The notes beneath the pieces were generated by a model. The model searched no databases, was not told the origin of the DNA, and saw only the letters and a list, made by a program, of their open reading frames with translations. A stretch of 64,000 nucleotides of DNA from Sulfurovum sp. (GTDB lineage: Bacteria; Campylobacterota; Campylobacteria; Campylobacterales; Sulfurovaceae): the NCBI GenBank assembly GCA_020721345.1, contig DYMX01000001.1, positions 9,960 through 73,959 on the forward strand, given 5' to 3'. Made by a program: the position numbers and the translations under genes. Below, piece by piece: positions 1-64,000 of this stretch. How positions within the stretch are numbered: the stretch's first letter is position 1; every line of letters starts with the position of its first letter.

Positions 1-72
1 TATGGCTTTAAAGGTGCTGTAGTAGCCCTCTTTTCCATAGAGCCACTCGCTCATATATTTGCTAAAATTCAT
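1..72 (-). CDS. 5' end (24 codons) of a COG1565/MidA-like SAM-dependent methyltransferase; the gene runs off the left edge
   Basis: Minus-strand ATG at 72-70 overlaps the argD stop (ATGA). The translation MNFSKYMSEWLYGKEGYYSTFKAI resembles the conserved N-terminus (LY..GYY) of this family as I remember it. Confidence 0.4.
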   Translation of the reverse strand, partial: MNFSKYMSEWLYGKEGYYSTFKAI

Positions 73-1253
73 ATATTTTCTAAAGCCTTATTCAGTCTCG
101 CAAAACCTTCGTTTATCTCATCTTTAGTGATAGTAAGGCTTGGCAGAAATCTAACAGTGTTGTTGCCGGATTTTAACACTATCACGCCCTCTTTCATCAC
201 CTGCTTGATGGTTTTTATTTGTATGTCGCTGTTTTTAGCTTTCAATCCTCTCATAAACCCTATTCCAGTGATGCTATCAAATTTATCTTGATTGGCTTTT
301 ATTACTTCTTTTAATTTTTCTTCAAAGTAAACTATTGTAGCGTCAAGCTGCCCATCTTTTTTAATATTTTCCAATATATCCAATGTTGCGTTGCCTGCTG
401 CGGTACTCAGGTAGTTTCCGCCGAATGTACTTCCATGATCACCTGCTACAAATATATCTTTGTGAGGTGTTACAACGGCTCCTATCGGCACACCGCCGCC
501 AAGTCCTTTGGCTAATGTTATAATATCAGGCTTGATGCCGTAAACTTGCGAAACCAAAAACTCTCCGCTTCTAAAAACTCCCGTTTGAACTTCATCGACT
601 ATAAGCAAGATATCTTTTTCTTTTAAAACTTTTGCTAAATGCTCTACTTCATCATGAGGCAGCTCTGCAACGCCGCCCTCACCTTTTATAAGTTCTATCA
701 TAACCGCAACAGTTTCATCATCTATCGCGTTTTCGATATCTTTCAAACTTTGGATACACGAAAAACCCTCGATATAAGGCGCAAAACATGATGGATGAAA
801 ACTATCCTGCCCTGTAGCTTTTACAGTAGCAAGAGTTCTGCCATGAAATGAATTTTCAAGCGTTATGATCTTGTATCTTTTTTTATCAAACTTAATTTCA
901 CCGTATTTTCTAGCTAGCTTTATTGCGCCTTCATTTGCCTCTGCGCCGGAGTTTGAAAAAAATACTCCCACATCCTCACCATATAGTTCAGATATCTTTT
1001 GCGCCAATTTTGCTTGTGGTTCGATAACCTGCAAATTTGATATATGTATGATCTTTTTTGCCTGCTCACAGACGGCATTTGCTAGCTTTTCATTTCCATG
1101 TCCAACACTGTTTACGCCTATTCCGCTTGCAAAGTCTATATAATCCTTGCCGTTTTCATCATAAAGCGTAGAACCTGTGCCGTGAGTAAAATTTGTATAG
1201 TCTCTTGCATAAGTTTGCAAAACATATTTTTTATCTAACTCTTCTAATGTCAT
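69..1253 (-). CDS. argD: acetylornithine aminotransferase (class III PLP aminotransferase)
   Basis: 394-aa ORF with class-III aminotransferase motifs (SGAEANEGAIKLARKY, DEVQTG, TLAKGLGGG with the PLP lysine). argC lies elsewhere in the window. Confidence 0.85.
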   Translation of the reverse strand: MTLEELDKKYVLQTYARDYTNFTHGTGSTLYDENGKDYIDFASGIGVNSVGHGNEKLANAVCEQAKKIIHISNLQVIEPQAKLAQKISELYGEDVGVFFSNSGAEANEGAIKLARKYGEIKFDKKRYKIITLENSFHGRTLATVKATGQDSFHPSCFAPYIEGFSCIQSLKDIENAIDDETVAVMIELIKGEGGVAELPHDEVEHLAKVLKEKDILLIVDEVQTGVFRSGEFLVSQVYGIKPDIITLAKGLGGGVPIGAVVTPHKDIFVAGDHGSTFGGNYLSTAAGNATLDILENIKKDGQLDATIVYFEEKLKEVIKANQDKFDSITGIGFMRGLKAKNSDIQIKTIKQVMKEGVIVLKSGNNTVRFLPSLTITKDEINEGFARLNKALENI

Positions 1254-1278
1254 CTTTTCTCTTTTGTTTTTTTCATAA

Positions 1279-1815
1279 TTATACCACCACTTTAGATAGT
1301 GATACCTTTACCTCGCCATAACAAGCGCTATGCCCCTCATTTGATATGGTTGATGGTGTGAGTTTGTTTACATTGAATGTATTTGCCGTTATCTTCACGC
1401 AATCGACTCTTATATCCTTGCTGTTTTTTACCTTTAACTTTATTTTGCCAAATTCTGAAACTACCATCTTTCCTTTTTGATCGCATTGATCTAGCCAAAA
1501 GTTTAGATAATGCTCTTCACTATCCAGTCCATTAAATCCTTTTAGCCTAAAGAGTTCTTTTGTAAAGTCATATTCGCTGATACCAAAATCGCACTCTTCG
1601 ATCTTTGCAACATATTCCAGCGCTTCTTTCATGCTCACGGCTTTACCGTTTATCATAGGTGTTGTTATACGTGATGCTTTTTGTATATTTGTATTTACAT
1701 TTGCGCAAAGAGATCCTTGCGTAAAAGGGTGCTCTTTGTCGCCGCTTATCTTATGGTTATCGCAAACAATAGCACATCCGTCATAACAGTCTAAAGCGCA
1801 GGCTGTGTGTTGCAT
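1279..1815 (-). pseudogene. internally deleted molybdopterin (bis-MGD) oxidoreductase remnant. The N-terminal 4Fe-4S domain is joined in frame to the C-terminal molybdopterin-binding barrel.
   Basis: The N-terminus (CALDCYDGCAIVC..GDKEHPFTQGSLC) is the Cx3Cx3C...C cluster motif of Mo/W oxidoreductases. The C-terminus (GKIKLKVKNSKDIRVDCVKI...NKLT...GEVKVSLSKV) looks like the terminal beta-barrel. The catalytic core of roughly 450 aa is absent. Confidence 0.5.
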
Positions 1816-1884
1816 TTTATACCTTTTAAAATTTTGGTTATATTATATTTTGTTTGCTTAATGTAAAGTTTTTAAATTCAAGTA

Positions 1885-2229
1885 GATAGGTGCGACTATA
1901 AGCCGAGTTCTGTCGTGGGTAGTTATTTATCTAGGCGCTGTATCGCTACAACGCTCAAGCGAAGTACTATTTTGGCATTACTGCCAAGTTAGAGACTCTT
2001 ACCATGTATTTCTTGCTACAGACAGGGTTTACCTAGCTGATCGTGTTACCACAGCCACTGGTGGGCTCTTACCCCACCCTTTCACCTTTGACCGCAGAAG
2101 CGGTAGTCTTCTCTCTGTTGCACTTGCCCTCAGATTGCTCTGGCCACCCGTTAGGTGGAGTCTTGTCTCTGTGTAGCTCGGACTTTCCTCCCGTGAAAAA
2201 TTCACCGGCAACTACCTATCGCACCTGTG
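1885..2229 (-). ncRNA. rnpB: RNase P RNA, bacterial type A
   Basis: The reverse complement contains the universal blocks GGAGGAAAGTCCGAGC, GGTGAAAGGGTGGGGTAAGAGCCCACC and ACAGAACTCGGCTTA. P1 pairing is AGGTGCGA (5' end, 2226-2219) with TCGCACCT (3' end, 1895-1888). The patch is locally GC-rich with only short ORFs on both strands. Ends are approximate. Confidence 0.9.
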
Positions 2230-2231
2230 GA

Positions 2232-2240
2232 ATTATATCA
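2232..2240 (-). promoter_or_regulatory. extended -10 element (TGATATAAT) for rnpB
   Basis: The reverse complement of 2232-2240 is TGATATAAT. It ends about 6 nt upstream of the predicted rnpB 5' end. Confidence 0.4.
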
Positions 2241-2274
2241 AAAATTTTTATAAATGATCATTTTATATTTATTT

Positions 2275-2344
2275 GAGAATAATTATCAATTTAATTACAG
2301 ATTAAGTTTTATAATGTTAGTATTTGATAACTATTATCATAAAG
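2275..2344 (+). promoter_or_regulatory. promoter region of the small operon: TATAAT (2310-2315) flanked by two Fur-box-like 19-mers (2275-2293 and 2326-2344)
   Basis: GAGAATAATTATCAATTTA and GATAACTATTATCATAAAG each match about 13/19 positions of the classical GATAATGATAATCATTATC consensus by hand alignment. In an AT-rich genome this is weak evidence. Confidence 0.3.
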
Positions 2345-2351
2345 GATGAAT

Positions 2352-2522
2352 ATGAGTGAGTGCGAAATCAAAATGGAAATAAGGCAAATAGTAAATGGCT
2401 GCAGCATGGCAAATGAAAAAGCAATTTATTCAATTGTAAGAATAATAAAAATGAGGCACAATGAGCTGGATAAGCAATATGTTGCAAATCTAGCAAAAAA
2501 TATAATAAAAGAGACAAATTAA
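2352..2522 (+). CDS. small hypothetical protein (56 aa, below the ORF-track cut-off)
   Basis: ATG at 2352 is preceded by AAAGGA. Translation is MSECEIKMEIRQIVNGCSMANEKAIYSIVRIIKMRHNELDKQYVANLAKNIIKETN. It sits 14 nt upstream of the next gene. Confidence 0.4.
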   Translation: MSECEIKMEIRQIVNGCSMANEKAIYSIVRIIKMRHNELDKQYVANLAKNIIKETN

Positions 2523-2536
2523 AACAAAGGGAAAAA

Positions 2537-2899
2537 ATGTCAGTTTTAGTATTGGGCGGGGATAAAATAAATTCTATTTTAAATATATTGTACGATATGG
2601 GTATAACTAGTGTTACTCACTGGACTGGAAGAAATTTAAAAAATGGCAGCAAGAAAGCAAAATCAATACCAAATAAAATTGATTTAGTATTGATGCTTAC
2701 AAATTTTCTTAACCACAATACAATGCTTCACTATAAACAAGAGGCAAAAAATCGCGGAGTTTGCGTAGCTTATAGCACAAGAAATATAGATTCTGTTAAA
2801 TGTGAGGTTTTAAGACTTATAAATAACAATGTAGATTTGCAACAAAAAATTTGTTCAGAGTGTTCACAAAGGAATAACTGCAATGAAAAAGTCAAATGA
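2537..2899 (+). CDS. DUF2325-like protein with a Cys-rich tail
   Basis: The pattern VLVLGGD...IDLVLMLTNFLNHNTMLHYKQEAKNRGVCVAYS matches my recollection of DUF2325 (IvGG...aDlVi.ltd.vsH......K..a). The C-terminal CSECSQRNNC is an extra. RBS is AAAGGGAAAAAATG. Confidence 0.55.
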   Translation: MSVLVLGGDKINSILNILYDMGITSVTHWTGRNLKNGSKKAKSIPNKIDLVLMLTNFLNHNTMLHYKQEAKNRGVCVAYSTRNIDSVKCEVLRLINNNVDLQQKICSECSQRNNCNEKVK

Positions 2900-3161
2900 A
2901 AATCTTGCATTAGAAGATTATTTTCTTATATCTGCTGACAATTTAGATATATCGAGCATTGAAGATTTTGATTATGAATTTTATCAGCTTGAATATTGTG
3001 AAAACAGCTTAGATATTCCTATTCATTTTATCGAATATACCAGTTTTGATGGGAATGAGCTTGAAATTTGTTTAAAAAAGATTGATGTTTGCGAAATTCA
3101 AGAAGATGATGATTGGTATTTTCAGCTAAAAAATTTAGCCAAATACTCTAGAGCATCATAA
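2883..3161 (+). CDS. hypothetical acidic protein (92 aa)
   Basis: ORF overlaps the previous gene by 17 nt. It is highly acidic (D/E-rich) and I recognise no motif. Confidence 0.45.
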   Translation: MKKSNENLALEDYFLISADNLDISSIEDFDYEFYQLEYCENSLDIPIHFIEYTSFDGNELEICLKKIDVCEIQEDDDWYFQLKNLAKYSRAS

Positions 3162-3166
3162 GATAA

Positions 3167-3196
3167 AATTTTACAGTCCAAATGGACTGTAAAATT
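3167..3196. terminator. bidirectional stem-loop terminator between convergent genes
   Basis: Near-perfect inverted repeat AAATTTTACAGTCCA-AA-TGGACTGTAAAATT with A/T runs on both sides. It lies between the 2883-3161 (+) gene and oorC (-). Confidence 0.6.
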
Positions 3197-3752
3197 ATTT
3201 TGCCATTGCTTCTTTAGCGTATTTTTCGCCAAGATCAAAAGCTTTTAGGTTAAGTTCATGTACTTTTGCAGGTACCTTACTTAACATCGTATCGATCAGT
3301 ACTTGTCTATCTATTGCATTCATATAAGTATTTGCTATAGCAAGCGCTACAACAGATTGAGTAATAACGTTCCCAACCTCTTCTTTTGCAATAGTAATGA
3401 TAGGAATTTCTACGATATTCCATTTTTTTCTATCCTCTTCAGTCGGATGAACAAGGTTTGGCTCAACCACTATAGTGCCGCCTTCACTCACACCGCCTTT
3501 AAATGAATTGAAACTAACTTGCGCAACTGAAAGCATAAAGTCTATCTCACCGTCATTTGCATAAGGGTAAAAGATCTCATCATCATCTAGGATAATATCA
3601 ACAACGGTCGGACCGCCTCTAACTTGTGATGTATATGTAGCTGTTTTTTGACCAAATCCACCGGCTTTTATTTTTGCTTCAGCAAAAATTTCTCCTGCAA
3701 GAAGAACACCCTGCCCACCAACACCTGTAAATCTCATTACTGTTCTAGCCAT
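3195..3752 (-). CDS. oorC: 2-oxoglutarate:acceptor oxidoreductase, gamma subunit
   Basis: 185-aa protein with the GVGGQG motif of 2-oxoacid:ferredoxin oxidoreductase gamma subunits. It is the last gene of the oorDABC order. Confidence 0.85.
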   Translation of the reverse strand: MARTVMRFTGVGGQGVLLAGEIFAEAKIKAGGFGQKTATYTSQVRGGPTVVDIILDDDEIFYPYANDGEIDFMLSVAQVSFNSFKGGVSEGGTIVVEPNLVHPTEEDRKKWNIVEIPIITIAKEEVGNVITQSVVALAIANTYMNAIDRQVLIDTMLSKVPAKVHELNLKAFDLGEKYAKEAMAK

Positions 3753-3763
3753 CGTGTTACTCC

Positions 3764-4621
3764 TTAAATCTTTTTAGCAAAATCATCTTGAGTGATCGTT
3801 TTGCGTTTGCCTTGATGTACAAGTTTTACTTGCTCATACATTTCACAATACTCTGCTGCATTTTCATCTTCATGCAATACTCCAGTTGGAAGTAGATTTT
3901 TTCTCTCTTCTTCGCTCATATTGTCATATTTTGTTTTAGATACCGTAATACTATCTATCCAGTCTAAGTTTTCCATAGCAGAATTCATTTTGTTTTTTCT
4001 ACCAAGATTGATATGACAATTTGATAAAACTTCCATAAAACTAAAGCCTTTATGCGCTAAACCTTTTGCTATCAATTTTTCTACTTTTTTAGGGTCACTT
4101 ACTTTTTCTCTACCAACAAATGACGCGCCGGCAGCAATAGCCAATTTACAAGCATTAAAAGTTGGATCGATATTACCGGCTTGTTGGCTAACAGTCCACA
4201 TACCTTGTGGCGTAGTTGGAGATGTTTGTGAATTTGTAAGACCATAGATAAAGTTATTAATTAAAATAAAAGTTATATCTATATTTCTTCTACATCCGTG
4301 AATCGTGTGATTTCCACCAATCGCCAAAGCATCACCATCACCTGCTACACACACAACATGCTTGTCAGGATTTGCAAGTTTAATACCTGTTGCAAATGCA
4401 ATTGTTCTACCATGCGTAGTATGAACTGTATTACAATCAACATAAGATGAAAATCTTCCGCTGCATCCAATACCTGAAACTAAACAAATATCGTCTTTGT
4501 TCCATCCAAGAGAATCAATAGCACGAATATAAGCTTTCAATATAACGCCATCTCCACAACCCCAACACCATAGTGTCGGCATTTTGTCAACTCTTAAATA
4601 ATTATCATAATTAAATGCCAT
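3764..4621 (-). CDS. oorB: 2-oxoglutarate:acceptor oxidoreductase, beta (TPP-binding) subunit
   Basis: CWGCGDG near the N-terminus, GIGCSGR, and the GDGD TPP-binding motif. Its position follows oorA. Confidence 0.9.
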   Translation of the reverse strand: MAFNYDNYLRVDKMPTLWCWGCGDGVILKAYIRAIDSLGWNKDDICLVSGIGCSGRFSSYVDCNTVHTTHGRTIAFATGIKLANPDKHVVCVAGDGDALAIGGNHTIHGCRRNIDITFILINNFIYGLTNSQTSPTTPQGMWTVSQQAGNIDPTFNACKLAIAAGASFVGREKVSDPKKVEKLIAKGLAHKGFSFMEVLSNCHINLGRKNKMNSAMENLDWIDSITVSKTKYDNMSEEERKNLLPTGVLHEDENAAEYCEMYEQVKLVHQGKRKTITQDDFAKKI

Positions 4622-5755
4622 TTACATTCCTTTCACTTTTTCTACTATCTCATATGGAGAGATCGGTCTGCCGTTAACTTTAAATAGTCCTTCTATATCA
4701 AGTCTTCCTGAAGCTCTTTGTATCTCGTCTCTGTATTGACCGATGTTTAGTTCAACAATAAGAACTTTTTGGATCTTGTCTGTCCAATGCTTGATTCTTT
4801 TTGCAGGACTTGGCCACATAGTAATAGGTCTAAATAAACCGGCTTTTATACCTGCTGCTCTAAGATGTCTTATAGCTTCTTTTGCGGCAAGCGATACTGA
4901 ACCGTAAGCTATCAGCAAGAACTCCGCATCCTCCATCATGAACTCTTCGTAAGACTCAAGCTCTTCTTCGTGTGCTTCAACTTTATTGAAAAGTCTCTCA
5001 ATTAGTTTTCTACAAGTCTCGATCTCTTCAGTAGGGAAACCATTTTTATCGTGATGAAGACCTGTAAAGTGATATTTATATCCTTTAAACATAGGATTAA
5101 GAACTGCCGGCTCGTCTTGAGCAACACCATAAGGATGATATTCGCTTGAATCGCCGGTAAACTCTTTTCTTGGTTTAATTCCAACCGTTACCTCTTCTTC
5201 AGTAGGTAGCATTGCTTTACCATGCATGTGACCAATTGTTTCATCCAAAAGTACAAATACCGGTTGCATAAATCTATCTGCTAGGTTAAATGCTCTTACA
5301 GTTTCAGTATAACACTCAGCCAAGTTTCCTGCACAAAGAGTTATCGACTTATAATCACCGTGCGATGGATTTTTTGCTTGAGCGATATCGCCTTGAGATA
5401 CCCTAGTCGGAAGACCCGTTGACGGACCGCCTCTCATAACATTTACTACAACAAGCGGCACTTCCGCCATTTGAGCAAGCCCAAGATTTTCAGCTTTCAA
5501 GCTAATTCCTGGACCACTTGTAGCAGTCATAGATCTAACGCCGCTCATAGATGCGCCGATAGCAGCAGCTACTCCCGCGATCTCATCTTCCATTTGAATA
5601 CATGCACCACCACGCTCCGGCATCAAGTCTGACATTTCATGCATAACTTCACTTGAAGGTGTGATAGGATATCCCCCAAAAAACTTACATCCAGCATCAG
5701 CAGCAGCCAAAGCCGCCAGCTCATTTCCGCTCGATATTACTTCTCTAGTAGCCAT
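4622..5755 (-). CDS. oorA: 2-oxoglutarate:acceptor oxidoreductase, alpha subunit
   Basis: 377-aa protein with the GYPITPSSE motif typical of OFOR alpha subunits. It abuts oorB. Confidence 0.9.
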   Translation of the reverse strand: MATREVISSGNELAALAAADAGCKFFGGYPITPSSEVMHEMSDLMPERGGACIQMEDEIAGVAAAIGASMSGVRSMTATSGPGISLKAENLGLAQMAEVPLVVVNVMRGGPSTGLPTRVSQGDIAQAKNPSHGDYKSITLCAGNLAECYTETVRAFNLADRFMQPVFVLLDETIGHMHGKAMLPTEEEVTVGIKPRKEFTGDSSEYHPYGVAQDEPAVLNPMFKGYKYHFTGLHHDKNGFPTEEIETCRKLIERLFNKVEAHEEELESYEEFMMEDAEFLLIAYGSVSLAAKEAIRHLRAAGIKAGLFRPITMWPSPAKRIKHWTDKIQKVLIVELNIGQYRDEIQRASGRLDIEGLFKVNGRPISPYEIVEKVKGM

Positions 5756-5764
5756 TTTTTCTCC

Positions 5765-6088
5765 TTAATAACCCGCAGGTAATCTATATTTATTATTTAT
5801 TATTGCTTCTGCTCTTTGTTTTGCCGCATCTGTAAGTTTTGCAAATTTATATTCAGCTTTTTCCGCCACATAAATAGCAAAATCCGGACATGACAATTCG
5901 CATTCGTTACAGCCTATACAAGATTCCGGAGCTATAACCGAGATCATTGCCCCAAGTGTTGAACTAGGCTCAGCCTGCATAGACAAAACACCTGCAGGAC
6001 AAGCATCAACACAAATGTCACATGCTTTGCATCTAGCTGTATTAACCCATACCGGCGTATTTTCAGGAGCTTTCATATTTGATGACAT
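5765..6088 (-). CDS. oorD: 2-oxoglutarate:acceptor oxidoreductase, delta (2x[4Fe-4S] ferredoxin) subunit
   Basis: Two CxxCxxCxxxCP motifs (CKACDICVDACP and CIGCNECELSCP). It is the first gene of the oor block. Confidence 0.85.
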   Translation of the reverse strand: MSSNMKAPENTPVWVNTARCKACDICVDACPAGVLSMQAEPSSTLGAMISVIAPESCIGCNECELSCPDFAIYVAEKAEYKFAKLTDAAKQRAEAIINNKYRLPAGY

Positions 6089-6270
6089 CTAATTCCCCTT
6101 TTTGTTATATTGTTAATTGGATGAAGATAAAATCTTCTACAAAGTGATGGTAGCCCTATTCACTTAAGATAGAATAACCAAAAATATATAATGATAATTT
6201 TAAACTTTTATAATAACGGATTAAAAGAAACAGCTGTTACTTTTTGTTGCACTAATTGTTTTTTAGATTT

Positions 6271-6549
6271 TTACTTATCGAGTTTACCGGTGGCGCAAGA
6301 GATAAAGCTTTTTGCTTTTGTTGTGATATTGTCGATCGTATCAAGCTTTTCATCGCTCATAGGATAACCTATGGATTTAAGAATTTCCCTAAGTTTATTT
6401 ATATCTTCATCTTTTATATCTAGCGTTATTTGTCTCGGAAAAAGATCCAAATCTACATCTATGTTACCAAAATCATTTAGTAACTTCTTTTTAAGAGTAT
6501 TGGCACATCCGCTACACTTGACATTTTCTACTTGAAATGTTTTTTTCAT
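6271..6549 (-). CDS. heavy-metal-associated (HMA) domain protein, CopZ-like metallochaperone
   Basis: The N-terminal VENVKCSGCANTLKKKL carries the CxxC metal-binding loop of the HMA ferredoxin-like fold. The protein is 92 aa. Confidence 0.7.
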   Translation of the reverse strand: MKKTFQVENVKCSGCANTLKKKLLNDFGNIDVDLDLFPRQITLDIKDEDINKLREILKSIGYPMSDEKLDTIDNITTKAKSFISCATGKLDK

Positions 6550-6572
6550 GGATAATTTCCTTTTTTAGGACA

Positions 6573-6581
6573 AGTATAGCA
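6573..6581 (-). promoter_or_regulatory. extended -10 (TGCTATACT) upstream of the HMA gene
   Basis: The reverse complement of 6573-6581 is TGCTATACT. It lies about 24 nt upstream of the ATG at 6549, with AAGGA between them. Confidence 0.35.
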
Positions 6582-6616
6582 TAATTGATAATTAGTAATA
6601 GCGAGATAGTTTGCAG

Positions 6617-6636
6617 GGTGGGATCGCTATCCCACC
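6617..6636. other. GC-rich stem-loop immediately after the sucD stop
   Basis: GGTGGGAT-CGCT-ATCCCACC is a perfect 8-bp stem. The T-run lies on the plus-strand side only, so it is not a classical terminator for the minus-strand sucD transcript. Confidence 0.4.
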
Positions 6637-6639
6637 ATT

Positions 6640-7512
6640 TTATTTTGAAAGAGCTTCTTTAACAGCTTTACCGATTTCAGCAGGGCTTACAACAACCGTT
6701 ACGCCGGCAGCTTTAAGAGCTTCCATTTTTTCAGCCGCAGTTCCGGCACTTCCGCTTACTATAGCTCCTGCGTGACCCATTCTCTTGCCTTTAGGCGCAG
6801 TCTGACCTGCAATAAATGCGACAACAGGTTTTGTAATATTTTTTTTGATAAAGGCAGCGGCTTGGATTTCAAGATCTCCGCCTATCTCACCTATCATTAC
6901 GATAGCTTTTGTTTCAGGATCTGCTTCGAACATAGGAAGAAGCTGTTTATATGAAAGACCTATGATAGGATCCCCGCCGATACCGACAGCAGTACTTATC
7001 CCGAAACCTTCTTTGCATACTTGGTTTGCGCCCTCATATGTCAAAGTACCTGATTTTGAAATAAGCCCTATATTTCCTTTTTTGAAAATATTTCCAGGCA
7101 TGATGCCTATTTTACACTCTTGAGCAGTAATGATACCAGGACAGTTTGGTCCTATTGTTTTCATACCTTTTTTGGTAGCATAAGCTTTTGCCATCTGCAT
7201 ATCTCTAACAGGAGCGCCTTCTGTGATAACAACAGCAAGTTCTATACCGGCATCAGCTGCTTCCATAACGGCATCACCAACAAATGCAGGCGGAACAAAT
7301 ATCATTGAAACAGTTGCGCCTGTTGTTTTTACGGCATCACTAACAATATTGAATACCGGAAGACCCAAGTGCTCTTGACCGCCTTTATTGGGCGTAACAC
7401 CGCCAACAATCTTAGTGCCGTATGCCAAACATTGCTCGGCATGAAAAGTTCCTTCTTTTCCAGTAAATCCTTGAACGATTACTTTTGTATCTTTATTTAC
7501 TAAAATTGACAT
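6640..7512 (-). CDS. sucD: succinyl-CoA synthetase, alpha subunit
   Basis: [20 protein letters not shown] and the phosphohistidine loop MGHAGAI. Its start overlaps the sucC stop. Confidence 0.95.
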
Positions 7513-8687
7513 TATTTCTCTCCTTTGGCAGCTTTTACGGCTTTTGCTGCGCCGTCAGCAAGGTCTGTAGCGGCTATTACATTTGGTATATTTGCATTTT
7601 TTAGAATCTCTGTTGCTTCCTCAGCATTTGTACCGTCAAGTCTAACGATAACAGGCACATGAACATCAACAAGTTTTGTTGCTTCTAGTATTCCGTTTGC
7701 GATTCTATCACATCTTACAATTCCACCAAAAATATTTACAAAAATTGCTTTTACATTTGGATTTTTAAGGATTATTTCAAAACCTTTTGCAACAGTTTCT
7801 GCATTTGCTTTACCGCCGACATCAAGGAAATTTGCAGGTGTTCCACCCATATAATTTATAGTATCCATAGTACCCATTGCAAGTCCTGCACCGTTTACCA
7901 TACAGCCGATTTCACCGTCAAGTGATACATAGCTAAGTCCATATTGACCTGCTTCTCTCTCATCCGGATCTTCTTCGCTAAGATCTCTCATAGCTTCTAT
8001 ATCAGGATGACGACCGAGTGCGCTATCATCAAATCCCATTTTTCCGTCAAGCGCCAAGAAGTCACCGCTTCCAGTTTTGATAAGCGGGTTTATCTCGATC
8101 ATTTCTGCATCATTATCCATATATACTTTGTAAAGCTTAGATGCAAAATTTATAAGTTTTTTTTGCTCATCCGGATCAGTGATGCCAAGCCCAAACACAA
8201 GTTCTCTTCCATGAAAACCTTGGAAACCGATAGCAGGATCAACTGCTATTTTTATAATTTTTTCCGGAGTATCATGAGCAACATCTTCGATAGCCATACC
8301 GCCTTCAGTTGAAGCCATGATAACAGGCATCTCTTTTGCACGATCTAAAACTACGCCGAGATACAACTCATCTTTGATGTCAGCACCCTCTTCTATATAA
8401 ACTTTTTGAACAAGTTTACCTTCCGGTCCTGTTTGATGAGTCACAAGAGTCATCCCAATGATTTCAGAAGCCAAGGTTTTAACTTCATCTAGTGAACGAG
8501 CGAGTTTAACACCTCCTCCAAGTCCTCTTCCGCCGGCATGTATTTGGGCTTTAACTACCCAGATGCTCCCTCCAAGTTCTTTGGCATTTATTAGCGCCTC
8601 ATCGGGCGTATTTGCCACAATCCCTCTAGGTGTTGGAACGCCATATTTAGCAAAAATCTGTTTTGCTTGATATTCGTGTATGTTCAC
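7512..8687 (-). CDS. sucC: succinyl-CoA synthetase, beta subunit
   Basis: [19 protein letters not shown]-terminus, an ATP-grasp region, and [10 protein letters not shown]. Confidence 0.95.
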
Positions 8688-8858
8688 TGGGTCTCCTTCA
8701 TAATTTGATGATTATATTATATGACTTTTGATATTATTTTTTATTTGAATTTTGAAAAAGAAAGTTATTTTGCTGTTAAGTGGTACCAATTTACACACTT
8801 AAGCAAAAAAGAAATGCAATGTAAAAACATACTTAAATGTATATTTTTACTTGTTTAA

Positions 8859-10256
8859 TTACGCTTTTGGAGATATCATCTCTTCAGATTTTACATATTT
8901 ATCAAAATCTTCTGCGCTCATAAGTCCAAGGGCGACTGCCTCAACTTTAAGAGTTGTTCCATTTTTGTGCGCAGTTTTTGCGATTTTAGCTGCATTTTCA
9001 TATCCGATATAAGGATTAAGCGCTGTTACTAGCATAAGTGAATTGTGTAAATATGAATCAATTCTCTCCATTACCGGCTCAATACCTACTGCACAGTTTT
9101 TATCAAAACTTCTCATAGAATCTGCCAAAAGTTTACTTGACTGCAAGATATTATAAGCAATAACAGGCTTAAATACATTTAGCTCAAAGTTTCCTTGGCT
9201 AGCTGCGATTCCCACCGTTGCATCATTCCCCATAACTTGAACAGCCACCATTGTCATAGCCTCTGCTTGCGTCGGATTTACTTTTCCAGGCATTATAGAA
9301 CTGCCAGGCTCATTTTCAGGTATTGTGATCTCGCCAATTGCGCATCTTGGACCGCTTGCTAACCATCTGATATCATTTGCTATTTTCATAAGATTTGCCG
9401 CAAGCGCCTTCATGGATCCGCTTAGAACGACCTCTGCATCATGACCAGTTAGAGCATGGAATTTGTTTGGTTGAGATAGAAATCCATAATTTTTAGGCAT
9501 GAAGCTATTTAATTTGTCTGCAACTCTCCCAGAAAATTCAGGATGCGAGTTAAGTCCCGTACCAACTGCTGTTCCGCCAATTGCCAACTCTTTACAATAA
9601 ACAAGAGCATCATTTATCTGTTTTAAGTTAGTATCAAGCATTGCAACATAACCGCTAAGCTCTTGTCCAAGCGTAAGCGGAGTTGCATCTTGAAGGTGTG
9701 TTCTTCCAATTTTAACTATATGGTCAAACTCTTTCGCTTTTGCATCAAGCGTACCTCTTAGTTGATCGATAGCAGGAATAAGATCATCAGTAACTGCAAC
9801 AACTTCAGCAATTCTCATGGCAGTTGGGTATGTGTCATTTGAGCTTTGACCTTTATTTACATCGTCATTCGGATGAACCAATTTATCTTTTGTATAGTCT
9901 CCGCCAAGAACTTCTATAGCTTTATGGGCAACAACTTCGTTTATGTTCATATTCGATTGTGTGCCTGAACCTGTCTGCCAAACAACCAAGGGAAACTCAC
10001 CGTCCAATTCTCCGGCTATTACACTTTCGCATGCTTTTGCGATCGCACCTGTTTTTTTCTCATCCAATCTTCCAAGATCGTTATTTACAAGAGCACAAGC
10101 TTTTTTAAGATTAGCAAAACCTGCAATTACTTCTTTTGGCATTTTTTCATTACCAATTTCAAAATTCTCTAGTGATCTTTGTGTTTGAGCGCCCCAATAT
10201 TTTTCATTCGGGACTTTAACTTCACCCATGGTGTCTTTTTCTATTCTAAAACCCAT
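8859..10256 (-). CDS. fumC: class II fumarate hydratase
   Basis: [11 protein letters not shown] signature. I place the start at the internal ATG (10256-10254), which is preceded by AAAGGAGAATAAT. The longer ORF (to 10298) would overlap mdh. Confidence 0.95.
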
Positions 10257-10257
10257 A

Positions 10258-11217
10258 TTATTCTCCTTTTTCAAAAAATTTATTTTCATTGAGTACATTT
10301 ATCATTTTCTTAACGCTATCAACGCTTTTGGCAAACTTTGCTTTTTGTTCGTCATTGAGCGTTAATTGAAATATCTTTTCTGCCCCACCTGCTCCTAAAA
10401 CCAAAGGCACTCCGGAAACAACATCACTATGGCCGTATTCACCATCAAGATAAACAGCGCACGGATAAATTTGTTTTGTGTCTTTTAGTATCGATTCAAC
10501 CATAATAGCAGTTGATTTTGCAGGCGCAAAATATGCAGAACCGGTTTTTAGATAACCTATAATTTCTGCTCCGCCAAATTTTGTTCTTTCAACAACTTCA
10601 TCGATTTCACTCTGGCTTAAAACATCGGTTAACGGCACACCGGCAATAGTAGAGAATTTTGGCAGCGGAACCATCTCATCACCATGTCCACCCATAACAG
10701 ATGCTCTGATCTGCCCAGCTCCGTATCCTATTTTTTCATATATAAAATGAGCCATTCTAGCGCTATCAAGTATTCCCGCCATACCTATTACTCTTTCTCT
10801 TGGAAAGCCACTCTCTTTGAAAGCGACATAAGTCATAACATCAAGTGGATTTGAAACCATTATTATGACCGCATTTGGCGCATATTTTTTAACATCTTCG
10901 ATTACTTCTTTTGTGATGTTTACATTTATCATCAGAAGGTCTTCCCTGCTCATTCCAGGAAGCCTTGGACTGCCCGCAGTAATAACCACAACATCGCTAT
11001 CAGCTATATCTTTTGGATCTTCAGCAACAGAAACAATAGTATGCATTCTAGCAGCATTTGCTGCCTGGCTCATATCAAGCGCTTTGCCTTTAGCTATCTC
11101 AATATCTCTATCTCTTAAAACTACACTGTGGCAAGCGCCGTTCATTGCCAAAATGTATGCAACTGTTGCACCAACATTTCCTGCTCCGATAACGGTTACT
11201 TTTTTGCCTCTTTTCAT
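10258..11217 (-). CDS. mdh: malate dehydrogenase (LDH-like family)
   Basis: [12 protein letters not shown] Rossmann motif and an LDH/MDH core. I chose the start at the ATG 11217-11215, preceded by AAGGAAAG. The upstream 22 codons of the ORF look non-coding. Confidence 0.9.
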
Positions 11218-11300
11218 GTCTTTCCTTGAAATATTAAAATATTGAATGTATTTTACATCAGTTTTATTATTTTTCAATAACAAAACTGAATAATTTTTTA

Positions 11301-13505
11301 TCAGATAGCGTCAATTATGCTATTAAATGTTTTTGAAGGTCTCATAGCGGCATTTGCTTTAGCAAAATCAGGATGATAGTATCCGCCGATATCTTGCGCT
11401 TTACCTTCAACAGCCATAATCTCTTCCATGATCTTAGCTTCATTTTCTATCAGAGCTTTTGCAACCAGAGTAAATTTTGCCGCAAGTTCGTTATCAGAGC
11501 TTTTCGCAAGAGCATTTGCCCAATACTGCGCAACAAAGAAATGACTTGCTTTATTGTCAGGCTCTCCGGCGCTTCTTCCCGGGGCTTTGTTATTATCAAG
11601 ATAACCAGCATTTGCCTCGTCAAGTGCTGAAACAAGCGCTGCAACTTTTGCCTCCCCACTTTGGTTTGCGATCATTCTAAGAGACTCCGCAAGCGCAAGG
11701 AATTCGCCCAAGCTATCCCATCTTAGGTGACCTTCAGCCAAGAATTGGTCAACGTGCTTAGGAGCTGATCCGCCTGCGCCTGTTTCAAATACACCGCCAC
11801 CTGCAAGAAGAGGAACGATCGAAAGCATTTTTGCGCTTGTTCCAAGCTCCAAGATCGGGAAAAGATCGGTTAGATAATCTCTAAGTACGTTTCCTGTAAC
11901 AGAAATTGTATCTTCACCTTTTCTAACTCTTTTCAAGCTGTATGCCATTGCCTTTTTAGGTGCAAGAATTTCGATAGTCAAACCGTTTGTATCGTGATTT
12001 TTTAGATACTCGTTTACTTTTTTGATCATATTTGCATCATGGGCTCTATTTTCATCTAACCAAAATACGATTGGACTACCTGTCAATCTTCCTCTTTCAA
12101 CCGCAAGTCTTACCCAGTCTTGAATAGGAATATCTTTTGCTCTGCTCATTCTCCAAATATCGCCTTTTTCAACATTAAAGCTCATAAGAACAGAGCCCTC
12201 GCTGTCTTTTACTTCAACTACGCCATCCTCAGTGATTTCAAAAGTTGTTGGGTGCGAGCCGTACTCTTCGGCTTTTTGAGCCATTAAACCGACATTAGCA
12301 ACATTACCCATAGTTGTTACATCAAATTGACCGTTTTTGACACAATCAGCTACGATCTCTTCATACATTGTTGCGTAACATCTATCAGGAATCACAGAGA
12401 CACACTCTTCAACTTTGCCGTGTCTATTCCACATTTTACCGCCGTCTCTAACAACTACCGGCATAGAAGCATCGATGATGATATCGTTTGAAGCATGAAG
12501 GTTTGTGATGCCGTTGTCGCTATCAACCATCGCCATATTTGGCTGAACATCATAAGTTGCCATAATTGCCGCTTCAATCTCAACTTTTTTATCGCTTGGA
12601 AGTTTTGCAAGTTTTTTATAAAGATCGCCAAGACCTAAGTTTGCATTAAAACCGATCTCTTTAAACTCAACTGCATATTTTTCAAATACATCTTTAAAAA
12701 ATACTTCAACTGCATGACCAAACATGATCGGATCACTAACCTTCATCATAGTTGCTTTTAGATGTAATGACCAAAGAACATTGTTTGTTTTTGCGTCTTC
12801 AAGTGTTTTTGCATAAAATGCTCTAAGCGCTTGTGCGGACATAAATGTACCGTCAAGAATCTCTTTATCTTTAGCATCGATCTCTTTAAGCAATTTACCG
12901 TTAAGTTCAATTTTTACTTTGCCGTCGCCATTTTTGATCATAGACTGCTCATTGCCATAAAAATCATTTGCATCCATATGCGAAACATAAGTTTTTGAAT
13001 CTTCATTGAAAGCTCTTAGCTTATGTGGATTTTTCTTTGCAAAGTTTTTAACAGCAACTGCTGCTCTTCTATCAGAGTTTCCTTCTCTAAGCACGGGATT
13101 AACCGCGCTTCCCAAGCAAGCAGAGAATTTTTCTTTCAATGCGATCTCTTCAGGAGTTTGTGGATCTTCCGGATATTCAGGAATTGCATACCCTTGTGAT
13201 CGAAGTTCTGCTATACACTCTTTTAGCTGTGGTATTGAAGCAGAGATATTTGGCAATTTGATGATATTGCACTCAGGTTTCAAAACCAATTCGCCAAGCT
13301 CTGCCAATTCATCTTTTTGTTTTTGTTCAGGTTTAAGGATATCAGAAAAAGTTGCTATCACTCTTCCTGAAAGTGAAATATCACTAAGAACTACATCTAC
13401 GCCTGCAGATTTAGTAAAAGCATTTACTATCGGTAGTAATGAATATGTAGCAAGTGCCGGAGCCTCATCTATTTTAGACCAAACTATTTTTGGTAATTTT
13501 GACAT
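11301..13505 (-). CDS. icd: monomeric NADP-dependent isocitrate dehydrogenase
   Basis: The 734-aa length and N-terminus ([22 protein letters not shown]) are typical of the monomeric IDH type. Position is upstream of mdh, as in Campylobacter. Confidence 0.9.
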
Positions 13506-13655
13506 GTTATTCCTTTTTTCTATAAATACAAGTTTGTACTATTAGTTTAACAATTTTTATATCAAAATTTTGTAACCAATTAGAAAATAAATTAAAAAGT
13601 AAAAATATCTGTTTCCATAATACACAAAAGACAACTCTATTCTTTTATTAAATAG

Positions 13656-16600
13656 CTAACTTTCAAAGAAACCGAGCTCTTTTGCTTTTTCCAAAAAAGA
13701 TTCATTAACACTATACGAAGATTCGATTATGATGTCTGCTAATTTACTCTTGATACAAATTGATAATGGATGCTGACCTAAATTTTCTTTTGCTAGATTG
13801 TACAATGTATTGATTTTATCCAAACTACTCTTTAGCATTATGCAAACTGTTACTGTTTTATACACAATCTCTTCTTTTTCAGTCTTGATAATATTGTTTT
13901 TTTCTTTTTTTGCATCTTTTAAACTAAGTATTTTCATAGGATTTACTTTTATAGAATCGCCGTCTTTTGCAATTTTTACCTTAAAACATACAGGCTTAGA
14001 TAGGTCAAAATCCTCTTTTAGTTCATTAAGCTTATCTTCAAAAAGCCTTATTTCTATATTTCCGTGCAGGTCAAGAAGTTTAATTATCCCAAACTTATTG
14101 CCTTTTTTAGATATTTTTTCATTTACTTCTTCTATTTTACCGATCAATAATGTAGTAGAGCCTTCTTTTAGCGTTTCGATTTCAGAACTTAATGTAAAAT
14201 CAATACTTTCTATATCATTTCTATATTTATCAAGCGGATGACCGGATATATAAAATCCCATGGTCTCTTTTTCAAGCTCCAAAACGCTAAGTTGATCAAA
14301 CTCATCCATATCTTTAATGTTAAGTTGCACATCCGTCATATTTTCAGATTCTTCAAAAAGAGACCCAATGGACATTTTTTTAGCTAACGCCGCTTTAGCC
14401 GAAGCTTCTAATATCTCTTCTATTTGTGAAAGCATTGCTTTTCTTGTAAATCCAAACGAATCCAATGCGCCGGATTTTATAAGCGCTTCTATAACTTTTT
14501 TATTTACTTTTGATGGATCTATTCTGCCTAAAAAGTCATCAAGAGATTCAAATTCTCCTTCGCTCCTAGCTTCAACAATTATATTTATAGCGCTTTCTCC
14601 GACACCTTTAATTGCGCCTAGTCCAAATAAAATAACATCACTGTCGTTAATCCTATCGGCAACAAAAACCAAGTCCGACCTGTTTATATCTGGCGCAACA
14701 AGATCGATATTCATTTTTTTAAGTTCATCACTATATTTTACGATCTTATCCGTATTGTCCTTCTCTAAAGTCAGCAGCGCCGCCATAAATTCCGTTGGAT
14801 AAAAACACTTTAGATATGAAGTATAAAATGTTATCATAGCATACGCGGCAGAATGAGATTTGTTAAAACCATAACCTGCAAACATAACAATGAGATCAAA
14901 TAGTTCCTCTGCTTTTGTTCTATCAAAGCCTTTTTTTTCAGCACCATTGGCAAAATCAACTTGAAGCTTATCCATCTCTTCTTTAATTTTATGGCCCATT
15001 GCGCGGCGTACTAGATCGGCGCCTCCAAGCGAAAAGCCGCCTATTGTCTGGACTATCTGCATAACCTGTTCCTGATAGACTATAACTCCATAAGTCGGCT
15101 TAAGTATCGGTTCAAGTTCTGGGAACATATAGGTTATTTCCGCTCTGCCGTGCTTTCTTTCTACGAAGTCGTCCAGCATACCTGATTCCATGGGACCAGG
15201 TCTAAAAAGCGCCAACATCGCGATAACATCTTCAAAACCCGACGGCTTTAGTTTCTTTGCAAGGTCTTGCATGCCTGAAGACTCTATTTGGAACAATCCC
15301 AATGTGTGTCCTGTGCTTATATAATCATATATCTCTTTTTTGTTTATATCCTCTGTGGCAAAATCTATTCTTTTGCCGTAGCGTTTCTCAACAAGTTTAT
15401 TTGCTTCATCAATTACCGTAAGCGTCTTTAGCCCCAAAAAGTCAAATTTGATCAGGTCAACATCTTCTATATATTTACCGCTGTATTGAGTAGCAACCGT
15501 ATCCATTCCAGACGGTTTAAAAAGCGGTGTTTTAGACCATAACGGCTCATTTGATATAACAACTCCTGCGGCATGCGTTCCTGCATTGCGGTTTAGTCCT
15601 TCTAAAGCTTTTGCAAACTCCCAAACCTGCGCATATTTCTCATCACTTGATATAAACTCTGCGATTTTCGGCTCTTTTTTATATGAGTTTTCAAGATCAA
15701 TTCCAAGTTCATCAGGAATTAACTTTGCAAATGCATCTGCTTTTGCGTATGGAACATCCAGAACTCTTGCAACATCCCTTATGACACCCTTTGCAAGCAA
15801 TTTACCGAACGTTATTATCTGCGCAACATTTTCCCTGCCGTACCTGTCTACTACATAATCGATTATCTCTTGTCTTCTCGACTGACAAAAGTCCATATCG
15901 ATATCCGGCATCGATATTCTTTCAGGATTTAGAAATCTCTCAAAAAGCAGCCCATATGGAATTGGATCAATATCTGTAATTTTAAGACTAAATGCAACAA
16001 GCGATCCAGCGGCCGACCCTCTTCCTGGACCTACAGGTATCCCCATCTCTTTTGCTGCCCTGACAAAATCCCAAACTATAAGCATATAGCCGGGAAATTT
16101 CATATTTTTAATTATTTCTATTTCAACACCAAGCCTATCTCTATATTCATCATATTGTGAAGTGTTTATATTTTTTAGTCTATCTTCTAAGCCTTTTTTT
16201 GCTTCATATTCAAAAAGTATCGCATCATTTTCAAGCGAATACTCTTCATTGACAAACGGCAGATCAAGGTTGTTCATCATTGCCATTTCTCTGCAAAATT
16301 TAAAATTAGGCGGTGTTGGATTGCCAAGCTTTATTTCCAAATTGCATTTCTCTACGATCTCCCCAGTATTTGCAACGGCTTCTGGGATGTCTGCAAAAAG
16401 TCTTGCAATATCTTCTGGGGATTTGACATAGAACTCATGAACAGAATGTCTAAGACGATTGGGATCGTCGTAGAGTTTATTCATGGCTATACACATAAAT
16501 GCTTCATGGGCATCGGCATCATTTTGACTATTATAGTGAGTATCATTTGTTGCGATGACCTTTATGCCCGTCTCGTTCGCGATCTTAAGTATAAGATTAT

Positions 16601-17183
16601 CAATCCTGTGCTGATCTGGAATGCCATGCCTCATAAGCTCAAGATAAAAATCATCGCCAAATATTTCTTTATACTCAAGCGCTATTTTTTTTGCCTCTTC
16701 ATATCCTTTTGCGCCAAAACTTTTATTTCTATCGTTTTCATTTAGATGCCAATTCACTTCGCCTTGCAAGCAGGCGCTTGAACAAACTAGTCCTTCGCCA
16801 TGCTCTCTAAGCAATTGTTTGTTTATCCTTGGATAGTAGTAGAAACCCTCAAGGTATGCTTTTGAGCTAAGATACATTAGATTTTTATATCCCGTTTCAT
16901 TTTTAGCATATAAGCATAGATGAAATCTCTGTCTTGTTGTTTTATCTCCCAATTCATCATTGTTGTGCAGATAACACTCCATACCGATAATAGGCTTTAT
17001 GCCCTCTTTTTTCATGGTCGTATAAAAATCAATTGCTCCGAACATATTGCCGTGATCTGTCATTGCAACAGCGTTCATTCCAAGCTTTTTGATCGTTTTT
17101 GCTAAGTTTTTTATCTTATTTGCGCCATCTAACAATGAGTATTCGGTATGAAGATGAAGGTGCGTGAAATTTATCTCAGACAT
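13656..17183 (-). CDS. dnaE: DNA polymerase III, alpha subunit
   Basis: 1175 aa. PHP domain (FTHLHLHTEYSLLDG), polymerase core (PDIDMDF) and an OB-fold tail. Confidence 0.95.
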   Translation of the reverse strand: MSEINFTHLHLHTEYSLLDGANKIKNLAKTIKKLGMNAVAMTDHGNMFGAIDFYTTMKKEGIKPIIGMECYLHNNDELGDKTTRQRFHLCLYAKNETGYKNLMYLSSKAYLEGFYYYPRINKQLLREHGEGLVCSSACLQGEVNWHLNENDRNKSFGAKGYEEAKKIALEYKEIFGDDFYLELMRHGIPDQHRIDNLILKIANETGIKVIATNDTHYNSQNDADAHEAFMCIAMNKLYDDPNRLRHSVHEFYVKSPEDIARLFADIPEAVANTGEIVEKCNLEIKLGNPTPPNFKFCREMAMMNNLDLPFVNEEYSLENDAILFEYEAKKGLEDRLKNINTSQYDEYRDRLGVEIEIIKNMKFPGYMLIVWDFVRAAKEMGIPVGPGRGSAAGSLVAFSLKITDIDPIPYGLLFERFLNPERISMPDIDMDFCQSRRQEIIDYVVDRYGRENVAQIITFGKLLAKGVIRDVARVLDVPYAKADAFAKLIPDELGIDLENSYKKEPKIAEFISSDEKYAQVWEFAKALEGLNRNAGTHAAGVVISNEPLWSKTPLFKPSGMDTVATQYSGKYIEDVDLIKFDFLGLKTLTVIDEANKLVEKRYGKRIDFATEDINKKEIYDYISTGHTLGLFQIESSGMQDLAKKLKPSGFEDVIAMLALFRPGPMESGMLDDFVERKHGRAEITYMFPELEPILKPTYGVIVYQEQVMQIVQTIGGFSLGGADLVRRAMGHKIKEEMDKLQVDFANGAEKKGFDRTKAEELFDLIVMFAGYGFNKSHSAAYAMITFYTSYLKCFYPTEFMAALLTLEKDNTDKIVKYSDELKKMNIDLVAPDINRSDLVFVADRINDSDVILFGLGAIKGVGESAINIIVEARSEGEFESLDDFLGRIDPSKVNKKVIEALIKSGALDSFGFTRKAMLSQIEEILEASAKAALAKKMSIGSLFEESENMTDVQLNIKDMDEFDQLSVLELEKETMGFYISGHPLDKYRNDIESIDFTLSSEIETLKEGSTTLLIGKIEEVNEKISKKGNKFGIIKLLDLHGNIEIRLFEDKLNELKEDFDLSKPVCFKVKIAKDGDSIKVNPMKILSLKDAKKEKNNIIKTEKEEIVYKTVTVCIMLKSSLDKINTLYNLAKENLGQHPLSICIKSKLADIIIESSYSVNESFLEKAKELGFFES

Positions 17184-17333
17184 AAAATATTATCCTTTAT
17201 ATGGTTTATATTATAGTCAAAATATGATAAAGATTTTATGAAAATTTATAGCAAATATATTTACGCTGCTTTATATCCTGTGCACATTGATATATAAAAT
17301 CGCATATCAATTTTCTATTTCATGATTTAAATT

Positions 17334-17726
17334 CTAATCATAATTAAAAATGAAATCAACACCAAAAAGAGTTTCATTGATGCATGTAGAAAACATTGAG
17401 TGTGTAAAATCACCCCTCAGCTCTTCTACTTTCTCCATTAGTTTTGCAATATTCAGTAGTGAATAATCCTCTGATATATGATAAATAACAGCAACGCTTT
17501 TACCGCTTTTTAGCATATTCTCTATCTGTGTCAATATCGCTTCCTGGGCGACATCTGGAGATATTTTACTTTTGGCGCTATAACATACAAGAGCCGAATC
17601 TTTTCCAAAGCAGTCTACCAACTCTGATTTTACCAACTGTATCGTGTTTATTTGATATTTGCATAAATACTTGATAAATTCATCATAATTACTAAAAATT
17701 CTTTGTGAGACCTCTTTATCACTCAT
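17334..17726 (-). CDS. hypothetical protein (130 aa), island A
   Basis: Start set at the ATG 17726-17724, preceded by AAAAAGGAGCAAAA. It has its own promoter with the shared 19-bp operator. I recognise no motif. Confidence 0.55.
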   Translation of the reverse strand: MSDKEVSQRIFSNYDEFIKYLCKYQINTIQLVKSELVDCFGKDSALVCYSAKSKISPDVAQEAILTQIENMLKSGKSVAVIYHISEDYSLLNIAKLMEKVEELRGDFTHSMFSTCINETLFGVDFIFNYD

Positions 17727-17760
17727 TTTTGCTCCTTTTTTAGAAAGTATAATAAAATAA

Positions 17761-17779
17761 GTGGACAAAAAGTGTCTAG
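17761..17779. promoter_or_regulatory. 19-bp palindromic operator, copy 1 (minus-strand reading CTAGACACTTTTTGTCCAC)
   Basis: On the minus strand it is followed by exactly 9 nt and then TATACT (17751-17746), then AAGGAG and the ATG of the 130-aa gene. It is near-identical to copy 2 at 19392-19410. Confidence 0.55.
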
Positions 17780-18411
17780 TTATATTTATTTCTTATTTTA
17801 AAGACTACGGCACAATATGTGTCAGTATCATCATTTTCACTTACGATTCCGCATTTTTGTAAATGCATTTCTATAGTAAAATCACCACCAAGTTCTTTTC
17901 TTGCACTTTCGTAAATATTCTTTATTTGTTTAGTTAGTTCATCCTTTCCGCTGCCCTTACTGTAGTTTATTGATATATAAAAAGCAATAAGACCGAATTG
18001 AAAATCAGACAAGTCGGTTTTTCTGTTTAAAACCTCTTTGATTCTAGTTACATCAATTTTTATATTTTCATATGTACAAACACTATTTTTTACTTCAATT
18101 ACAGCTCTAGGTGTCCCACCTGCCCACCATAGGACTATATCAAATCTACCGTTTTCTCTTACGTCTGGATGCATTCTTCCTGCACCTGTGGCCTTTGCAA
18201 TATCCATCGTTTTTCTAACATTATCTTCAAGAGTAATGTATTTATTTTTATCAATTCTATTGAGCTCTTTTGCGATATTCACTGTCAATAAATATTCTGG
18301 CGCATTCCACAGCCACTCTCCATCACTCCACTCAATGTACTCTTCATGTGAATCTATGATTGCCTTAAGTGTACTATCTACGACTTCATTCATTGATAAT
18401 TGACTTGCCAT
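17776..18411 (-). CDS. PD-(D/E)xK nuclease-like protein (211 aa), island A
   Basis: GRFDIVLWW (Asp on a beta-strand) is followed about 17 aa later by AVIEVKN (E-x-K), with an upstream acidic helix (APEYLLTVNIAKEL). This is the classical restriction-endonuclease-fold signature. The call rests on motifs only. Confidence 0.55.
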   Translation of the reverse strand: MASQLSMNEVVDSTLKAIIDSHEEYIEWSDGEWLWNAPEYLLTVNIAKELNRIDKNKYITLEDNVRKTMDIAKATGAGRMHPDVRENGRFDIVLWWAGGTPRAVIEVKNSVCTYENIKIDVTRIKEVLNRKTDLSDFQFGLIAFYISINYSKGSGKDELTKQIKNIYESARKELGGDFTIEMHLQKCGIVSENDDTDTYCAVVFKIRNKYN

Positions 18412-18466
18412 ATTTTTCTACCTTTAAATTTTATCTTCCAAAATTATACACCTATCGACCAAAAAC

Positions 18467-18850
18467 TTAATCTTCATCAAGCCAGTTTTTAAACTCACTT
18501 ATCATCTCGTATCTTTTATAGTCCTTGCAATCACTACAAAAATACACCATTGTTTTTTTGACAACACCATCTGTAAGCCTCACATCAATACACTCTCTAT
18601 AATAATGCTCTGGATACCCCTCAAGCTCATCCAGAGATGACAAGACCACATCATCAACAGAATAAACCTCGCCTTTTATATGATATCCTTCTCCTTTGAT
18701 ATTTACAAGATGTGGATAAGCTGGAGATTGTAGTATCATTGGATATTTCTTCATGGTTATTGCATTGCCTACAAAAATGGAGCTAGCTAGATAGCCATCA
18801 TGATTTGCAAAACCTTTTTTTAGTGTACCGTAAACAAATATTTCATGCAC
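18467..18850 (-). CDS. gamma-glutamylcyclotransferase-like (AIG2/GGACT family) protein
   Basis: N-terminal FVYGTLKKG (the YGSL-type motif) and LDELEGYPEHYYR carrying the candidate catalytic Glu. The 127-aa length fits the family. Confidence 0.7.
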   Translation of the reverse strand: MHEIFVYGTLKKGFANHDGYLASSIFVGNAITMKKYPMILQSPAYPHLVNIKGEGYHIKGEVYSVDDVVLSSLDELEGYPEHYYRECIDVRLTDGVVKKTMVYFCSDCKDYKRYEMISEFKNWLDED

Positions 18851-19358
18851 AAATTACCCTTTTTGTATATGCAACCATCATGCGAACAGATTCATCATCA
18901 TCTTTAGCTAACTCTTCTAAGATGTAAACAGGTGTGGATTTGTTAAGCGCAACTTTCATACGAATATTTTTATCTTCTTCCCGTGAAAGTAGTTCTAAAA
19001 TTTCTAATGGACAATTAGGGTTTATGGCAACGGCTTTGCGGACACCACTGTCATTGTCTATAGCCAATTTCTCTAAAATATCTATCGGTGTTCTTGTATT
19101 GAATGCAACTGATCCTCGTATAATCTCATTGTTATTTTGCACCAATTCTCTTAATGTATTCAATGGTGTATTTATATTTTGAGCGACCATCTCTTGAATA
19201 CACCAATTATCATTTTTTGCCAATTTCTCCAGAATAATGCTTGGAGTATATTTATTTTTAGCGGCTTTATAAAGGAGATATAACTTCTTGTCTTTTTTCA
19301 ATTCGGCATAAGAGCGGAGTACCATTCTTATTGTTTCTTCACGGTCATTTTTATCCAT
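18843..19358 (-). CDS. leucine-rich-repeat-variant (LRV)/HEAT-like repeat protein
   Basis: About five tandem 23-25-aa repeats of the form TP..iLe.LA.D.d..VR..VA.N (for example TPIDILEKLAIDNDSGVRKAVAIN and TPVYILEELAKDDDESVRMMVAYT). Its stop overlaps the GGCT-like start by 8 nt. Confidence 0.65.
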   Translation of the reverse strand: MDKNDREETIRMVLRSYAELKKDKKLYLLYKAAKNKYTPSIILEKLAKNDNWCIQEMVAQNINTPLNTLRELVQNNNEIIRGSVAFNTRTPIDILEKLAIDNDSGVRKAVAINPNCPLEILELLSREEDKNIRMKVALNKSTPVYILEELAKDDDESVRMMVAYTKRVICA

Positions 19359-19391
19359 TTTGTACCTTTTTGTGTAATTATATATTTTTAA

Positions 19392-19410
19392 CTAGACACA
19401 AAGTGTCCAC
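19392..19410. promoter_or_regulatory. 19-bp palindromic operator, copy 2 (plus-strand reading CTAGACACAAAGTGTCCAC), shared by divergent promoters
   Basis: On the minus strand there are 9 nt and then TATAAT (19382-19377) for the LRV operon. On the plus strand there are 9 nt and then TGTCATAAT (hexamer 19420-19425) for the 19453 gene. Confidence 0.55.
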
Positions 19411-19452
19411 ATAATTTGTCATAATTTTGCAAAACCAACATATAGGCAAAAT

Positions 19453-20004
19453 ATGAATCAAAAAATTACAAAACTATCCGATGATTATTTACAAATCCTA
19501 AGACTTATAGAGGGGCTAAATGATAAAAATATATTTAAGTCTTTTGAAAATACCTTGCGAGTTCAAGACGGGATATTAAATCTCTTTGATAGTCTCTACT
19601 ACTTAGTAGGTGACAACAAAGATATAACATCAAATAAAAACATTATTTTAGATATGTTTGATTTTCAAAATTTTCTCAACACTTATAGGCTAACCACTAT
19701 TATACAAAGAGCTATTGAGCTTGGCGCAACCATGCAACACTTTACATTTGATGACTTCATGCTGCTTGTTGGCTTGGGCGACAAAGATATAAATATAGTT
19801 TTGGCATCAAGCAAATACATCAATGATGAAGTTGCGCGAAAAATTTTCAAACCAATTGTATATAAAGTTCTTGATAATCTATTTTTAAATGATGTATTGA
19901 GTATAGAATTTAAAAAAGAACTTTTAGCCTTTCTTTGCGAAGATGAAAATAAAAAATCAAGCACCTGCCAATTATTGATAAATAAATATAAACATTTAAA
20001 GTAA
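19453..20004 (+). CDS. hypothetical protein (183 aa), island A
   Basis: An ORF with good length, divergent from the LRV operon and sharing its operator. It appears all-helical and I recognise no motif. Confidence 0.5.
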   Translation: MNQKITKLSDDYLQILRLIEGLNDKNIFKSFENTLRVQDGILNLFDSLYYLVGDNKDITSNKNIILDMFDFQNFLNTYRLTTIIQRAIELGATMQHFTFDDFMLLVGLGDKDINIVLASSKYINDEVARKIFKPIVYKVLDNLFLNDVLSIEFKKELLAFLCEDENKKSSTCQLLINKYKHLK

Positions 20005-20015
20005 TGGTGATTTTT

Positions 20016-20915
20016 CTAAATAGAAATGCTTTCCATATATTCCCCTATCCTCTCCTTAACTTCATCAGCCAACCACTCTGGCTCCAAAACTCTCACGTAA
20101 GGGATACTTGAGAGAATGATAGGCATTATCTCCATCTCATTTGTTATCTCTACGGTTATCTCGACTGAGCCATCGCTGTCTTTGCCTGTGATACTTTGAG
20201 TTTTGAGCGGTTTTCTCTCAAAATAGACTATATAATCTTTATCTACCATAAGTTTTACATCAAACGGTTCGGTATCAAGCTGAAACCAAATAGAGTTTGC
20301 TTTTTTTAATCTCTCTTCTAGCTCTATGTTTGTATCAAAAACTTTGTCGATAATGGTTAGATTTTCTATGGATTTGATGTGAAACTTTTTAAATCTATCT
20401 TTACTTTTTACATCAAGAGCCAAAAGATACCAAAAACCATCAAAAAAAGCCAATTTGAGCGGCTTAAGTGTGAATTTTGTTTGTGGGTAAGTCATAGTAA
20501 TGATATGCTTAGCATTGATAGCTTTTTCCAACTCCATAAAATATGTTATATGGCTTTGACTCAAACTCTCACTTCTGTTATATGCAAATATATGGTGGTC
20601 TATATTTTGAGATAGTTCGCTTATGAGCATATGGGCTTTGCCATAAAACTCCGCGCCCACACCTTTTGCCATCTCGTCAAGAATAGCTAAAACTGTTTTT
20701 TCACTACTATCTACTTGTGTGCTTGTTTTATCTATACATAATTTTTTGCCATCTTTAATGATACCATTTTTGGATAGTATCTGCACAAAATCTCTCTGTA
20801 TTGTCTTTGTGCTTACTCCAAGATAAGCTGCCAACTCACTCATAGAAGATGGAGTTGCTTGAAGTATCTTATATACAGTATCTATTCTATTAAATCTATT
20901 ATTATCTATGGTCAT
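20016..20915 (-). CDS. WYL-domain transcriptional regulator (wHTH-WYL-WCX architecture, BrxR/CapW-like)
   Basis: N-terminal HTH (MSELAAYLGVSTKTIQRDFVQL-like). WYL core (ITMTYPQ...LKLAFFDGFWYLLALDVKSKDRFKKFHIKSI). C-terminal WCX-like end (DGSVEITVEI...IPYVRVLEPEWLADEVKERI). Confidence 0.8.
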   Translation of the reverse strand: MTIDNNRFNRIDTVYKILQATPSSMSELAAYLGVSTKTIQRDFVQILSKNGIIKDGKKLCIDKTSTQVDSSEKTVLAILDEMAKGVGAEFYGKAHMLISELSQNIDHHIFAYNRSESLSQSHITYFMELEKAINAKHIITMTYPQTKFTLKPLKLAFFDGFWYLLALDVKSKDRFKKFHIKSIENLTIIDKVFDTNIELEERLKKANSIWFQLDTEPFDVKLMVDKDYIVYFERKPLKTQSITGKDSDGSVEITVEITNEMEIMPIILSSIPYVRVLEPEWLADEVKERIGEYMESISI

Positions 20916-20962
20916 TTCAGACTATATCAGAAATGAGGTAAAGAAGAGAAGAGAAAGAAGTT

Positions 20963-20988
20963 AAACCATACCATAATCGGTATGGTTT
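20963..20988 (-). terminator. rho-independent terminator after the lipoprotein gene
   Basis: On the minus strand, AAACCATACC-GATTAT-GGTATGGTTT forms a perfect 10-bp stem followed by a T-rich tract (TTTAACTTCTTTCTCTTC). Confidence 0.6.
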
Positions 20989-21010
20989 ATTGTATTTTAA
21001 GGCAGACCTA

Positions 21011-21472
21011 TTATCTACACTGACTATAGCCGTTGTTCCAACCGTTTCTGTAGCTATAATTACGGTTATATTGATATGTATTTTTTCTTGTGCCTACATA
21101 TCTTCTAGACCAGCACCCGTCGGAATAACCATTGTTATATGAAGTATTGCCATAGCCACCGCCGCTACCGCCATAACTGCAACGATTGTAGCCGGAATTC
21201 CATCCTTCTCTGTAACTATAGTTGCGATTATATTGATAAGTATTTTTTCTCCATGTACCTCTTTTTGAGCTACATCCGTCTTGAACACCGTTTCTATAGT
21301 ATGAATCCCTGTTGGCTCCATAATTATAACCATCATAATAATACGCATCATTATTTGCGACACCACCGGTTAATGCATTTGCAACAACGGCTTGCTCATA
21401 TGCAGTACAACCGCCAAATATACCAGCGGCAAACAAAGACACTAAAACTAAGTAAAACTTCGAAATTTTCAT
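21011..21472 (-). CDS. Tyr/Asn/Gly-rich lipoprotein with an internal tandem duplication
   Basis: Start at the ATG 21472-21470 after AAGGAGAAAAA. Signal peptide with lipobox (AAGIFGG-C). There are two copies of DGC..(K/R)R....RKNTYQYNRNYSYR.GWN.GY..C. Confidence 0.6.
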   Translation of the reverse strand: MKISKFYLVLVSLFAAGIFGGCTAYEQAVVANALTGGVANNDAYYYDGYNYGANRDSYYRNGVQDGCSSKRGTWRKNTYQYNRNYSYREGWNSGYNRCSYGGSGGGYGNTSYNNGYSDGCWSRRYVGTRKNTYQYNRNYSYRNGWNNGYSQCR

Positions 21473-21541
21473 TTTTTCTCCTTTATATTTTAGCAATGAT
21501 ACATCATATTAATTTAAATGCATATTAAAAAATTAATCTAA

Positions 21542-21841
21542 TTATTTTAGCTTTGAGATAAAATTTGCTACTTCGGCTATTTCATTGTCATTAAGGCTTT
21601 TTACCATATTTTTCATCGTAGCACCCATGCCGTATTGATTTAGTGTACCACTTTTGTATGCTTGAACCTGTTTTATTGTCAAAGCGGTATTTTGACCGCC
21701 TATGGCTTTTGATTTGCCAAGAGCGGATTTTTCACCGTGCGATCCGTGACAACTATCACATCTTGATGCATATATATCCCCGCCTCCGGCATAAAGCGCA
21801 GATGAAAGTAACAATGATATTAAAATAAATAATTTACTCAT
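21542..21841 (-). CDS. periplasmic monoheme cytochrome c (c553-like)
   Basis: Signal peptide, the CDSCHG haem-binding motif, and a distal Met region (GMGATMKNM). 99 aa. Confidence 0.8.
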   Translation of the reverse strand: MSKLFILISLLLSSALYAGGGDIYASRCDSCHGSHGEKSALGKSKAIGGQNTALTIKQVQAYKSGTLNQYGMGATMKNMVKSLNDNEIAEVANFISKLK

Positions 21842-21921
21842 ACTTTTAAACTCTTTTTTGTTTTTTAAATTTTATCATATTATATGTGAATTTATCGTGT
21901 AGATATACGCATTTGCGATAA

Positions 21922-22254
21922 CTACTTTAATCTATCTTTTACTTTGTACTGCTCCCAGTATATATCTATCGATCTTTTAAGTGTCTTCTCGTTTATCTTG
22001 CTGTGAGCGTTTATCTCTTTTTCTTCCAAAAAATCTTTAGGCATTACGGAAATATCTTTTGATGGATACATAAAATAATGTAGCATTCCTGCTTTTACAT
22101 TATTTTCTCCGCCATATGCAAGCAGATATCTCATAAATATCTCTTGAAGCGAAGATGACATATCCCTATGACAGCCAACACATTTTTGACTATAAATATC
22201 TGAACTAAAGCTTGATGAAAAAAATATCATAAAAATAAAAATATATCTTACCAT
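21922..22254 (-). CDS. secreted CxxCH protein (putative monoheme cytochrome c-like) co-transcribed with the two-component system
   Basis: Signal-like N-terminus and a CVGCH motif. Its start overlaps the histidine kinase stop by 7 nt. Confidence 0.5.
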   Translation of the reverse strand: MVRYIFIFMIFFSSSFSSDIYSQKCVGCHRDMSSSLQEIFMRYLLAYGGENNVKAGMLHYFMYPSKDISVMPKDFLEEKEINAHSKINEKTLKRSIDIYWEQYKVKDRLK

Positions 22255-23432
22255 GTGATTGTTATGGATGTCCCTTCGTTGATTTGTGACTTAGCATCAA
22301 TTTGCATTCCGTACTCATCGATAATATTTTTAACGATACTTAGTCCTATACCAAAACCGCCTTCGCTGCTGTTAAATCTAGAATATCTATCAAAAATATA
22401 TTGTATCTTCTCAGATTCAATGCCTATACCCGAATCCTTAACGGTAAGACTATTTTCAAGCAGTTTGATATCTATAATTCCTTTTCGTTTGTTATATTTT
22501 ATGGCATTTGATATTAGATTATCTACTACTCTTGTAAATTTATTTTTATTTACTATGAGGAAGCTGTCTATTATATCTAGTTTAAAAATAATATCTTTTG
22601 ATCTTGCCAATATATCAAAATATTCCACCCTCTCTTCTATAATATTTTTTAAATTTATTTTTTCGCTAGATTTATATATATCGCTTTGCAAAGCAATATA
22701 TGTCAAATCATTATAAAGAACCGATACTGTTTTTGCTGCAATGTTTATACGATTTATTTTTTTTCTATTGTCTTCGTTTATCGTATCTAGGTCTATCATC
22801 TCTATATTTGTGAGTATCGCGCTAAGTGGCGTATTTAGTTCGTGTGTTGTATCTTTTATAAATCTATCCAGTATGCTTAGTGATGTTTTCATAGGACTCA
22901 AAAAAAGATTAAGTAGAAAAAAACCGATAATTGAAAATACTAAAATTGCAAATCCGCCATAAATTATTATATTTTGCCATGTATTATGCAGCCAAAGTTC
23001 ATCATCATCTATTTCAAGTATCAGATATTTTGCGCCCAAGTAGTAATCATCGAATGATTTGATAAAATGGATTTTTTTATCTTTGGTTATATAAAGTTCT
23101 CTGTCAAAATTTATCTCGTTACTTTTTAATAAAGAAAATATTTTTTGATATTCAAGATCATATATAGCGCTTACAAATCTACTGTCTCTCGGATATACAT
23201 TCTGCTCAGGAAATAAAAAATGCAGAGACTTTATCTTTCTTGCTTGCTCGCTTGCATAATCAGACAATACCACCCTTTTATTTAGCATCATTAATTGTTT
23301 TTGATATTGATAATAATAGATAGAAATCAGAGAAATAATACTCATCATCATAATGATGTAAAGTATTAAAAATCTATATAAAGATTTTTTTTCATTAGCA
23401 AGTAATAAATTTGTAACCCTGTTTCTTAACAC
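22248..23432 (-). CDS. sensor histidine kinase
   Basis: Two TM segments flank a periplasmic domain of about 120 aa. H-box HELNTPLSAI. N/G boxes (NAIKYN, DSGIGI, GGFGIGLSIV). Confidence 0.85.
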   Translation of the reverse strand: MLRNRVTNLLLANEKKSLYRFLILYIIMMMSIISLISIYYYQYQKQLMMLNKRVVLSDYASEQARKIKSLHFLFPEQNVYPRDSRFVSAIYDLEYQKIFSLLKSNEINFDRELYITKDKKIHFIKSFDDYYLGAKYLILEIDDDELWLHNTWQNIIIYGGFAILVFSIIGFFLLNLFLSPMKTSLSILDRFIKDTTHELNTPLSAILTNIEMIDLDTINEDNRKKINRINIAAKTVSVLYNDLTYIALQSDIYKSSEKINLKNIIEERVEYFDILARSKDIIFKLDIIDSFLIVNKNKFTRVVDNLISNAIKYNKRKGIIDIKLLENSLTVKDSGIGIESEKIQYIFDRYSRFNSSEGGFGIGLSIVKNIIDEYGMQIDAKSQINEGTSITITW

Positions 23433-24078
23433 TTTCTATGCAATCCTTTCCGATCATCTTGCGTAAATTCTTTATATATGTTCTAAGTGATGTGTCGCTT
23501 GGCTCTTCATCATAATCCCAAAGATTTTGAAAAATAACATCATGTGAAACTATTTCACCAATATGCTGCATAAAAAGTTTTAAAAGTTTTGCTTCTTTAT
23601 TTCCAAGGTTAATGTGTTTTTCATCTACAACTAGTTCATTGTTTTTTATGTCATATCTTATATGCTCAGAAATTTCAATAAATTTTTTATTTTGATGAAA
23701 AAAACCTCTTTTTAATAAAGTCTCGATCCTTATTAGTAGCTCTTTAATCTCAAACGGTTTACGTATATAATCATCACATCCGCTTTCAAAGCCGGCTTCA
23801 AGATCATCTACGCTGTTTAATGAGGTAATAAAAATAGCAGGCGCCGTAATACCGTTTTCTCTAGCTTCTTTTAAAAGCTCAAATCCATTCATCCTTGGAA
23901 CATTTACATCCAAAAGCAATAGATCATAATGGTTCTCATAAAGCAGATCAGAGGCTTCATCTCCATCAAAAGCGCTATCTACGGCATAATTGCAAGACTC
24001 TAAAAAATCTACGATTGTGTCATTAAGGTTTGAATCATCTTCAAGTAAAAATATTTTTACTTTTTGTGTTTTATTCAT
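23395..24078 (-). CDS. OmpR-family response regulator
   Basis: Receiver domain (LLEDD...DLLLLDVNVP) plus a winged-helix output domain (LRTYIKNLRKMIG...ESVKKQGYKF). Confidence 0.9.
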   Translation of the reverse strand: MNKTQKVKIFLLEDDSNLNDTIVDFLESCNYAVDSAFDGDEASDLLYENHYDLLLLDVNVPRMNGFELLKEARENGITAPAIFITSLNSVDDLEAGFESGCDDYIRKPFEIKELLIRIETLLKRGFFHQNKKFIEISEHIRYDIKNNELVVDEKHINLGNKEAKLLKLFMQHIGEIVSHDVIFQNLWDYDEEPSDTSLRTYIKNLRKMIGKDCIESVKKQGYKFITC

Positions 24079-24207
24079 AAAAAACGACCTTGAATTTAAG
24101 TGGTTTAATTATAACAGAATGTATATTAATTTGATTTATATGAAGTTTTAAAAAATACGAAAAACTATTTTTGCGCTCAAATACTTCTTGGCGCAAAAAT
24201 AATAAAA

Positions 24208-25797
24208 TTAAATTTGAGGACCTGCATCTTTACAGCTAAATTCGCTGCTATTATCATCATATCTATGAAAATTTTCGATAAATAATTTTGCTAAACCATT
24301 AATTGCTTTATCGTATGCCTGCTTATCATCCCAGCTGTTTCTAGGATTTAAAATATTGGCATCAACACCATTTAATTCTTTTGGAATTGCAAGATTAAAA
24401 ACATCCAAGGTTTCAAACTCTGAATTTAAAATTTCACCGCTAAGTATAGTATTTATACAAGCTCTAGTATTTTTCAAACTCATTCTTTTTCCTACTCCAT
24501 AAGGACCGCCGCCCCATCCGGTATTGACAAGGTAAACATTAACATTGTGTTTATCTATTTTTTCTCCGAGAAGTTTTGCATAACGAGTAGGATGAAGTGG
24601 AAGAAATGCCTCTCCGAAACAAGCAGAAAAAGTTGCTTGAGGTTCCTTGATGCCCCTCTCTGTTCCGGCAACTTTTGCCGTATATCCGCTTAGAAAATAA
24701 TACATTGCCTGTTCTTTGGTAAGCTTGCTCACAGGAGGAAGGACACCAAAAGCGTCAGCAGTTAAAAATATTATATTTTTTGGATGACCTGCTTGTAGAT
24801 TTTCTTTATAGTTTTCAATATGCTCTATTGGATAAGAGACTCTTGTATTTTCTGTTTTTGAGTCGTCATCATAGTTTATATTGCCGTTATCATCATATAC
24901 GACATTTTCCAAAAGCGCATTTTTTCTAATTGCCGCATATATCTCGGGCTCATTATTTGGATCAAGATTGATAACTTTAGCATAGCATCCGCCCTCAAAG
25001 TTAAATACGCCTTCATCATCCCAGCCATGCTCATCATCGCCGATAAGAGCGCGCTTAGGATCTGTTGAAAGTGTTGTTTTCCCTGTTCCGGAAAGACCAA
25101 AAAACAGACAAACATCGCCGTCTTTGCCTACATTTGCAGAGCAATGCATAGATAGCTTTCCTTCTAGCGGCAACCAGTAGTTCATCATTGAAAAAATACC
25201 TTTTTTCATCTCGCCGCCGTACCATGTTCCACCGATTATGCAAACATTATCTTCTATATTAAAAACAACAAAGACATCAGAATTCAGCCCCTGTTCTTTG
25301 TATTTATCGTTGGAAACTTTACATGCATTATAAACAATAAAATCAGGCTCAAAATCTTCTAATTCTTCTTTTGTGGGTCTAATGAACATATTTGTAACAA
25401 AATGAGCCTGCCAAGAAACTTCTGATATGAATCTAATTTTTTTACGGCTCTCGATACTCGCTCCGGCGTAAACATCATTTACATATATAGATTTATTTGA
25501 TAATTCATTAAGCGACAATTCCAAAAGCTCATTATATATCTCTTTTGAAATTGGCCTATTTACATCACCCCAAGCTATTTCATCTGAAGATGGAAGTTGT
25601 TTTACAAAATATTTATCCTTAGGGCTTCTTCCTGTAAAAATTCCGGTATCACACATTGCCGTATCATTTGTGGAGAGTTTACATTCGCTTCTATTTACCT
25701 CATGTCTATGAAGTTCATCAAAGCTAAGATTATAGTAAATCTCTTTTATATTTTCTATGCCTAACTTTTCAAGTCCCTTTGACAACTTGGTGTCCAT
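24208..25797 (-). CDS. pckA: phosphoenolpyruvate carboxykinase (ATP)
   Basis: 529 aa, with the kinase-1a motif [11 protein letters not shown] and IGDDEHGW. Confidence 0.95.
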
Positions 25798-25834
25798 CTT
25801 TTTCCTCTTTTATATTTTAATAATGTTAGATTAA

Positions 25835-27622
25835 TTATGCCAACGATGCAAGCAATTGACCTGCTTGAACAGCGCTGTCAACCGTTACATCTATCGAAGC
25901 AATTGTGCCTGCTTTGGGCGCAACTACATCTATTTCCATTTTCATGGCTTCAAGGATCATTATTTTTTGACCTTCAGTTACTTTATCACCTACATTTACT
26001 AGCACTTTCCATACATTACCAGGCGTTTGCGATGTTATTTTTGTTCCGCCGACAGCTGAGGCTGCAGGTGCACTGCTTGCTTCTTTTGCTGCAGGCTTCG
26101 CAACTTCTGTGATCTTAATATCTGCATCACCTTGCGCAACTTGAACACTATATTTCTTACCGTTCACTACTACTGTATAATTACCGCTCATATCCCCTCC
26201 TTGAGTCATTGTATATTTGCCTTTTCTAACCATTAATGGACCTTCGCCTTTCAAGAAAGCAATTCCTTTTTTGTCGCAAGATGCCGCAATGAAAATATTT
26301 TCATCACTTACTGACAGTTCTTCATCTTCAAGAACTTTTGTCCAATAAGCGATTGATTTTTTCTCATCTCTATCTGCAATATCCAATGGATTTTCGTTTG
26401 TAGGTTCTAGTTTTAACTGTTTGCTTGCAAGTTTTATAACTTCACTATCAGCTTCAACCGGTGTTTTACCAAAATATCCTAAAACCATTTTTCCATATCC
26501 TGGAGCTATCTGTTTCCATGGTCCAAACATTACGTTGGCATATGCTTGCTGCCAGTAAAATTGGCTAACTGGCGTTACAGATGTACCGTATCCGCCTTTT
26601 TCAACAACTTCTTTCATGGCCAAAAGTACTTCATCGAATTTTTCAAGATTTCCGTTATCTCTCATCATTTGAGTATTTGCAGTCAATGCGCCGCCCGGCA
26701 TTGGAGAGAATGGAATAATAGGATTAACTTGCGTAGATTCCGGCGGTATCATATAGTCTTTTAAACATTTTGATAGAGTTTCTTCATATTTTAGGATTTT
26801 ATTTACATCAAAATCACCAAGATTATAATCAGTACCTTTAGTTGCGTGTATCATAGTAAGAATGTCCGGCTGACTTGTTCCTCCGCTTACAGGTGATGCC
26901 GCTAGATCTATACCGTTAACGCCTGCATCAAGCGCTGCCAAATAAGATACTACGCTAACACCTGCCGTCTCATGCATATGAAGTCTAAGATGGACTGAGT
27001 CTCCTAAAAGTTTTCTTGCCATACTGATAGTTTCGTAAACTTTATGCGGATTTGACGTACCGCTTGCATCTTTAAAACAAACACTATCAAATACTATGCC
27101 GCTATCAAGTATGCTTCTTAAAGTTTTTTCATAAAAAGCAACATCATGCGCTCCCGTACAACCTGGAGGCAAATCCATCATTGTAACTACAACTTCATGG
27201 TTCATATTGTATTTTTTGATACACTCGGCGCTATATATGAGATTGTTTACATCATTTAACGCATCAAAGTTTCTAACGGTCGTTGTGCCGTGTTTTGCAA
27301 ACATTTTTGCAAAGAGATCTATCATTTCTCTGCTTCCGGTATCAAGCATAACGGTATTTATTCCGCGTGAAAGAACTTGAAGATTTGCTTTAGGTCCAGC
27401 GATCTCTCTAAATTTATCCATCATATCAAATGCATTTTCTTGCAAATAGAAAAATAGAGATTGGAATCTAGCTCCACCGCCAAATTCAAAATGACTTATG
27501 CCTGCATTTTTTGCAGCCTCAACAGCAGGAAGAAAATCCTCCATAAGTACACGACCGCCAAAGACAGATTGAAACCCATCTCTAAAAGTCGTATCCATAA
27601 TATCTATATATTTCTTGGTCAT
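25835..27622 (-). CDS. pycB: pyruvate carboxylase subunit B (carboxyltransferase plus biotin carrier; oxaloacetate decarboxylase alpha-like)
   Basis: N-terminal DTTFRDGFQS (HMGL-like carboxyltransferase) and a C-terminal biotinyl domain with EAMKME. Confidence 0.85.
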   Translation of the reverse strand: MTKKYIDIMDTTFRDGFQSVFGGRVLMEDFLPAVEAAKNAGISHFEFGGGARFQSLFFYLQENAFDMMDKFREIAGPKANLQVLSRGINTVMLDTGSREMIDLFAKMFAKHGTTTVRNFDALNDVNNLIYSAECIKKYNMNHEVVVTMMDLPPGCTGAHDVAFYEKTLRSILDSGIVFDSVCFKDASGTSNPHKVYETISMARKLLGDSVHLRLHMHETAGVSVVSYLAALDAGVNGIDLAASPVSGGTSQPDILTMIHATKGTDYNLGDFDVNKILKYEETLSKCLKDYMIPPESTQVNPIIPFSPMPGGALTANTQMMRDNGNLEKFDEVLLAMKEVVEKGGYGTSVTPVSQFYWQQAYANVMFGPWKQIAPGYGKMVLGYFGKTPVEADSEVIKLASKQLKLEPTNENPLDIADRDEKKSIAYWTKVLEDEELSVSDENIFIAASCDKKGIAFLKGEGPLMVRKGKYTMTQGGDMSGNYTVVVNGKKYSVQVAQGDADIKITEVAKPAAKEASSAPAASAVGGTKITSQTPGNVWKVLVNVGDKVTEGQKIMILEAMKMEIDVVAPKAGTIASIDVTVDSAVQAGQLLASLA

Positions 27623-27808
27623 TTATATACCTTTTTTGATAATTTATACCGTTTTTATATGTATCGATATAATATTTTTCTATGCGACCGTTTTGGTAGC
27701 AAGATTTTAAACTACTTTTACTTACTACTAAGTTAAAAAAACATCTATAAGTTATTTTTTTACTTTAATTTTACCTATTGAACCTGCCAAAAAACACAAT
27801 TGTCTTTT

Positions 27809-29278
27809 TTAGCAATTTTTCATCTCTTTTATTGCACCGATTATTGCTGCAACCAAAGAGTCATTATCTTCCGATTGTTTTTCTTCAAGCGATGCTTTTT
27901 GTGATTCTATATTCTCTTTTATATTTTCCGAGAAACTTTCTAATTTTGTATCCAAAAAGTTGGTAGTGAAGTTACCGTTTATAAAATCTATATCTCTTAC
28001 TATTTCTCTATGAAGGGGAATGTTGGTCGGTATTCCTTCTATTATATACTCATCCAATGCTCTTTTTGATCTTTTAACTACGCCTGTCCAATCGAGCGCC
28101 CATACTATAAGTTTACCTGTCATAGAATCATAATAAGGAGGTATCGTATAATCTTTTCTAGCAATGGTATCTATCCTTACACCAGGACCGCCGGGAGATA
28201 GATATGTTGTAATTAATCCTGGACTTGGAGCAAAGTTATTTAGCGGATCTTCCGCATTTATCCTAAATTCTATTGCATAGCCTTTAAAATTTATCTCTTC
28301 TTGCAAAAATATAAGTTTACCGCCATTGGCAATTTTTATCATTCTTTGAATAATATCAATTCCGGTAACTATCTCAGTTACCGGATGCTCAACTTGAACC
28401 CTTGTATTCATTTCAATAAAATAATAGTTATCTTTTTCATCGACCAAGAATTCCATAGTTCCGACATTTTCGTATCCAAGTCTAAACATCGCTCTTTTCG
28501 AAACCCTGTATAGGTCTTTTCTGACTGTTTTGCTAAGTCTTGGACTTGGAGAAATTTCTATGACCTTTTGATGTTTTCTTTGAATTGAACAGTCTCTATC
28601 GCCAAGATGAACTATATTTCCTTCTTTGTCGGCAATTATTTGAATTTCGATGTGTCTTGGATTTTTAATATATTTTTCTATAAATACTTCACCGTTGCCA
28701 AAAAACTTTTTTGCTTCATTTGTAGCTGCTTCAAAAAGTTCTATAAACTTATCTTCCTCTTCAATAATTCTCATTCCTCTGCCGCCGCCGCCAAATGCTG
28801 CTTTTATAATGACAGGATAGCCTATTTGGGCAGCTATATTTTTTGCTTCATTCAAATCACTTATCGGTGTATCGGTACCTTCAATAACTGGAACGCCTAT
28901 CTCTTTCATTACTTTTTTTGCAGCCATTTTATCACCGAAAAGCGCAATGTGTTCCGGTTTTGGTCCTACAAAGATCATGCCGTTATCAATACAAGATTGT
29001 GCAAAATCAGCATTTTCACTCAAAAATCCGTATCCTGGATGGATAGCATCCGCGCCTATTTCTTTTGCTAATGCAATAATTCTATCACCGTTAAGATAAG
29101 CTTGGATCGGATCTCCGTCAAGCAGATATGCTTCGTCTGCTTTTTTTACCCAAACACCTTCTACATCTGCTTCAGAATATATAGCGACAGACTTTACTTC
29201 AAGTTCTTTACATGCTCTAATTATCCTAATGGAGATCTCTCCCCTGTTTGCGATCAGAACTTTCTTGATATTTTTCAT
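27809..29278 (-). CDS. pycA: pyruvate carboxylase subunit A (biotin carboxylase)
   Basis: KVLIANRGEISIRIIRA N-terminus, an ATP-grasp region and GGGGRGMR. I prefer the start at the third codon because of RBS spacing. Confidence 0.85.
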   Translation of the reverse strand: MKNIKKVLIANRGEISIRIIRACKELEVKSVAIYSEADVEGVWVKKADEAYLLDGDPIQAYLNGDRIIALAKEIGADAIHPGYGFLSENADFAQSCIDNGMIFVGPKPEHIALFGDKMAAKKVMKEIGVPVIEGTDTPISDLNEAKNIAAQIGYPVIIKAAFGGGGRGMRIIEEEDKFIELFEAATNEAKKFFGNGEVFIEKYIKNPRHIEIQIIADKEGNIVHLGDRDCSIQRKHQKVIEISPSPRLSKTVRKDLYRVSKRAMFRLGYENVGTMEFLVDEKDNYYFIEMNTRVQVEHPVTEIVTGIDIIQRMIKIANGGKLIFLQEEINFKGYAIEFRINAEDPLNNFAPSPGLITTYLSPGGPGVRIDTIARKDYTIPPYYDSMTGKLIVWALDWTGVVKRSKRALDEYIIEGIPTNIPLHREIVRDIDFINGNFTTNFLDTKLESFSENIKENIESQKASLEEKQSEDNDSLVAAIIGAIKEMKNC

Positions 29279-29363
29279 TACCATTCATCCTTTTTTTGAT
29301 ACAAAAATAAATCACAAAATAATAACTTTTTTTAGTTGCCATTTTGCTAAAAAAAGAAAAAAA

Positions 29364-30746
29364 TTAATTTTTCTTTCTTCTTCGAGTGTGCTTTTTGGCA
29401 ACTTTTTGATCACCTTGATAATTTGCCATTAGCTCTTCTACTTCATTGTCGCTATATCCCAAGTTGCTTGAATATAGATTTGAATTTTTTGAGATATAAA
29501 AACTAAGCAATTTTTGCAAAAATATATCTTTGTCTTCATCACTTATCATTTGTGATATATTTTTAGTATTTTGCGATATCTCGATATTGTCAATATTTTT
29601 CAGCATTATTTCCAAGTCGTTGCTATTGAGATCTGAACCGTTTTCTATAGTCGCCAATCTCATATCCGCACCGACTTCTTTTTGTATTCTTTGCAGCTCT
29701 TTAAACTCTTCGGTTGATACAAGTGTGATCGCTTGTCCGCTTTTGCCCGCTCTTCCGGTTCTTCCTATTCTATGGACATAACTTTGAGGATCAAAAGGAA
29801 TATGATAGTTGAAAACATGCGTAACTCCTTTGATATCAAGTCCGCGCGCAGCAACATCTGTTGCAATAAGGATCTTTGTCTGCCCTCTTCTGTATGACTT
29901 GATTATTTCGTCGCGATCCATCTGTTCGATATCTCCGTGAAGTCCCTTTACGCTAAATCCAAGAGCTTCCAAATGCTCTTGCAATCTATCGACTTCTCTT
30001 TTCATCCTGCAAAAAATTATACATTTATCGGTCTCTTCGGTTTCAAGAAGTCTGACTATAGCCTCATCTCTTTGATTCTCTTCGATCACATAATATCTTT
30101 GATCTATTATATTGTTCGTAGTCTCTTCTTCATTAACAACAGATATGTATTCCGGACGATATAGTATATTTCCTGCCAAATCTTTTATCGGTTCTGGCAT
30201 AGTTGCTGAAAACAGAAGCGTTTGTCTGTTTTGAGGGATGTATTCGAATATCTCTTTTATATCATCCAAAAATCCCATATCAAGCATTTCATCAGCTTCA
30301 TCCAAAACTACTATCTCAGGATTAAATGTATCTATTTTGCCTTTTTTGTAAAGATCTTTAAGCCTTCCCGGCGTTGCTACTACTATCTGAACACCCTTGT
30401 GGATAAGAGCTATTTGTCTCCCATATCCGACTCCACCATACACAGTCAATGTTCTAATGCCTGCAAATCTGCCAAGATGATAAAGCTCGTCGCTTACTTG
30501 AGTTGCCAGTTCTCTGGTTGGTGTTATGATTAAAGCTCTTTCACACTCTCCGTTTGCTATTTTTTGCAAAATCGGAAGACCGAATGCTGCGGTTTTTCCT
30601 GTTCCCGTATGGGCTTGACCTACTAGATCTCTACCTTCCAAGACAAGAGGAATTGCAAGCTCTTGTATCGGGCTAGGCTCCTTAAAGCCTGCTATTTTCA
30701 CACCTTTTGCAATTTCAGGGTGAAAATTAAACTCATTAAAATTCAT
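29364..30746 (-). CDS. DEAD-box ATP-dependent RNA helicase
   Basis: Q-motif (FKEPSPIQ), AHTGTGKT, DEAD, SAT and HRIGRTGRAG motifs, plus a basic C-terminal tail. Confidence 0.9.
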   Translation of the reverse strand: MNFNEFNFHPEIAKGVKIAGFKEPSPIQELAIPLVLEGRDLVGQAHTGTGKTAAFGLPILQKIANGECERALIITPTRELATQVSDELYHLGRFAGIRTLTVYGGVGYGRQIALIHKGVQIVVATPGRLKDLYKKGKIDTFNPEIVVLDEADEMLDMGFLDDIKEIFEYIPQNRQTLLFSATMPEPIKDLAGNILYRPEYISVVNEEETTNNIIDQRYYVIEENQRDEAIVRLLETEETDKCIIFCRMKREVDRLQEHLEALGFSVKGLHGDIEQMDRDEIIKSYRRGQTKILIATDVAARGLDIKGVTHVFNYHIPFDPQSYVHRIGRTGRAGKSGQAITLVSTEEFKELQRIQKEVGADMRLATIENGSDLNSNDLEIMLKNIDNIEISQNTKNISQMISDEDKDIFLQKLLSFYISKNSNLYSSNLGYSDNEVEELMANYQGDQKVAKKHTRRRKKN

Positions 30747-30819
30747 ACTATACCTTTCAAGTTCATCGTGAACTTAACAAAACCTCTTTTAAAAGAGATT
30801 CTATAAATCCAAGATATTT

Positions 30820-31587
30820 TTAAACAACAAAAAACCAAAAAGCCAAACCGACAATGATCCTGTATATTCCAAAAGCAATAAAAGTATGATTTTCCAAAAA
30901 TCTTATCATTGCTTTAACTGTAAAAAAAGCCACAATAAACGCAACTCCAAAACCTATTGCCAAAAGATTATAATCATCTACTGCCATCGAAGATCTATTT
31001 TTATAAAGATCATAAAATGTTGCAACGAACATTGTAGGAACTGCAAGTAAAAAAGAAAACTCGGCTGCACTTTTTCGGCTTAGACCTGAGAATATGCCTC
31101 CAAGCATTGTCATGCCCGATCTACTGGTTCCTGGGACCATTGATATACTTTGAAACAAACCTATAACAAAAGATTCCTTTATTGTTAAATCGTCTATGCT
31201 TTTTCCTTCGCTGCCTCTTTTGTTTCTTCTAAAAAACTCTACGAGCAAAAACAATATTCCGCCTGCTATAAGCATGATAGATACCGTCTCTATGCCAAAA
31301 AGTGATTTAATGGTCTTATAAAATAAAAAACCGAAAATCGCCGTAGGCAAAAATGCAACAATAACTTTTACCCACAAAGATTTATCAACTAATAGTTTTT
31401 TTGCATAAATAAAAAGAACTGCCAAAATGCTTCCCAACTGTATAGATACCTCAAAAGCTTTATGGGCATCTGTTTGCTGCAATCCCAAAAGTTTTGAAGC
31501 GAGTATCAAATGTCCGGTACTTGAAATCGGTAAAAATTCCGTAAGTCCTTCTAATGTACCCAAAATAAGAGCATCAATAACAGTCAT
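30820..31587 (-). CDS. uppP: undecaprenyl-diphosphate phosphatase
   Basis: GLTEFLPISSTGHL and PGTSRSG motifs. It is a 255-aa polytopic membrane protein. Confidence 0.9.
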   Translation of the reverse strand: MTVIDALILGTLEGLTEFLPISSTGHLILASKLLGLQQTDAHKAFEVSIQLGSILAVLFIYAKKLLVDKSLWVKVIVAFLPTAIFGFLFYKTIKSLFGIETVSIMLIAGGILFLLVEFFRRNKRGSEGKSIDDLTIKESFVIGLFQSISMVPGTSRSGMTMLGGIFSGLSRKSAAEFSFLLAVPTMFVATFYDLYKNRSSMAVDDYNLLAIGFGVAFIVAFFTVKAMIRFLENHTFIAFGIYRIIVGLAFWFFVV

Positions 31588-31600
31588 AATAATCCTTGTT

Positions 31601-33361
31601 TTACTTCATATTTGCAAAATAACTATTTTCTTTTGCAAGCATCTCCTGCGGGGTACCGCTATCAACCAGCTCACCATTTTCTAGAACAAATATCATATCG
31701 GCATTTTGAATTGTGGATAACCTGTGTGCAATAGTTATAACCGTTTTACCCTCTAAAAACCTTTTCAAATCATGAAAAAGCCTTATCTCAGTATGTGTAT
31801 CCAATGCCGACGTAGATTCATCTAATATAACAACTTTAGGATCATGCAGTATCATCCTTGCCATTGCAACTCTCTGTCTTTGTCCGCCACTTAGTCTGAT
31901 CCCGTCCCTGCCTAGCTTTGTCTGGAGTCCATCGTCTAATGCTCCTACAACATCGCCAAGCTGCGCCAACTCTATGGCGTTTTCAATTTGATCCTCAGAA
32001 AAACTTTCTCCCAAGGTCAAATTAAAACGTATTGTATCATTAAAGAGTTTAGGTTGCTGTAAAATCAGATGAATATTTTCCCTAATCGTAAATAAAGCTA
32101 TATTTTTTGATTCGACGCCATCATAAAAAATCTCTCCGCCATCAGGCATATAAAATCCGACCATCAGATTTGCCAGTGTAGTTTTACCGCTTCCGCTTGC
32201 TCCGACAATAGCGATATGCTCTCCTTTTATAAATTTCATATTTATATGCTTAAGTATCTTTTTGCCGCTTTTGTATGAAAATGTTATATTTTTAAGCTCG
32301 ATACCTATGCTTTCTTTGTTAAAAAATGGATTTGTTCCATTTGCTACCAGCTCTTCTTGCTCAAGAGAAAGTATCTCATTTATTCTTTCGCACGATGCCT
32401 TCGCGGAAGCTAGAGAGTACTGAAAGTTGATGATATCTTGAGTTGGTCCTGCCATTATCCAAAGATATGAAAAAATTGCCAGCATCAATCCAACGCTAAG
32501 ATCGCTATACATCACGGCGAGCAAGCCCGCTGCTCGAAAGATTTCATATCCATTTAAAAACAATAAACTTGACCATTTCATAGCCATATCGCTTTTATAA
32601 TTAAATTTTACGGCAAAATTGCGCAACTCTTTTGCGCTTTGGGTTGTTTTGTTAAAAAAATAATCCTCTTTATTGGTAGCTTTTATCTGATGAAAAAGCT
32701 CTAATGTTTCAGATGCATTTGATTGGAATGTTGCAACACTCTTATTTGTATCCTTTTTGAGTTTTCCTATATTTCTTGATATTTTTGCAGTAAAAAAAAC
32801 AACAACAGGGTTTGTGATAAGTATAAAAAGAGCTAACTGCCAGTTTATCCACAAAAGTATAATGGTAGAAAAAATGAGCGTCAAAACAGCAACTATGAGT
32901 TTACTTGTAGTTGATCCTATAAAATCGTCAACGCTTTCGCAGTCAGTTACCAGCTTTGATGTGATCTCTCCTACACTAAAATTCTCATACTCCTTAAGCG
33001 TTACTCTTTTTAAGTGTTCAAGCAGTTTTATTCTTAATTTATATGTTATATCTTTTGAGATAATTGAAAAAATTCTAGTTTGAAGCACGCTAAGCAAAGA
33101 TGCGAAGATGCGAAGAAGCATAAGCAAAAAAAGAATTGCAAATATATACCCCATAGGGCTCATAGACAATACATTTTTTGATATAAACCCTGTCAATATA
33201 GGCTCATGTCCGAGTAAAAGTTCATCAACCAAAACAGGTATAAAAAGCGGAGTTATCGAAATTAGTATTGTTGATGCAATGGCTATCAGCTGACCTAAAA
33301 AAAACTCTTTTTTATATTTTTTAACTTCGTTAAAAATAGCATTTATCGTACATCTGCTCAT
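31601..33361 (-). CDS. ABC transporter, fused permease/ATPase (MsbA-like exporter)
   Basis: Six-TM N-terminal half, Walker A (GASGSGKTT), signature (LSGGQRQR) and Walker B (VILDE). Confidence 0.85.
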   Translation of the reverse strand: MSRCTINAIFNEVKKYKKEFFLGQLIAIASTILISITPLFIPVLVDELLLGHEPILTGFISKNVLSMSPMGYIFAILFLLMLLRIFASLLSVLQTRIFSIISKDITYKLRIKLLEHLKRVTLKEYENFSVGEITSKLVTDCESVDDFIGSTTSKLIVAVLTLIFSTIILLWINWQLALFILITNPVVVFFTAKISRNIGKLKKDTNKSVATFQSNASETLELFHQIKATNKEDYFFNKTTQSAKELRNFAVKFNYKSDMAMKWSSLLFLNGYEIFRAAGLLAVMYSDLSVGLMLAIFSYLWIMAGPTQDIINFQYSLASAKASCERINEILSLEQEELVANGTNPFFNKESIGIELKNITFSYKSGKKILKHINMKFIKGEHIAIVGASGSGKTTLANLMVGFYMPDGGEIFYDGVESKNIALFTIRENIHLILQQPKLFNDTIRFNLTLGESFSEDQIENAIELAQLGDVVGALDDGLQTKLGRDGIRLSGGQRQRVAMARMILHDPKVVILDESTSALDTHTEIRLFHDLKRFLEGKTVITIAHRLSTIQNADMIFVLENGELVDSGTPQEMLAKENSYFANMK

Positions 33362-33990
33362 ATGCTATCAACTATATCAAGCAACAATCTTAAATCTTTT
33401 GTATCTATAAAATGCGTTGAAGCCTCTTTGAGTATCGGTTTTGCGCAAAAAGCAACTTTTGTTTTTGCATGAGCGAACATACTAAGATCATTTGCGCCGT
33501 CACCTATGGCTATAGTGTACTCTTCTGTTATACCCAAAAGAGATTGTAAGCGTACAAGCATATCTCCCTTGGAGCTTCCAAACATCATTTCGCCACCAAC
33601 TTCACCTGTCAAAATACCGTTTTCATCATAAAGAGTATTTGCAAAATCAGCATCAATGCCAAGTTTATCACAAGCCGGCTTAGTAGCATTTCTAAATCCA
33701 CCCGAAAAACAGACTACTGTATATCCTCTATTTTTTAGTCCTGCTACAGCTTCTTTTGCGCCAACAATGAGCGGCAACGAAGTGCATATCTCATCCATTT
33801 TTGATTTTTTAAGACCTTGCAGGAGCTTTACTCTTCTCTGCAGAGAATTAAAAAAATCAAGTCTTCCTTCCATTGCCTCATGCGTTATAGCTGCTACTTC
33901 TTTTTCAAAGCCAAGCGATGAAGCCAAAAAATCTATGGTTTCTCCGTCCATAAGTGTAGAGTCAAAATCAAAAACTACCAATTTTTTCAC
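33358..33990 (-). CDS. serB: phosphoserine phosphatase (HAD family)
   Basis: DFDSTL nucleophile motif, SGGF, and GDGANDL. Confidence 0.8.
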   Translation of the reverse strand: MKKLVVFDFDSTLMDGETIDFLASSLGFEKEVAAITHEAMEGRLDFFNSLQRRVKLLQGLKKSKMDEICTSLPLIVGAKEAVAGLKNRGYTVVCFSGGFRNATKPACDKLGIDADFANTLYDENGILTGEVGGEMMFGSSKGDMLVRLQSLLGITEEYTIAIGDGANDLSMFAHAKTKVAFCAKPILKEASTHFIDTKDLRLLLDIVDSI

Positions 33991-34056
33991 TATTTATCCT
34001 AATATTTATATGGTAAAATTGTATCAAATATAAATAAAAAATATAGGCTTGACTTT

Positions 34057-34974
34057 ATGTTTAATACTTTTTGTACATCACTTTGCTCTTCTGCTCCATT
34101 TATAACCGTAGAGATCACTCCTCCGCACGGCGGCTCAATAAACAAGATAATAGACAATATCAAATCTCTAGGGCTTGATAAAAAAGTGACAGGTTTTACC
34201 ACTACGGATAATCCTTTGGCAAAACTCAAAATGGACTCTATCCTCTCGGCCATCAAAGTCCAAACCGAACTAAATAAGCCTGTAATTGCTACCATGAGCA
34301 TGAGAGACAAAAATAAGCTATCCTTACAGTCAACGCTGCTTGGCGCAAACGACTTTGATATCAGATGCATCCTGGCTCTCACCGGTGATCCCGCCAAGCT
34401 TTCAGACCAGCCGAAAGTAAAAGGAGTGCTAGAGAGAGACTCAACCTTGCTTCTTAGTATCATATACAAACTAAACAAAGGGTTAGACTATAGCAACAAA
34501 GTCCTAAACCCTGAACCAAAACCTATATACCCTTTTGCCGTTAGCAATTCATACGCTAAAGATACAAAACATCTTCTAAAAAAAATGATAAAAAAACTTG
34601 ACTATGGCGCGAGAGCTATCATCACACAGCCTGTATTTGGGATCGAAAATGCAAAAATGCTTATGCATATTTTTGAGGAAGCAAAAGAGACAAGCATCAG
34701 AGATACTGCAAAAGAAGCCGAACTTATCTTGGGGCAATTCCCTATAGTTGCAACCAAAACGGCAAACTTTATAAATGAGCATGTCCCAGGGATTGATGTA
34801 CCAAAAGATATCATAGATGAGATGAACTTGGCATCTATGGACGGCAAAGAAAAAGAACACAATGTGGGCTTTGCTATATCAAAACGCATATATGACGAGA
34901 TCATGGCACTGCATCCTAAAGTCCACCTCATGACACACAATAGATTTGATCTTTGTAGTGAGCTGATAGGGTAA
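34057..34974 (+). CDS. metF: methylenetetrahydrofolate reductase-like protein
   Basis: FITVEITPP, ALTGDP and IITQPVF motifs typical of the MTHFR TIM barrel. Confidence 0.7.
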   Translation: MFNTFCTSLCSSAPFITVEITPPHGGSINKIIDNIKSLGLDKKVTGFTTTDNPLAKLKMDSILSAIKVQTELNKPVIATMSMRDKNKLSLQSTLLGANDFDIRCILALTGDPAKLSDQPKVKGVLERDSTLLLSIIYKLNKGLDYSNKVLNPEPKPIYPFAVSNSYAKDTKHLLKKMIKKLDYGARAIITQPVFGIENAKMLMHIFEEAKETSIRDTAKEAELILGQFPIVATKTANFINEHVPGIDVPKDIIDEMNLASMDGKEKEHNVGFAISKRIYDEIMALHPKVHLMTHNRFDLCSELIG

Positions 34975-35029
34975 AATTAATAGCTTAAGCATCTTTTGCT
35001 ATACTCCGCAAAAACTATGGATACATTAT

Positions 35030-35338
35030 GTGGAACTGTTAAAAAAATTTAGATTTATAAACAAAGTAGAAGGATACTCTTTTTTGCTTCTTGTGTTTAT
35101 TGCAATGCCGCTTAAATACATTTTTGGCTTTTTATTTGCCACAAAAGCCGCAGGCATGATCCACGGAGGACTGTTCGTTTGGTTTATATATAGCCTTGTT
35201 GCTGCATTTAAAGCAGGAATATTTAACAAAAAAGATACGGTTAAATTTTTTATCCTATCATTGATACCGTTTGGAAGCTTTTATACACAAAGTATCATTA
35301 GAAATAAATTTGATACTGTTTGTGTAAATGCGAGGTAA
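35030..35338 (+). CDS. DUF3817-like small membrane protein
   Basis: 102 aa with three or four hydrophobic helices. The N-terminus (LKKFRFINKVEGYSFLLLVFIAMPLKY) matches my memory of DUF3817. Confidence 0.55.
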   Translation: MELLKKFRFINKVEGYSFLLLVFIAMPLKYIFGFLFATKAAGMIHGGLFVWFIYSLVAAFKAGIFNKKDTVKFFILSLIPFGSFYTQSIIRNKFDTVCVNAR

Positions 35339-35360
35339 TTATTATCTATGAAATAGAAAA

Positions 35361-35385
35361 GATGCTGAAACAAGTTCAGCATGAC
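35361..35385. repeat. GTCAT-hairpin REP-like element, also positioned as a bidirectional terminator
   Basis: The minus-strand reading is GTC-ATGCTGAA-CTTGT-TTCAGCAT-C, with an 8-bp stem. The architecture matches the element at 44214-44239. Confidence 0.5.
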
Positions 35386-35392
35386 AATGATT

Positions 35393-36373
35393 TTATTTTA
35401 AAAGCGCATCCCTGCAATCGTCTTTAAACTCTTTTGGAATATATTTCATCATTCTTCCATGCTGTTTAACAGCTTCTACGCAGATATCCTTCAATCTAAG
35501 CTCTTTTGGTACAAATCCCAATGCCAACCCGTCATTTTTAACAGCACACATACAAACTTCAGCGGTTTTTGACTTCTTGGGAGCAAACTCGAGAAATATT
35601 CCGTCTTGCTCAACTACTGCCTTGCAAACCTGCTCTGTTTTAAATTCATTATCCAACTCTATGAACACCCACCTGTTTCTTTTTACTGCATTTGTGCACA
35701 ATTGCGATGTTTTCAGCGCCTTTGGTACAAATGTAATTGAAAATGGATTATGTTTTACTGCTTCTAAACACATAGCCGCGCTTTGGTGTTTTTTTGGTAC
35801 ATGCTGCATAACAAGGCTGTTTTGTTTTACTGCATTTGCACAAAGCTCCCTTGTTCTTTTTGTTTTTGGTATATATTTCAATGCAAAACCGCTTTTTTTC
35901 ACGGCTTCAAGCATAGTTTCATAATCTGCCGTTTTGGCAAACTTAAGCGCTAAGCCGTTTTGTTTTATTGCTTGAGCAATAATATCGGGAGTTTTTAATT
36001 TCTTCGGTACAAACTCTAATGCTAATCCGTTTTGTTTTACGGCCTCAAGGCAAATATTTTCTGTTTTTAGTTTTTTTGAAACAAACCCCAGAGCCAAACC
36101 GTTTTGACCAACCGCCGACAGCGCAAATTCTTCATTTTTTATATCTTTTGGAACAAATTCTAAAGCCATTCCGTTTTCGGCGATTGCTGCAGATATAAAC
36201 TCGTCCGTTAAAAGTTTATTTGGGATATACTCCAGCGCTAAGCCGTTATTTTCAACTGCATTTTTTAAAACATCTTTTGTCATTAGAGATCTTGGAATAT
36301 CTTTTAGTGACAAACCGCACTTTTTTGATTCACTCAAAGCTTCTTCTATAGTATTTATTTTCATATACGACAT
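35393..36373 (-). CDS. DUF4116 repeat protein
   Basis: About 10 tandem 30-aa repeats of the form AV.qNGlALefVPkklKT.e.C. Confidence 0.75.
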   Translation of the reverse strand: MSYMKINTIEEALSESKKCGLSLKDIPRSLMTKDVLKNAVENNGLALEYIPNKLLTDEFISAAIAENGMALEFVPKDIKNEEFALSAVGQNGLALGFVSKKLKTENICLEAVKQNGLALEFVPKKLKTPDIIAQAIKQNGLALKFAKTADYETMLEAVKKSGFALKYIPKTKRTRELCANAVKQNSLVMQHVPKKHQSAAMCLEAVKHNPFSITFVPKALKTSQLCTNAVKRNRWVFIELDNEFKTEQVCKAVVEQDGIFLEFAPKKSKTAEVCMCAVKNDGLALGFVPKELRLKDICVEAVKQHGRMMKYIPKEFKDDCRDALLK

Positions 36374-36443
36374 CCTTTGAAATAAAATTACTATCTCATA
36401 ATATCAAAAAATGGTAACATTTGAGTAGCATATTAAATTAATG

Positions 36444-37139
36444 CTAAATGCTTTTAAAAGCTATCTCTCCGTTTTGAATGACGGCATACATCTTTTGACA
36501 CGCAAGCGAGGGAAGTGATATATATTTGCCTATTTTAACGGCTTGATGAAAATGCCCCTCTATAACCATATCCAAATACTCGGGGTAATGGCTCATGATA
36601 GCCTCCGCTTTTTGTTCAAAGTTTGACATTTTGCGGCAAATTATCTTAGCAGGAAGTCTGCTCATCTGATGATCTATGATCTTTTTCTCAAAAGGTTTCA
36701 ATGCATTTAGAGTTGTTTTAGTTCTAAGAAATTTACAATACACCCCGTATACAAACCCAGCATCATACTTGTCACCGTGAGAAAGCGACACTTTTTTTTC
36801 GCCAAGTTTCATAGTGACAGGCTGTTCATCTCTGGAGTATACATTCATATTTGGAAAAATATCTTTTAGGCAAAAGTCATGATTGCCTTCAAAATAATGT
36901 ACCTCGATAGTTTTAGAGAGCTTGCGAAGCAAAGAGACGGCTTCATTGCAAAAAGTTAAAATATAGTCATTGTAGCCAAACAGCAGATCAAAAATATCGC
37001 CCATCAAAAACAGCTGTGAAGCAACAACTTCTCCATTGTCCAGCTTATGCAAGAGCTCCAAAAACTCATTGCCGTGATGTGGATAGTGAGCATCCGCTAT
37101 GAAGATGGCCCCCTCTTTTATCTCCATACTATGGGACAT
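36444..37139 (-). CDS. calcineurin-like metallophosphoesterase, LpxH-like (UDP-2,3-diacylglucosamine hydrolase candidate)
   Basis: FIADAHY, MGDIFDLL and GNHD motifs. Confidence 0.6.
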   Translation of the reverse strand: MSHSMEIKEGAIFIADAHYPHHGNEFLELLHKLDNGEVVASQLFLMGDIFDLLFGYNDYILTFCNEAVSLLRKLSKTIEVHYFEGNHDFCLKDIFPNMNVYSRDEQPVTMKLGEKKVSLSHGDKYDAGFVYGVYCKFLRTKTTLNALKPFEKKIIDHQMSRLPAKIICRKMSNFEQKAEAIMSHYPEYLDMVIEGHFHQAVKIGKYISLPSLACQKMYAVIQNGEIAFKSI

Positions 37140-38133
37140 AGGCTATTTTAGGAAGTCCTAAACTCTCATCAAGACCGCACATAAGATTTGCGGCTGCCAA
37201 ACTTTGCGAGCTAGCTCCTCTTAAAAGATTATCTATAGCAGAGCTAACAAAAAGCATATTGTTTTCTTTGGCAGCAAATATGTCACAAAAATGCGTACCG
37301 CTTACGCTTTTAGTATCTGCGGTTTTTTCTCTGATCCTAACAAACTCATCATTTTTATAATGCTCTTTTAGAACTTCGAAAGGATCTATATCGTCTTTTA
37401 GTGTTGCATATATACTTACAAGTTCTCCTCTTGTCATAGGGACAAGATGGGGAACAAAATGCACATTCATTTTTTTGCCGTATATATCATCTATCTTTTC
37501 TGCGATTTCAGGCGCATGGCGATGCTTGAGTGGGTTATATGCAAAGATATTGTCGTTTATGGTCACAAAGTGTGTAGTTTCACTGCATCCCTTGCCTGCT
37601 CCGCTTACTCCTGATTTTGCATCTACTATTAGGGGCATATCGGTATTTATGTATGGAATGAACGGCAGGATACCCAAAAGAGTAGCAGTAGGATAACATC
37701 CAGGACTTGCAACAAGTTTTGCTTTTTTGATTGCCTCTTTGTAGTATTCTATGAGTCCATAAACGCCGTTGTGGGCATTTTCTCTGTCTTCATGCTCGCA
37801 ATAATGCTTTTCATAAGTTTCAAGCTCCAGCCTATAGTCAGCTGAGAGATCCACTACTTTAATATCGCTATCCCATAGGTGCTTAGCGAAACTCATAGCT
37901 GTTTTATGCGGAAGGGCCAAAACAACAAGATCACAGTTTGCTTTTACATCTTCTACACTTGCTTTTTCCACATCCATGCATATAACATCTTTTAATGATT
38001 GATGTAAATCTTCTATCGTGGTGTCGCCTGAAGATGCTGCCAAGTATGTAAGCTCAAAAACAGGATGATTTGCTATAAGCTTTACAAGCTCCAATCCCGT
38101 ATAACCGCTAACGCCGACTATTCCTACTCTCAC
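37129..38133 (-). CDS. argC: N-acetyl-gamma-glutamyl-phosphate reductase
   Basis: VGIVGVSGYTG Rossmann motif and SPGCYPT with the catalytic Cys. A GTG start at 38133-38131 follows AAGGAG, which avoids overlap with greA. Confidence 0.9.
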   Translation of the reverse strand: MRVGIVGVSGYTGLELVKLIANHPVFELTYLAASSGDTTIEDLHQSLKDVICMDVEKASVEDVKANCDLVVLALPHKTAMSFAKHLWDSDIKVVDLSADYRLELETYEKHYCEHEDRENAHNGVYGLIEYYKEAIKKAKLVASPGCYPTATLLGILPFIPYINTDMPLIVDAKSGVSGAGKGCSETTHFVTINDNIFAYNPLKHRHAPEIAEKIDDIYGKKMNVHFVPHLVPMTRGELVSIYATLKDDIDPFEVLKEHYKNDEFVRIREKTADTKSVSGTHFCDIFAAKENNMLFVSSAIDNLLRGASSQSLAAANLMCGLDESLGLPKIAYVP

Positions 38134-38135
38134 AT

Positions 38136-38627
38136 CTACTCCTTGATGCAGATTTCTTGATAGCAAACACTGCTTATCTCATAACATTTCTCGCCATTTG
38201 GCAAAGTTACCTCTATCTCATCGCCTTTTACTTTGCTTAAAAGGGCTTTTGCCAAAGGAGAAAAGATCGATATAAGCCCATGTGACGGTTTTGATTCCTG
38301 GGAACCTACTATGGTATATGTTATAACTTCATCACTATCCAGGTCTATAAGCTTAACCGTTGAACCGAAACAGATTCTCGTATGCGCAAGAGATGATGGA
38401 TCTATAATATGCGAGCGAGACAATATATCTCCAAGCTCTATGATACGAGCTTCCATCATGCCTTGTTTTTCTTTTGCTGCATGATATTCTGCATTTTCTT
38501 TCAGATCGCCCAAAGCTCTAGCTTCTTCTATGACTTTTGCTATAGTTGCTCTTTCTACTATTTTAAGATGTTCCAATTCACGAGAGAGCTTTTGGTATGT
38601 TTGATCTAGCATTGGTTCTTTTTTCAC
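38136..38627 (-). CDS. greA: transcription elongation factor GreA
   Basis: An N-terminal coiled coil with DLKENAEYHAAKE, followed by a C-terminal globular domain. Confidence 0.9.
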   Translation of the reverse strand: MKKEPMLDQTYQKLSRELEHLKIVERATIAKVIEEARALGDLKENAEYHAAKEKQGMMEARIIELGDILSRSHIIDPSSLAHTRICFGSTVKLIDLDSDEVITYTIVGSQESKPSHGLISIFSPLAKALLSKVKGDEIEVTLPNGEKCYEISSVCYQEICIKE

Positions 38628-38727
38628 TTGCTTTCCTGCATAAAAATTTAATAGTATTATACCAAAAATTAATATTTCTTTAGAAAAAGGCTATAATTAC
38701 TTTTAAATTTTAAAAGCGAATAGAACA

Positions 38728-39507
38728 ATGATAAATATTTTAATTACAAACGATGACGGATTTGAATCAAAAGGTCTTCATGACCTTATGGATGCGCTTA
38801 AAACCATAGGCAATGTTACTGTCGTAGCTCCTACGGTTGAAAAATCAGCATGCGGACACTCTCTTACCCTTACAAGACCGCTTAGATTTGTGGAACTAGA
38901 AGAAGACTTTTACAAACTAGATGACGGAACGCCTACTGACTGCGTATTTTTGGCGCTAAATAAGATATACAACACAAGACATAAGCCCGACATTGTTATA
39001 TCAGGAATAAATCAAGGCTCAAACATGGGCGAGGATATTACTTATTCGGGAACAGCCGCGGGCGCCATGGAAGCGGTACTTCAAGGAATTCCTGCCATTG
39101 CCATATCTCAAGTCTGCAAAGAGCATTGCCAAAATATAGAAGAGTTTGGATTTGAGCTGGCAAAAGAAGCTATCGTTACTATAGTCAAAAAAATACTTGA
39201 TGGAGGTTACCCCCTTAATGACAGAAAGTTTTTAAATGTCAATATTCCTCCGATCTCCCCAAATGATTGCAAAGGATACAAAGTTACAAAAGCCGGCAGA
39301 CGAATCTATGGAAATAACGCAGAGGTACATTACAATCCGAGAGGTCTTGAGTACTACTGGATAGGACTTCCGAGACTTGACTGGGAATCTGATGATGGGC
39401 ATATGAGCGACTTTGAAGCGATAGATCAAGGATATATATCGATCACTCCCGTTCATTTGGATATGACAAGCCACAGAGATATAAAACATTTAGAGAATTG
39501 GCTGTGA
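38728..39507 (+). CDS. surE: 5'/3'-nucleotidase SurE
   Basis: ILITNDDGF N-terminus, SGINQGSN and YSGTAAGAMEA. Confidence 0.9.
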   Translation: MINILITNDDGFESKGLHDLMDALKTIGNVTVVAPTVEKSACGHSLTLTRPLRFVELEEDFYKLDDGTPTDCVFLALNKIYNTRHKPDIVISGINQGSNMGEDITYSGTAAGAMEAVLQGIPAIAISQVCKEHCQNIEEFGFELAKEAIVTIVKKILDGGYPLNDRKFLNVNIPPISPNDCKGYKVTKAGRRIYGNNAEVHYNPRGLEYYWIGLPRLDWESDDGHMSDFEAIDQGYISITPVHLDMTSHRDIKHLENWL

Positions 39508-40139
39508 GATTTGATAGATGCAGAACACTTTTTGGGGATGATTTTCTTAAACTTCAAAATGCCAAAGTGCTTATTATCGGCGTCGGAGGCGTTGGGAGCT
39601 ATGCGCTTGACTGTTTATATAGAAGCGGGCTCCATCATATAACCATAGTCGATTATGACATATACGATATAACAAATCAAAACAGGCAAATAGGCTCAGA
39701 TGCCGTTGGCGCGTACAAAACCGATAGATTATGCGAACTTTATCCGAGCATAAAAACCATAAACAGCCAAGTAGATATTGCATGGGTAAAAGAGTTTGAT
39801 TTTGAGCCTTTTGATATAGTTATAGATGCTTGCGATACCACAAAAGTAAAGATAGAGTTAGCCAAAAAAGTATATAAAAAACTCATAATGTCTGTTGGGT
39901 CTGCAAAAAGATTTGATGCTTCTAAAATAAAAGTTGACTCTATTTGGAGAAGCTATGGAGACGCGCTTGCAAGCAAGATAAGAAGAGAGTTAAAAAAAGA
40001 AAAATTTGATCGTAATTTCAAGGTGGTATTTTCAGATGAAGATGCAAAGTGCAAAAACAAAGGCTCTTGTGTAGCAGTAACAGGAGCATTTGGTCTTACG
40101 ATATGCTCCGAAACCATAAAAAAGATATTGAAAAAATAG
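39498..40139 (+). CDS. tcdA: ThiF/HesA-family protein, tRNA threonylcarbamoyladenosine dehydratase-like
   Basis: RF.R...LFG...L....VLIIGVGGVGS E1-like Rossmann motif. The true start is probably the GTG at 39504, overlapping the surE stop (GTGA). Confidence 0.7.
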   Translation: MAVRFDRCRTLFGDDFLKLQNAKVLIIGVGGVGSYALDCLYRSGLHHITIVDYDIYDITNQNRQIGSDAVGAYKTDRLCELYPSIKTINSQVDIAWVKEFDFEPFDIVIDACDTTKVKIELAKKVYKKLIMSVGSAKRFDASKIKVDSIWRSYGDALASKIRRELKKEKFDRNFKVVFSDEDAKCKNKGSCVAVTGAFGLTICSETIKKILKK

Positions 40140-40141
40140 TT

Positions 40142-40297
40142 TTACTTCTTTAAACTATCCCTTATATCTCTAAGCAATAATATATTCTCATCTACAGTAG
40201 GAGCTTCTTCTGCTGGAGTTTTCAATTTATTGTAAGCCTTTATAAACATAAATACCATATTTCCTTCTATAAGGAATTTTTTAAACTCATTTAGCAT
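40142..40297 (-). pseudogene. mscL: internally deleted mscL remnant (51 codons), in frame with the 3' end of ccsBA and retaining its own RBS
   Basis: MLNEFKKFLIEGNMV aligns with the MscL N-terminus (E. coli IKEFREFAMRGNVV). FMFIKAYNKLKTPAEEAPTVDENILLLRDIRDSLKK aligns with the end of TM2 plus the C-terminal helix (FMAIKLINKL...EEVLLTEIRDLLKEQ). About 85 aa are missing in between. AAAGGAGCGAAAATG lies at 40311-40295. Confidence 0.7.
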
Positions 40298-43200
40298 TTT
40301 CGCTCCTTTTAAACATCTATTTAACTTCAACTTAGAGTCTCTTTTAAAAAATGCGGCTACCGACAAAACAAAAGCTGCCGCTATAGCCACATATACCCAA
40401 TCAGGTATAGGCATAGGATCTCCGGCAGCATAAGAGTGAAGCCCCGACAAGTAGTAGTTAACTCCGAAATATGTCATTAGAACACTACTATATGCCCAAA
40501 GCGCTGCTAGATTAAACAGATAATTGCTTTTTAATTTTGGAATAAACCTAAGGTGTATCACCGCAGCATAAACCAGTATCGTAACTGCAGCCCAAGTCTC
40601 TTTTGGATCCCATCCCCAGTATCTCCCCCAGCTTTCATTTGCCCATACACCACCGAGGAAATTGCCTATGGTAAATATAGCCAGACCTATGATGATCGAC
40701 ATTTCAGACAGTGCAGAAAGTTCCGCGATAGATTTATCTATATTTGAATTGCCTTTAGCTCTAAAAACAAATAATATGAGAGCAAGCAAAGACAAAATAA
40801 ACCCTAAGCCCAAGAATCCATCTCCACCAACAATAAGAGCAACATGTATCATAAGCCAATATGATTTAAGCACAGGCACCAGCGGGGTAATTTCCGGATT
40901 GATAAAGCTCATATGAGCAACACCCATAGTTGCTCCTGCCAATATGGCTGTGGCTGCCAAGGCAAAAACACTTTTTCTTGCAAGCAAGAGTCCTGCTAAA
41001 ACAGTAGTAAGCGCTATAAAAACAATTGATTCATAAGCATTACTCCAAGGAGCATGATCTGTGATATACCATCTAACCCCAAGCCCCGCCATATGGACTA
41101 AAAATCCGATACCGAGCAGCACGACAGCAACGGTTAAAATAGATTTAATCTTAAAAATAGGTTTTATCATGTGAACAAAAGCAAAAACGATCAACAAAAT
41201 ACCGATAACCAGATAATATGGAACAAGTTTTGCAAAAAGATTAAAATCATTGTAGAACACTTCAAAATCTATCTTTTCTTTTGACGGTATAACGCTATAT
41301 CCAACTACCTCTTGGTACTCTTTTATGATACTTAATCCATCGTTTGCTTTTTTCCAGTTGTTTGTTTTAGATGCTTCATCTACCTGAGTAAAATAATTTG
41401 TTGTGATAAGTTTTACCATATCGGCATCTTTTGCTTCGAACATATCCATTGCCTTCTTCGGAGCATACCAGCTATTGTTCGGATCTTTTGGTTTTGGATA
41501 AATTTTTAGAAATTCGCCCATAAATGTCATGTACATCACATTTAATCTCTCATCAACTTTTATAAGTTCTTTGTCGTATTGGCTTTTTTCAAGAGGAACT
41601 TTTTGATTTGCCTTTTGAACGGTGTCAAAAAGTTTATATTGTCCGGCAGGAGTAAAAAAATCAGAAAACTTTGCAAATTTATCTTCGCTCTTAAGCCCTA
41701 GATCTTTTGCTATTTGCGGATGAGAAATTTTGATTATCGCCAATTCTTGAAAAATTTCAGGTCTAAGCATCATATTTAAAAACAGTTCGCTTGCGCTTTT
41801 ACCTAACATCGAGGTAGAGCCTGTAACTTTTGAAACGATCTCCGTAGCCATAGTATCAACAGGCTTCATTCTGCCTAGATTGTCCTGCACCACAAGATGT
41901 CTAAAATTCTCCAAATGACCTTTGTTTATATTTTGTATAGTTGAATTTATATCTGCTTTTAGATTTGTAGAGCCAAGCAGGGCAAAAATAACTATCAAAA
42001 CAGAAAGCTGCTGCATACCGTTAGCCTCTCTCAGAAGTTTTTGGAATCTTCCGTTTTTTATAAACAGAGACCAAATGAAACCAATAGACAATAGAAGATA
42101 ACCCAAATATGTCATTTTTGTCCCTGGGTCATGGTTTACTGAGAGGATCGTACCTTTCTCGTCCGGATCATAAGATGTTTGGAACAGTCTAAAATTTTGA
42201 TGATCAAGTATATGATTCATATATATTTCAAACGGCATATTTACACTGTTTTTTACATCTTTCAATATAACTTCACTCGAATAAGAAGATGGCGTCATAG
42301 AGCCTGGATATTTTTCAAGCTTAAAGTCTTTGAGATAGATCTCAAACGGCAGTTCTATGACCTTTGAGCCAATTATCATAGCTATATCAACACCGTCTAT
42401 GTTTATATTTTTTATCTCTCCGCTCTCTCCGCTAACTGGAAAAAATTCTATACTTTTTGATTTTCCGTTTACGCTTATATCCATCATCATATATTCCGGA
42501 TTTTTTCCGCTCGGCTTAAGAGACGCGGAAACTTTCTTTATTAATGCATTTGAATATCTTTTTTTTAAAACTATGGCACTGCTGTCAAATCTATAAAAGG
42601 TTCTATTGTTAAAAGCATTTAAGCCGGTGCCTATTGATCCGCTCTCTTGCGTATCTATATTTAAAGTCACGGCATCACTTGGAAAGTATGCTTTGAGTCC
42701 GTCATTTGAACTAACTATGTTAAAGGATAGTGGATCGCTGTTGTTGTTATCAAATGAAACGATCATTCCTCCTACCTGCTTCGTTTCGCCTTTGGCGATA
42801 TATGCAGTAGTTCCGATACTGCCCATACCGCTTACCATCAACTCCAACATCTCTTTTCCGTCTTTTACATTTGTTTGCAACTTTTCTTCCACTTGCGGCA
42901 GATACTCTTTTAGTGACAGGTTAACAGTTTTATTTCCAACCAAAATTTGCTTTTCAAAACTGTTTTTTGTCATTGAAGATAAAAATATAGGATATTCTTG
43001 ATATGTTGCGCTTTTACCGTTTCTTGCTTCGATCTGAACATATCTATCCATTGATAGCATTTTATTTGTAGAGCTTCCTTCTCTAACCGATAATTTACCT
43101 TCATACCCCCAATATCTTGTCATTAAGGCGCCAAGCGCAATGATAACAAATGAAAAGTGAAATATAAAAACAGGAATTTTATTTTTATAGGATTTGAAAT

Positions 43201-43396
43201 TAAGTATTTGGTATGAGAGTATTGCTATAAAATAAAATAAAAAAAGTTCAAACCATTTTGTTTTATATATTAGCGCTTGAGCTGTAGCGGTGCCATGATC
43301 ATTTTCTATAAATGTTGCAATTCCTATCATCGCGCCAAATATTATCATCATTGCAACTGCTATTTTCATTGAAAAAAGTTTCTTTAAAATATTCAT
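40142..43396 (-). CDS. ccsBA: cytochrome c biogenesis system II synthase, fused CcsB-CcsA (CcsBA). The ORF reads through into an mscL remnant.
   Basis: The N-terminal half is ResB/CcsB-like and the C-terminal half is CcsA, with the WGRYWGWDPKETWA tryptophan-rich (WWD) motif. No in-frame stop precedes the last 51 codons, which are MscL-derived. Confidence 0.85.
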   Translation of the reverse strand: MNILKKLFSMKIAVAMMIIFGAMIGIATFIENDHGTATAQALIYKTKWFELFLFYFIAILSYQILNFKSYKNKIPVFIFHFSFVIIALGALMTRYWGYEGKLSVREGSSTNKMLSMDRYVQIEARNGKSATYQEYPIFLSSMTKNSFEKQILVGNKTVNLSLKEYLPQVEEKLQTNVKDGKEMLELMVSGMGSIGTTAYIAKGETKQVGGMIVSFDNNNSDPLSFNIVSSNDGLKAYFPSDAVTLNIDTQESGSIGTGLNAFNNRTFYRFDSSAIVLKKRYSNALIKKVSASLKPSGKNPEYMMMDISVNGKSKSIEFFPVSGESGEIKNINIDGVDIAMIIGSKVIELPFEIYLKDFKLEKYPGSMTPSSYSSEVILKDVKNSVNMPFEIYMNHILDHQNFRLFQTSYDPDEKGTILSVNHDPGTKMTYLGYLLLSIGFIWSLFIKNGRFQKLLREANGMQQLSVLIVIFALLGSTNLKADINSTIQNINKGHLENFRHLVVQDNLGRMKPVDTMATEIVSKVTGSTSMLGKSASELFLNMMLRPEIFQELAIIKISHPQIAKDLGLKSEDKFAKFSDFFTPAGQYKLFDTVQKANQKVPLEKSQYDKELIKVDERLNVMYMTFMGEFLKIYPKPKDPNNSWYAPKKAMDMFEAKDADMVKLITTNYFTQVDEASKTNNWKKANDGLSIIKEYQEVVGYSVIPSKEKIDFEVFYNDFNLFAKLVPYYLVIGILLIVFAFVHMIKPIFKIKSILTVAVVLLGIGFLVHMAGLGVRWYITDHAPWSNAYESIVFIALTTVLAGLLLARKSVFALAATAILAGATMGVAHMSFINPEITPLVPVLKSYWLMIHVALIVGGDGFLGLGFILSLLALILFVFRAKGNSNIDKSIAELSALSEMSIIIGLAIFTIGNFLGGVWANESWGRYWGWDPKETWAAVTILVYAAVIHLRFIPKLKSNYLFNLAALWAYSSVLMTYFGVNYYLSGLHSYAAGDPMPIPDWVYVAIAAAFVLSVAAFFKRDSKLKLNRCLKGAKMLNEFKKFLIEGNMVFMFIKAYNKLKTPAEEAPTVDENILLLRDIRDSLKK

Positions 43397-43502
43397 TTTA
43401 TTCCTCGGATTTTAAAAAGTTTATTTTATACACATTTGCTTTATTTAAGATAAATATCGTCTTGTTTGGCTGCTTTTTGATTCAAATCAAAACCACTCAT
43501 TT

Positions 43503-44015
43503 TTAATCCATCTTGAAACCTATCTTTTTGGTATACACCTGTGTCTCATCTTGAATATCTTGCATGATCGACACCGCTTGTATAACTTTTTGAAGTAATT
43601 TTTTTGTTTCTTTATCGTTTGTCTCAAGTTTTTCAAGTCTTTTAATGATATCAAAGTATGGAACAGACAAATTTTTTTTCTTAGTAAAAGTTCGCATTAT
43701 CTCCTTGGTAATCTCAACTGCAACTTGACTTTTCAATACTGTTGCAAGCATATACACTCCTTGTTCCGTAAAAGCAAAAGGGTTAGTTCTTGTCATAACT
43801 AAATTTGTGGTCGCATTTTGCGACCGCAAATTATCAAATTCAATATCATTTATTTGAAACATAAAATCATCATCAAATCTTTCTATATTTCTTTTAACCT
43901 GCTCATTAACTCTCTTTGTCTCAACCCCATAAAGTTCAGCCAAATCAAAATTCAGCATCACCTGCATACCATGAATGACATAAATCTTTGTATCAATAGT
44001 TAAAATATCTTGCAT
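43503..44015 (-). CDS. ORF6N/KilA-N-like DNA-binding domain protein
   Basis: IHGMQVMLNFDLAELYGVETKRVNEQVKRNIERFDDDFMFQI closely matches the ORF6N consensus (iRGq.VMLD.DLA.LYGVeTk.LNqaVKRN..RFP.DFMFqL). Confidence 0.8.
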   Translation of the reverse strand: MQDILTIDTKIYVIHGMQVMLNFDLAELYGVETKRVNEQVKRNIERFDDDFMFQINDIEFDNLRSQNATTNLVMTRTNPFAFTEQGVYMLATVLKSQVAVEITKEIMRTFTKKKNLSVPYFDIIKRLEKLETNDKETKKLLQKVIQAVSIMQDIQDETQVYTKKIGFKMD

Positions 44016-44165
44016 AATTAAACCTTTTTATAAATCTATAAAAATATTATCAAAAAACAAATATATAGTATAAAAATATGTCAAAATGCAATATTTCTAA
44101 CCTCTTGTGATTTTAAGTGCTAAACTATAATTGTGGTAAAGTGCAACCGCGTCGGTGGGGGAGGT

Positions 44166-44239
44166 GTCATTGTGAGAAACAAAGTGACGAAGCAATCCAA
44201 AAAAGCCCTGCTCGTCATTCCGTACTTGATACGGAATCC
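44166..44239 (+). repeat. two adjacent GTCAT-type palindromic mini-elements in a locally GC-rich intergenic patch
   Basis: Unit 1 (44166-44198) is GTCATTGTGAG...GACGAAGCAATCC. Unit 2 (44214-44239) is GTC-ATTCCGTA-CTTGA-TACGGAAT-CC. Confidence 0.55.
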
Positions 44240-44401
44240 ATAGAGAGTAGCCTTATTTTATGGTGTTAGTTTTAGTCGGCACATTTAGTTAATCATTATT
44301 ATCAAAAAGCTAGTTAAATAAATTTAAAAAATCTTGCTATAATAAGCTATACTAATCAAAAATTAAAATAGGTATATTTAAGCAAGTGGCGATAAAAAGA
44401 T

Positions 44402-45547
44402 ATGGAAAAAGTAGAAAATATTAATATTGGAAGAATTGTTTGGTGCTGTGAAGAAGCAAGTATCACATTACAAGAATTATCTAAACATACCAATATTTCT
44501 CTTGATACGCTTAGCAAAGTTATTGACTTTAAAAAAAATCTAACCATAAATCAATTACAAAATATAGCATCTTATTTTAATAGGGGCTTACTTTTTTTTC
44601 TAGAAGACAATCCTGCAAGTGAAGAAAAAATTTATACTCTCCAGTTTCGTACTATTACAAATCAAAAACCTGAACTTACTAATAAATTAAGGGTTTTGAT
44701 TGAAAAAATTGAAGGACAACGAGAAGTCTATCTTTCCCTAAAAGAAAACCTTAATGATTATATTGAGTTCAATTGGTATCCAGAAGCATTAATTAATTAC
44801 AATGATATTAAAAAAACAGCATCAAATATTAGAAATTGGCTTAATTTAGATGATGAGAATAATTTTGCAAAACTTAGGACTGCAATTGAAAACAAAGGAA
44901 TTATGGTTTTCAAAAGTAATGGCTACAAAGGAATGTGGCAAATAGATAAAGAAAGTCCAATAAGAGGATTTTCTTTATATTATGAAACACTCCCAATAAT
45001 AGCCATAAAAAAACAAATGAGCGAAAAACCAGAAGCATTTACTTTAATGCACGAATTAGCACATTTACTGTTGCATAAAGAAAGTATTATTGATGATGAT
45101 GATGATTTTTATAGCTATAGAGACAAAGAAAAAGAAGCCAACGAGTTTGCTGGTAATATTTTGATTCCAGATGAATTTTTAGCCAGAATAGATTTAAATA
45201 ATTTTCCAATTAATAATGTAGAGTTGTGCGAAGAAAATCTCAAAAATTATAGCAAAGAATGGTGTGTTAGTACAGAGGTTATATTAAGACGATTATTAGA
45301 TGAAAACTATATACTAAAGCAATATTATACAAAATATCGAGAATGGAAAAAAACCCAACCTATGCCAGAGTCAAAAGATGGTGGAAGTAGAGAATATAGA
45401 TTTAGAGAACCTATTAATATTTTTGGTAAAAAATTTGTCAATACTGTTCTTGATGCACTTCAATCTAACCAGATAACATTATCAAAAGCTAGTTCATTCT
45501 TGGATAATATCAAAATAAAAGATATTCATAAATTGGAGGCAATATAA
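44402..45547 (+). CDS. XRE-type HTH fused to an ImmA/IrrE (COG2856) zinc metallopeptidase domain
   Basis: N-terminal HTH (ITLQELSKHTNISLDTLSKVI) and the HEXXH motif in FTLMHELAHLLLH. 381 aa. Confidence 0.8.
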   Translation: MEKVENINIGRIVWCCEEASITLQELSKHTNISLDTLSKVIDFKKNLTINQLQNIASYFNRGLLFFLEDNPASEEKIYTLQFRTITNQKPELTNKLRVLIEKIEGQREVYLSLKENLNDYIEFNWYPEALINYNDIKKTASNIRNWLNLDDENNFAKLRTAIENKGIMVFKSNGYKGMWQIDKESPIRGFSLYYETLPIIAIKKQMSEKPEAFTLMHELAHLLLHKESIIDDDDDFYSYRDKEKEANEFAGNILIPDEFLARIDLNNFPINNVELCEENLKNYSKEWCVSTEVILRRLLDENYILKQYYTKYREWKKTQPMPESKDGGSREYRFREPINIFGKKFVNTVLDALQSNQITLSKASSFLDNIKIKDIHKLEAI

Positions 45548-45548
45548 A

Positions 45549-46022
45549 ATGTATATTTTTGATGCCTCGTCAATCATTTATGGTTGGGATACATACCCAA
45601 TTGAAAAATTTCCTAGGTTATGGGAGTGGATAGAAAGTCAAATTAAAAAACATAATTTTTGGATTTCCGATATTGCACTAAAGGAAACTAAGTATAAATC
45701 TGAGGAATGTTGGCAATGGCTAACTCGTAACAACACTCAAGAATACAAATTAAACAATGATGTTTTAACAATGGCACAAAGAATAAAAAGCTTATTGGAA
45801 ATTGAAGAGGAAAATTATCACAAAGATGGTGTAGGTGAAAATGATATATTAATAATATCTGGGGCAAAAATTTTGAATTTCATTTTGATTTCTGACGAAA
45901 ATAAACAAAACAACCTACCGACAAATAAAAGTAGATATAAAATTCCTGCGGTTTGTAGCCTTGTTAATGTTAGTTGTAAAAAATTTATTGACTTGGTAAA
46001 AGAGTCTGATGAGAGTTTTTAA
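45549..46022 (+). CDS. DUF4411 (PIN-like) protein, putative nuclease/toxin partner of the ImmA-like gene
   Basis: MYIFDASSIIYGWDTYPIEKFPRLWEWIESQI matches my memory of the DUF4411 N-terminus (ylLDaN..i.....YP.d.FP.fWewl). The start is 1 nt after the upstream stop. Acidic residues lie at D5 and GENDIL. Confidence 0.65.
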   Translation: MYIFDASSIIYGWDTYPIEKFPRLWEWIESQIKKHNFWISDIALKETKYKSEECWQWLTRNNTQEYKLNNDVLTMAQRIKSLLEIEEENYHKDGVGENDILIISGAKILNFILISDENKQNNLPTNKSRYKIPAVCSLVNVSCKKFIDLVKESDESF

Positions 46023-46029
46023 ATAAACA

Positions 46030-49000
46030 TCAACTCCTCTCCACCACTTTTATCTCCTCACTTGTCAGCCCATAGAGTTTATAAACCATTTGGTCGATGG
46101 TGTTTTCATTGTTTTGTACCAAACTCTCAAGCTTTTCTATCTCTTCGGTTATCTCTATCTTGTCCACTGCTTTTAGAGTATCAAAGTGTTTTTTGTATTT
46201 TTTGATCTTCTCTTTGGCTTCCAATATCTCATCCACAAGCTCTATAAACGGTTGTTGTTCGGTTTCTGTGATTTTAGGGATTGGAATTTGTTCGACAAAT
46301 ATCTTAAATCCTCTACTTCCACCATTGCCCAATGATGAACTAATTTGCAAATACCAATAATTTGTTACTTTAGAATTTAATATAGATAAAATATATTTTG
46401 AATCAGTATTTAAAAAGTAAACTGTATTATTAAAATACATTTTTTTATCATCATAACAAAATCCCAATGTGCCAATATCCGGATATATTATTTTATCTTT
46501 TTCAAACTCTTTTAAATAAGCACAATTTCTTAAATTATATGGTGTAGCTCCTTTATCTGTTCGCTTTTCAAGCTGTGGATAAAACTGATCTAAATGTTCT
46601 TTTATAGCTGAATAGTTATTTATATCAATAGGCGGATTATTATGGGCATTGATAAGCCATTTATCTGCAAAGTCATAGCTATATTTGTTTATATCCCTAC
46701 CTCTCAAAAGCGGTTTTATAATCTCTGCACTTTTTGGGTCTTTTTTGATAAGTTCATCTTTTTTTACACCATCTATGATAAATGCTTCATTAAAGCCCGT
46801 CAAAACGCCTCGATAAATATTTATATCCCACTCTTTTAACGGAGTGCCGATGGCTTCTATCTTTTTCTTGATGATGAGTTCGGCTGGATTTGAAAATGTA
46901 AAGCTTGTATCGCTTAGATCGCCTTGTAACATCGTAGAGTAATTTTCAAGGTCGGTATCTACCACTTTAAACTCATGATTTTTTTTCATTTTTGCTTTTT
47001 TAAATATCGTGATAGCACTATCAACTGTGGCATCTTCAAATACTTTGACCCCGTTAAAATCGGCTATCTCTTCGATAGTTGTATGTTCTAGGATATATTT
47101 CCGCAGATTTTCTCCATATTTGGCTCTGAAAAATTTATTACTACAAATAAAGCCTGTAAGTCCATTTGGTTTGAGTAGTCTTATAGCTAACTCATAGAAA
47201 TATACATATAAGTCCGCTGTGCCACTGTAAACTTCATACTTTTGGCTTAGTGCTTCTTTTTGGTCTTTGATAGCTTCTTGTCTTACATACGGTGGATTGC
47301 CGATGACCACATCAAAACAACCAATATCGTTCGTCACTGCGAGACCTTCAGGTCGCGGCAGTCCATCCGTGGATTGCTTCCCACCACGCAAGCTCGTGGT
47401 CGCAATGACATTGCAAAACGGCATATCAAGCAGACTGTTTGCGCAAACTATCTTATCACTCAAATTTGTAAGCATTCTCCCCTTTTGTGCCGTTCTAAGC
47501 CACAAACTAAGCTTTGCTATCTCCACAGCATCTTCGTTTATATCCACACCGTAGAGATTATGCTCCAAAATCCCCTCTTCGATATCGTAAAAAGCGGTAA
47601 TATCGCCCATGATGACAAGGTTTTGCTGTAGGCTTTTGTGTTCACGGATGAGAAATTCCAAAGCTTGATTTAGAAATGCACCACTCCCGCATGCAGGATC
47701 AAGGATCTTCAGTTCCAAAAGCCAATTTCTATAAATCTCAAGATTTTCTTTTGTGGCTTGTTCTTTTTTAGTTGGTTTCCTACTGTCTTTTGGCGCTTCG
47801 ATATCCATGATGCCAAGCTCTGCTTTTTTATCACTGCAAAGCTTGCCAAGGGTATTTTCTACGATGTAACGCGTGATGTATTCCGGAGTGTAAAATACGC
47901 CGTCTTTTTTGCGTTTACTTTTTTTGCGGTCAAATTCTATATCGTTTATGGAAGCATTTAACTCTTCTATATCGCTAAGCGACTGTTCAAATATATGCCC
48001 CAAGATATTTACGCCTATATCACTCATAAAGTCATAATCGCTAAGTTTTTGAGCTTTTAAGTCTATCTGCTTGTCGTCTATCTTTAGGCTGTCGAGTAGT
48101 TCATCTTTTACAAACAGTCCGCCGTTATACTGCGGGATATCAAGCCTATCGTTACCCTCGCTTATGGCGTCAAAGTAAAACTTGTACATATCGTATAGAG
48201 TGTAGGAAGTGAATTTTTGATTTTTAAACTCTTCTCTTATCTCTTTGATAGTGTTTGGTCTTAGAAGTCCTCTATCTTCTGCAAAGAGGATAAACACAAG
48301 CCTATCACATAGCTTTTGGGTAAGTCTAAGGAGGGTTTGTTTGTCTATGTCTATATTATTCTTCACGATATTTTCAAACAGGTGCGTTCTAAAATCGCTA
48401 AAATCACGATAGAGCTGTTTTGATATATCTACTTCGAACCTATTTGACTGTTCAAGAAGTCTGTTTGTAAGTCCGCTCGAAATGCTCTCAAAACTAAGCA
48501 TGAGATGAAGTCTTCTAAACTCTTCATAATCAAGGTTAAAAAGGTTAAATTTTTCATAATAGCTCTTTTTATCGATATAAAATCTCAACTCATCAAAGTT
48601 TGATATGATGATATAACGGGAGTTGGCGTGTGATGCATGATATCCAAATGCTTGAGCTTCGATGGAGTCGAGATTTTTACTCTTTTGGTCTTTTAGCTCT
48701 ATGACGCCTACAACTACTTTGTCTTTAACGGCGCCAGCGCCGTGAGCTGTCTGCTGAAGACTCGCATTGAGGGCTTTGCCTCCAATCGAATCTCTATCAA
48801 GATAAATAGCACCGTCTGCCTTTTTACCATCAGTTTCATTTTTTTGTTCTCTGTCTAAACTATAATTGTTCGGATTTGAAGTTTTAAGCGTATAACCTAA
48901 GCAGTTCTCAAATACATCTTTTAAAAATCCGTCTTGATATATCTCTTCTTTGAAACCTTTGATAGCTTCTGTTTTTGCCAAATAGTCCTGAAAAGATGCC

Positions 49001-49068
49001 CATCTGTGAGCTATGAGGGCTTCATCTTGTTTTGTGTTTCTTAGAACGGAATTTTGAAATATACCCAA
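46030..49068 (-). CDS. Type IIG restriction-modification enzyme: N-terminal PD-(D/E)xK nuclease, gamma-class N6-adenine methyltransferase and a C-terminal target-recognition domain
   Basis: ADGAI...VIELKD (D...ExK), SAM motif I (LDPACGSGAFL), motif IV (VIGNPPY), a TaqI-like TRD region (YRGVLTGFNEAFII), and the C-terminal LYGLTSEEI typical of this family. A TTG start at 49068-49066 follows TGATATAAT and AGGAAAA. Confidence 0.85.
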   Translation of the reverse strand: MGIFQNSVLRNTKQDEALIAHRWASFQDYLAKTEAIKGFKEEIYQDGFLKDVFENCLGYTLKTSNPNNYSLDREQKNETDGKKADGAIYLDRDSIGGKALNASLQQTAHGAGAVKDKVVVGVIELKDQKSKNLDSIEAQAFGYHASHANSRYIIISNFDELRFYIDKKSYYEKFNLFNLDYEEFRRLHLMLSFESISSGLTNRLLEQSNRFEVDISKQLYRDFSDFRTHLFENIVKNNIDIDKQTLLRLTQKLCDRLVFILFAEDRGLLRPNTIKEIREEFKNQKFTSYTLYDMYKFYFDAISEGNDRLDIPQYNGGLFVKDELLDSLKIDDKQIDLKAQKLSDYDFMSDIGVNILGHIFEQSLSDIEELNASINDIEFDRKKSKRKKDGVFYTPEYITRYIVENTLGKLCSDKKAELGIMDIEAPKDSRKPTKKEQATKENLEIYRNWLLELKILDPACGSGAFLNQALEFLIREHKSLQQNLVIMGDITAFYDIEEGILEHNLYGVDINEDAVEIAKLSLWLRTAQKGRMLTNLSDKIVCANSLLDMPFCNVIATTSLRGGKQSTDGLPRPEGLAVTNDIGCFDVVIGNPPYVRQEAIKDQKEALSQKYEVYSGTADLYVYFYELAIRLLKPNGLTGFICSNKFFRAKYGENLRKYILEHTTIEEIADFNGVKVFEDATVDSAITIFKKAKMKKNHEFKVVDTDLENYSTMLQGDLSDTSFTFSNPAELIIKKKIEAIGTPLKEWDINIYRGVLTGFNEAFIIDGVKKDELIKKDPKSAEIIKPLLRGRDINKYSYDFADKWLINAHNNPPIDINNYSAIKEHLDQFYPQLEKRTDKGATPYNLRNCAYLKEFEKDKIIYPDIGTLGFCYDDKKMYFNNTVYFLNTDSKYILSILNSKVTNYWYLQISSSLGNGGSRGFKIFVEQIPIPKITETEQQPFIELVDEILEAKEKIKKYKKHFDTLKAVDKIEITEEIEKLESLVQNNENTIDQMVYKLYGLTSEEIKVVERS
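47333..47409 (-). repeat. GC-rich palindromic mini-element embedded in frame in the Type IIG gene, between the ANSLL block and motif IV
   Basis: The minus-strand reading is GTCATTGCGACCACGAGCTTGCGTGGTGGGAAGCAATCCACGGATGGACTGCCGCGACCTGAAGGTCTCGCAGTGAC. The termini are inverted (GTCATTGCGA / TCGCAGTGAC) and there are internal hairpins (CCACG..CGTGG, GACC..GGTC). It is translated as VIATTSLRGGKQSTDGLPRPEGLAVT. Confidence 0.6.
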
Positions 49069-49111
49069 GCGGTTTTCCTAAAAAAAGTTTTGATGATTAT
49101 ATCAAAAATAG

Positions 49112-49423
49112 ATTTTTTTTAAGATTTATATTGCCCACGTTTTGCTAAACTCACATTATGATAAACACGGCAAATGCGCTGACTATGAAAATAGATTTGA
49201 GATAGTTTCGGAATGTATCAAACTAACACCCCAGAAGGTCGCCGCATATAGCTGGCTCCCTGATACTTGCGCATATAGACTAATGTATCAAGATCTTCCG
49301 CTTCCGCAGTGGCATCCTTTGATCTGCGGCAATAGAGATGAAGTAAAAAAGATCGGGGTTAATGAAAAAGATTTTATGCTTGAAAACGACGATATAGATG
49401 TTGAGGATTTTATAGTAGAATAA
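49112..49423 (+). pseudogene. 5'-truncated ycgN-like (UPF0260 cysteine-cluster) gene
   Basis: YENRFEIVSECIKLTPQKVAAYSWLPDTCAYRLMYQDLPLPQWHPLICG aligns with E. coli YcgN ([49 protein letters not shown]). The N-terminal part of about 60 aa, with the CDGCGQCC cluster, is absent. An in-frame stop lies at 49109-49111. Confidence 0.6.
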
Positions 49424-49447
49424 CTATTTCAAGCGCAACGATCCTCC

Positions 49448-52141
49448 TTACTTCAACTCGCCCCAATTATCGCCAATGCAAACCGAACATTCAAGCGGCA
49501 CGGAAAGCTCATATATTTTTTCCATAATATGGGCAAATTTTTTGCTAAGAGCCTCTGCTTTTTCGGCTTTTACTTCAAATATAAGTTCATCGTGGATTTG
49601 AAGAAGCATAAACGCATCAAGATCTTCTTCTATGATAAGCGTATCTATCTCGATCATCGACATCTTTATAAGATCAGCCGCGCTCCCTTGAAACTTTGTA
49701 TTTGTACCTTCCCTAAGAAATGCAGCTTTCTCCATACCGTTTGCATTTGCATAATCAAAAAACCTTCTTCGCCCAAGAAGCGTCTCTACATATCCGCTAT
49801 GTTTTACATCTTCTTCAATACTGTCCAATAGATGTTTGGCTGTAGCAAAAGTCTTGAAATAGTTAGCTATTATCTCTTTAGCTTCTATCTGTGAAATTCC
49901 AAGTTCAGTTGAGAGTTTTTTTGGTCCCATGCCGTACAAAAGTCCAAAGTTTATAGATTTGGCTATATGTCTTTTTTCCCTTGCATGCTCTTGCCCAAAA
50001 AGCTTAATTGCCGTTGTCATATGTATATCATGTCCGGAATTGAAAGCGTCAAGCAAAGCTTTGTCCTGTGAAAAATGCGCTAATAACCTAAGCTCTATCT
50101 GTGAATAGTCTATACTTACAAGTTTATATCCGCTTTTAGCAACAAAGGCTTCCCTTATGCTTCTGCCGAGTTCACTTCTTACGGGAATATTTTGTAGATT
50201 TGGATTTTTTGAGCTAAGTCTGCCTGTCGTTGTTCCTGTTTGAAGAAAAGATGTATATATTCTGTGATTTTTATCTTTTTTGCCAAGGATCAAAAGCGGT
50301 TCAATATAAGTTGATAAAAGCTTTGTGTATTCTCTATAAACAAGTAGTTTTTCTATGATCGGATGCTCATTTACGAGACTTTCCAGCACTGCTTCATTTG
50401 TGCTGTAGCCGGTTTTTGTTTTTTTACCGCCTTTAAGTCCTAGATTTTGAAACAAAACAACGCCGAGCTGCTGAGTTGAGCGGATATTAAACTCGCTTTC
50501 GCTCAACTCATATATCTCTTTAGTTAAAAGCTCTATTTTATGTGATAGGTTGATCTTTGATTCCTCAAGTTTTTTTAGATCAACCCCTATGCCTGTTTTT
50601 TCCATTTTTGCTAACACATTAATAAAAGGATACTCAACATTTTTGGCAACTGTTTTCAGTTGCTCGAGCGACGATAATTCTAATTTTTTATTTATTGCGC
50701 CAAAAAGCAGATATGTCATCCAAGCATCTTCACTTGCATAAAAAGTCGCGTCTTCAATGGAAACACTAGAAAAATTCTCTCCTTTTTTGACGGTATCGCT
50801 AAAAGACTTCATATCATAGTCAAAATATTCTTTTGCCAAATAATCCAGTCCCACTCTTTTTGCAGGATTACTAAGCCATGCAAGTATCATAGTGTCCCCG
50901 TATGGATATACCGCTGCGATATCATATCTGTTGTAAAGCAATGAAAGATCATATTTTAGATTTTGTCCTACTATTTTACTTAAGAGTATTTTTTTAATAG
51001 CACTCAAGGCGTCATTTAGATCAACTTGTTCCGGGACGCCCAAATAACTATGTCCTACAGGAACATAATATGCTTTTTTGCTGTCCGTACAAAAACTAAA
51101 CCCGACCAAATTTGCCTCTTTGGTATCAAGAGATGTTGTCTCGGTATCAAATGCAACCAATGTATCTTTATTTAATTTTGATATAACGCTATTTAATTTT
51201 TCCTTTGTGTCAAGAGTTATTGCTTCAAATGATAATCTATCTTTTTTGTCTTCCATGATGAGGCAATCAGGAGCTTCGCTGGGCTTTTTGATATCTGCTT
51301 TTTTAAGAGCTTGCTTCATTTCATATTTTTCAAACTCATGGATAAGACAAGCAAGATAGTTTTTATCTTCAAATTTAAAATTATTCCATTCACAACCATC
51401 AATTATATCATGCTTCATAGTTACAAGTTCTCTTGACATAAATGCGCTATCTCTGCTCTCAATTAGCAACTTTTGCATTCTTGGAGTGCCTGCATTTTCT
51501 ATGTCGTCATATATGGCCTCAAGCGTATGATACTTATTTATCAGCTCGCTTGCGCCTTTTTGTCCTATGCCTTTAACTCCAGGGACATTGTCAGAGCTAT
51601 CTCCTAGTATTGCTTGAAAATTTATAAAATCTTTTGGATTTACGCCAAACTTTTCAACACATCCCGCTTCATCTATCTCACTTTTTTTGACGCTGTCATA
51701 GAGTACGACCACGCCGTCATCTATAAGCTGATATAAATCTTTGTCATGTGATACTATCCTGACTTTGAGCCCGTCATTTTTTGCCAAATGTGTTATAGCG
51801 GCTATGATATCGTCTGCTTCAAATCCATTCATTGAGATATTCGCAAATCCCATTTTCTTTATCCATTCTATAGCGATAGGAAGCTGAAACGTCAGATCCT
51901 CAGGGGGTGCTTGCCTATTTGCTTTGTAGTTATCAAATATCTCTTTTCTAAATGTATCTCCCTTGCTGTCAAGCGCAAAAACTATATAGTCGGTTGCATG
52001 TTCGCGTCTTAGGGAATCTATAAGATTTATAAAACCCGTCAAGAGTCCCGTCGGAAACCCTTCGCTGTTCCTAAGAGCCGGAAGCGCATAGTATGAACGG
52101 AAAAAATATCCAAATGTATCTATAATAGTAACTGTCTTCAT
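49448..52141 (-). CDS. polA: DNA polymerase I
   Basis: 897 aa with a 5' nuclease domain, a 3'-5' exonuclease domain (AFDTETTSL) and polymerase motifs (DYSQIELR, QIHDELIFE). Confidence 0.95.
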   Translation of the reverse strand: MKTVTIIDTFGYFFRSYYALPALRNSEGFPTGLLTGFINLIDSLRREHATDYIVFALDSKGDTFRKEIFDNYKANRQAPPEDLTFQLPIAIEWIKKMGFANISMNGFEADDIIAAITHLAKNDGLKVRIVSHDKDLYQLIDDGVVVLYDSVKKSEIDEAGCVEKFGVNPKDFINFQAILGDSSDNVPGVKGIGQKGASELINKYHTLEAIYDDIENAGTPRMQKLLIESRDSAFMSRELVTMKHDIIDGCEWNNFKFEDKNYLACLIHEFEKYEMKQALKKADIKKPSEAPDCLIMEDKKDRLSFEAITLDTKEKLNSVISKLNKDTLVAFDTETTSLDTKEANLVGFSFCTDSKKAYYVPVGHSYLGVPEQVDLNDALSAIKKILLSKIVGQNLKYDLSLLYNRYDIAAVYPYGDTMILAWLSNPAKRVGLDYLAKEYFDYDMKSFSDTVKKGENFSSVSIEDATFYASEDAWMTYLLFGAINKKLELSSLEQLKTVAKNVEYPFINVLAKMEKTGIGVDLKKLEESKINLSHKIELLTKEIYELSESEFNIRSTQQLGVVLFQNLGLKGGKKTKTGYSTNEAVLESLVNEHPIIEKLLVYREYTKLLSTYIEPLLILGKKDKNHRIYTSFLQTGTTTGRLSSKNPNLQNIPVRSELGRSIREAFVAKSGYKLVSIDYSQIELRLLAHFSQDKALLDAFNSGHDIHMTTAIKLFGQEHAREKRHIAKSINFGLLYGMGPKKLSTELGISQIEAKEIIANYFKTFATAKHLLDSIEEDVKHSGYVETLLGRRRFFDYANANGMEKAAFLREGTNTKFQGSAADLIKMSMIEIDTLIIEEDLDAFMLLQIHDELIFEVKAEKAEALSKKFAHIMEKIYELSVPLECSVCIGDNWGELK

Positions 52142-52237
52142 TAACTCTCTTTTTGGTTTTATTTTTTAATAAAATTTATTTTATCATTTTAATGCCATAT
52201 TTTTATGATATAATTAAAAAAACTGATGGAGTAAACC

Positions 52238-52594
52238 ATGCTTAAACAAGATAGGGCTAGTCAATTTTTCAACCAAGATGTAAGCTGGGATGAAAGCATA
52301 TTTTTCCCTGATGGCTACGAAGAGCTCTTCTTGCTGGTATATTTCATATATTTACCCTATATAACCGGTATTATTTTTATTTTTACCGTTATTGCAGGAT
52401 TTAGGCTATCCCTATTTAAGCTTATCATGTCAAATCATAATTTTTTATTGACATGGGCTCTTGGATACCAAGTATTAGCAGGAATTGTACTCTTGTTGAT
52501 ATTCAAAAATGCCTATAGCTTTATATTTTCCAAGTACGATACTATGGAAGATAACCATCATCATAAACACAATAATCACTACAATCGATATTGA
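52238..52594 (+). CDS. small membrane protein with a His-rich C-terminal tail
   Basis: Two or three hydrophobic helices. The tail is MEDNHHHKHNNHYNRY. RBS is GGAGTAAACC. Confidence 0.45.
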   Translation: MLKQDRASQFFNQDVSWDESIFFPDGYEELFLLVYFIYLPYITGIIFIFTVIAGFRLSLFKLIMSNHNFLLTWALGYQVLAGIVLLLIFKNAYSFIFSKYDTMEDNHHHKHNNHYNRY

Positions 52595-52599
52595 TATGA

Positions 52600-55413
52600 T
52601 TACAGCTTAAGCTCTTTTGCCAAGTACTCTCCGGTGTAGCTTCCGCTTTGCTTGTAATTGCTCGCAAGCTCTGATGGAGTTCCGATAGCGATGATATCGC
52701 CTCCTTTGCTTCCGCCTTCAGGACCCATATCTATAATAAAATCGGCATTTTTTATCATATCTAGATTGTGTTCTATAACCACTACGCTGTTTCCAAGTTC
52801 AACAAGATGATGAAGCACACCTGTCAACCTATCTACATCGGCAAAATGAAGTCCGGTTGTCGGCTCATCAAGTATATAAAGAGTATTTCCCGTATCTTTA
52901 CGGCTGAGTTCTTTGCTTAGTTTTATCCTTTGAGCTTCTCCCCCGCTTAACGTTGTTGCATTTTGTCCAAGTGTGATATATCCAAGCCCAACAGCTTCAA
53001 GGGTGCGAAGTTTTACGAAAACTGCCGGAACTGCTTTAAAAAACTCTAGCGCTTCAGTTACGCTCATAGATAAAACATCTGCTATGCTTTTTCCTCTATA
53101 TAAAACCTCTAATGTTTGCTGATTGTATCTTTTTCCTCTACAGCTGTCGCACTGCACCATAACGTCCGGCAAAAAGTGCATCTCTATCTTTATCTCTCCG
53201 TCGCCTTGACATTTTTCACATCTTCCTCCTTTTACATTAAACGAAAATCTTCCAACTTGATAGCCTCTAAGTTTTGCCTCTTTTGTACCTGCGAATAGTT
53301 TTCTTATCTCATCCATTATGCCAGTGTATGTAGCGGGGTTACTCCGAGGTGTTCTTCCTATAGGATTTTGATCAAGGTATATTACCTTGTCAAGTTCTTC
53401 AAGTCCGGTTATCTCTACGCCGTCTACTTTGTTTACTTTTCTAGCGCGATTTAAAATTTCTAAAGCTGTAGGTAATAAAGTTTGAAGTATAAGTGAACTT
53501 TTACCGCTACCGCTTACTCCTGTTATACAAACAAAATTACCTAGAGGAATTTTTGCTGATAGATTTGAGATATTATTCAATGTAACATTTTTTATCTCTA
53601 TAAATCTCTCTTGCGCTCTATCGTGCGTGTATTCTATCTTTTTTCTGTCAAAAAGATAGTCGGCTGTTAGTGTTTTCGCTTTTTTTAATTTTTCTAAATT
53701 GCCGCTAAATATTATCTCGCCGCCATACTCTCCAGCACCCGGTCCTATATCAACAACATAATCTGCATTGAGTATAGTCTCTTTGTCATGCTCGACAACT
53801 ATAACACTGTTGCCTTTTGACTGCAGTGATTTTAGAGTACGAACAAGCTTCATGGTATCACTCTCATGAAGCCCGATGCTAGGCTCATCTAGCACATACA
53901 TAACTCCGGTTAATCCTGAACCTATCTGGGAAGCTATTCTTATCCTTTGAGCTTCTCCGCCCGAGATCGTTCTTGCATCACGGCTTAAGCTTAAATATCC
54001 AAGCCCGACATCATATAGGAAAAATAACCTCTCATTGATTTCGCGCAATATTGATTCTGATATTTTACTTTGCTGTTCTGTTAAAATATCAAAGTTTTTA
54101 TTATCTTTAAAAAACTTGTAACTCTCTTCTATCGGCTGATTAACCACCCATGATATATTCTTATCCCCAATTTTGACAGCCAAGCTTTGTGGAGAGAGTC
54201 TATTGCCGTCGCATCTGTCACATTTTTTTTCTGTCATATACTCCGCTAGGTCTCTTTCGTCTTTGAACATATCATAAGCTATTCTAACGATTCCCGGCCA
54301 CTCGCGTCTAAGAGCATGTCTTTTCCATGTAAAATTTACTATTTCCGAGTTTCCGTACAAAATGGCTTTCTTTTCAAACTCTTCAAGGTCTTCGTATGGT
54401 TTATGTATATCTATCCCTTGCGACTCACAAAAAGCATTTAAAAATTTTGCGTAATAACTTTTGTTAAATCCATATACTATTTTTATAGCGCCCTTATCAA
54501 TGCTAAGCGAGCTGTCTATGATCTTTTTTAGATCCAAAACATATCTTATACCAAGTCCATCGCAAGTACTGCACGCGCCCTTTGGAGAATTAAATGAAAA
54601 ACTAACTGGCTCAAGCGGCTCAAAACTGATCTTGCAGTCAAAGCAAGCCAAATGCTCGGAATAATGCAATAATTGATGTTCAAATCCAACCTCTTCATGG
54701 TTTGTTATCTCTATCTCAACTTCACCATAACTCTCTTTAAGCGCCTTTTCAACATCACTTGCAATTCTCTCTTTGTTGTCGATATGCACAACAACTCTGT
54801 CGATAACCACCCTGATCGTATGTTTCTTTGTTTTACTAAGCTCTATCTCTTCGTCAAGTCTTACCATTACACCGTCTATAATAGCTCTTACGTATCCTTT
54901 ATGGCGAAGTGATTCTATCATCTCGGCAAATGAGCCTTTTTTCTCTTTAACTAGCGGAGCGAGTATGACTATCTTGCTCTCTTCCGGAAGCTTTAAAACT
55001 TCATTTATAATATCGCTTGCACTCATTGATGATATAGGCTTGCCGCACTCATGACAATACTGCTTTCCTACTCTGGCAAACAACAATCTCAAGTAGTCAT
55101 AAATTTCAGTGATTGTGCCGACTGTCGATCTTGGGTTCTTTGATGTTGTTTTTTGATCTATTGCGATCGCAGGCGTAAGACCTTCTATTTTATCCACATC
55201 CGGCTTGCCGACTCTGCCCAAAAACTGCCTTGCATAGCTAGATAGAGATTCTATATATCTTCTCTGTCCTTCAGCGTAAAGAGTTGAAAATGCTAATGTT
55301 GATTTACCGCTTCCGCTTAAGCCGGTTACAACGACAAGTTTATTCTTTGGAATTTCAAGAGAAATATTTTTTAGATTGTTTTCTCTAGCCCCATAAACTT
55401 TTATACTATCCAT
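52600..55413 (-). CDS. uvrA: excinuclease ABC subunit A
   Basis: 937 aa with two ABC ATPase modules (GLSGSGKST, GVSGSGKSS; LSGGEAQR twice) and CxxC zinc modules. Confidence 0.95.
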   Translation of the reverse strand: MDSIKVYGARENNLKNISLEIPKNKLVVVTGLSGSGKSTLAFSTLYAEGQRRYIESLSSYARQFLGRVGKPDVDKIEGLTPAIAIDQKTTSKNPRSTVGTITEIYDYLRLLFARVGKQYCHECGKPISSMSASDIINEVLKLPEESKIVILAPLVKEKKGSFAEMIESLRHKGYVRAIIDGVMVRLDEEIELSKTKKHTIRVVIDRVVVHIDNKERIASDVEKALKESYGEVEIEITNHEEVGFEHQLLHYSEHLACFDCKISFEPLEPVSFSFNSPKGACSTCDGLGIRYVLDLKKIIDSSLSIDKGAIKIVYGFNKSYYAKFLNAFCESQGIDIHKPYEDLEEFEKKAILYGNSEIVNFTWKRHALRREWPGIVRIAYDMFKDERDLAEYMTEKKCDRCDGNRLSPQSLAVKIGDKNISWVVNQPIEESYKFFKDNKNFDILTEQQSKISESILREINERLFFLYDVGLGYLSLSRDARTISGGEAQRIRIASQIGSGLTGVMYVLDEPSIGLHESDTMKLVRTLKSLQSKGNSVIVVEHDKETILNADYVVDIGPGAGEYGGEIIFSGNLEKLKKAKTLTADYLFDRKKIEYTHDRAQERFIEIKNVTLNNISNLSAKIPLGNFVCITGVSGSGKSSLILQTLLPTALEILNRARKVNKVDGVEITGLEELDKVIYLDQNPIGRTPRSNPATYTGIMDEIRKLFAGTKEAKLRGYQVGRFSFNVKGGRCEKCQGDGEIKIEMHFLPDVMVQCDSCRGKRYNQQTLEVLYRGKSIADVLSMSVTEALEFFKAVPAVFVKLRTLEAVGLGYITLGQNATTLSGGEAQRIKLSKELSRKDTGNTLYILDEPTTGLHFADVDRLTGVLHHLVELGNSVVVIEHNLDMIKNADFIIDMGPEGGSKGGDIIAIGTPSELASNYKQSGSYTGEYLAKELKL

Positions 55414-55415
55414 AT

Positions 55416-56150
55416 TTATCCTAAAATCTTATTTATTGTAAGCAAAAATATAAGAACATAAAAAACTACCAAAAATTTTTTATAATGCGTTATCTTTATT
55501 TTTTGCAAAAGCCATATTCCTATCCATATACCAAAAAGCGAACCTATACCTAAAAGCAGTCCATGTTTATAATCCATAAGACCTAAAAATGAGAGCGATA
55601 CAAACGATGAAAACGATGAAAATATCACAAAGAATAGTCCAACTGCCGAAGCTTTTTTAAGTGAAAAACCTAGAAAACTTACAAGTATCGGAGTCATCAG
55701 TATAGAACCGCCGACACCGAGCATTCCTGAAAATATACCTATACCAAACCCTATTGCCGTATATAAATACGGATTATATATTTCTTCTTTTGAAGGCTGC
55801 GGATTTGACAAGAACAGCTTAACAAGCGTAAATACCACTAATGATAAAAACAGCCATTCCAAAATATCAGACTCAAGAACTTTTACCAAATATGCGCCTA
55901 TAATAGCTCCGACTATTCCGCCGTATCCAAAATAGACTTTTTTTGAAGCATTATAAGTACCGCTTTTTCTATGTATAAAAAAACCTAAAATTGAGCCGAT
56001 CAACATTTGGAAAACCGATATACTGATCGCTTGCTTTATATCAAATCCCATATAAAGCAGTATGGGAACACTTACCGTTCCACCGCCGATCCCAAAGAAA
56101 CCGGACAATATCCCAACAAATATACCGACTGCTATAAGCAATGATTCCAT
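55416..56150 (-). CDS. TauE/SafE (DUF81) family anion exporter membrane protein
   Basis: A polytopic 244-aa protein with the duplicated G.GGG motif (SGFFGIGGGT and SGMLGVGGS). Confidence 0.8.
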   Translation of the reverse strand: MESLLIAVGIFVGILSGFFGIGGGTVSVPILLYMGFDIKQAISISVFQMLIGSILGFFIHRKSGTYNASKKVYFGYGGIVGAIIGAYLVKVLESDILEWLFLSLVVFTLVKLFLSNPQPSKEEIYNPYLYTAIGFGIGIFSGMLGVGGSILMTPILVSFLGFSLKKASAVGLFFVIFSSFSSFVSLSFLGLMDYKHGLLLGIGSLFGIWIGIWLLQKIKITHYKKFLVVFYVLIFLLTINKILG

Positions 56151-56236
56151 TTATTAACTCCAAAAATTAAGACAATATTATATCATAATTTAGACTTTTA
56201 TCGTATAATTGCACATTCTAAACTACAAGGATTACG

Positions 56237-57103
56237 ATGAAGATTGTCAATCTGTTTTTACTATCTATAATCCTTTTTTTTACAGGATGCAATGAGGGTC
56301 AGAAAAACATAATTGTGCCTAAACCTGCGCACAAAAAACCGAAAATCGCTATAGCTTTTGGAGGCGGAGCCGCAAAAGGATTTGCTCATATAGGCGTTAT
56401 AAAAGTGTTGGAGCAAAACGGCATAAAACCAAACATTATCACAGGCACAAGCGCGGGTGCCGTCATAGGAAGTCTTTATGCGTCCGGAATGAACAGCATA
56501 GAACTTCAACAAAAAGCCATGGACCTTGAAACTGACGGGCTGATGGACTTTACGCTCTCTACAGACGGTTTTATAAAAGGTATTGCGCTGCAAAATTTTA
56601 TAAATAGATCCGTGCAAAACAGACCCATACAAAATCTCAAAATTCCGCTGGGAATTGTTGCAACAAACAAAAATACCGGCGCAACCGCAGTTTTTACATC
56701 AGGAAACACCGGACAGGCAGTAAGAGCAAGCGCAAGCGTACCGAATGTTTTTCAAGCGATAAAAATAGGAAGCAACTTTTATGTTGACGGGGGACTTACC
56801 CAGCCTGTGCCAGTAAGCGCTGCAAAAAGAATGGGCGCGGACATAGTAATAGCGATCGATATATCGGCAAAACCGAAAAGCGGCGTTAGCGGACTGCTTG
56901 AAACGCTTGATCAAAGCATCAATATCATGAGTCAAGTTGCCCTAAACAGTGAACTCAAAAAAGCAAATATTGTTATAAAACCGAATTTAGAAAGACTTAG
57001 CTCTGTCTCTTTTGATTCAAAGCATCAAGCGATTTTGGAAGGTGAAAAAGCGGCGATCAAAATGTTGCCGGCTATTAAGAAAATTATAGCGAATTATAAA
57101 TAA
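56237..57103 (+). CDS. patatin-like phospholipase, lipoprotein
   Basis: Lipobox (LFFTG-C), oxyanion GGGAAKG, nucleophile GTSAG and the catalytic DGG. Confidence 0.85.
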   Translation: MKIVNLFLLSIILFFTGCNEGQKNIIVPKPAHKKPKIAIAFGGGAAKGFAHIGVIKVLEQNGIKPNIITGTSAGAVIGSLYASGMNSIELQQKAMDLETDGLMDFTLSTDGFIKGIALQNFINRSVQNRPIQNLKIPLGIVATNKNTGATAVFTSGNTGQAVRASASVPNVFQAIKIGSNFYVDGGLTQPVPVSAAKRMGADIVIAIDISAKPKSGVSGLLETLDQSINIMSQVALNSELKKANIVIKPNLERLSSVSFDSKHQAILEGEKAAIKMLPAIKKIIANYK

Positions 57104-57118
57104 TAAACTATAAAACAC

Positions 57119-57682
57119 TTAGCAAAAATTACTGAGTGTTCCGCCTTTTATCATCTCGTATGTTTCTACGCCGACAAGCGTTTTGACTATCTCAAGTCCA
57201 AAACATATAGCAGTTCCAGGACCCCTTGAAGTCATTACCTTGCCGTCAACAACAACTTTTTGCTTATCGGTATAGCCCTCTATTCTTATCTGCTCTTGAA
57301 CTGATGGATAACATGTATATTTATGATTTAATACTCCTGCAACATGAAGTGCGTAAGGAGATGCGCATATAGCGCCTATATATTTGTCTTTGGATTTAAA
57401 TTCTTTCAGTAAAGATTGGACTTTTTTATCTTGGGCAAGTCTATTTGTTCCGCCATGTCCGCCGGGCAGAACTATCATGTCATAATCATCAGATATAACG
57501 AAATTGATATCAATTTGACCTTGTATTACAATGCCGTTCGCGCCAGTTACGAGATCACTTGCAAACTCATCGCCAAGATAGGCAATATCTACATCTATCC
57601 CGCCTCTTCGCATGATGTCGATAAGATTAACGGCTTCGATCTCTTCAAAACCGATCGCTAATGGAACAAGTACTTTTGCCAT
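57119..57682 (-). CDS. DJ-1/PfpI family protein
   Basis: Class-I glutamine amidotransferase-like fold with the nucleophile elbow IGAICASP. Confidence 0.85.
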   Translation of the reverse strand: MAKVLVPLAIGFEEIEAVNLIDIMRRGGIDVDIAYLGDEFASDLVTGANGIVIQGQIDINFVISDDYDMIVLPGGHGGTNRLAQDKKVQSLLKEFKSKDKYIGAICASPYALHVAGVLNHKYTCYPSVQEQIRIEGYTDKQKVVVDGKVMTSRGPGTAICFGLEIVKTLVGVETYEMIKGGTLSNFC

Positions 57683-57694
57683 GATTTCCTCCGA

Positions 57695-58261
57695 CTATTT
57701 TGCTTTTTCTAGATAAACGCCTTCAACTGTATCGACTTTTATCATTTCACCCTCTAGGATGTGGAAAGGCACTTGAACAACAGCGCCGCTCTCTAGTGTT
57801 GCCGGTTTTTTGCCGCCTTGGCTGTCACCTTTGAAGTTTGGCGGAGTTTCTACTACTTTAAGCACAACTGTTTGAGGTATCTCAACTGATATTGCTTTTC
57901 CGTTATGGAACAAGATATCAGCGTTCATGCCGTCGATCATAAAACTAAATGTATCTTCTCCTACTTGCATTCTAGTTAGTCCTATCTGCTCATAAGTCTC
58001 ATTATCCATAAATTGCAGATACTCGCCGTCATCATAAAGATACTGCATAGTTTTTTGCTCAAGCGCTGGAACTTCAAACTTATCACCTGCATGAATAGTT
58101 TTTTCTATTACCTTACCGCTGCTCAAGTGCTTTATCTTGCATCTAACAAATGCCGCGCCTTTGCCCGGTTTAACATGTTGAAATTCTATAACTTTGTATG
58201 GATTTCCATCAAGCTCAAGTCTAACGCCTTTTTTGATATCACCCATGCCTATTGTAGCCAT
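57695..58261 (-). CDS. efp: translation elongation factor P
   Basis: 188 aa, with [11 protein letters not shown] containing the conserved modified-Lys loop. Confidence 0.95.
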
Positions 58262-58374
58262 TAATAATCCTTTTATAAAATAAAATATATCAATTATACC
58301 CTATGATTGGTTAAAGAAGCGAAAATTGGAGATATCGCCACTCCTGCTTTCGCGGGAATAACGATTTTTTTTGA

Positions 58375-60099
58375 CTATTTTGTTATGACAATATTATCTT
58401 TTGCTTCACAAGCCTCAGGCTCAAAATCCATAGCTTTAGAGTTATCCATAAGTATAGGAATAAACAAAAGTGATACAAAAACAGCCGCTACGGTACCAGA
58501 AATTAGAGCAACGCCAAGTCCTCCAAATATAGGGTCACTTGCAAGCAATGCAGAACCTAGTATGATCGCAATAGCTGTTAATGCTATTGGTTTTGCTCTT
58601 GTAGCAGCAGCAACGGCAATAGCTCTTCTTTTTGGTATACCGTGGCACACCATAAGAGATTTTGCAAAATCAATCAGTAGCAATGAGTTTCTCGAACTAA
58701 TACCCATAAGCGCTATAAAGCCTATAAGCGAGGTTGCTGTTAAAAAGAAGGTATCGGTTGTTACGATGTCTGCAACAAGATGTCCGAAAATAACTCCTAT
58801 AATAGAGAGAAATGAGCCCAAAAGCACGATTCCGCTAAGCGCAAAACTTTTATAGTATATAACAAGCAATAAGAAAATAAGCACAAGCGCAGCTATAAAT
58901 GCGCCGCCAAGATCTCTAAAGGTATCAAGTGTGACTTTCATCTCACCATCCCATCTAAGCAAGAACTCTTCGCCGGTTTTCTTATCTTTCAAATTCAGAT
59001 CGAACATATATGTCGACATGCCCGGAACTTTGCTAACTTCATAATTTTTTGAAAAATACTCCATCATCTTGTCTCGTGCATCAAGCAAAGGATAAACTTG
59101 TGACACCATATCTGTTTCGGCTACGACATTCATCATTTTATTTAAGTTTTTATGCATGATCACAGGATTATTTTCAATTTTTTTCAAAGTAATAAGTTCG
59201 CTAACCGGTATTTGCATACCCATTTGATTCATAAGATTCAAAGATGATAGTTTAAACATCACTTCATCTTCACTCGATGATGCTATACTCTTACTCTCTT
59301 TATCCAGTGATAGAAATATCGGTATCTGATCGGAATAATCCTGATTGTTTTTCTGACCTACTACCATACCTTCAAATGCCAAATAAAGTATATTATTAAG
59401 CTGCTCGACACTCACGCCGCTTTGTGCGATTTTTTCTTTATCCGGTATCAGTTGATATTTTTGATAAAGCTTGTCCCCCACTATATCAACATCCACAAGC
59501 CCATCTGTATGACTTAAGATATTTACAACTTCATTTGATATATTTCGTATCTTTTTATTATCGTTTCCATATACTTCAACTACGATTGATGCCATTGTAG
59601 GAGGACCTGCGGGCTGTTCTACAAACTTAATAGATGTATTTTTTACTATATTGCTGCACTCTTTTTGAATGATGGGCCTGAGCCTTTGTGTCATTAGATA
59701 TGAAGGCTCGTCTCTTTCGTGTTTATCTGTTAGATTAACGGATATTTCTGCAACATTTTCACTTTGCTTCATTCCGCTTCCTTTTACCAGACCTGCGTAA
59801 TCGAGTGGCAGTCCTTGACCTAAAAACAATTCAATATTTAGAACCTCTTTCTCTTTTTTTAATATATCGACAGCACACCCGCTTATTTTATTTGTCTGCT
59901 CTATTGATGTACCTGATGGCGCATCAACATACAAAGAAAAGGTATTGTCACTTTTACCGGGAAGCATTTTTGCCAATACTATTTTTGTAGGGAACATCAA
60001 AATTGCCAATACAAATGCTAATGCAGTGAGCAGCAATACCATCTTTTTCTTTTTTGGCGTATTTAAAATTTCATAGACAAAACTTTCAAACTTTTCCAT
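58375..60099 (-). CDS. RND efflux permease, C-terminal half (TM7-TM12 with the second periplasmic loop)
   Basis: 574 aa. An N-terminal TM is followed by a large periplasmic domain and a cluster of five or more TMs, resembling the second repeat of AcrB/CmeF. The ATG overlaps the upstream stop (TAATG) and is preceded by GAAGGGA. Confidence 0.8.
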   Translation of the reverse strand: MEKFESFVYEILNTPKKKKMVLLLTALAFVLAILMFPTKIVLAKMLPGKSDNTFSLYVDAPSGTSIEQTNKISGCAVDILKKEKEVLNIELFLGQGLPLDYAGLVKGSGMKQSENVAEISVNLTDKHERDEPSYLMTQRLRPIIQKECSNIVKNTSIKFVEQPAGPPTMASIVVEVYGNDNKKIRNISNEVVNILSHTDGLVDVDIVGDKLYQKYQLIPDKEKIAQSGVSVEQLNNILYLAFEGMVVGQKNNQDYSDQIPIFLSLDKESKSIASSSEDEVMFKLSSLNLMNQMGMQIPVSELITLKKIENNPVIMHKNLNKMMNVVAETDMVSQVYPLLDARDKMMEYFSKNYEVSKVPGMSTYMFDLNLKDKKTGEEFLLRWDGEMKVTLDTFRDLGGAFIAALVLIFLLLVIYYKSFALSGIVLLGSFLSIIGVIFGHLVADIVTTDTFFLTATSLIGFIALMGISSRNSLLLIDFAKSLMVCHGIPKRRAIAVAAATRAKPIALTAIAIILGSALLASDPIFGGLGVALISGTVAAVFVSLLFIPILMDNSKAMDFEPEACEAKDNIVITK

Positions 60100-61706
60100 T
60101 ATTTTGTCCCTTCACTGTGATGATTGTCGTGTTTTGGTTTTTTTAAAAGCTTCAAAGCCAAATATGGTGTAAATATATATGCAACAAACAAAGATGCCAC
60201 AAGCGCAACAGGAACATTAAGCGGAATTGGCTTCATAAACGATCCCATCATGCCACCTACAAACGCCATAGGAACCATTGTCAAGATAATGGCGAGCGTT
60301 GCAATGTTTGTCGGCGGTCCTATCTCATCTGTTGCCTCTACTAGCAGCTCTTCTATGCTCTCATGGTTTGAAGTATGCGAATGCAAATGCCTGTGTATAT
60401 TTTCTATAACTATGATAGCCGCATCGACCAAAAGACCTAAAGAAAGCAAAAATGCGAACAGTGTGATCCTGTTGATACTTTGTCCACCTAAATTTGCTAT
60501 GAAAAGCGTAATGGCTAAAATAGCAGGAACGGTAAAAGTAACTATCAATGACTCTCTCCAGCCAAGCGCAAATATGAGCATTATTGAAATTATAATAATT
60601 GTAATAATAAGGTGATGCATTAGTTCATTGACGGCATTATCTGCTCTTACGCCGTAGTTTCTTGTGATCACATAGCCTATGCCTGCGTCTGAAAGCGACT
60701 TTTCGTTCTTTTTCAAAACTTCCATTACATTATTGGCAACATTAACTGCATTAGTGCCTGCTAACTTTGATATGCTAAGCGTGGTTTGGGTATATTCTTT
60801 GCTCATCTTAGAATCCACATCATCTTTATGCCAAATTGATGCGTTTTTGAAGTTTTGAACATCAGTACCTTCTGTTACGGTAGCAACATCTCTAAGATAT
60901 ATAAGCGATCCGCCGTAATCGGCAACAGCGATATTGCCGACATCTTCTGCATTTTCAATAGCATTTTTAATGCCAAATACAACAAGCTGTCCATCATTTG
61001 TTCTGCTTTTAACATCAGGGACATTACTTGCTACGGATTTTACTCCTTGCATGATCTGACCCAAAGAGAGATTGTATCCTGCAAGTTTATTTAGGTCAAC
61101 TTGAACATTGTATTGAGTTTTATGCTCTCCTTTTAGCGAAGTCTTGGATACATTTTCAACTTCATTTATCTGCTGCTGCAAGGATCTTACTTTGTTATAC
61201 AAAGTAACTTGATTGACTTTTTTAGGATCTTTTACATAAAAAGCCGCGGTAACCATAGGAATATCTATATCGATATCAAAAGGTTTGATAAGCGGCTGCA
61301 TAGCGCCCTTTGGAAGTTCATCCATATTTTGCATAACTTTATCATAAAGCTTCAGATTTGAGTCTTCTCTGTTTTCTCCGATATGGTACATAACATTTAT
61401 AACACCTACATTATCCATTGCCATGCCGTAGATATGCTCTATCCCTTTGATCTCTCTAAGTTTTCTCTCCAGTGAATTAACAATAACTTTTTCTATTTCT
61501 GCAGCCGTTGCGCCCGGCATTACTATCATTACGCTTCCGCCGCTTATAGCGATCTGCGGATCTTCTTCTCTAGGCATAATATTTAAAGACAGATACCCCA
61601 TAAAAAGCAAAAAAGCGCCGAGAAGCGCTGTTAGGGGATTTTTTAGAAAACCAAGAGCAAGCTTTCCTGCAATATCTTTGACTTTATATGAAATTATTTC
61701 TTTCAT
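60099..61706 (-). CDS. RND efflux permease, N-terminal half (TM1-TM6 with the first periplasmic loop)
   Basis: 535 aa with an AcrB-like N-terminus (LTALLGAFLLFMGYLSLNIMPREEDPQI) and a TM2-6 cluster. It ends in a short polar tail where full-length RND pumps have the central cytoplasmic loop. Confidence 0.8.
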   Translation of the reverse strand: MKEIISYKVKDIAGKLALGFLKNPLTALLGAFLLFMGYLSLNIMPREEDPQIAISGGSVMIVMPGATAAEIEKVIVNSLERKLREIKGIEHIYGMAMDNVGVINVMYHIGENREDSNLKLYDKVMQNMDELPKGAMQPLIKPFDIDIDIPMVTAAFYVKDPKKVNQVTLYNKVRSLQQQINEVENVSKTSLKGEHKTQYNVQVDLNKLAGYNLSLGQIMQGVKSVASNVPDVKSRTNDGQLVVFGIKNAIENAEDVGNIAVADYGGSLIYLRDVATVTEGTDVQNFKNASIWHKDDVDSKMSKEYTQTTLSISKLAGTNAVNVANNVMEVLKKNEKSLSDAGIGYVITRNYGVRADNAVNELMHHLIITIIIISIMLIFALGWRESLIVTFTVPAILAITLFIANLGGQSINRITLFAFLLSLGLLVDAAIIVIENIHRHLHSHTSNHESIEELLVEATDEIGPPTNIATLAIILTMVPMAFVGGMMGSFMKPIPLNVPVALVASLFVAYIFTPYLALKLLKKPKHDNHHSEGTK

Positions 61707-61716
61707 TAATATCTTC

Positions 61717-62427
61717 TTAAATTAAAATATTTACTCTAGCATACATGCCAGGATACACCATCGTGCTGCCTCTATCAAATTTTATTTTGATAGTAAATTT
61801 ATGTGTCATTGGATTTGATGCCGGTATTATAGACGAAACAACACCTGTTGTTTTTAATCCTGCTGATGGAACTTCTACTTTTACGCTTTGACCGATCTTA
61901 ATATTTTTAAGATTACTTTCGCTGATTTCAGCCATAACCCTAAGTCTGCTCATATCCGTCAAAACAAGTGCCGGCATGCCAGGCGCTGCCATCTCGCCTT
62001 GATTTAGTTTTTTGGCAACTATAATTCCGTCATTCGGCGCTCTAACTTGCAAATAATTATCTTGTGTCTCAGCAATTCTAACCATCTCTCTTTGGTTTTT
62101 TGCAGCAAGCCTTAGATTTTCAAGATCATATCTAGAAACCATACCTTTTTTATAAAGTCTCTCATGTCTTGCCAAATTTGTTTCTATATTGCTTAACTGA
62201 TTTCTTTGCATAGTAATAGCAGAATTATTTTCAGTTGAATCTATAACATACAAAAGCTGACCTTTTTTAACAAAATCACCTTCGCTTACCAGCATTTTTT
62301 TAACATATCCCATATTTCGGCTTGTTAACATTTTTTGATTGTCCGATATTACGCTGCCGCTTAAAGTTATATTTGCTCCAAAAGTATATACCGTAGCTAG
62401 CAATATTGCTAAAATTTTCAATTTCAT
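61717..62427 (-). CDS. short membrane-fusion (periplasmic adaptor) protein, CmeE-like
   Basis: Signal/anchor sequence, a biotinyl-lipoyl-like region (VKKGQLLYVID), a short hairpin and a beta-barrel. At 236 aa it is much shorter than AcrA-type adaptors. Confidence 0.7.
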   Translation of the reverse strand: MKLKILAILLATVYTFGANITLSGSVISDNQKMLTSRNMGYVKKMLVSEGDFVKKGQLLYVIDSTENNSAITMQRNQLSNIETNLARHERLYKKGMVSRYDLENLRLAAKNQREMVRIAETQDNYLQVRAPNDGIIVAKKLNQGEMAAPGMPALVLTDMSRLRVMAEISESNLKNIKIGQSVKVEVPSAGLKTTGVVSSIIPASNPMTHKFTIKIKFDRGSTMVYPGMYARVNILI

Positions 62428-62430
62428 ACC

Positions 62431-63783
62431 CTATTCTCCTTCTTTTATTATCGTATCAAGTTCAAATGCTTTTGCATTATAATTATTTTTAGTTGTTAAT
62501 AGTTTTAGTAAAACTTCTGATTCTTTTGACTGCTTTACCAAAACATCGCCTATGGATATCATGCCCTCTTTGTATTTTGCCAAATAATTTTCATATATTT
62601 GTGATGCAAATTTTAGTCTTGCCTCATCACTTTTAACCATCTCTAAATTACTTAGCGCTTCACTTTGCAACTGTTTGACTTTTAGCTCGGTTCCGGATTT
62701 TGCCATTTCAACTTGAGTCATAGTTTTAAAATTTTCAATTTTTGCTTTTTGAAGATTAAGACTGTCGCTAAAACCATTGAACAAATTCCAAGAAGCCTGC
62801 ACGCCGATAGTATAAAAATCTTTATCGTGAAAATCACTAAAAATAATATTATCAGCGCTTCCATATTCTGCAAATGCACCTATTGTCGGGAAGAAAGATA
62901 CTCTTTGCAGCCACAGGGCATCTTTTGTGATATCAAGCCCAATGAGCGCTTTTTGAATATCATAACTATTTGTTTCGATCTCTTTTTTACCAGGAATGTT
63001 CAAAGGAGCCATTTCGCTTGTTTTTTTGATAGACTCAACTTCTGTATTTAGCAAAAACGATAGATACTGATATGCAACTTCTCTATTGAGTTTTGCTTGT
63101 ATCAACATACTCCCTGCGTCTGCTTTGTGCGCTTGAACTTCAAGAAGGTCTGTTTGTATGGCATAACCCTCTTTTACCATCTCTTTTACTATTGATTCGA
63201 GCCTGTCAATATTGTTAGTAATTTTTGATAGGTTTGTTATATAGTTCTCGACCAATGTTATATCATGAAATGTTTTTTTTGTTTCATAAACTTTTTGAGC
63301 TACCACTTTATCTTTGTCTATCTTGCTCATTTCGTACATTTTGTGGGCTATAGAACTATATAGAGTTATTTTACCGCCCGTAAAAAGAGGAACTTGATAT
63401 GAAACTTTTGTAAGATAGTGATTTCTTGCTTTTGGGTAGTTAAGATCGTATGGTTGAACAGATAGTACATTTGGGTTTGCAGGATCAAATTCACCGACAC
63501 CAAAATCACCAAAACTTGCTTCTCTGCTTTGGAGCTTGAATCCAAATACATTTCCCGCATCATTAGATCTCATTGCGCTTAGCGTTGCATCTATTTTACC
63601 AAATCTCATACTATTTGGAAGTTTTGATTCAATTCTTTTCATCTGAGAATCAAAATCGGCTATTTTAATTTCTAGATTTTTTTGCTTTAAAATATTTAAC
63701 GCTTCTTTTAGCTCAAGATTTACTTCCCCACCGAACATGGGAATAGTAAAACACATGAGTATGAGATAATTTCTCACCTTCAT
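62431..63783 (-). CDS. TolC-family outer-membrane efflux protein, CmeD-like
   Basis: 450 aa with a signal peptide and two repeats of coiled-coil/beta segments typical of OEP-family proteins. It is the first gene of the efflux operon. Confidence 0.8.
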   Translation of the reverse strand: MKVRNYLILMCFTIPMFGGEVNLELKEALNILKQKNLEIKIADFDSQMKRIESKLPNSMRFGKIDATLSAMRSNDAGNVFGFKLQSREASFGDFGVGEFDPANPNVLSVQPYDLNYPKARNHYLTKVSYQVPLFTGGKITLYSSIAHKMYEMSKIDKDKVVAQKVYETKKTFHDITLVENYITNLSKITNNIDRLESIVKEMVKEGYAIQTDLLEVQAHKADAGSMLIQAKLNREVAYQYLSFLLNTEVESIKKTSEMAPLNIPGKKEIETNSYDIQKALIGLDITKDALWLQRVSFFPTIGAFAEYGSADNIIFSDFHDKDFYTIGVQASWNLFNGFSDSLNLQKAKIENFKTMTQVEMAKSGTELKVKQLQSEALSNLEMVKSDEARLKFASQIYENYLAKYKEGMISIGDVLVKQSKESEVLLKLLTTKNNYNAKAFELDTIIKEGE

Positions 63784-63846
63784 GCAGACTCCTTAATATA
63801 ATATATATGTTTTGTAATTTTTCAGAGTAGCAAAATCAAGTGTTTA

Positions 63847-64000
63847 TTATATCGTTGCAGAAGATACGTTTATACAGGCTTTTAATTGTGCTAACTCTTC
63901 AAGTAATTCTTTTTTGATTTCACCGTCAACTCTAACAACCGCTAGAGCTTGTTTTTTATTATCTCTGCCTAGTCTAAAATCAGAAATATTTAGATTATAC
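63847..64000 (-). CDS. serA: 3' end of D-3-phosphoglycerate dehydrogenase (C-terminal ACT domain); the gene runs off the right edge
   Basis: The translation YNLNISDFRLGRDNKKQALAVVRVDGEIKKELLEELAQLKACINVSSATI* fits the SerA C-terminal pattern (NIa.m.vGR....A.mvi.vD..v...vl..l). Confidence 0.5.
   Translation of the reverse strand, partial: YNLNISDFRLGRDNKKQALAVVRVDGEIKKELLEELAQLKACINVSSATI

Follow-up and report, generated by a model that had tools for sequence, protein, structure and literature searches.

Tin of Escherichia phage P2 is a known abortive-infection protein that poisons gp32 of phage T4. To our knowledge, its biochemistry is known only as this poisoning of gp32, and the analogy with the protein described below therefore carries little mechanistic weight. 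According to published reports, the P2 tin gene blocks T-even phages (PMC8594841; PMC9122126). In a further study, transcription regulators of the BrxR family are described as co-localized with diverse defence systems and defence islands (PMC9122601).

The locus described here was found in a 64,000-nucleotide stretch of Sulfurovum sp. DNA (the window). It is flanked on one side by dnaE, and on the other by genes for a lipoprotein-like protein, a cytochrome c, a histidine kinase and a response regulator, followed by pckA. All six open reading frames that a sequence-only reading had placed in this interval were found (A to F; Table 1), together with the 8-nt overlap that it had reported between D and C. 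As that reading had also stated, no integrase marks the borders; repeats are absent there, and tRNA genes are absent from the whole window. The GC content of the island (0.29–0.35) is just slightly lower than that of dnaE (0.35–0.42). A terminator-like hairpin, whose arms (ATAAACCAT/ATGGTTTAT) are kept in lineage L012, constitutes the right-hand transcriptional border. With moderate confidence, we regard the region as a small chromosomal defence islet under a single WYL-type regulator, with the Tin-family, PD-(D/E)xK-like protein B, its probable effector, at its core.

Table 1. Features of the islet and its borders, in positions of the window.
Feature	Positions	Strand	Description
dnaE	13656-17183		One flank of the islet
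A	17334-17768	-	144 aa from TTG; 130 aa from ATG at 17726
O2 palindrome	17762-17778		TGGACAAAAAGTGTCTA; with -10-like TATTAT; upstream of A; overlaps the B stop codon
B	17776-18411	-	211 aa; Tin-family, PD-(D/E)xK-like
C	18467-18850	-	127 aa; GGACT/AIG2-like gamma-glutamyl(amine) cyclotransferase-fold enzyme
D	18843-19358	-	171 aa; LRV/HEAT-repeat protein; opens the D-C-B unit
O1 palindrome	19393-19409		TAGACACAAAGTGTCCA; D/E divergent promoter
E	19453-20004	+	183 aa; divergent from D-C-B, convergent with F
F	20016-20915	-	299 aa; HTH-WYL-WCX transcription regulator
Hairpin	20962-20989		Perfect 11-bp stem, terminator-like; between the lipoprotein-like gene and F

Sequence comparisons at the profile level identify B as a distant relative of the P2 exclusion protein Tin; the six-gene islet is therefore not new in its entirety. 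The PADLOC Tin model (PDLC02359) matches B with an E-value of 1.2e-10, as it does 32 of the 32 relatives tested, whereas the sequence-only reading had anticipated no PADLOC match and had taken the effector to be undescribed. In hhalign, 171 columns of the B-family profile align to P2 Tin (E=5e-4) with corresponding motifs matched to each other, and the motifs PEY..TV.I, GRxDI, IE[VIL]K and DI.R are common to B, P2 Tin and bridging members. BLASTP of B against P2 Tin detected no pairwise similarity, and the link thus exists at the profile level only. A tblastn search for B homologues in phages and plasmids found none.

The nuclease signature that had been read in B (GRFDIVLWW...AVIEVKN) proved to be real, with D91, E106-x-K108, E39 and E62 unchanged in all 32 homologues. 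The invariance of these catalytic-type residues over 32 diverse sequences indicates that B is under purifying selection. The AF2 model of B (pLDDT 92) displays an alpha-beta-beta-beta-alpha-beta order, in which B is predicted to keep the Glu / Asp / Glu-x-Lys constellation on a restriction-endonuclease-like core. No Pfam family matches B above threshold, and the sub-threshold matches among the 32 family members are almost all to families of the PD-(D/E)xK clan (HSDR_N_2 in 13/32, VRR_NUC in 12/32 and HSDR_N in 5/32). A Foldseek search of the confident model against the PDB returned no significant match (best TM 0.31; NucC, 6q1h, at rank 39 with E=0.07), and a search against BFVD gave weak matches only, labelled PD-(D/E)XK; the nuclease fold is therefore assigned from motif and topology alone. 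B, with a motif and topology of PD-(D/E)xK type, is the best effector candidate of the islet, in agreement with the role first suggested for it.

Relatives of B are rare, with 20 loci among 185,579 species genomes, and occur mostly in Campylobacterota in highly variable contexts. These include an island with an integrase and a D5 primase; a group of WYL, GIY-YIG, MazE/PIN and McrBC genes; type I restriction-modification and dynamin-like genes; HepT/MNT; an array of PDDEXK_4, Macro, Eco57I, AIPR and two C5 methylases; and MazF-like and HsdR-like neighbours, which were assigned solely by reading the sequences. B-family genes in other Campylobacterota occupy defence islands and mobile elements. 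The islet itself is kept at the same site, adjoining dnaE, in the three Sulfurovum-like lineages compared.

Protein F matches HTH_11, WYL (3.5e-8) and WCX (4.3e-12) in Pfam, the architecture previously recognized in it, and the PADLOC WYL models with an E-value of 2.2e-25. WYL genes of the F type accompany B in six lineages; orthologues with 31–58% identity adjoin B in L012/L036, L003, L032, L029 and L096, and T38 and R41 of the predicted HTH segment are invariant among them. The gene is not part of the B transcription unit, and the palindrome described below is absent upstream of F itself. F is likely the controller of the islet.

Most transcription units around B carry, about 35–75 nt upstream, the palindrome [AG]GACA-N5-6-TGTC[CTA]. 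In the A, D-C-B and E promoters, it overlaps the -35 region. Within the window, the strict motif is found only in the islet, at two sites: one precedes A and the other lies in the divergent promoter of D and E. The sequence GACAC-N3-GTGTC of O1 occurs a single time in the 64 kb and is kept at the same position in L012/L036, and an O2-type site also precedes the A orthologue in L012, L036 and L035. The motif recurs in L012/L036, L035, L032 (two sites), L096 (two sites), L005, L033, L037, L003, L029 (a variant), L092 and L093. Six copies lie in the 7.4 kb upstream of B operons versus about 10 in the other 375 kb, and most of the latter belong to the same islets as a second operator. In L005 and L033 the motif is present and there is no WYL gene within 7–10 kb, and a search of the WYL-linked loci L044 and L064 did not find the motif. 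The association of F-type genes with B in six lineages and the palindrome shared by the A and D/E promoters support the transcriptional gating by a WYL protein that had been proposed from the sequence.

A housekeeping role is also conceivable, in which the genes would form an SOS-independent DNA-damage or stress regulon, with F a single-stranded-DNA-sensing activator like DriD or PafBC, B a repair or processing nuclease, and the position beside dnaE meaningful; we consider this unlikely. A profile of six B-linked F orthologues compared with structures fits BrxR (5e-5) and CapW (5e-3) no better than PafBC (1e-7) and DriD (4e-5). An operator at the -35 position is compatible with activation of the PafBC type, and suits it as well as repression, yet the gene content of the regulon varies by lineage. 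The islet is syntenic beside dnaE in three related lineages. The evolution of B, however, differs from that of the genes around it: B is 42% identical where DnaE is 90% identical, and its central part cannot be aligned at the DNA level. In L006, B lies beside dnaE as well, but at its 3' end and therefore at a different site. A distant B-like clade does have a fixed dapB / dnaJ-dnaK context that is not defence-like, whereas the family is otherwise rare and patchy, with relatives among restriction-modification, McrBC, AIPR, toxin-antitoxin and integrase genes.

Protein C matches Pfam GGACT (2.9e-25) and PHROG 2520 (1.4e-19), in line with its initial assignment as GGCT/AIG2-like. It aligns to human GGACT (3jub; 4e-13) with the YGTLK motif conserved and a Glu aligned to the catalytic E82. 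C adjoins B in four lineages (L005, L017 and L012/L036 among them), and either gene may come first; in two of these lineages the genes are separated by 3 nt or overlap by 14 nt. It stands beside B in only these 4 lineages among about 45–55 Campylobacterota B loci examined, and is thus a recurrent but optional partner; in other lineages an ADP-ribosylglycohydrolase or a PP2C occupies its place. Among the papers searched, none connects GGCT/GGACT enzymes with anti-phage defence.

The remaining genes are unevenly conserved. D matches LRV (1.6e-12) and also HEAT in Pfam, as its repeats had suggested, and its nearest relatives among the loci compared are three tandem LRV genes in L016. A and E, in which no motif had been recognized, matched no family in Pfam, PADLOC and PHROG searches; they are near-orphans that share the operator. 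The start of A is likely the ATG at 17726 (130 aa), since the longer TTG reading frame contains both a promoter-like site and the operator. A has only three homologues, all Sulfurovum-like and all adjoining dnaE, and its AF2 model is unusable (pLDDT 55.7). For E, a word-indexed search gave three homologues and exhaustive HMMER 10 representative clusters in 1.84 billion representatives.

These distributions bear on the original proposal of one novel multi-component system, with B as nuclease, D as sensor or scaffold, C as the enzyme whose substrate would be a small-molecule or peptide-amine conjugate, F as gate, and A and E as essential subunits, which we find quite unlikely. The common palindrome of A, D-C-B and E suggests co-regulation, D and C are translationally coupled, C adjoins B in four lineages, and the LRV genes of L016 lie 2–4 kb from a B-like gene. 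However, the closest, otherwise syntenic relatives (L012, L036 and L069) lack D through a clean indel the size of the gene, A and E are limited to a handful of sequences, and most B loci lack A, C, D and E. E-like genes follow the same palindrome at 42–45 nt on L092 and L093, 1.5-kb contigs that carry no B but are so short that B could lie just outside them. In addition, the B family includes P2 tin, which is reported to block T-even phages (PMC8594841; PMC9122126). The locus looks defence-related, but A to F do not form a single system that is conserved as a unit.

Also very unlikely is a gathering of functionally unrelated accessory genes in a permissive intergenic site, with the palindrome a promoter element or chance repeat and B an inactive relic: the motif is short, two window matches to GACACTTTNTGTC with one mismatch allowed were reached in 3/100 shuffles, about 1.2 matches to a looser pattern are expected per 64 kb and the contexts of B vary, but at least eight independent loci from different genera carry the motif at matching promoter positions, the sequences upstream of B operons are strongly enriched in it, B has invariant residues of catalytic type, and every open reading frame is intact in relatives of the islet.

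For the preferred defence islet, the following mechanism is envisaged. F would bind the palindrome and keep E, D-C-B and A off until a ligand derived from infection or DNA damage reaches its WYL domain and ends the block; by analogy with DriD, PafBC and BrxR, this ligand is probably a nucleic-acid species. B would then act as the effector, either as a nuclease or as a replication poison. By analogy with Tin and T4 gp32, it may be triggered by, or target, a phage single-strand-binding or replication complex. Because modification-removing enzymes take the place of C elsewhere, C may reverse a modification, whether phage-imposed or B-controlling. D, A and E would represent lineage-specific cargo of the same regulon.

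Compared with known systems, F shares with the BrxR/CapW-type regulators, and with their non-defence relatives DriD and PafBC, the HTH-WYL-WCX architecture and a profile match. As with BrxR/CapW, it is co-localized with defence-type genes, and palindromes lie in the promoters that it presumably controls. Unlike BrxR/CapW, F is a separate convergent gene that is not the first of the controlled operon and has no palindrome upstream, and it resembles all solved WYL regulators only weakly (E from 1e-7 to 5e-3). C resembles human GGACT (PDB 3jub) and the phage GGCT-like PHROG 2520 in YGTLK and in the Glu equivalent to E82, but it is a minimal bacterial protein of 127 aa, and in four lineages its gene adjoins or overlaps one of the Tin-like type. 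With the PD-(D/E)xK nucleases (HSDR_N, VRR-NUC and NucC-like effectors) B has in common the E...D...ExK motif on an alpha-beta-beta-beta-alpha-beta order; unlike them, it falls below every Pfam threshold and has no significant PDB neighbour, and its nuclease activity is putative. B and P2 Tin have the same motif order, an acidic residue in strand 1 and a similar length (about 205–253 aa). B lacks the insert between strands 1 and 2 of P2 Tin and some distant members, and, unlike P2 Tin, is chromosomal in Campylobacterota rather than beside old on a P2-like prophage, and has a WYL regulator, and often a partner enzyme, encoded nearby.

The core gene of the islet at 17334-20915 encodes a member of a known family of phage-exclusion proteins. 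Its product, B, matches the PADLOC model of Tin (PDLC02359; E=1.2e-10), whereas the sequence-only reading had expected no PADLOC match and had regarded the composition of the islet as undescribed. Residues 8-182 of B cover positions 3-198 of the 239-position profile (some 82% of it), and the same model is matched by 32/32 aligned diverse relatives of B, the best at 1.9e-13. BLASTP found no similarity between B and P2 Tin, and the relation is visible to profile methods alone: hhalign of the B family profile against P2 Tin gave E=5e-4 over 171 columns with a probability of 31%. In a multiple alignment bridged by sequences from Methyloprofundus, a Flavobacteriales MAG and Oceanispirochaeta, the PEY/TEY motif (PEY..TV.I), the acidic residue of strand 1, GRxDI, IE[VIL]K and DI.R are in register with P2 Tin. 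Searches of PADLOC with A, C, D and E gave no match, and A, B and E fall into no family of Pfam, NCBIfam or PHROG. P2 Tin is among the oldest known phage-exclusion genes, with a mechanism known only as poisoning of T4 gp32. This exclusion protein of phage P2 blocks T-even phages, reportedly by poisoning their ssDNA-binding protein (PMC8594841), and the cloned old-tin genes give immunity to a range of phages (PMC9122126).

Residues E39, E62, D91, E106 and K108 of B are invariant in the family alignment. The AF2 model of B (pLDDT 92.1, pTM 0.90) comprises a helix (39-51), three strands (58-64, 89-96 and 100-108), a second helix (118-129) and a final strand (139-149), an alpha-beta-beta-beta-alpha-beta order that corresponds to the restriction-endonuclease core. 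In the model, E39 is positioned on helix 1, D91 on strand 2, and E106 and K108 on strand 3. The D...ExK signature read earlier in GRFDIVLWW...AVIEVKN thus holds, with its catalytic-type residues E39/D91/E106/K108 invariant and placed on a nuclease-like core order. Sub-threshold Pfam matches of the B family concentrate on the PD-(D/E)xK clan (HSDR_N_2 in 13/32, VRR_NUC in 12/32, HSDR_N in 5/32). A Foldseek search of the model against the PDB returned nothing at E<=1e-3 (best TM 0.31), and one against BFVD returned weak matches labelled PD-(D/E)XK (E 1.6e-3 to 5e-2). Because motif and topology fit but no Foldseek neighbour is significant, the description of B as PD-(D/E)xK-like is considered supported, not proven. 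We infer from sequence and model that B may have nuclease activity, and the invariant E/D/ExK constellation in the chromosomal clade suggests that Tin proteins are nucleases.

All six ORFs proposed earlier were recovered at their positions.

Open reading frames and operator-like palindromes of the islet
Feature	Position	Strand	Description
A	17334-17768	-	TTG-initiated ORF; ATG at 17726 gives 130 aa
B	17776-18411	-	211 aa
C	18467-18850	-	127 aa
D	18843-19358	-	171 aa; 8-nt overlap with C
E	19453-20004	+	183 aa
F	20016-20915	-	299 aa
Palindrome upstream of A	17762-17778	.	TGGACAAAAAGTGTCTA
Palindrome between divergent starts of D and E	19393-19409	.	TAGACACAAAGTGTCCA

The ATG is the more probable start of A, given that the longer ORF from the TTG encloses both a -10-like TATTAT and a palindrome. 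The islet is flanked on the left by dnaE and icd, and on the right by a lipoprotein-like gene, cytochrome c, a two-component pair and pckA. There is no tRNA in the whole 64-kb window and, as noted from the sequence, there are no repeats at the island borders; the GC content of the islet is just slightly below that of dnaE. A hairpin at 20962-20989 was considered as an operator of F and dropped: it is devoid of the palindrome motif and is better explained as terminating the lipoprotein-like gene. The latter (21011-21496, - strand) encodes a protein of 161 aa with an internally duplicated Tyr/Asn/Arg-rich module (RKNTYQYNRNYSYREGWNSGYNRC and RKNTYQYNRNYSYRNGWNNGYSQC), which has no family match in Pfam, PADLOC, PHROGs or NCBIfam and is kept at about 71% in the Sulfurovum sp. 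enrichment culture clone C5 (L012; handles of this form denote loci fetched from other genomes or metagenomes that bear relatives of B or of other islet genes).

A comparison with L012 and with a JGI contig (L036 = L069) reveals that gene order is fully shared from pckA to dnaE and beyond, with F-E-C-B-A in between and D as the one missing gene. All three Sulfurovum-like lineages seen share the order of the islet block; D, present or absent among them, is a clean indel that matches the gene exactly in size and leaves no scar between the shared promoter and C (18849-19366 vs L012:6127-6137). Between the window and L012, the flanking proteins are 84-94% identical (DnaE 90%) and A, C, E and F 57-69%, whereas B is 42% identical. 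The first ~65 and last ~14 codons of B can be aligned at the DNA level, and the centre and C-terminal part cannot (17818-18217 vs L012:6763-7174), a divergence suggestive of either recombinational replacement of the allele or strong diversifying selection. Two types of B allele, that of the window and an L012-like one, occur in metagenomes. A has just three homologues, all Sulfurovum-like and all adjoining dnaE. For E, an indexed search gave three homologues and an exhaustive HMMER search 10 clusters among 1.84 billion representatives. PDB profile searches with A and with E returned noise only, and an AF2 model of A built on a 3-sequence alignment (pLDDT 55.7) was judged unusable.

The B family is small, with 166 matches in 5.8 billion proteins in a word-indexed search; the matches listed are 126-229 aa long and nearly all from Campylobacterota. 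A scan of 185,579 species genomes identified 20 B loci, 14 of them in Campylobacterota. No homologue of B was found in IMG/VR (scan), INPHARED phages or PLSDB plasmids (tblastn), and P2 Tin as a query against the phage collection matched P2 only. A patchy distribution with defence co-occurrence, put forward earlier as a check, was indeed observed: B loci are rare, and their neighbours are highly variable and largely defence- or mobile-element-like. These include an island with an integrase and D5 primase (L024), MazE/PIN, GIY-YIG, WYL and McrBC in Nitrosophilus alvini (L032; AP022847), dynamin-like GTPases, DUF2779 and type I R-M (L033), HepT/MNT (L096), PDDEXK_4 and Macro (L003), Eco57I-type R-M (L019), AIPR (L045) and two C5 methylases (L070). 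In Aliarcobacter butzleri (L025:7001-9611; JAODEA010000007), a four-gene cassette of a B-like gene, a YhcG/DUF1016 nuclease, an NAD-binding protein and a MazG-like protein is inserted between hypD and hypE of the hydrogenase-maturation operon. The B-YhcG-MazG arrangement is also seen in L042, L043 and L046. The B gene of L006 is likewise beside dnaE; the idea of an insertion hotspot next to dnaE was dropped because B is at the 3' end of dnaE in L006 and at its 5' end in the window. A distant B/Tin-like clade, ~33% identical, keeps PEYLLTVN, GRCDI and FEIK (L018, L079-L090; e.g. L079:5842-6549) and, in 12 loci, is consistently flanked by a gene read as dapB on one side and dnaJ-dnaK on the other, a housekeeping-like context unlike the defence islands of the Campylobacterota clade. 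L018 is a Magnetovibrio MAG and the remaining loci of that clade are metagenome contigs.

The earlier assignments of C as GGACT/AIG2-like (Pfam PF06094, 2.9e-25, 89.6 bits vs a cut-off of 22.8) and of D as an LRV/HEAT repeat protein (LRV 47.4 bits vs 21.6; HEAT 29.5 vs 23.5) were confirmed with Pfam, and the overlap of the two genes is present. C matches human GGACT (3jub) at 4e-13; YGTLK is conserved and the Glu of LDELE lies opposite the catalytic E82. A C-type GGACT gene adjoins B in four lineages (the window, L012/L036, L005 and L017) and in both gene orders, as B-C with a gap of 3 nt in Sulfurimonas (L005) and as C-B with an overlap of 14 nt in Helicobacteraceae (L017); this pairing represents a small minority of the ~45-55 Campylobacterota loci examined. 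Other enzymes are found next to B elsewhere. In L032:3617-9036, a WYL-headed cluster beside McrBC, an ADP-ribosylglycohydrolase gene is translationally coupled upstream of B and a PP2C phosphatase gene lies downstream; the ADP-ribosylglycohydrolase-B pair appears again in L077. The Macro-domain gene of L003 is ~4 kb from B on the opposite strand, and YhcG and DUF2779 genes abut B at further loci. Two Sulfurimonas-like loci encode, directly upstream of B, a 220-aa protein (L005:9348-10010 and L096:6336-6998; 67% identical) that has no Pfam match and is, from its position, a candidate further partner. Three tandem LRV paralogues (best E=1.5e-47 vs D) occur 2-4 kb from a B-like gene in a Zoogloeaceae MAG (L016:12487-14686), the only other place with LRV and Tin-like genes together among the loci seen.

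Based on the co-occurrence pattern across B loci, B is the constant element; WYL often accompanies it, C is an optional partner that recurs, and D is cargo confined to particular strains. The sequence-only reading had instead treated all six genes as one candidate system. We argue against a single six-gene system: D is missing from the syntenic L012/L036/L069, A and E are near-orphans of narrow range, C accompanies a minority of B loci, and B occurs independently of the other genes.

The HTH-WYL-WCX architecture attributed to F was verified (Pfam HTH_11 at residues 11-51, WYL at 125-187, WCX at 217-292). A profile of F and its orthologues matches BrxR (7qfz), CapW (9c5g), DriD (8tp8) and PafBC (6sj9), and because these matches are about equally weak, F is described simply as an HTH-WYL-WCX regulator, which may be a repressor or an activator. 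F-type WYL genes 31-58% identical to F reside beside B in six lineages (members L012/L036, L003, L032, L029-31 and L096); in L003 the WYL stop codon overlaps the B start, and WYL-like C-terminal fragments are located just upstream of B in L010/L059 and L037. Within the predicted HTH segment (consensus RTIQRD), the six WYL orthologues share T38 and R41 without exception. The matches to DriD and PafBC would also suit a DNA-damage regulon of housekeeping character governed by such a regulator, a reading that is disfavoured by the contexts, rarity and divergence of B.

Repeat analysis revealed that the regions upstream of A and of D are alike, with a palindrome in both. The two palindromes overlap the -35 position, since each ends a few bases upstream of a -10-like hexamer. 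The strict motif has two matches in the 64-kb window, those before A and between D and E, and GACAC-N3-6-GTGTC has one; 3/100 shuffles reached two matches to GACACTTTNTGTC when one mismatch was permitted. The upstream region of F itself is without the motif. The form [AG]GACA-N5-6-TGTC[CTA] recurs elsewhere: L012 and L036 have it at each of the two corresponding positions, and L035 has it in front of A. In L032 two copies follow the WYL gene, one ahead of a 336-aa gene and the other ahead of the 122-aa/ADP-ribosylglycohydrolase/B operon; in L096 one site, ~140 nt ahead of the unit of the 220-aa gene and B, falls at the 3' end of the WYL gene, and a second precedes a 153-aa gene. The motif also precedes the WYL-B operon of L003, a unit of a 304-aa gene, B, a 200-aa gene and WYL in L029 (as the variant TGACA...TGTCA), and the B operons of L005 and L033; in L037 it is near the contig start, upstream of the 602-aa gene preceding B. 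In an automated test, the motif was within 160 nt upstream of the B operon in 6/45 loci (7.4 kb searched); ~10 further sites lay in the other 375 kb, for the most part as second operators of these islets. The WYL-linked loci L044 and L064 are without the motif, and L005 and L033 carry it with no WYL gene within 7-10 kb by a WYL HMM search (the HMM contained a wrong-strand ORF of L029, and the negative result alone was used). Two unrelated short contigs with no B gene visible carry AGACA-N5-6-TGTCC ~42-45 nt upstream of E-like genes (L092:610-624 and L093:580-595; 42% and 32% identical to E). Because of these two palindromes, E-family genes are placed in the regulon of the operator even where no B is visible.

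From these recurrences we infer that the palindrome is a putative operator of the F family, with A, D-C-B and E as one regulon. Its -35 position would fit either repression or PafBC-like activation by F. Chance juxtaposition of the genes is hard to reconcile with the recurrence of the operator and the invariant residues of B.

The analysis shows the family membership of B, C, D and F, the defence-type surroundings of relatives of B, the linkage of WYL to B and the pattern of operator sites. The islet as a whole is read, with moderate confidence and on the strength of analogues, as an F-gated locus with B as its Tin-like effector. F would sit on the palindromes and gate A, D-C-B and E, and a nucleic-acid-type signal arising from infection or DNA damage would release or activate it, as with BrxR, CapW, DriD and PafBC. 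B would be an abortive-infection effector, either a nuclease or a replication poison, and by analogy with Tin it might act on, or be triggered by, phage SSB or the replication complex. C would be accessory to B. That C reverses a modification is a speculative step of low probability, suggested by the recurrence of other 'eraser' enzymes (ADP-ribosylglycohydrolase, PP2C) in its place beside B. A literature search for a link of GGCT/AIG2 to phage defence found nothing relevant. Of similarly low probability is a more general proposal, in which Tin-family PD-(D/E)xK-like proteins would form modular WYL-gated cassettes, their core repeatedly paired with a modification-removing enzyme: GGACT in the window, L005 and L017, or ADP-ribosylglycohydrolase and PP2C in L032, with the Macro-domain gene of L003 at ~4 kb. 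The enzyme might remove from DNA or protein a modification imposed by the phage and thereby let the core work; alternatively, it might hold the core in an inactive state before infection. Were this so, Tin, known for decades as an exclusion gene, would gain a biochemical framework that can be tested, together with a conserved pair of operator and regulator.

We found no description of an endonuclease-type signature across the Tin family, of a chromosomal Tin-like clade in Campylobacterota, of the conserved operator, or of the repeated association of B with GGACT or other eraser enzymes. The invariant E/D/ExK residues of the Tin-like clade point to positions for mutation, and the palindrome and WYL regulator constitute a pair in which to study the induction of defence by WYL sensors in Campylobacterota, which to our knowledge have few characterised defence regulators and largely lack LexA.

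The locus is not a categorically new system, as it has counterparts in Tin, BrxR/CapW-type regulators and GGACT. In comparison with P2 Tin, B is a profile-level member that is chromosomal, adjoins dnaE instead of lying in a prophage or satellite hotspot, and is accompanied by a regulator. The closest known counterparts of F are the BrxR/CapW-type regulators, with which it shares domain architecture, co-localisation with defence genes and a palindrome at the promoters that it presumably regulates. For C the closest known counterpart is GGACT, with the fold motif and the Glu in common.

Follow-up and report, generated by a model that had tools for sequence, protein, structure and literature searches.

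A palindrome at a fixed distance from the -10 box in a Sulfurovum island and in other Campylobacterota WYL loci: candidate site of a DriD-like regulator

Transcription activation by WYL regulators in response to DNA damage has been described for DriD of Caulobacter crescentus, PafBC of mycobacteria and SiwR of Mycobacterium smegmatis. DriD, a homodimeric activator with a wHTH-3HB-WYL-WCX architecture, recognises the consensus ATACGAC(X)7GTCGTAT (PMC10853764), and in all promoters that it regulates the site lies across the -35 position with the same spacing to the -10 box (PMC10853764, PMC13004042). PafBC acts at the RecA-NDp promoter through a -26 element, in a mode termed 'sigma adaptation', and its motif tGTCgg(N10)tA(N3)T can be written as GTC-N12-TAnnnT (PMC8635444; also PMC5656591). 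The homodimeric activator SiwR binds a 19-bp palindrome between the -35 and -10 positions (PMC10693628). The WYL repressors CapW and BrxR, known from CBASS and BREX, have their sites on the -10 box or downstream of it (PMC9122588, PMC9122601). While the kind of WYL regulator considered here is thus already known from DriD, PafBC and SiwR, the Campylobacterota family is large and uncharacterised; no paper on WYL regulators in Campylobacterota was found in the literature searched, and how defence and stress islands are regulated in this phylum has hardly been studied.

The locus under study lies in a 64-kb stretch of Sulfurovum sp. DNA (the window), where two copies of a 19-bp palindrome occur among the six genes of a small island (Table 1). 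Read on the minus strand, copy 1, which overlaps the TAG stop codon of the Tin-like gene, is followed by the 9 nt TTATTTTAT, TATACT, AAGGAG and the ATG of the 130-aa gene at 17726. Copy 2 is common to two divergent promoters, being followed on the minus strand by the 9 nt TTAAAAATA, TATAAT and the ATG of the LRV/HEAT-repeat gene at 19358, and on the plus strand by 9 nt whose last three letters are TGT (TG at 19417-19418), CATAAT (19420-19425) and the ATG of the 183-aa gene at 19453. These coordinates, the letters of both 19-mers and the 9-nt gaps at the three promoters had been put forward from the letters of the DNA (the sequence-only reading) and were all confirmed by direct reading, as was the likeness of the two copies at 15/19 positions, with mismatches at the four central bases only. 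At 3/3 promoters in the window the site is located upstream of the predicted -10 box, over the -35 position and at an equal distance, the -10 boxes being predictions throughout, in AT-rich DNA. The core GACAC-N3/4-TGTC originally proposed for the two copies is refined here to RGACA-N5-TGTCY, i.e. GAC-N7-GTC with an AT-rich centre, and the invariant spacing is best given as the 12 nt that separate the -10 hexamer from the nearer half-site, TGTC, to which 9 nt from the edge of the 19-mer are equivalent.

Table 1. Features of the Sulfurovum island in window coordinates
Feature	Position	Strand	Remarks
130-aa gene	17334-17726	-	RBS AAGGAG 17737-17732; L003 homologue 69% identical
Predicted -10 TATACT, 130-aa gene	17746-17751	-	9 nt from 19-mer = 12 nt from TGTC
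Site copy 1	17761-17779		Plus strand GTGGACAAAAAGTGTCTAG, minus strand CTAGACACTTTTTGTCCAC; core GACA-N5-TGTC; from sequence reading
211-aa Tin-like gene	17776-18411	-	PADLOC PDLC02359 'Tin' anti-phage protein, E = 1.2e-10
127-aa gamma-glutamyl cyclotransferase-like gene (GGACT/AIG2-like)	18467-18850	-	PF06094, E = 2.9e-25; PHROG 2520
171-aa LRV/HEAT-repeat gene	18843-19358	-	First behind copy 2 on minus strand; PF01816, E = 1.6e-12
Predicted -10 TATAAT, LRV-GGCT-(Tin) operon	19377-19382	-	9 nt from 19-mer
Site copy 2	19392-19410		Plus strand CTAGACACAAAGTGTCCAC; perfect core GACAC-AAA-GTGTC
Predicted extended -10 TGtCATAAT, 183-aa gene	19417-19425	+	Hexamer 9 nt from 19-mer
183-aa gene	19453-20004	+	Divergent from LRV operon; L003 homologue 61% identical
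299-aa wHTH / predicted helical bundle / WYL / WCX transcription factor	20016-20915	-	Proposed binder of both sites
Candidate extended -10 TGaTATAGT, WYL gene	20921-20929	-	No palindrome nearby; conserved in L003
Hairpin, 12-bp stem	20962-20989		Between lipoprotein gene and WYL gene; conserved in L003

No complete known phage-defence system was found at the island, where the 211-aa protein matches Tin, and a Pfam search with the 211-aa protein gave no match. Family searches, Pfam, PADLOC and PHROG among them, likewise gave no family match for the 130-aa and 183-aa proteins, whose homologues occur only in L003, a collinear Sulfurovum locus, among the 15 motif-bearing loci searched. In L003 copy 1 is retained in position and sequence (7208-7225), TATACT and its spacing to the site are identical, and on the 183-aa side AATAAT lies 12 nt from TGTC as in the window (read by eye). 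The TATAAT of the LRV-side promoter is also conserved there, and the 171-aa gene is missing. Since L003 and the window locus have 75-82% identity overall, the conservation of the sites in L003 adds little as a footprint when taken alone.

A broader comparison was made across 80 loci from other Campylobacterota, each encoding a homologue of the adjacent wHTH-WYL-WCX protein. The WYL protein, in part its recognition-helix peptide VS[TS]KTIQRD, served as the query for all of them, and the direction from motif to WYL gene is tested solely by the distance profile and the rest of the 64-kb window. These loci contain 158 GACA-N5/6-TGTC palindromes, with 29 and 5 at the N5 spacing and 51 and 73 at N6 in the close- and distant-homologue groups, respectively, against 1-8 per group at the control spacings N3, N4, N7 and N8. 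A -10-like hexamer occurs exactly 12 nt past TGTC at 124/158 sites (78%), on one side in 102 and on both sides in 22, with the next start codon a median of 29 nt further on. At the 124 N6 sites the most frequent distance between TGTC and TAnnnT, with a sharp peak, is exactly 12 nt (93 cases; runner-up 23). Similarly, TAnnnT is found 9 nt from the 17-mer in 9/11 strict N5 matches (at least 12/13) and at 8 or 10 nt in none. For the strict composite motif there are 16 occurrences in the 339 kb of close-homologue loci (0.1 in shuffles) and none in the 551 kb of distant-homologue loci. The layout from palindrome to -10 box is far beyond chance and represents a family rule.

The density of sites is 1.0/kb up to 250 bp from the ends of the WYL gene, 0.03-0.1/kb beyond 1 kb and 0 inside the genes, a 10-30-fold enrichment of this 250-bp zone over the DNA farther off. 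Downstream of the sites are encoded 117 proteins in 72 clusters, hence at least 72 unrelated gene families, and the spacing is therefore not inherited with a gene. As the motif recurs beside WYL homologues with varied genes, including in loci without homologues of the 183-aa and 130-aa genes, it tracks the WYL gene rather than these two. The cargo in other loci includes Cas6, SLOG and AAA ATPase proteins. The bidirectional layout of copy 2 is also seen in L012, L020 and L021, and other loci have single sites, or three to six, in all orientations.

The single WYL gene of the island codes for a 299-aa protein with a WYL domain (PF13280, 33.8 bits vs a cut-off of 21.8; PADLOC WYL, E = 2e-25), a C-terminal WCX dimerisation domain (PF25583, 46.7 bits vs 23.9) and a wHTH for which HTH_11 scores just under its cut-off (23.5 bits vs 25) and HTH_DeoR above (21.8 vs 21), and is thus a class A WYL transcription factor (wHTH-WYL-WCX). 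Its AF2 model (pLDDT 78) comprises the wHTH (three helices and a beta hairpin, residues 7-61, pLDDT 80-90), three helices at residues 70-86, 89-102 and 120-134, WYL and WCX. The three-helix region, the hallmark of DriD-like activators, is modelled with low confidence at residues 85-114 (pLDDT below 50), which speaks against the assignment to this type. In Foldseek searches with this model DriD ranked first (6e-13), in an alignment that spans the full length of the protein, followed by PafBC (2e-11), BrxR (5e-9) and CapW (2e-8). A profile search of the PDB returned only PafBC and DriD, weakly (E = 0.005-0.02, 17-18% identity), and direct phmmer against the PDB gave no matches. In total, 620 homologues of the protein were found, the nearest in the genome contigs searched being 57% identical.

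Among the closest described systems, DriD shares several features with the Sulfurovum locus: a pseudo-palindrome with GAC-N7-GTC and an AT-rich centre (PMC10853764), a bidirectional promoter with one common site (PMC10853764, PMC13004042) and the best structural match. The two differ in the low sequence identity given above, in the flanks (ATACGAC in DriD sites, wAGACA here), in phylum and RNA polymerase, in their targets, which are DNA-repair and cell-division genes for DriD and a variable defence-like island here, and in the second spacing class, N6, that is common in the Campylobacterota family. PafBC has in common with the island the WYL and WCX domains and GTC-N12-TAnnnT without a -35 box (PMC8635444, PMC5656591). 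It is, however, a PafB/PafC heterodimer with a non-palindromic motif, of which only one HTH contacts DNA and which needs RNA polymerase in order to bind DNA, and its regulon exceeds 150 genes, whereas the island has one gene for the regulator, a palindrome of two half-sites and a local set of targets; the island regulator is not a PafBC member and has the promoter grammar alone in common with it. SiwR likewise has a 19-bp imperfect palindrome directly upstream of the -10 box and controls a small adjacent operon (PMC10693628), but is actinobacterial, has a DinB-like cargo, is induced by oxidative and genotoxic stress and comes without a reported family-wide spacing rule. With BrxR and CapW the island regulator shares wHTH-WYL-WCX and, putatively, dimer binding to a palindrome of ~20 bp; it may also resemble them in its place next to highly variable defence cargo, and for CapW bidirectional regulation is possible and ssDNA is sensed (PMC9122601, PMC9122588, PMC11662680). 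These repressors differ in lacking the helical bundle predicted for the island protein, in their weaker Foldseek scores, in giving no profile match and in the position of the site, which overlaps the -10 box for CapW and is downstream for BrxR, usually at the regulator's own promoter; in the island both sites stop 9 nt short of the predicted -10, on its upstream side, as do the sites family-wide.

The sequence-only reading had postulated that a single dimeric regulator, for which it named the WYL protein as candidate, occupies the -35 position at three promoters, and the recurrence of palindrome and spacing near WYL homologues in many genera supports this. Judging from the sequences, the WYL protein very probably binds both 19-mers, most likely as a homodimer, with each GACA/TGTC half-site read by one winged-helix domain and the half-sites of the GAC-N7-GTC core about one helical turn apart. 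The site would form part of the promoter, at roughly -40 to -22, in place of a -35 box, with copy 2 serving the back-to-back promoters of the LRV-GGCT-Tin-like operon and the 183-aa gene and copy 1 that of the 130-aa gene. Analogy with DriD, SiwR and PafBC suggests that the regulator may be present constitutively, its gene being expressed from an extended -10 promoter, although we infer only from the sequence that TGaTATAGT is the -10 box of the WYL gene. No palindrome copy is present upstream of this gene in the window, as noted previously, or in the Sulfurovum counterpart, which is no obstacle since DriD is likewise not autoregulated (PMC13004042). Ligand binding to the WYL domain, most likely of ssDNA from DNA damage or phage replication, would activate the regulator, which could then recruit or adapt RNA polymerase at promoters devoid of a -35 box and so turn on the small defence-like island. 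By analogy with these systems, activation is on balance the more probable mode of action than repression. As a whole, the explanation by a DriD-like homodimeric WYL regulator that switches the island on through promoter-integrated sites is given moderate confidence. The word 'operator' used for the site in the sequence-only reading implies repression and is corrected here, since the geometry is that of the WYL activators PafBC, DriD and SiwR and not of WYL repressors. The co-regulation of five genes may have been overstated as well, as the Tin-like gene carries a conserved TATAAT of its own.

The same protein might instead occupy the same sites as a repressor of the BrxR/CapW type, occluding RNA polymerase at -40 to -22 until released by a ligand, which is considered rather unlikely. 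Campylobacterota promoters are generally without a -35 box, and in hosts that can do without one, binding at -40 to -22 would serve a repressor as well. The region over -35 is a classical repressor position, but the spacing to the -10 box is exact at over 100 promoters with unrelated downstream genes; simple occlusion needs no fixed spacing, while a contact between protein and polymerase does. The cargo is defence-like (the PADLOC match to Tin here, Cas6 and SLOG in other loci) and the characterised defence-adjacent WYL regulators are repressors (PMC9122601, PMC9122588, PMC11662680), yet these sit on or downstream of the -10 box rather than upstream of it, and both the geometry, equal to that of PafBC, DriD and SiwR, and the fold, nearest to DriD with the predicted helical bundle included, argue against their mode of action. 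A TGn extended -10 was read by eye at only ~3/18 promoters, suggesting that the unaided promoters are perhaps weak, which also speaks for an activator.

Binding of the palindrome by another protein, be it the 183-aa or 130-aa protein or a global regulator of the host, is improbable. The 183-aa gene, divergent from copy 2, has the classical position of an autoregulated regulator and neither protein has a family assignment, but searches of both revealed neither an HTH nor another DNA-binding domain, their homologues are confined to L003 among the 15 motif-bearing loci searched while the motif is found in most of the 80 WYL loci, and sites are concentrated at WYL gene ends, the remaining ~60 kb of the window being free of intergenic copies. 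Still less probable is that the copies are inverted repeats at which a site-specific recombinase flips the 1.6-kb three-gene segment, an alternative raised in the sequence-only reading. Although the copies are mutually inverted, bracket the operon and align in inverted orientation over 53 nt at 72%, they also align as direct repeats (50 nt at 70%) because the site is itself palindromic. An inversion role finds no support, since the asymmetric halves of both L003 sites run in parallel, as in direct repeats, and domain searches of the six island proteins turned up no recombinase; the numbers and orientations of sites in other loci also speak against it. Chance similarity in AT-rich intergenic DNA is the remaining reading, and its probability is negligible. 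The sites are short, the surroundings AT-rich and the copies only two, but the pattern from the sequence-only reading, with up to 3 mismatches, has 3 matches in 64 kb vs 0.24 expected, 0/100 shuffles reach this count, and the recurrence across the family with exact spacing effectively refutes this reading already. The third match, at 37559 (3 mismatches), and the single GACA-N6-TGTC match of the window, at 25781, are both weak, lie inside long ORFs and are due to chance.

The palindrome is a concrete, testable cis-element, and a simple rule, RGACA-N5/6-TGTCY followed by TAnnnT at 12 nt from TGTC, predicts the promoters and targets of the regulator family in dozens of genera. An extension of the favoured reading to the phylum, with the Campylobacterota WYL family (Sulfurovum, Sulfuricurvum, Arcobacter, Helicobacter, Campylobacter and Sulfurospirillum) acting as -35-substituting activators of variable defence or conflict cassettes through the grammar of PafBC and probably also that of DriD, is tentative, with slightly less than an even chance of being correct. 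If true, GTC-N12-TAnnnT would be an ancient, phylum-spanning grammar, the regulons of thousands of WYL regulators could be predicted from sequence alone, and defence islands would also be under positive, damage-induced control, beyond repression of the BrxR/CapW type. The geometry has reportedly been solved structurally for PafBC in 2021 and for DriD in 2026, and the locus is therefore a ready test case for whether the activation mechanism is general across phyla and whether some defence-associated WYL regulators are activators.

Several other readings of the palindrome were considered and rejected. A promoter scan pairs TAGACA with TATTAT 18 nt apart, but as a sigma-70 -35 element the distal GACA would lie 21 nt (22 for N6) from the conserved -10 box, and it is the proximal TGTC that is the conserved element. 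As a sigma-54 promoter, GTGGACA-N5-TGTC yields GG-N10-TC and not GG-N10-GC, and would face away from most of the downstream genes. The arms of the palindrome, of only 4-5 bp, are too weak for a terminator, and no Rfam match to an RNA element was found at positions 17000-21200 at E up to 0.1. The invariant recognition helix VS[TS]KTIQRD accompanies the invariant GACA half-site, but co-variation of helix and motif is invalid as a test since the peptide was itself a search pattern and its invariance arises by construction. The published DriD oligonucleotides can be read by eye as GTC/GGC-N12-cAAnnn in 3/3 cases, a reading that was given no weight. The hairpin between the lipoprotein gene and the WYL gene is likely a terminator, outside the regulon.

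Two 19-bp palindromes, copy 1 and copy 2, lie in the island that encodes the WYL protein, a 299-aa wHTH-WYL-WCX transcription factor, and a sequence reading of 17200-20100 confirmed all the coordinates first assigned to both sites. On the minus strand, copy 1 is followed by 9 nt, a predicted -10 box (TATACT, 17751-17746), AAGGAG and the ATG (17726) of the 130-aa ORF, and copy 2 by 9 nt, a predicted -10 box (TATAAT, 19382-19377) and the ATG (19358) of the LRV gene. On the plus strand, the 9 nt after copy 2 end in TGT and lead into CATAAT (19420-19425), with the ATG (19453) of the 183-aa ORF further on; copy 2 lies exactly midway between its two predicted -10 boxes. The copies are identical at 15/19 positions, and their inverted alignment (I1) is equalled by a direct one (D3) because the site itself is palindromic. 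With up to three mismatches the pattern is matched three times in the 64 kb (0.24 expected), a number reached by 0/100 shuffles; the third of these and a single GACA-N6-TGTC occurrence in the window both fall within long ORFs. An Rfam search of the site region returned no family match. The island is flanked by dnaE and icd on one side, and by a lipoprotein-like gene, cytochromes c and a two-component system on the other.

Features of the WYL island and its flank in the window
Feature	Position	Strand	Remark
130-aa gene	17334-17726	-	no family
Copy 1	17761-17779		minus-strand sequence CTAGACACTTTTTGTCCAC
211-aa Tin-like gene	17776-18411	-	PADLOC 'Tin' match, 1.2e-10; TAG stop within copy 1
TATAAT	18443-18448	-	between GGCT-like and Tin-like genes
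Gamma-glutamyl cyclotransferase (GGCT)-like gene	18467-18850	-	
LRV/HEAT-repeat gene	18843-19358	-	
Copy 2	19392-19410		plus-strand sequence CTAGACACAAAGTGTCCAC
183-aa gene	19453-20004	+	no family
WYL gene, 299 aa	20016-20915	-	HTH, WYL (PF13280), WCX (PF25583)
TGaTATAGT	20921-20929	-	candidate extended -10 of WYL gene
Hairpin	20962-20989		12-bp stem, conserved
Lipoprotein-like gene, 161 aa	21011-21496	-	direct repeats at 21012-21299

At E values up to 1e-10, 620 homologues of the WYL protein were found; 80 loci from GTDB genomes, encoding relatives of 27-57% identity, were sampled with at most 7 kb of flanking sequence per side. These loci were picked via the WYL protein, partly via its recognition-helix peptide, and the WYL-locus specificity of the motif therefore rests on the distance profile, the control spacings and the rest of the window (60 kb). 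AGACAC-N4-TGTCCAC was found in Sulfurovum, Sulfuricurvum, Campylobacter, several Helicobacter species and unclassified Campylobacterales, its orientation relative to the downstream -10 being constant across these genera, and in 9/11 matches scoring at least 12/13 TAnnnT lies exactly 9 nt downstream (at 8 or 10 nt in none). In 339 kb of close-group loci, whose WYL homologues are at least 38% identical, the composite motif (11/13 or better with a -10 standing 9-10 nt away) was counted 16 times, against 0.1 in shuffles; 551 kb of more distant loci contain none. Close and distant loci contain 29 and 5 GACA-N5-TGTC sites and 51 and 73 GACA-N6-TGTC sites, respectively, while the control spacings N3, N4, N7 and N8 give 1-8 each. 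In the 124 N6 sites, TAnnnT most often stands exactly 12 nt from TGTC (93 cases, against 23 for the second most frequent distance), which equals the CAC plus 9 nt of the window. Among 158 sites, a -10-like hexamer stands at 12 nt on one side in 102 and on both in 22, and the median distance to the next start codon is 29 nt. Site density is 1.0 per kb up to 250 bp from the WYL gene ends and 0.03-0.1 per kb beyond 1 kb; the distance profile over the fetched loci places none inside the WYL gene itself.

This spacing is constant in more than 100 promoters of unrelated genes with differing spacer sequences, which argues that it is maintained by selection and not by shared promoter ancestry. The WYL gene is the only gene common to the loci, and homologues of the 183-aa and 130-aa genes were found solely in L003, a collinear Sulfurovum locus, among 15 motif-bearing loci searched; the motif thus tracks the WYL protein, which is very probably the binder of both sites. 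This supports the main proposal of the sequence-only reading, a single regulator at the -35 position with the WYL protein as candidate. Its alternative, that the inverted copies serve inversion or recombination, draws on their opposed orientation in the window, and was discarded since both sites are present in L003, where these asymmetric sites point in the same direction, and a domain search of the island proteins found no recombinase. The organism of the window is a member of the Campylobacterota. L003 (Sulfurovum sp. clone C5) shares 75-82% nucleotide identity with the window (DnaE 90%) and its island lacks only the LRV/HEAT-repeat gene. Island proteins are 42-69% identical between the two, against about 90% for the flanking DnaE and response regulator, and by this sequence comparison the island is evolving much more rapidly than the genes around it.

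Campylobacterota promoters generally do not require a -35, which would suit a WYL protein acting at the same site as a repressor, the mode implied at first; we consider this a serious rival but the less likely mode, as the geometry and the structural matches are closer to WYL activators. The repressor BrxR occupies inverted repeats that lie downstream of the -10 (PMC9122601) and CapW, also a repressor, palindromes overlapping it (PMC9122588), whereas the sites here are wholly upstream of the predicted -10. Among activators, the 19-bp palindrome bound by SiwR lies between -35 and -10 (PMC10693628), and PafBC recognises tGTCgg(N10)tA(N3)T, a '-26 element' in place of the -35 (PMC8635444), also given as tTGTCRgtg-8nt-TannnT (PMC5656591). 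The DriD site, ATACGAC(X)7GTCGTAT, overlaps the -35 and keeps one and the same distance to the -10 in all its promoters, one of them bidirectional, and DriD is not autoregulated (PMC10853764, PMC13004042). The present sites share GTC-N12-TAnnnT, counted to predicted -10s, with PafBC promoters and the GAC-N7-GTC core with DriD. An AF2 model of the WYL protein (pLDDT 78; wHTH, three helices, WYL and WCX, the helical region partly of low confidence) is closest to DriD (6e-13) and PafBC (2e-11), then BrxR (5e-9) and CapW (2e-8); a PDB-sequence profile search gave weak matches to PafBC and DriD only. By our own reading of the motif alignments, few family promoters carry a TGn extended -10. The window WYL gene has TGaTATAGT, kept in L003, with no palindromic site there in either. 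Site geometry, structural ranking, the scarcity of TGn and this site-free promoter favour activation, which seems the somewhat likelier mode: the WYL protein would be a DriD-like homodimeric activator standing in for the -35, which becomes active when its WYL domain binds a ligand, probably ssDNA.

Promoter-embedded sites for WYL factors are elements of known kind, and the result is a clean, testable regulatory rule, not a new type of system. A literature search for WYL regulators in Campylobacterota found nothing; the family with its two spacing classes (N5, N6), its local regulons, whose cargo is variable and defence-like, and the identity of its promoter grammar with that of PafBC, as read from sequence, appear undescribed. 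Downstream of the sites lie 117 distinct proteins in 72 clusters, including an AAA ATPase, SLOG/YspA, FtsZ-like and L/F-transferase-like proteins and Cas6, and the WYL gene itself is the target in nine cases among the fetched loci. Cargo adjoining WYL homologues (L022 7920-9844, L023 4005-6583, L060 7833, L021 8695) comprises Cas6, a SLOG/YspA protein and ORFs with an N-terminal DYQRGYSW-type motif, which we take to be DUF262/GmrSD-like. Most cargo is without family assignment; its content fits defence or conflict islands.

In Sulfuricurvum, a sister motif, CGGACA-N5-TGTCCG (L048 10853, L064 12406, L065 12372), stands 9 nt from TATAAT or TATCAT and adjoins a second WYL-like paralogue that is more distant (321-333 aa, with TSDRTIRRD as its recognition helix); the two may form a parallel regulator/site pair with altered flanking bases. 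The TAG stop of the upstream gene sits inside the site (cTAGACA) in the window (17776-17779), L003 (7208-7210) and L006 (7898-7900), as do the WYL stop codons in L029 and L031; the coding sequence and the regulator site of the following promoter thereby overlap by 3-4 nt in several genera. L006 also carries two exact copies (6983-7912 and 13053-13982, ~6 kb apart) of a segment that includes the WYL gene, the site downstream of it and the 138-aa gene; this may reflect tandem duplication or an artefact of MAG assembly. The TATAAT ~31 nt upstream of the Tin-like ATG is kept, along with the 5' leader, in L003; it may represent an internal promoter without a WYL site, and the Tin-like gene may therefore depend on more than copy 2. 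The TGaTATAGT of the window WYL gene ends only 5 nt before the ATG at 20915, suggesting that the mRNA is leaderless or nearly so; the same element in L003 stands 34 nt before the ATG. The hairpin upstream of this element is probably the terminator of the lipoprotein-like gene, whose internal repeats (period 162 nt, 78% identity) encode a repeated Tyr/Asn/Gly-rich motif.
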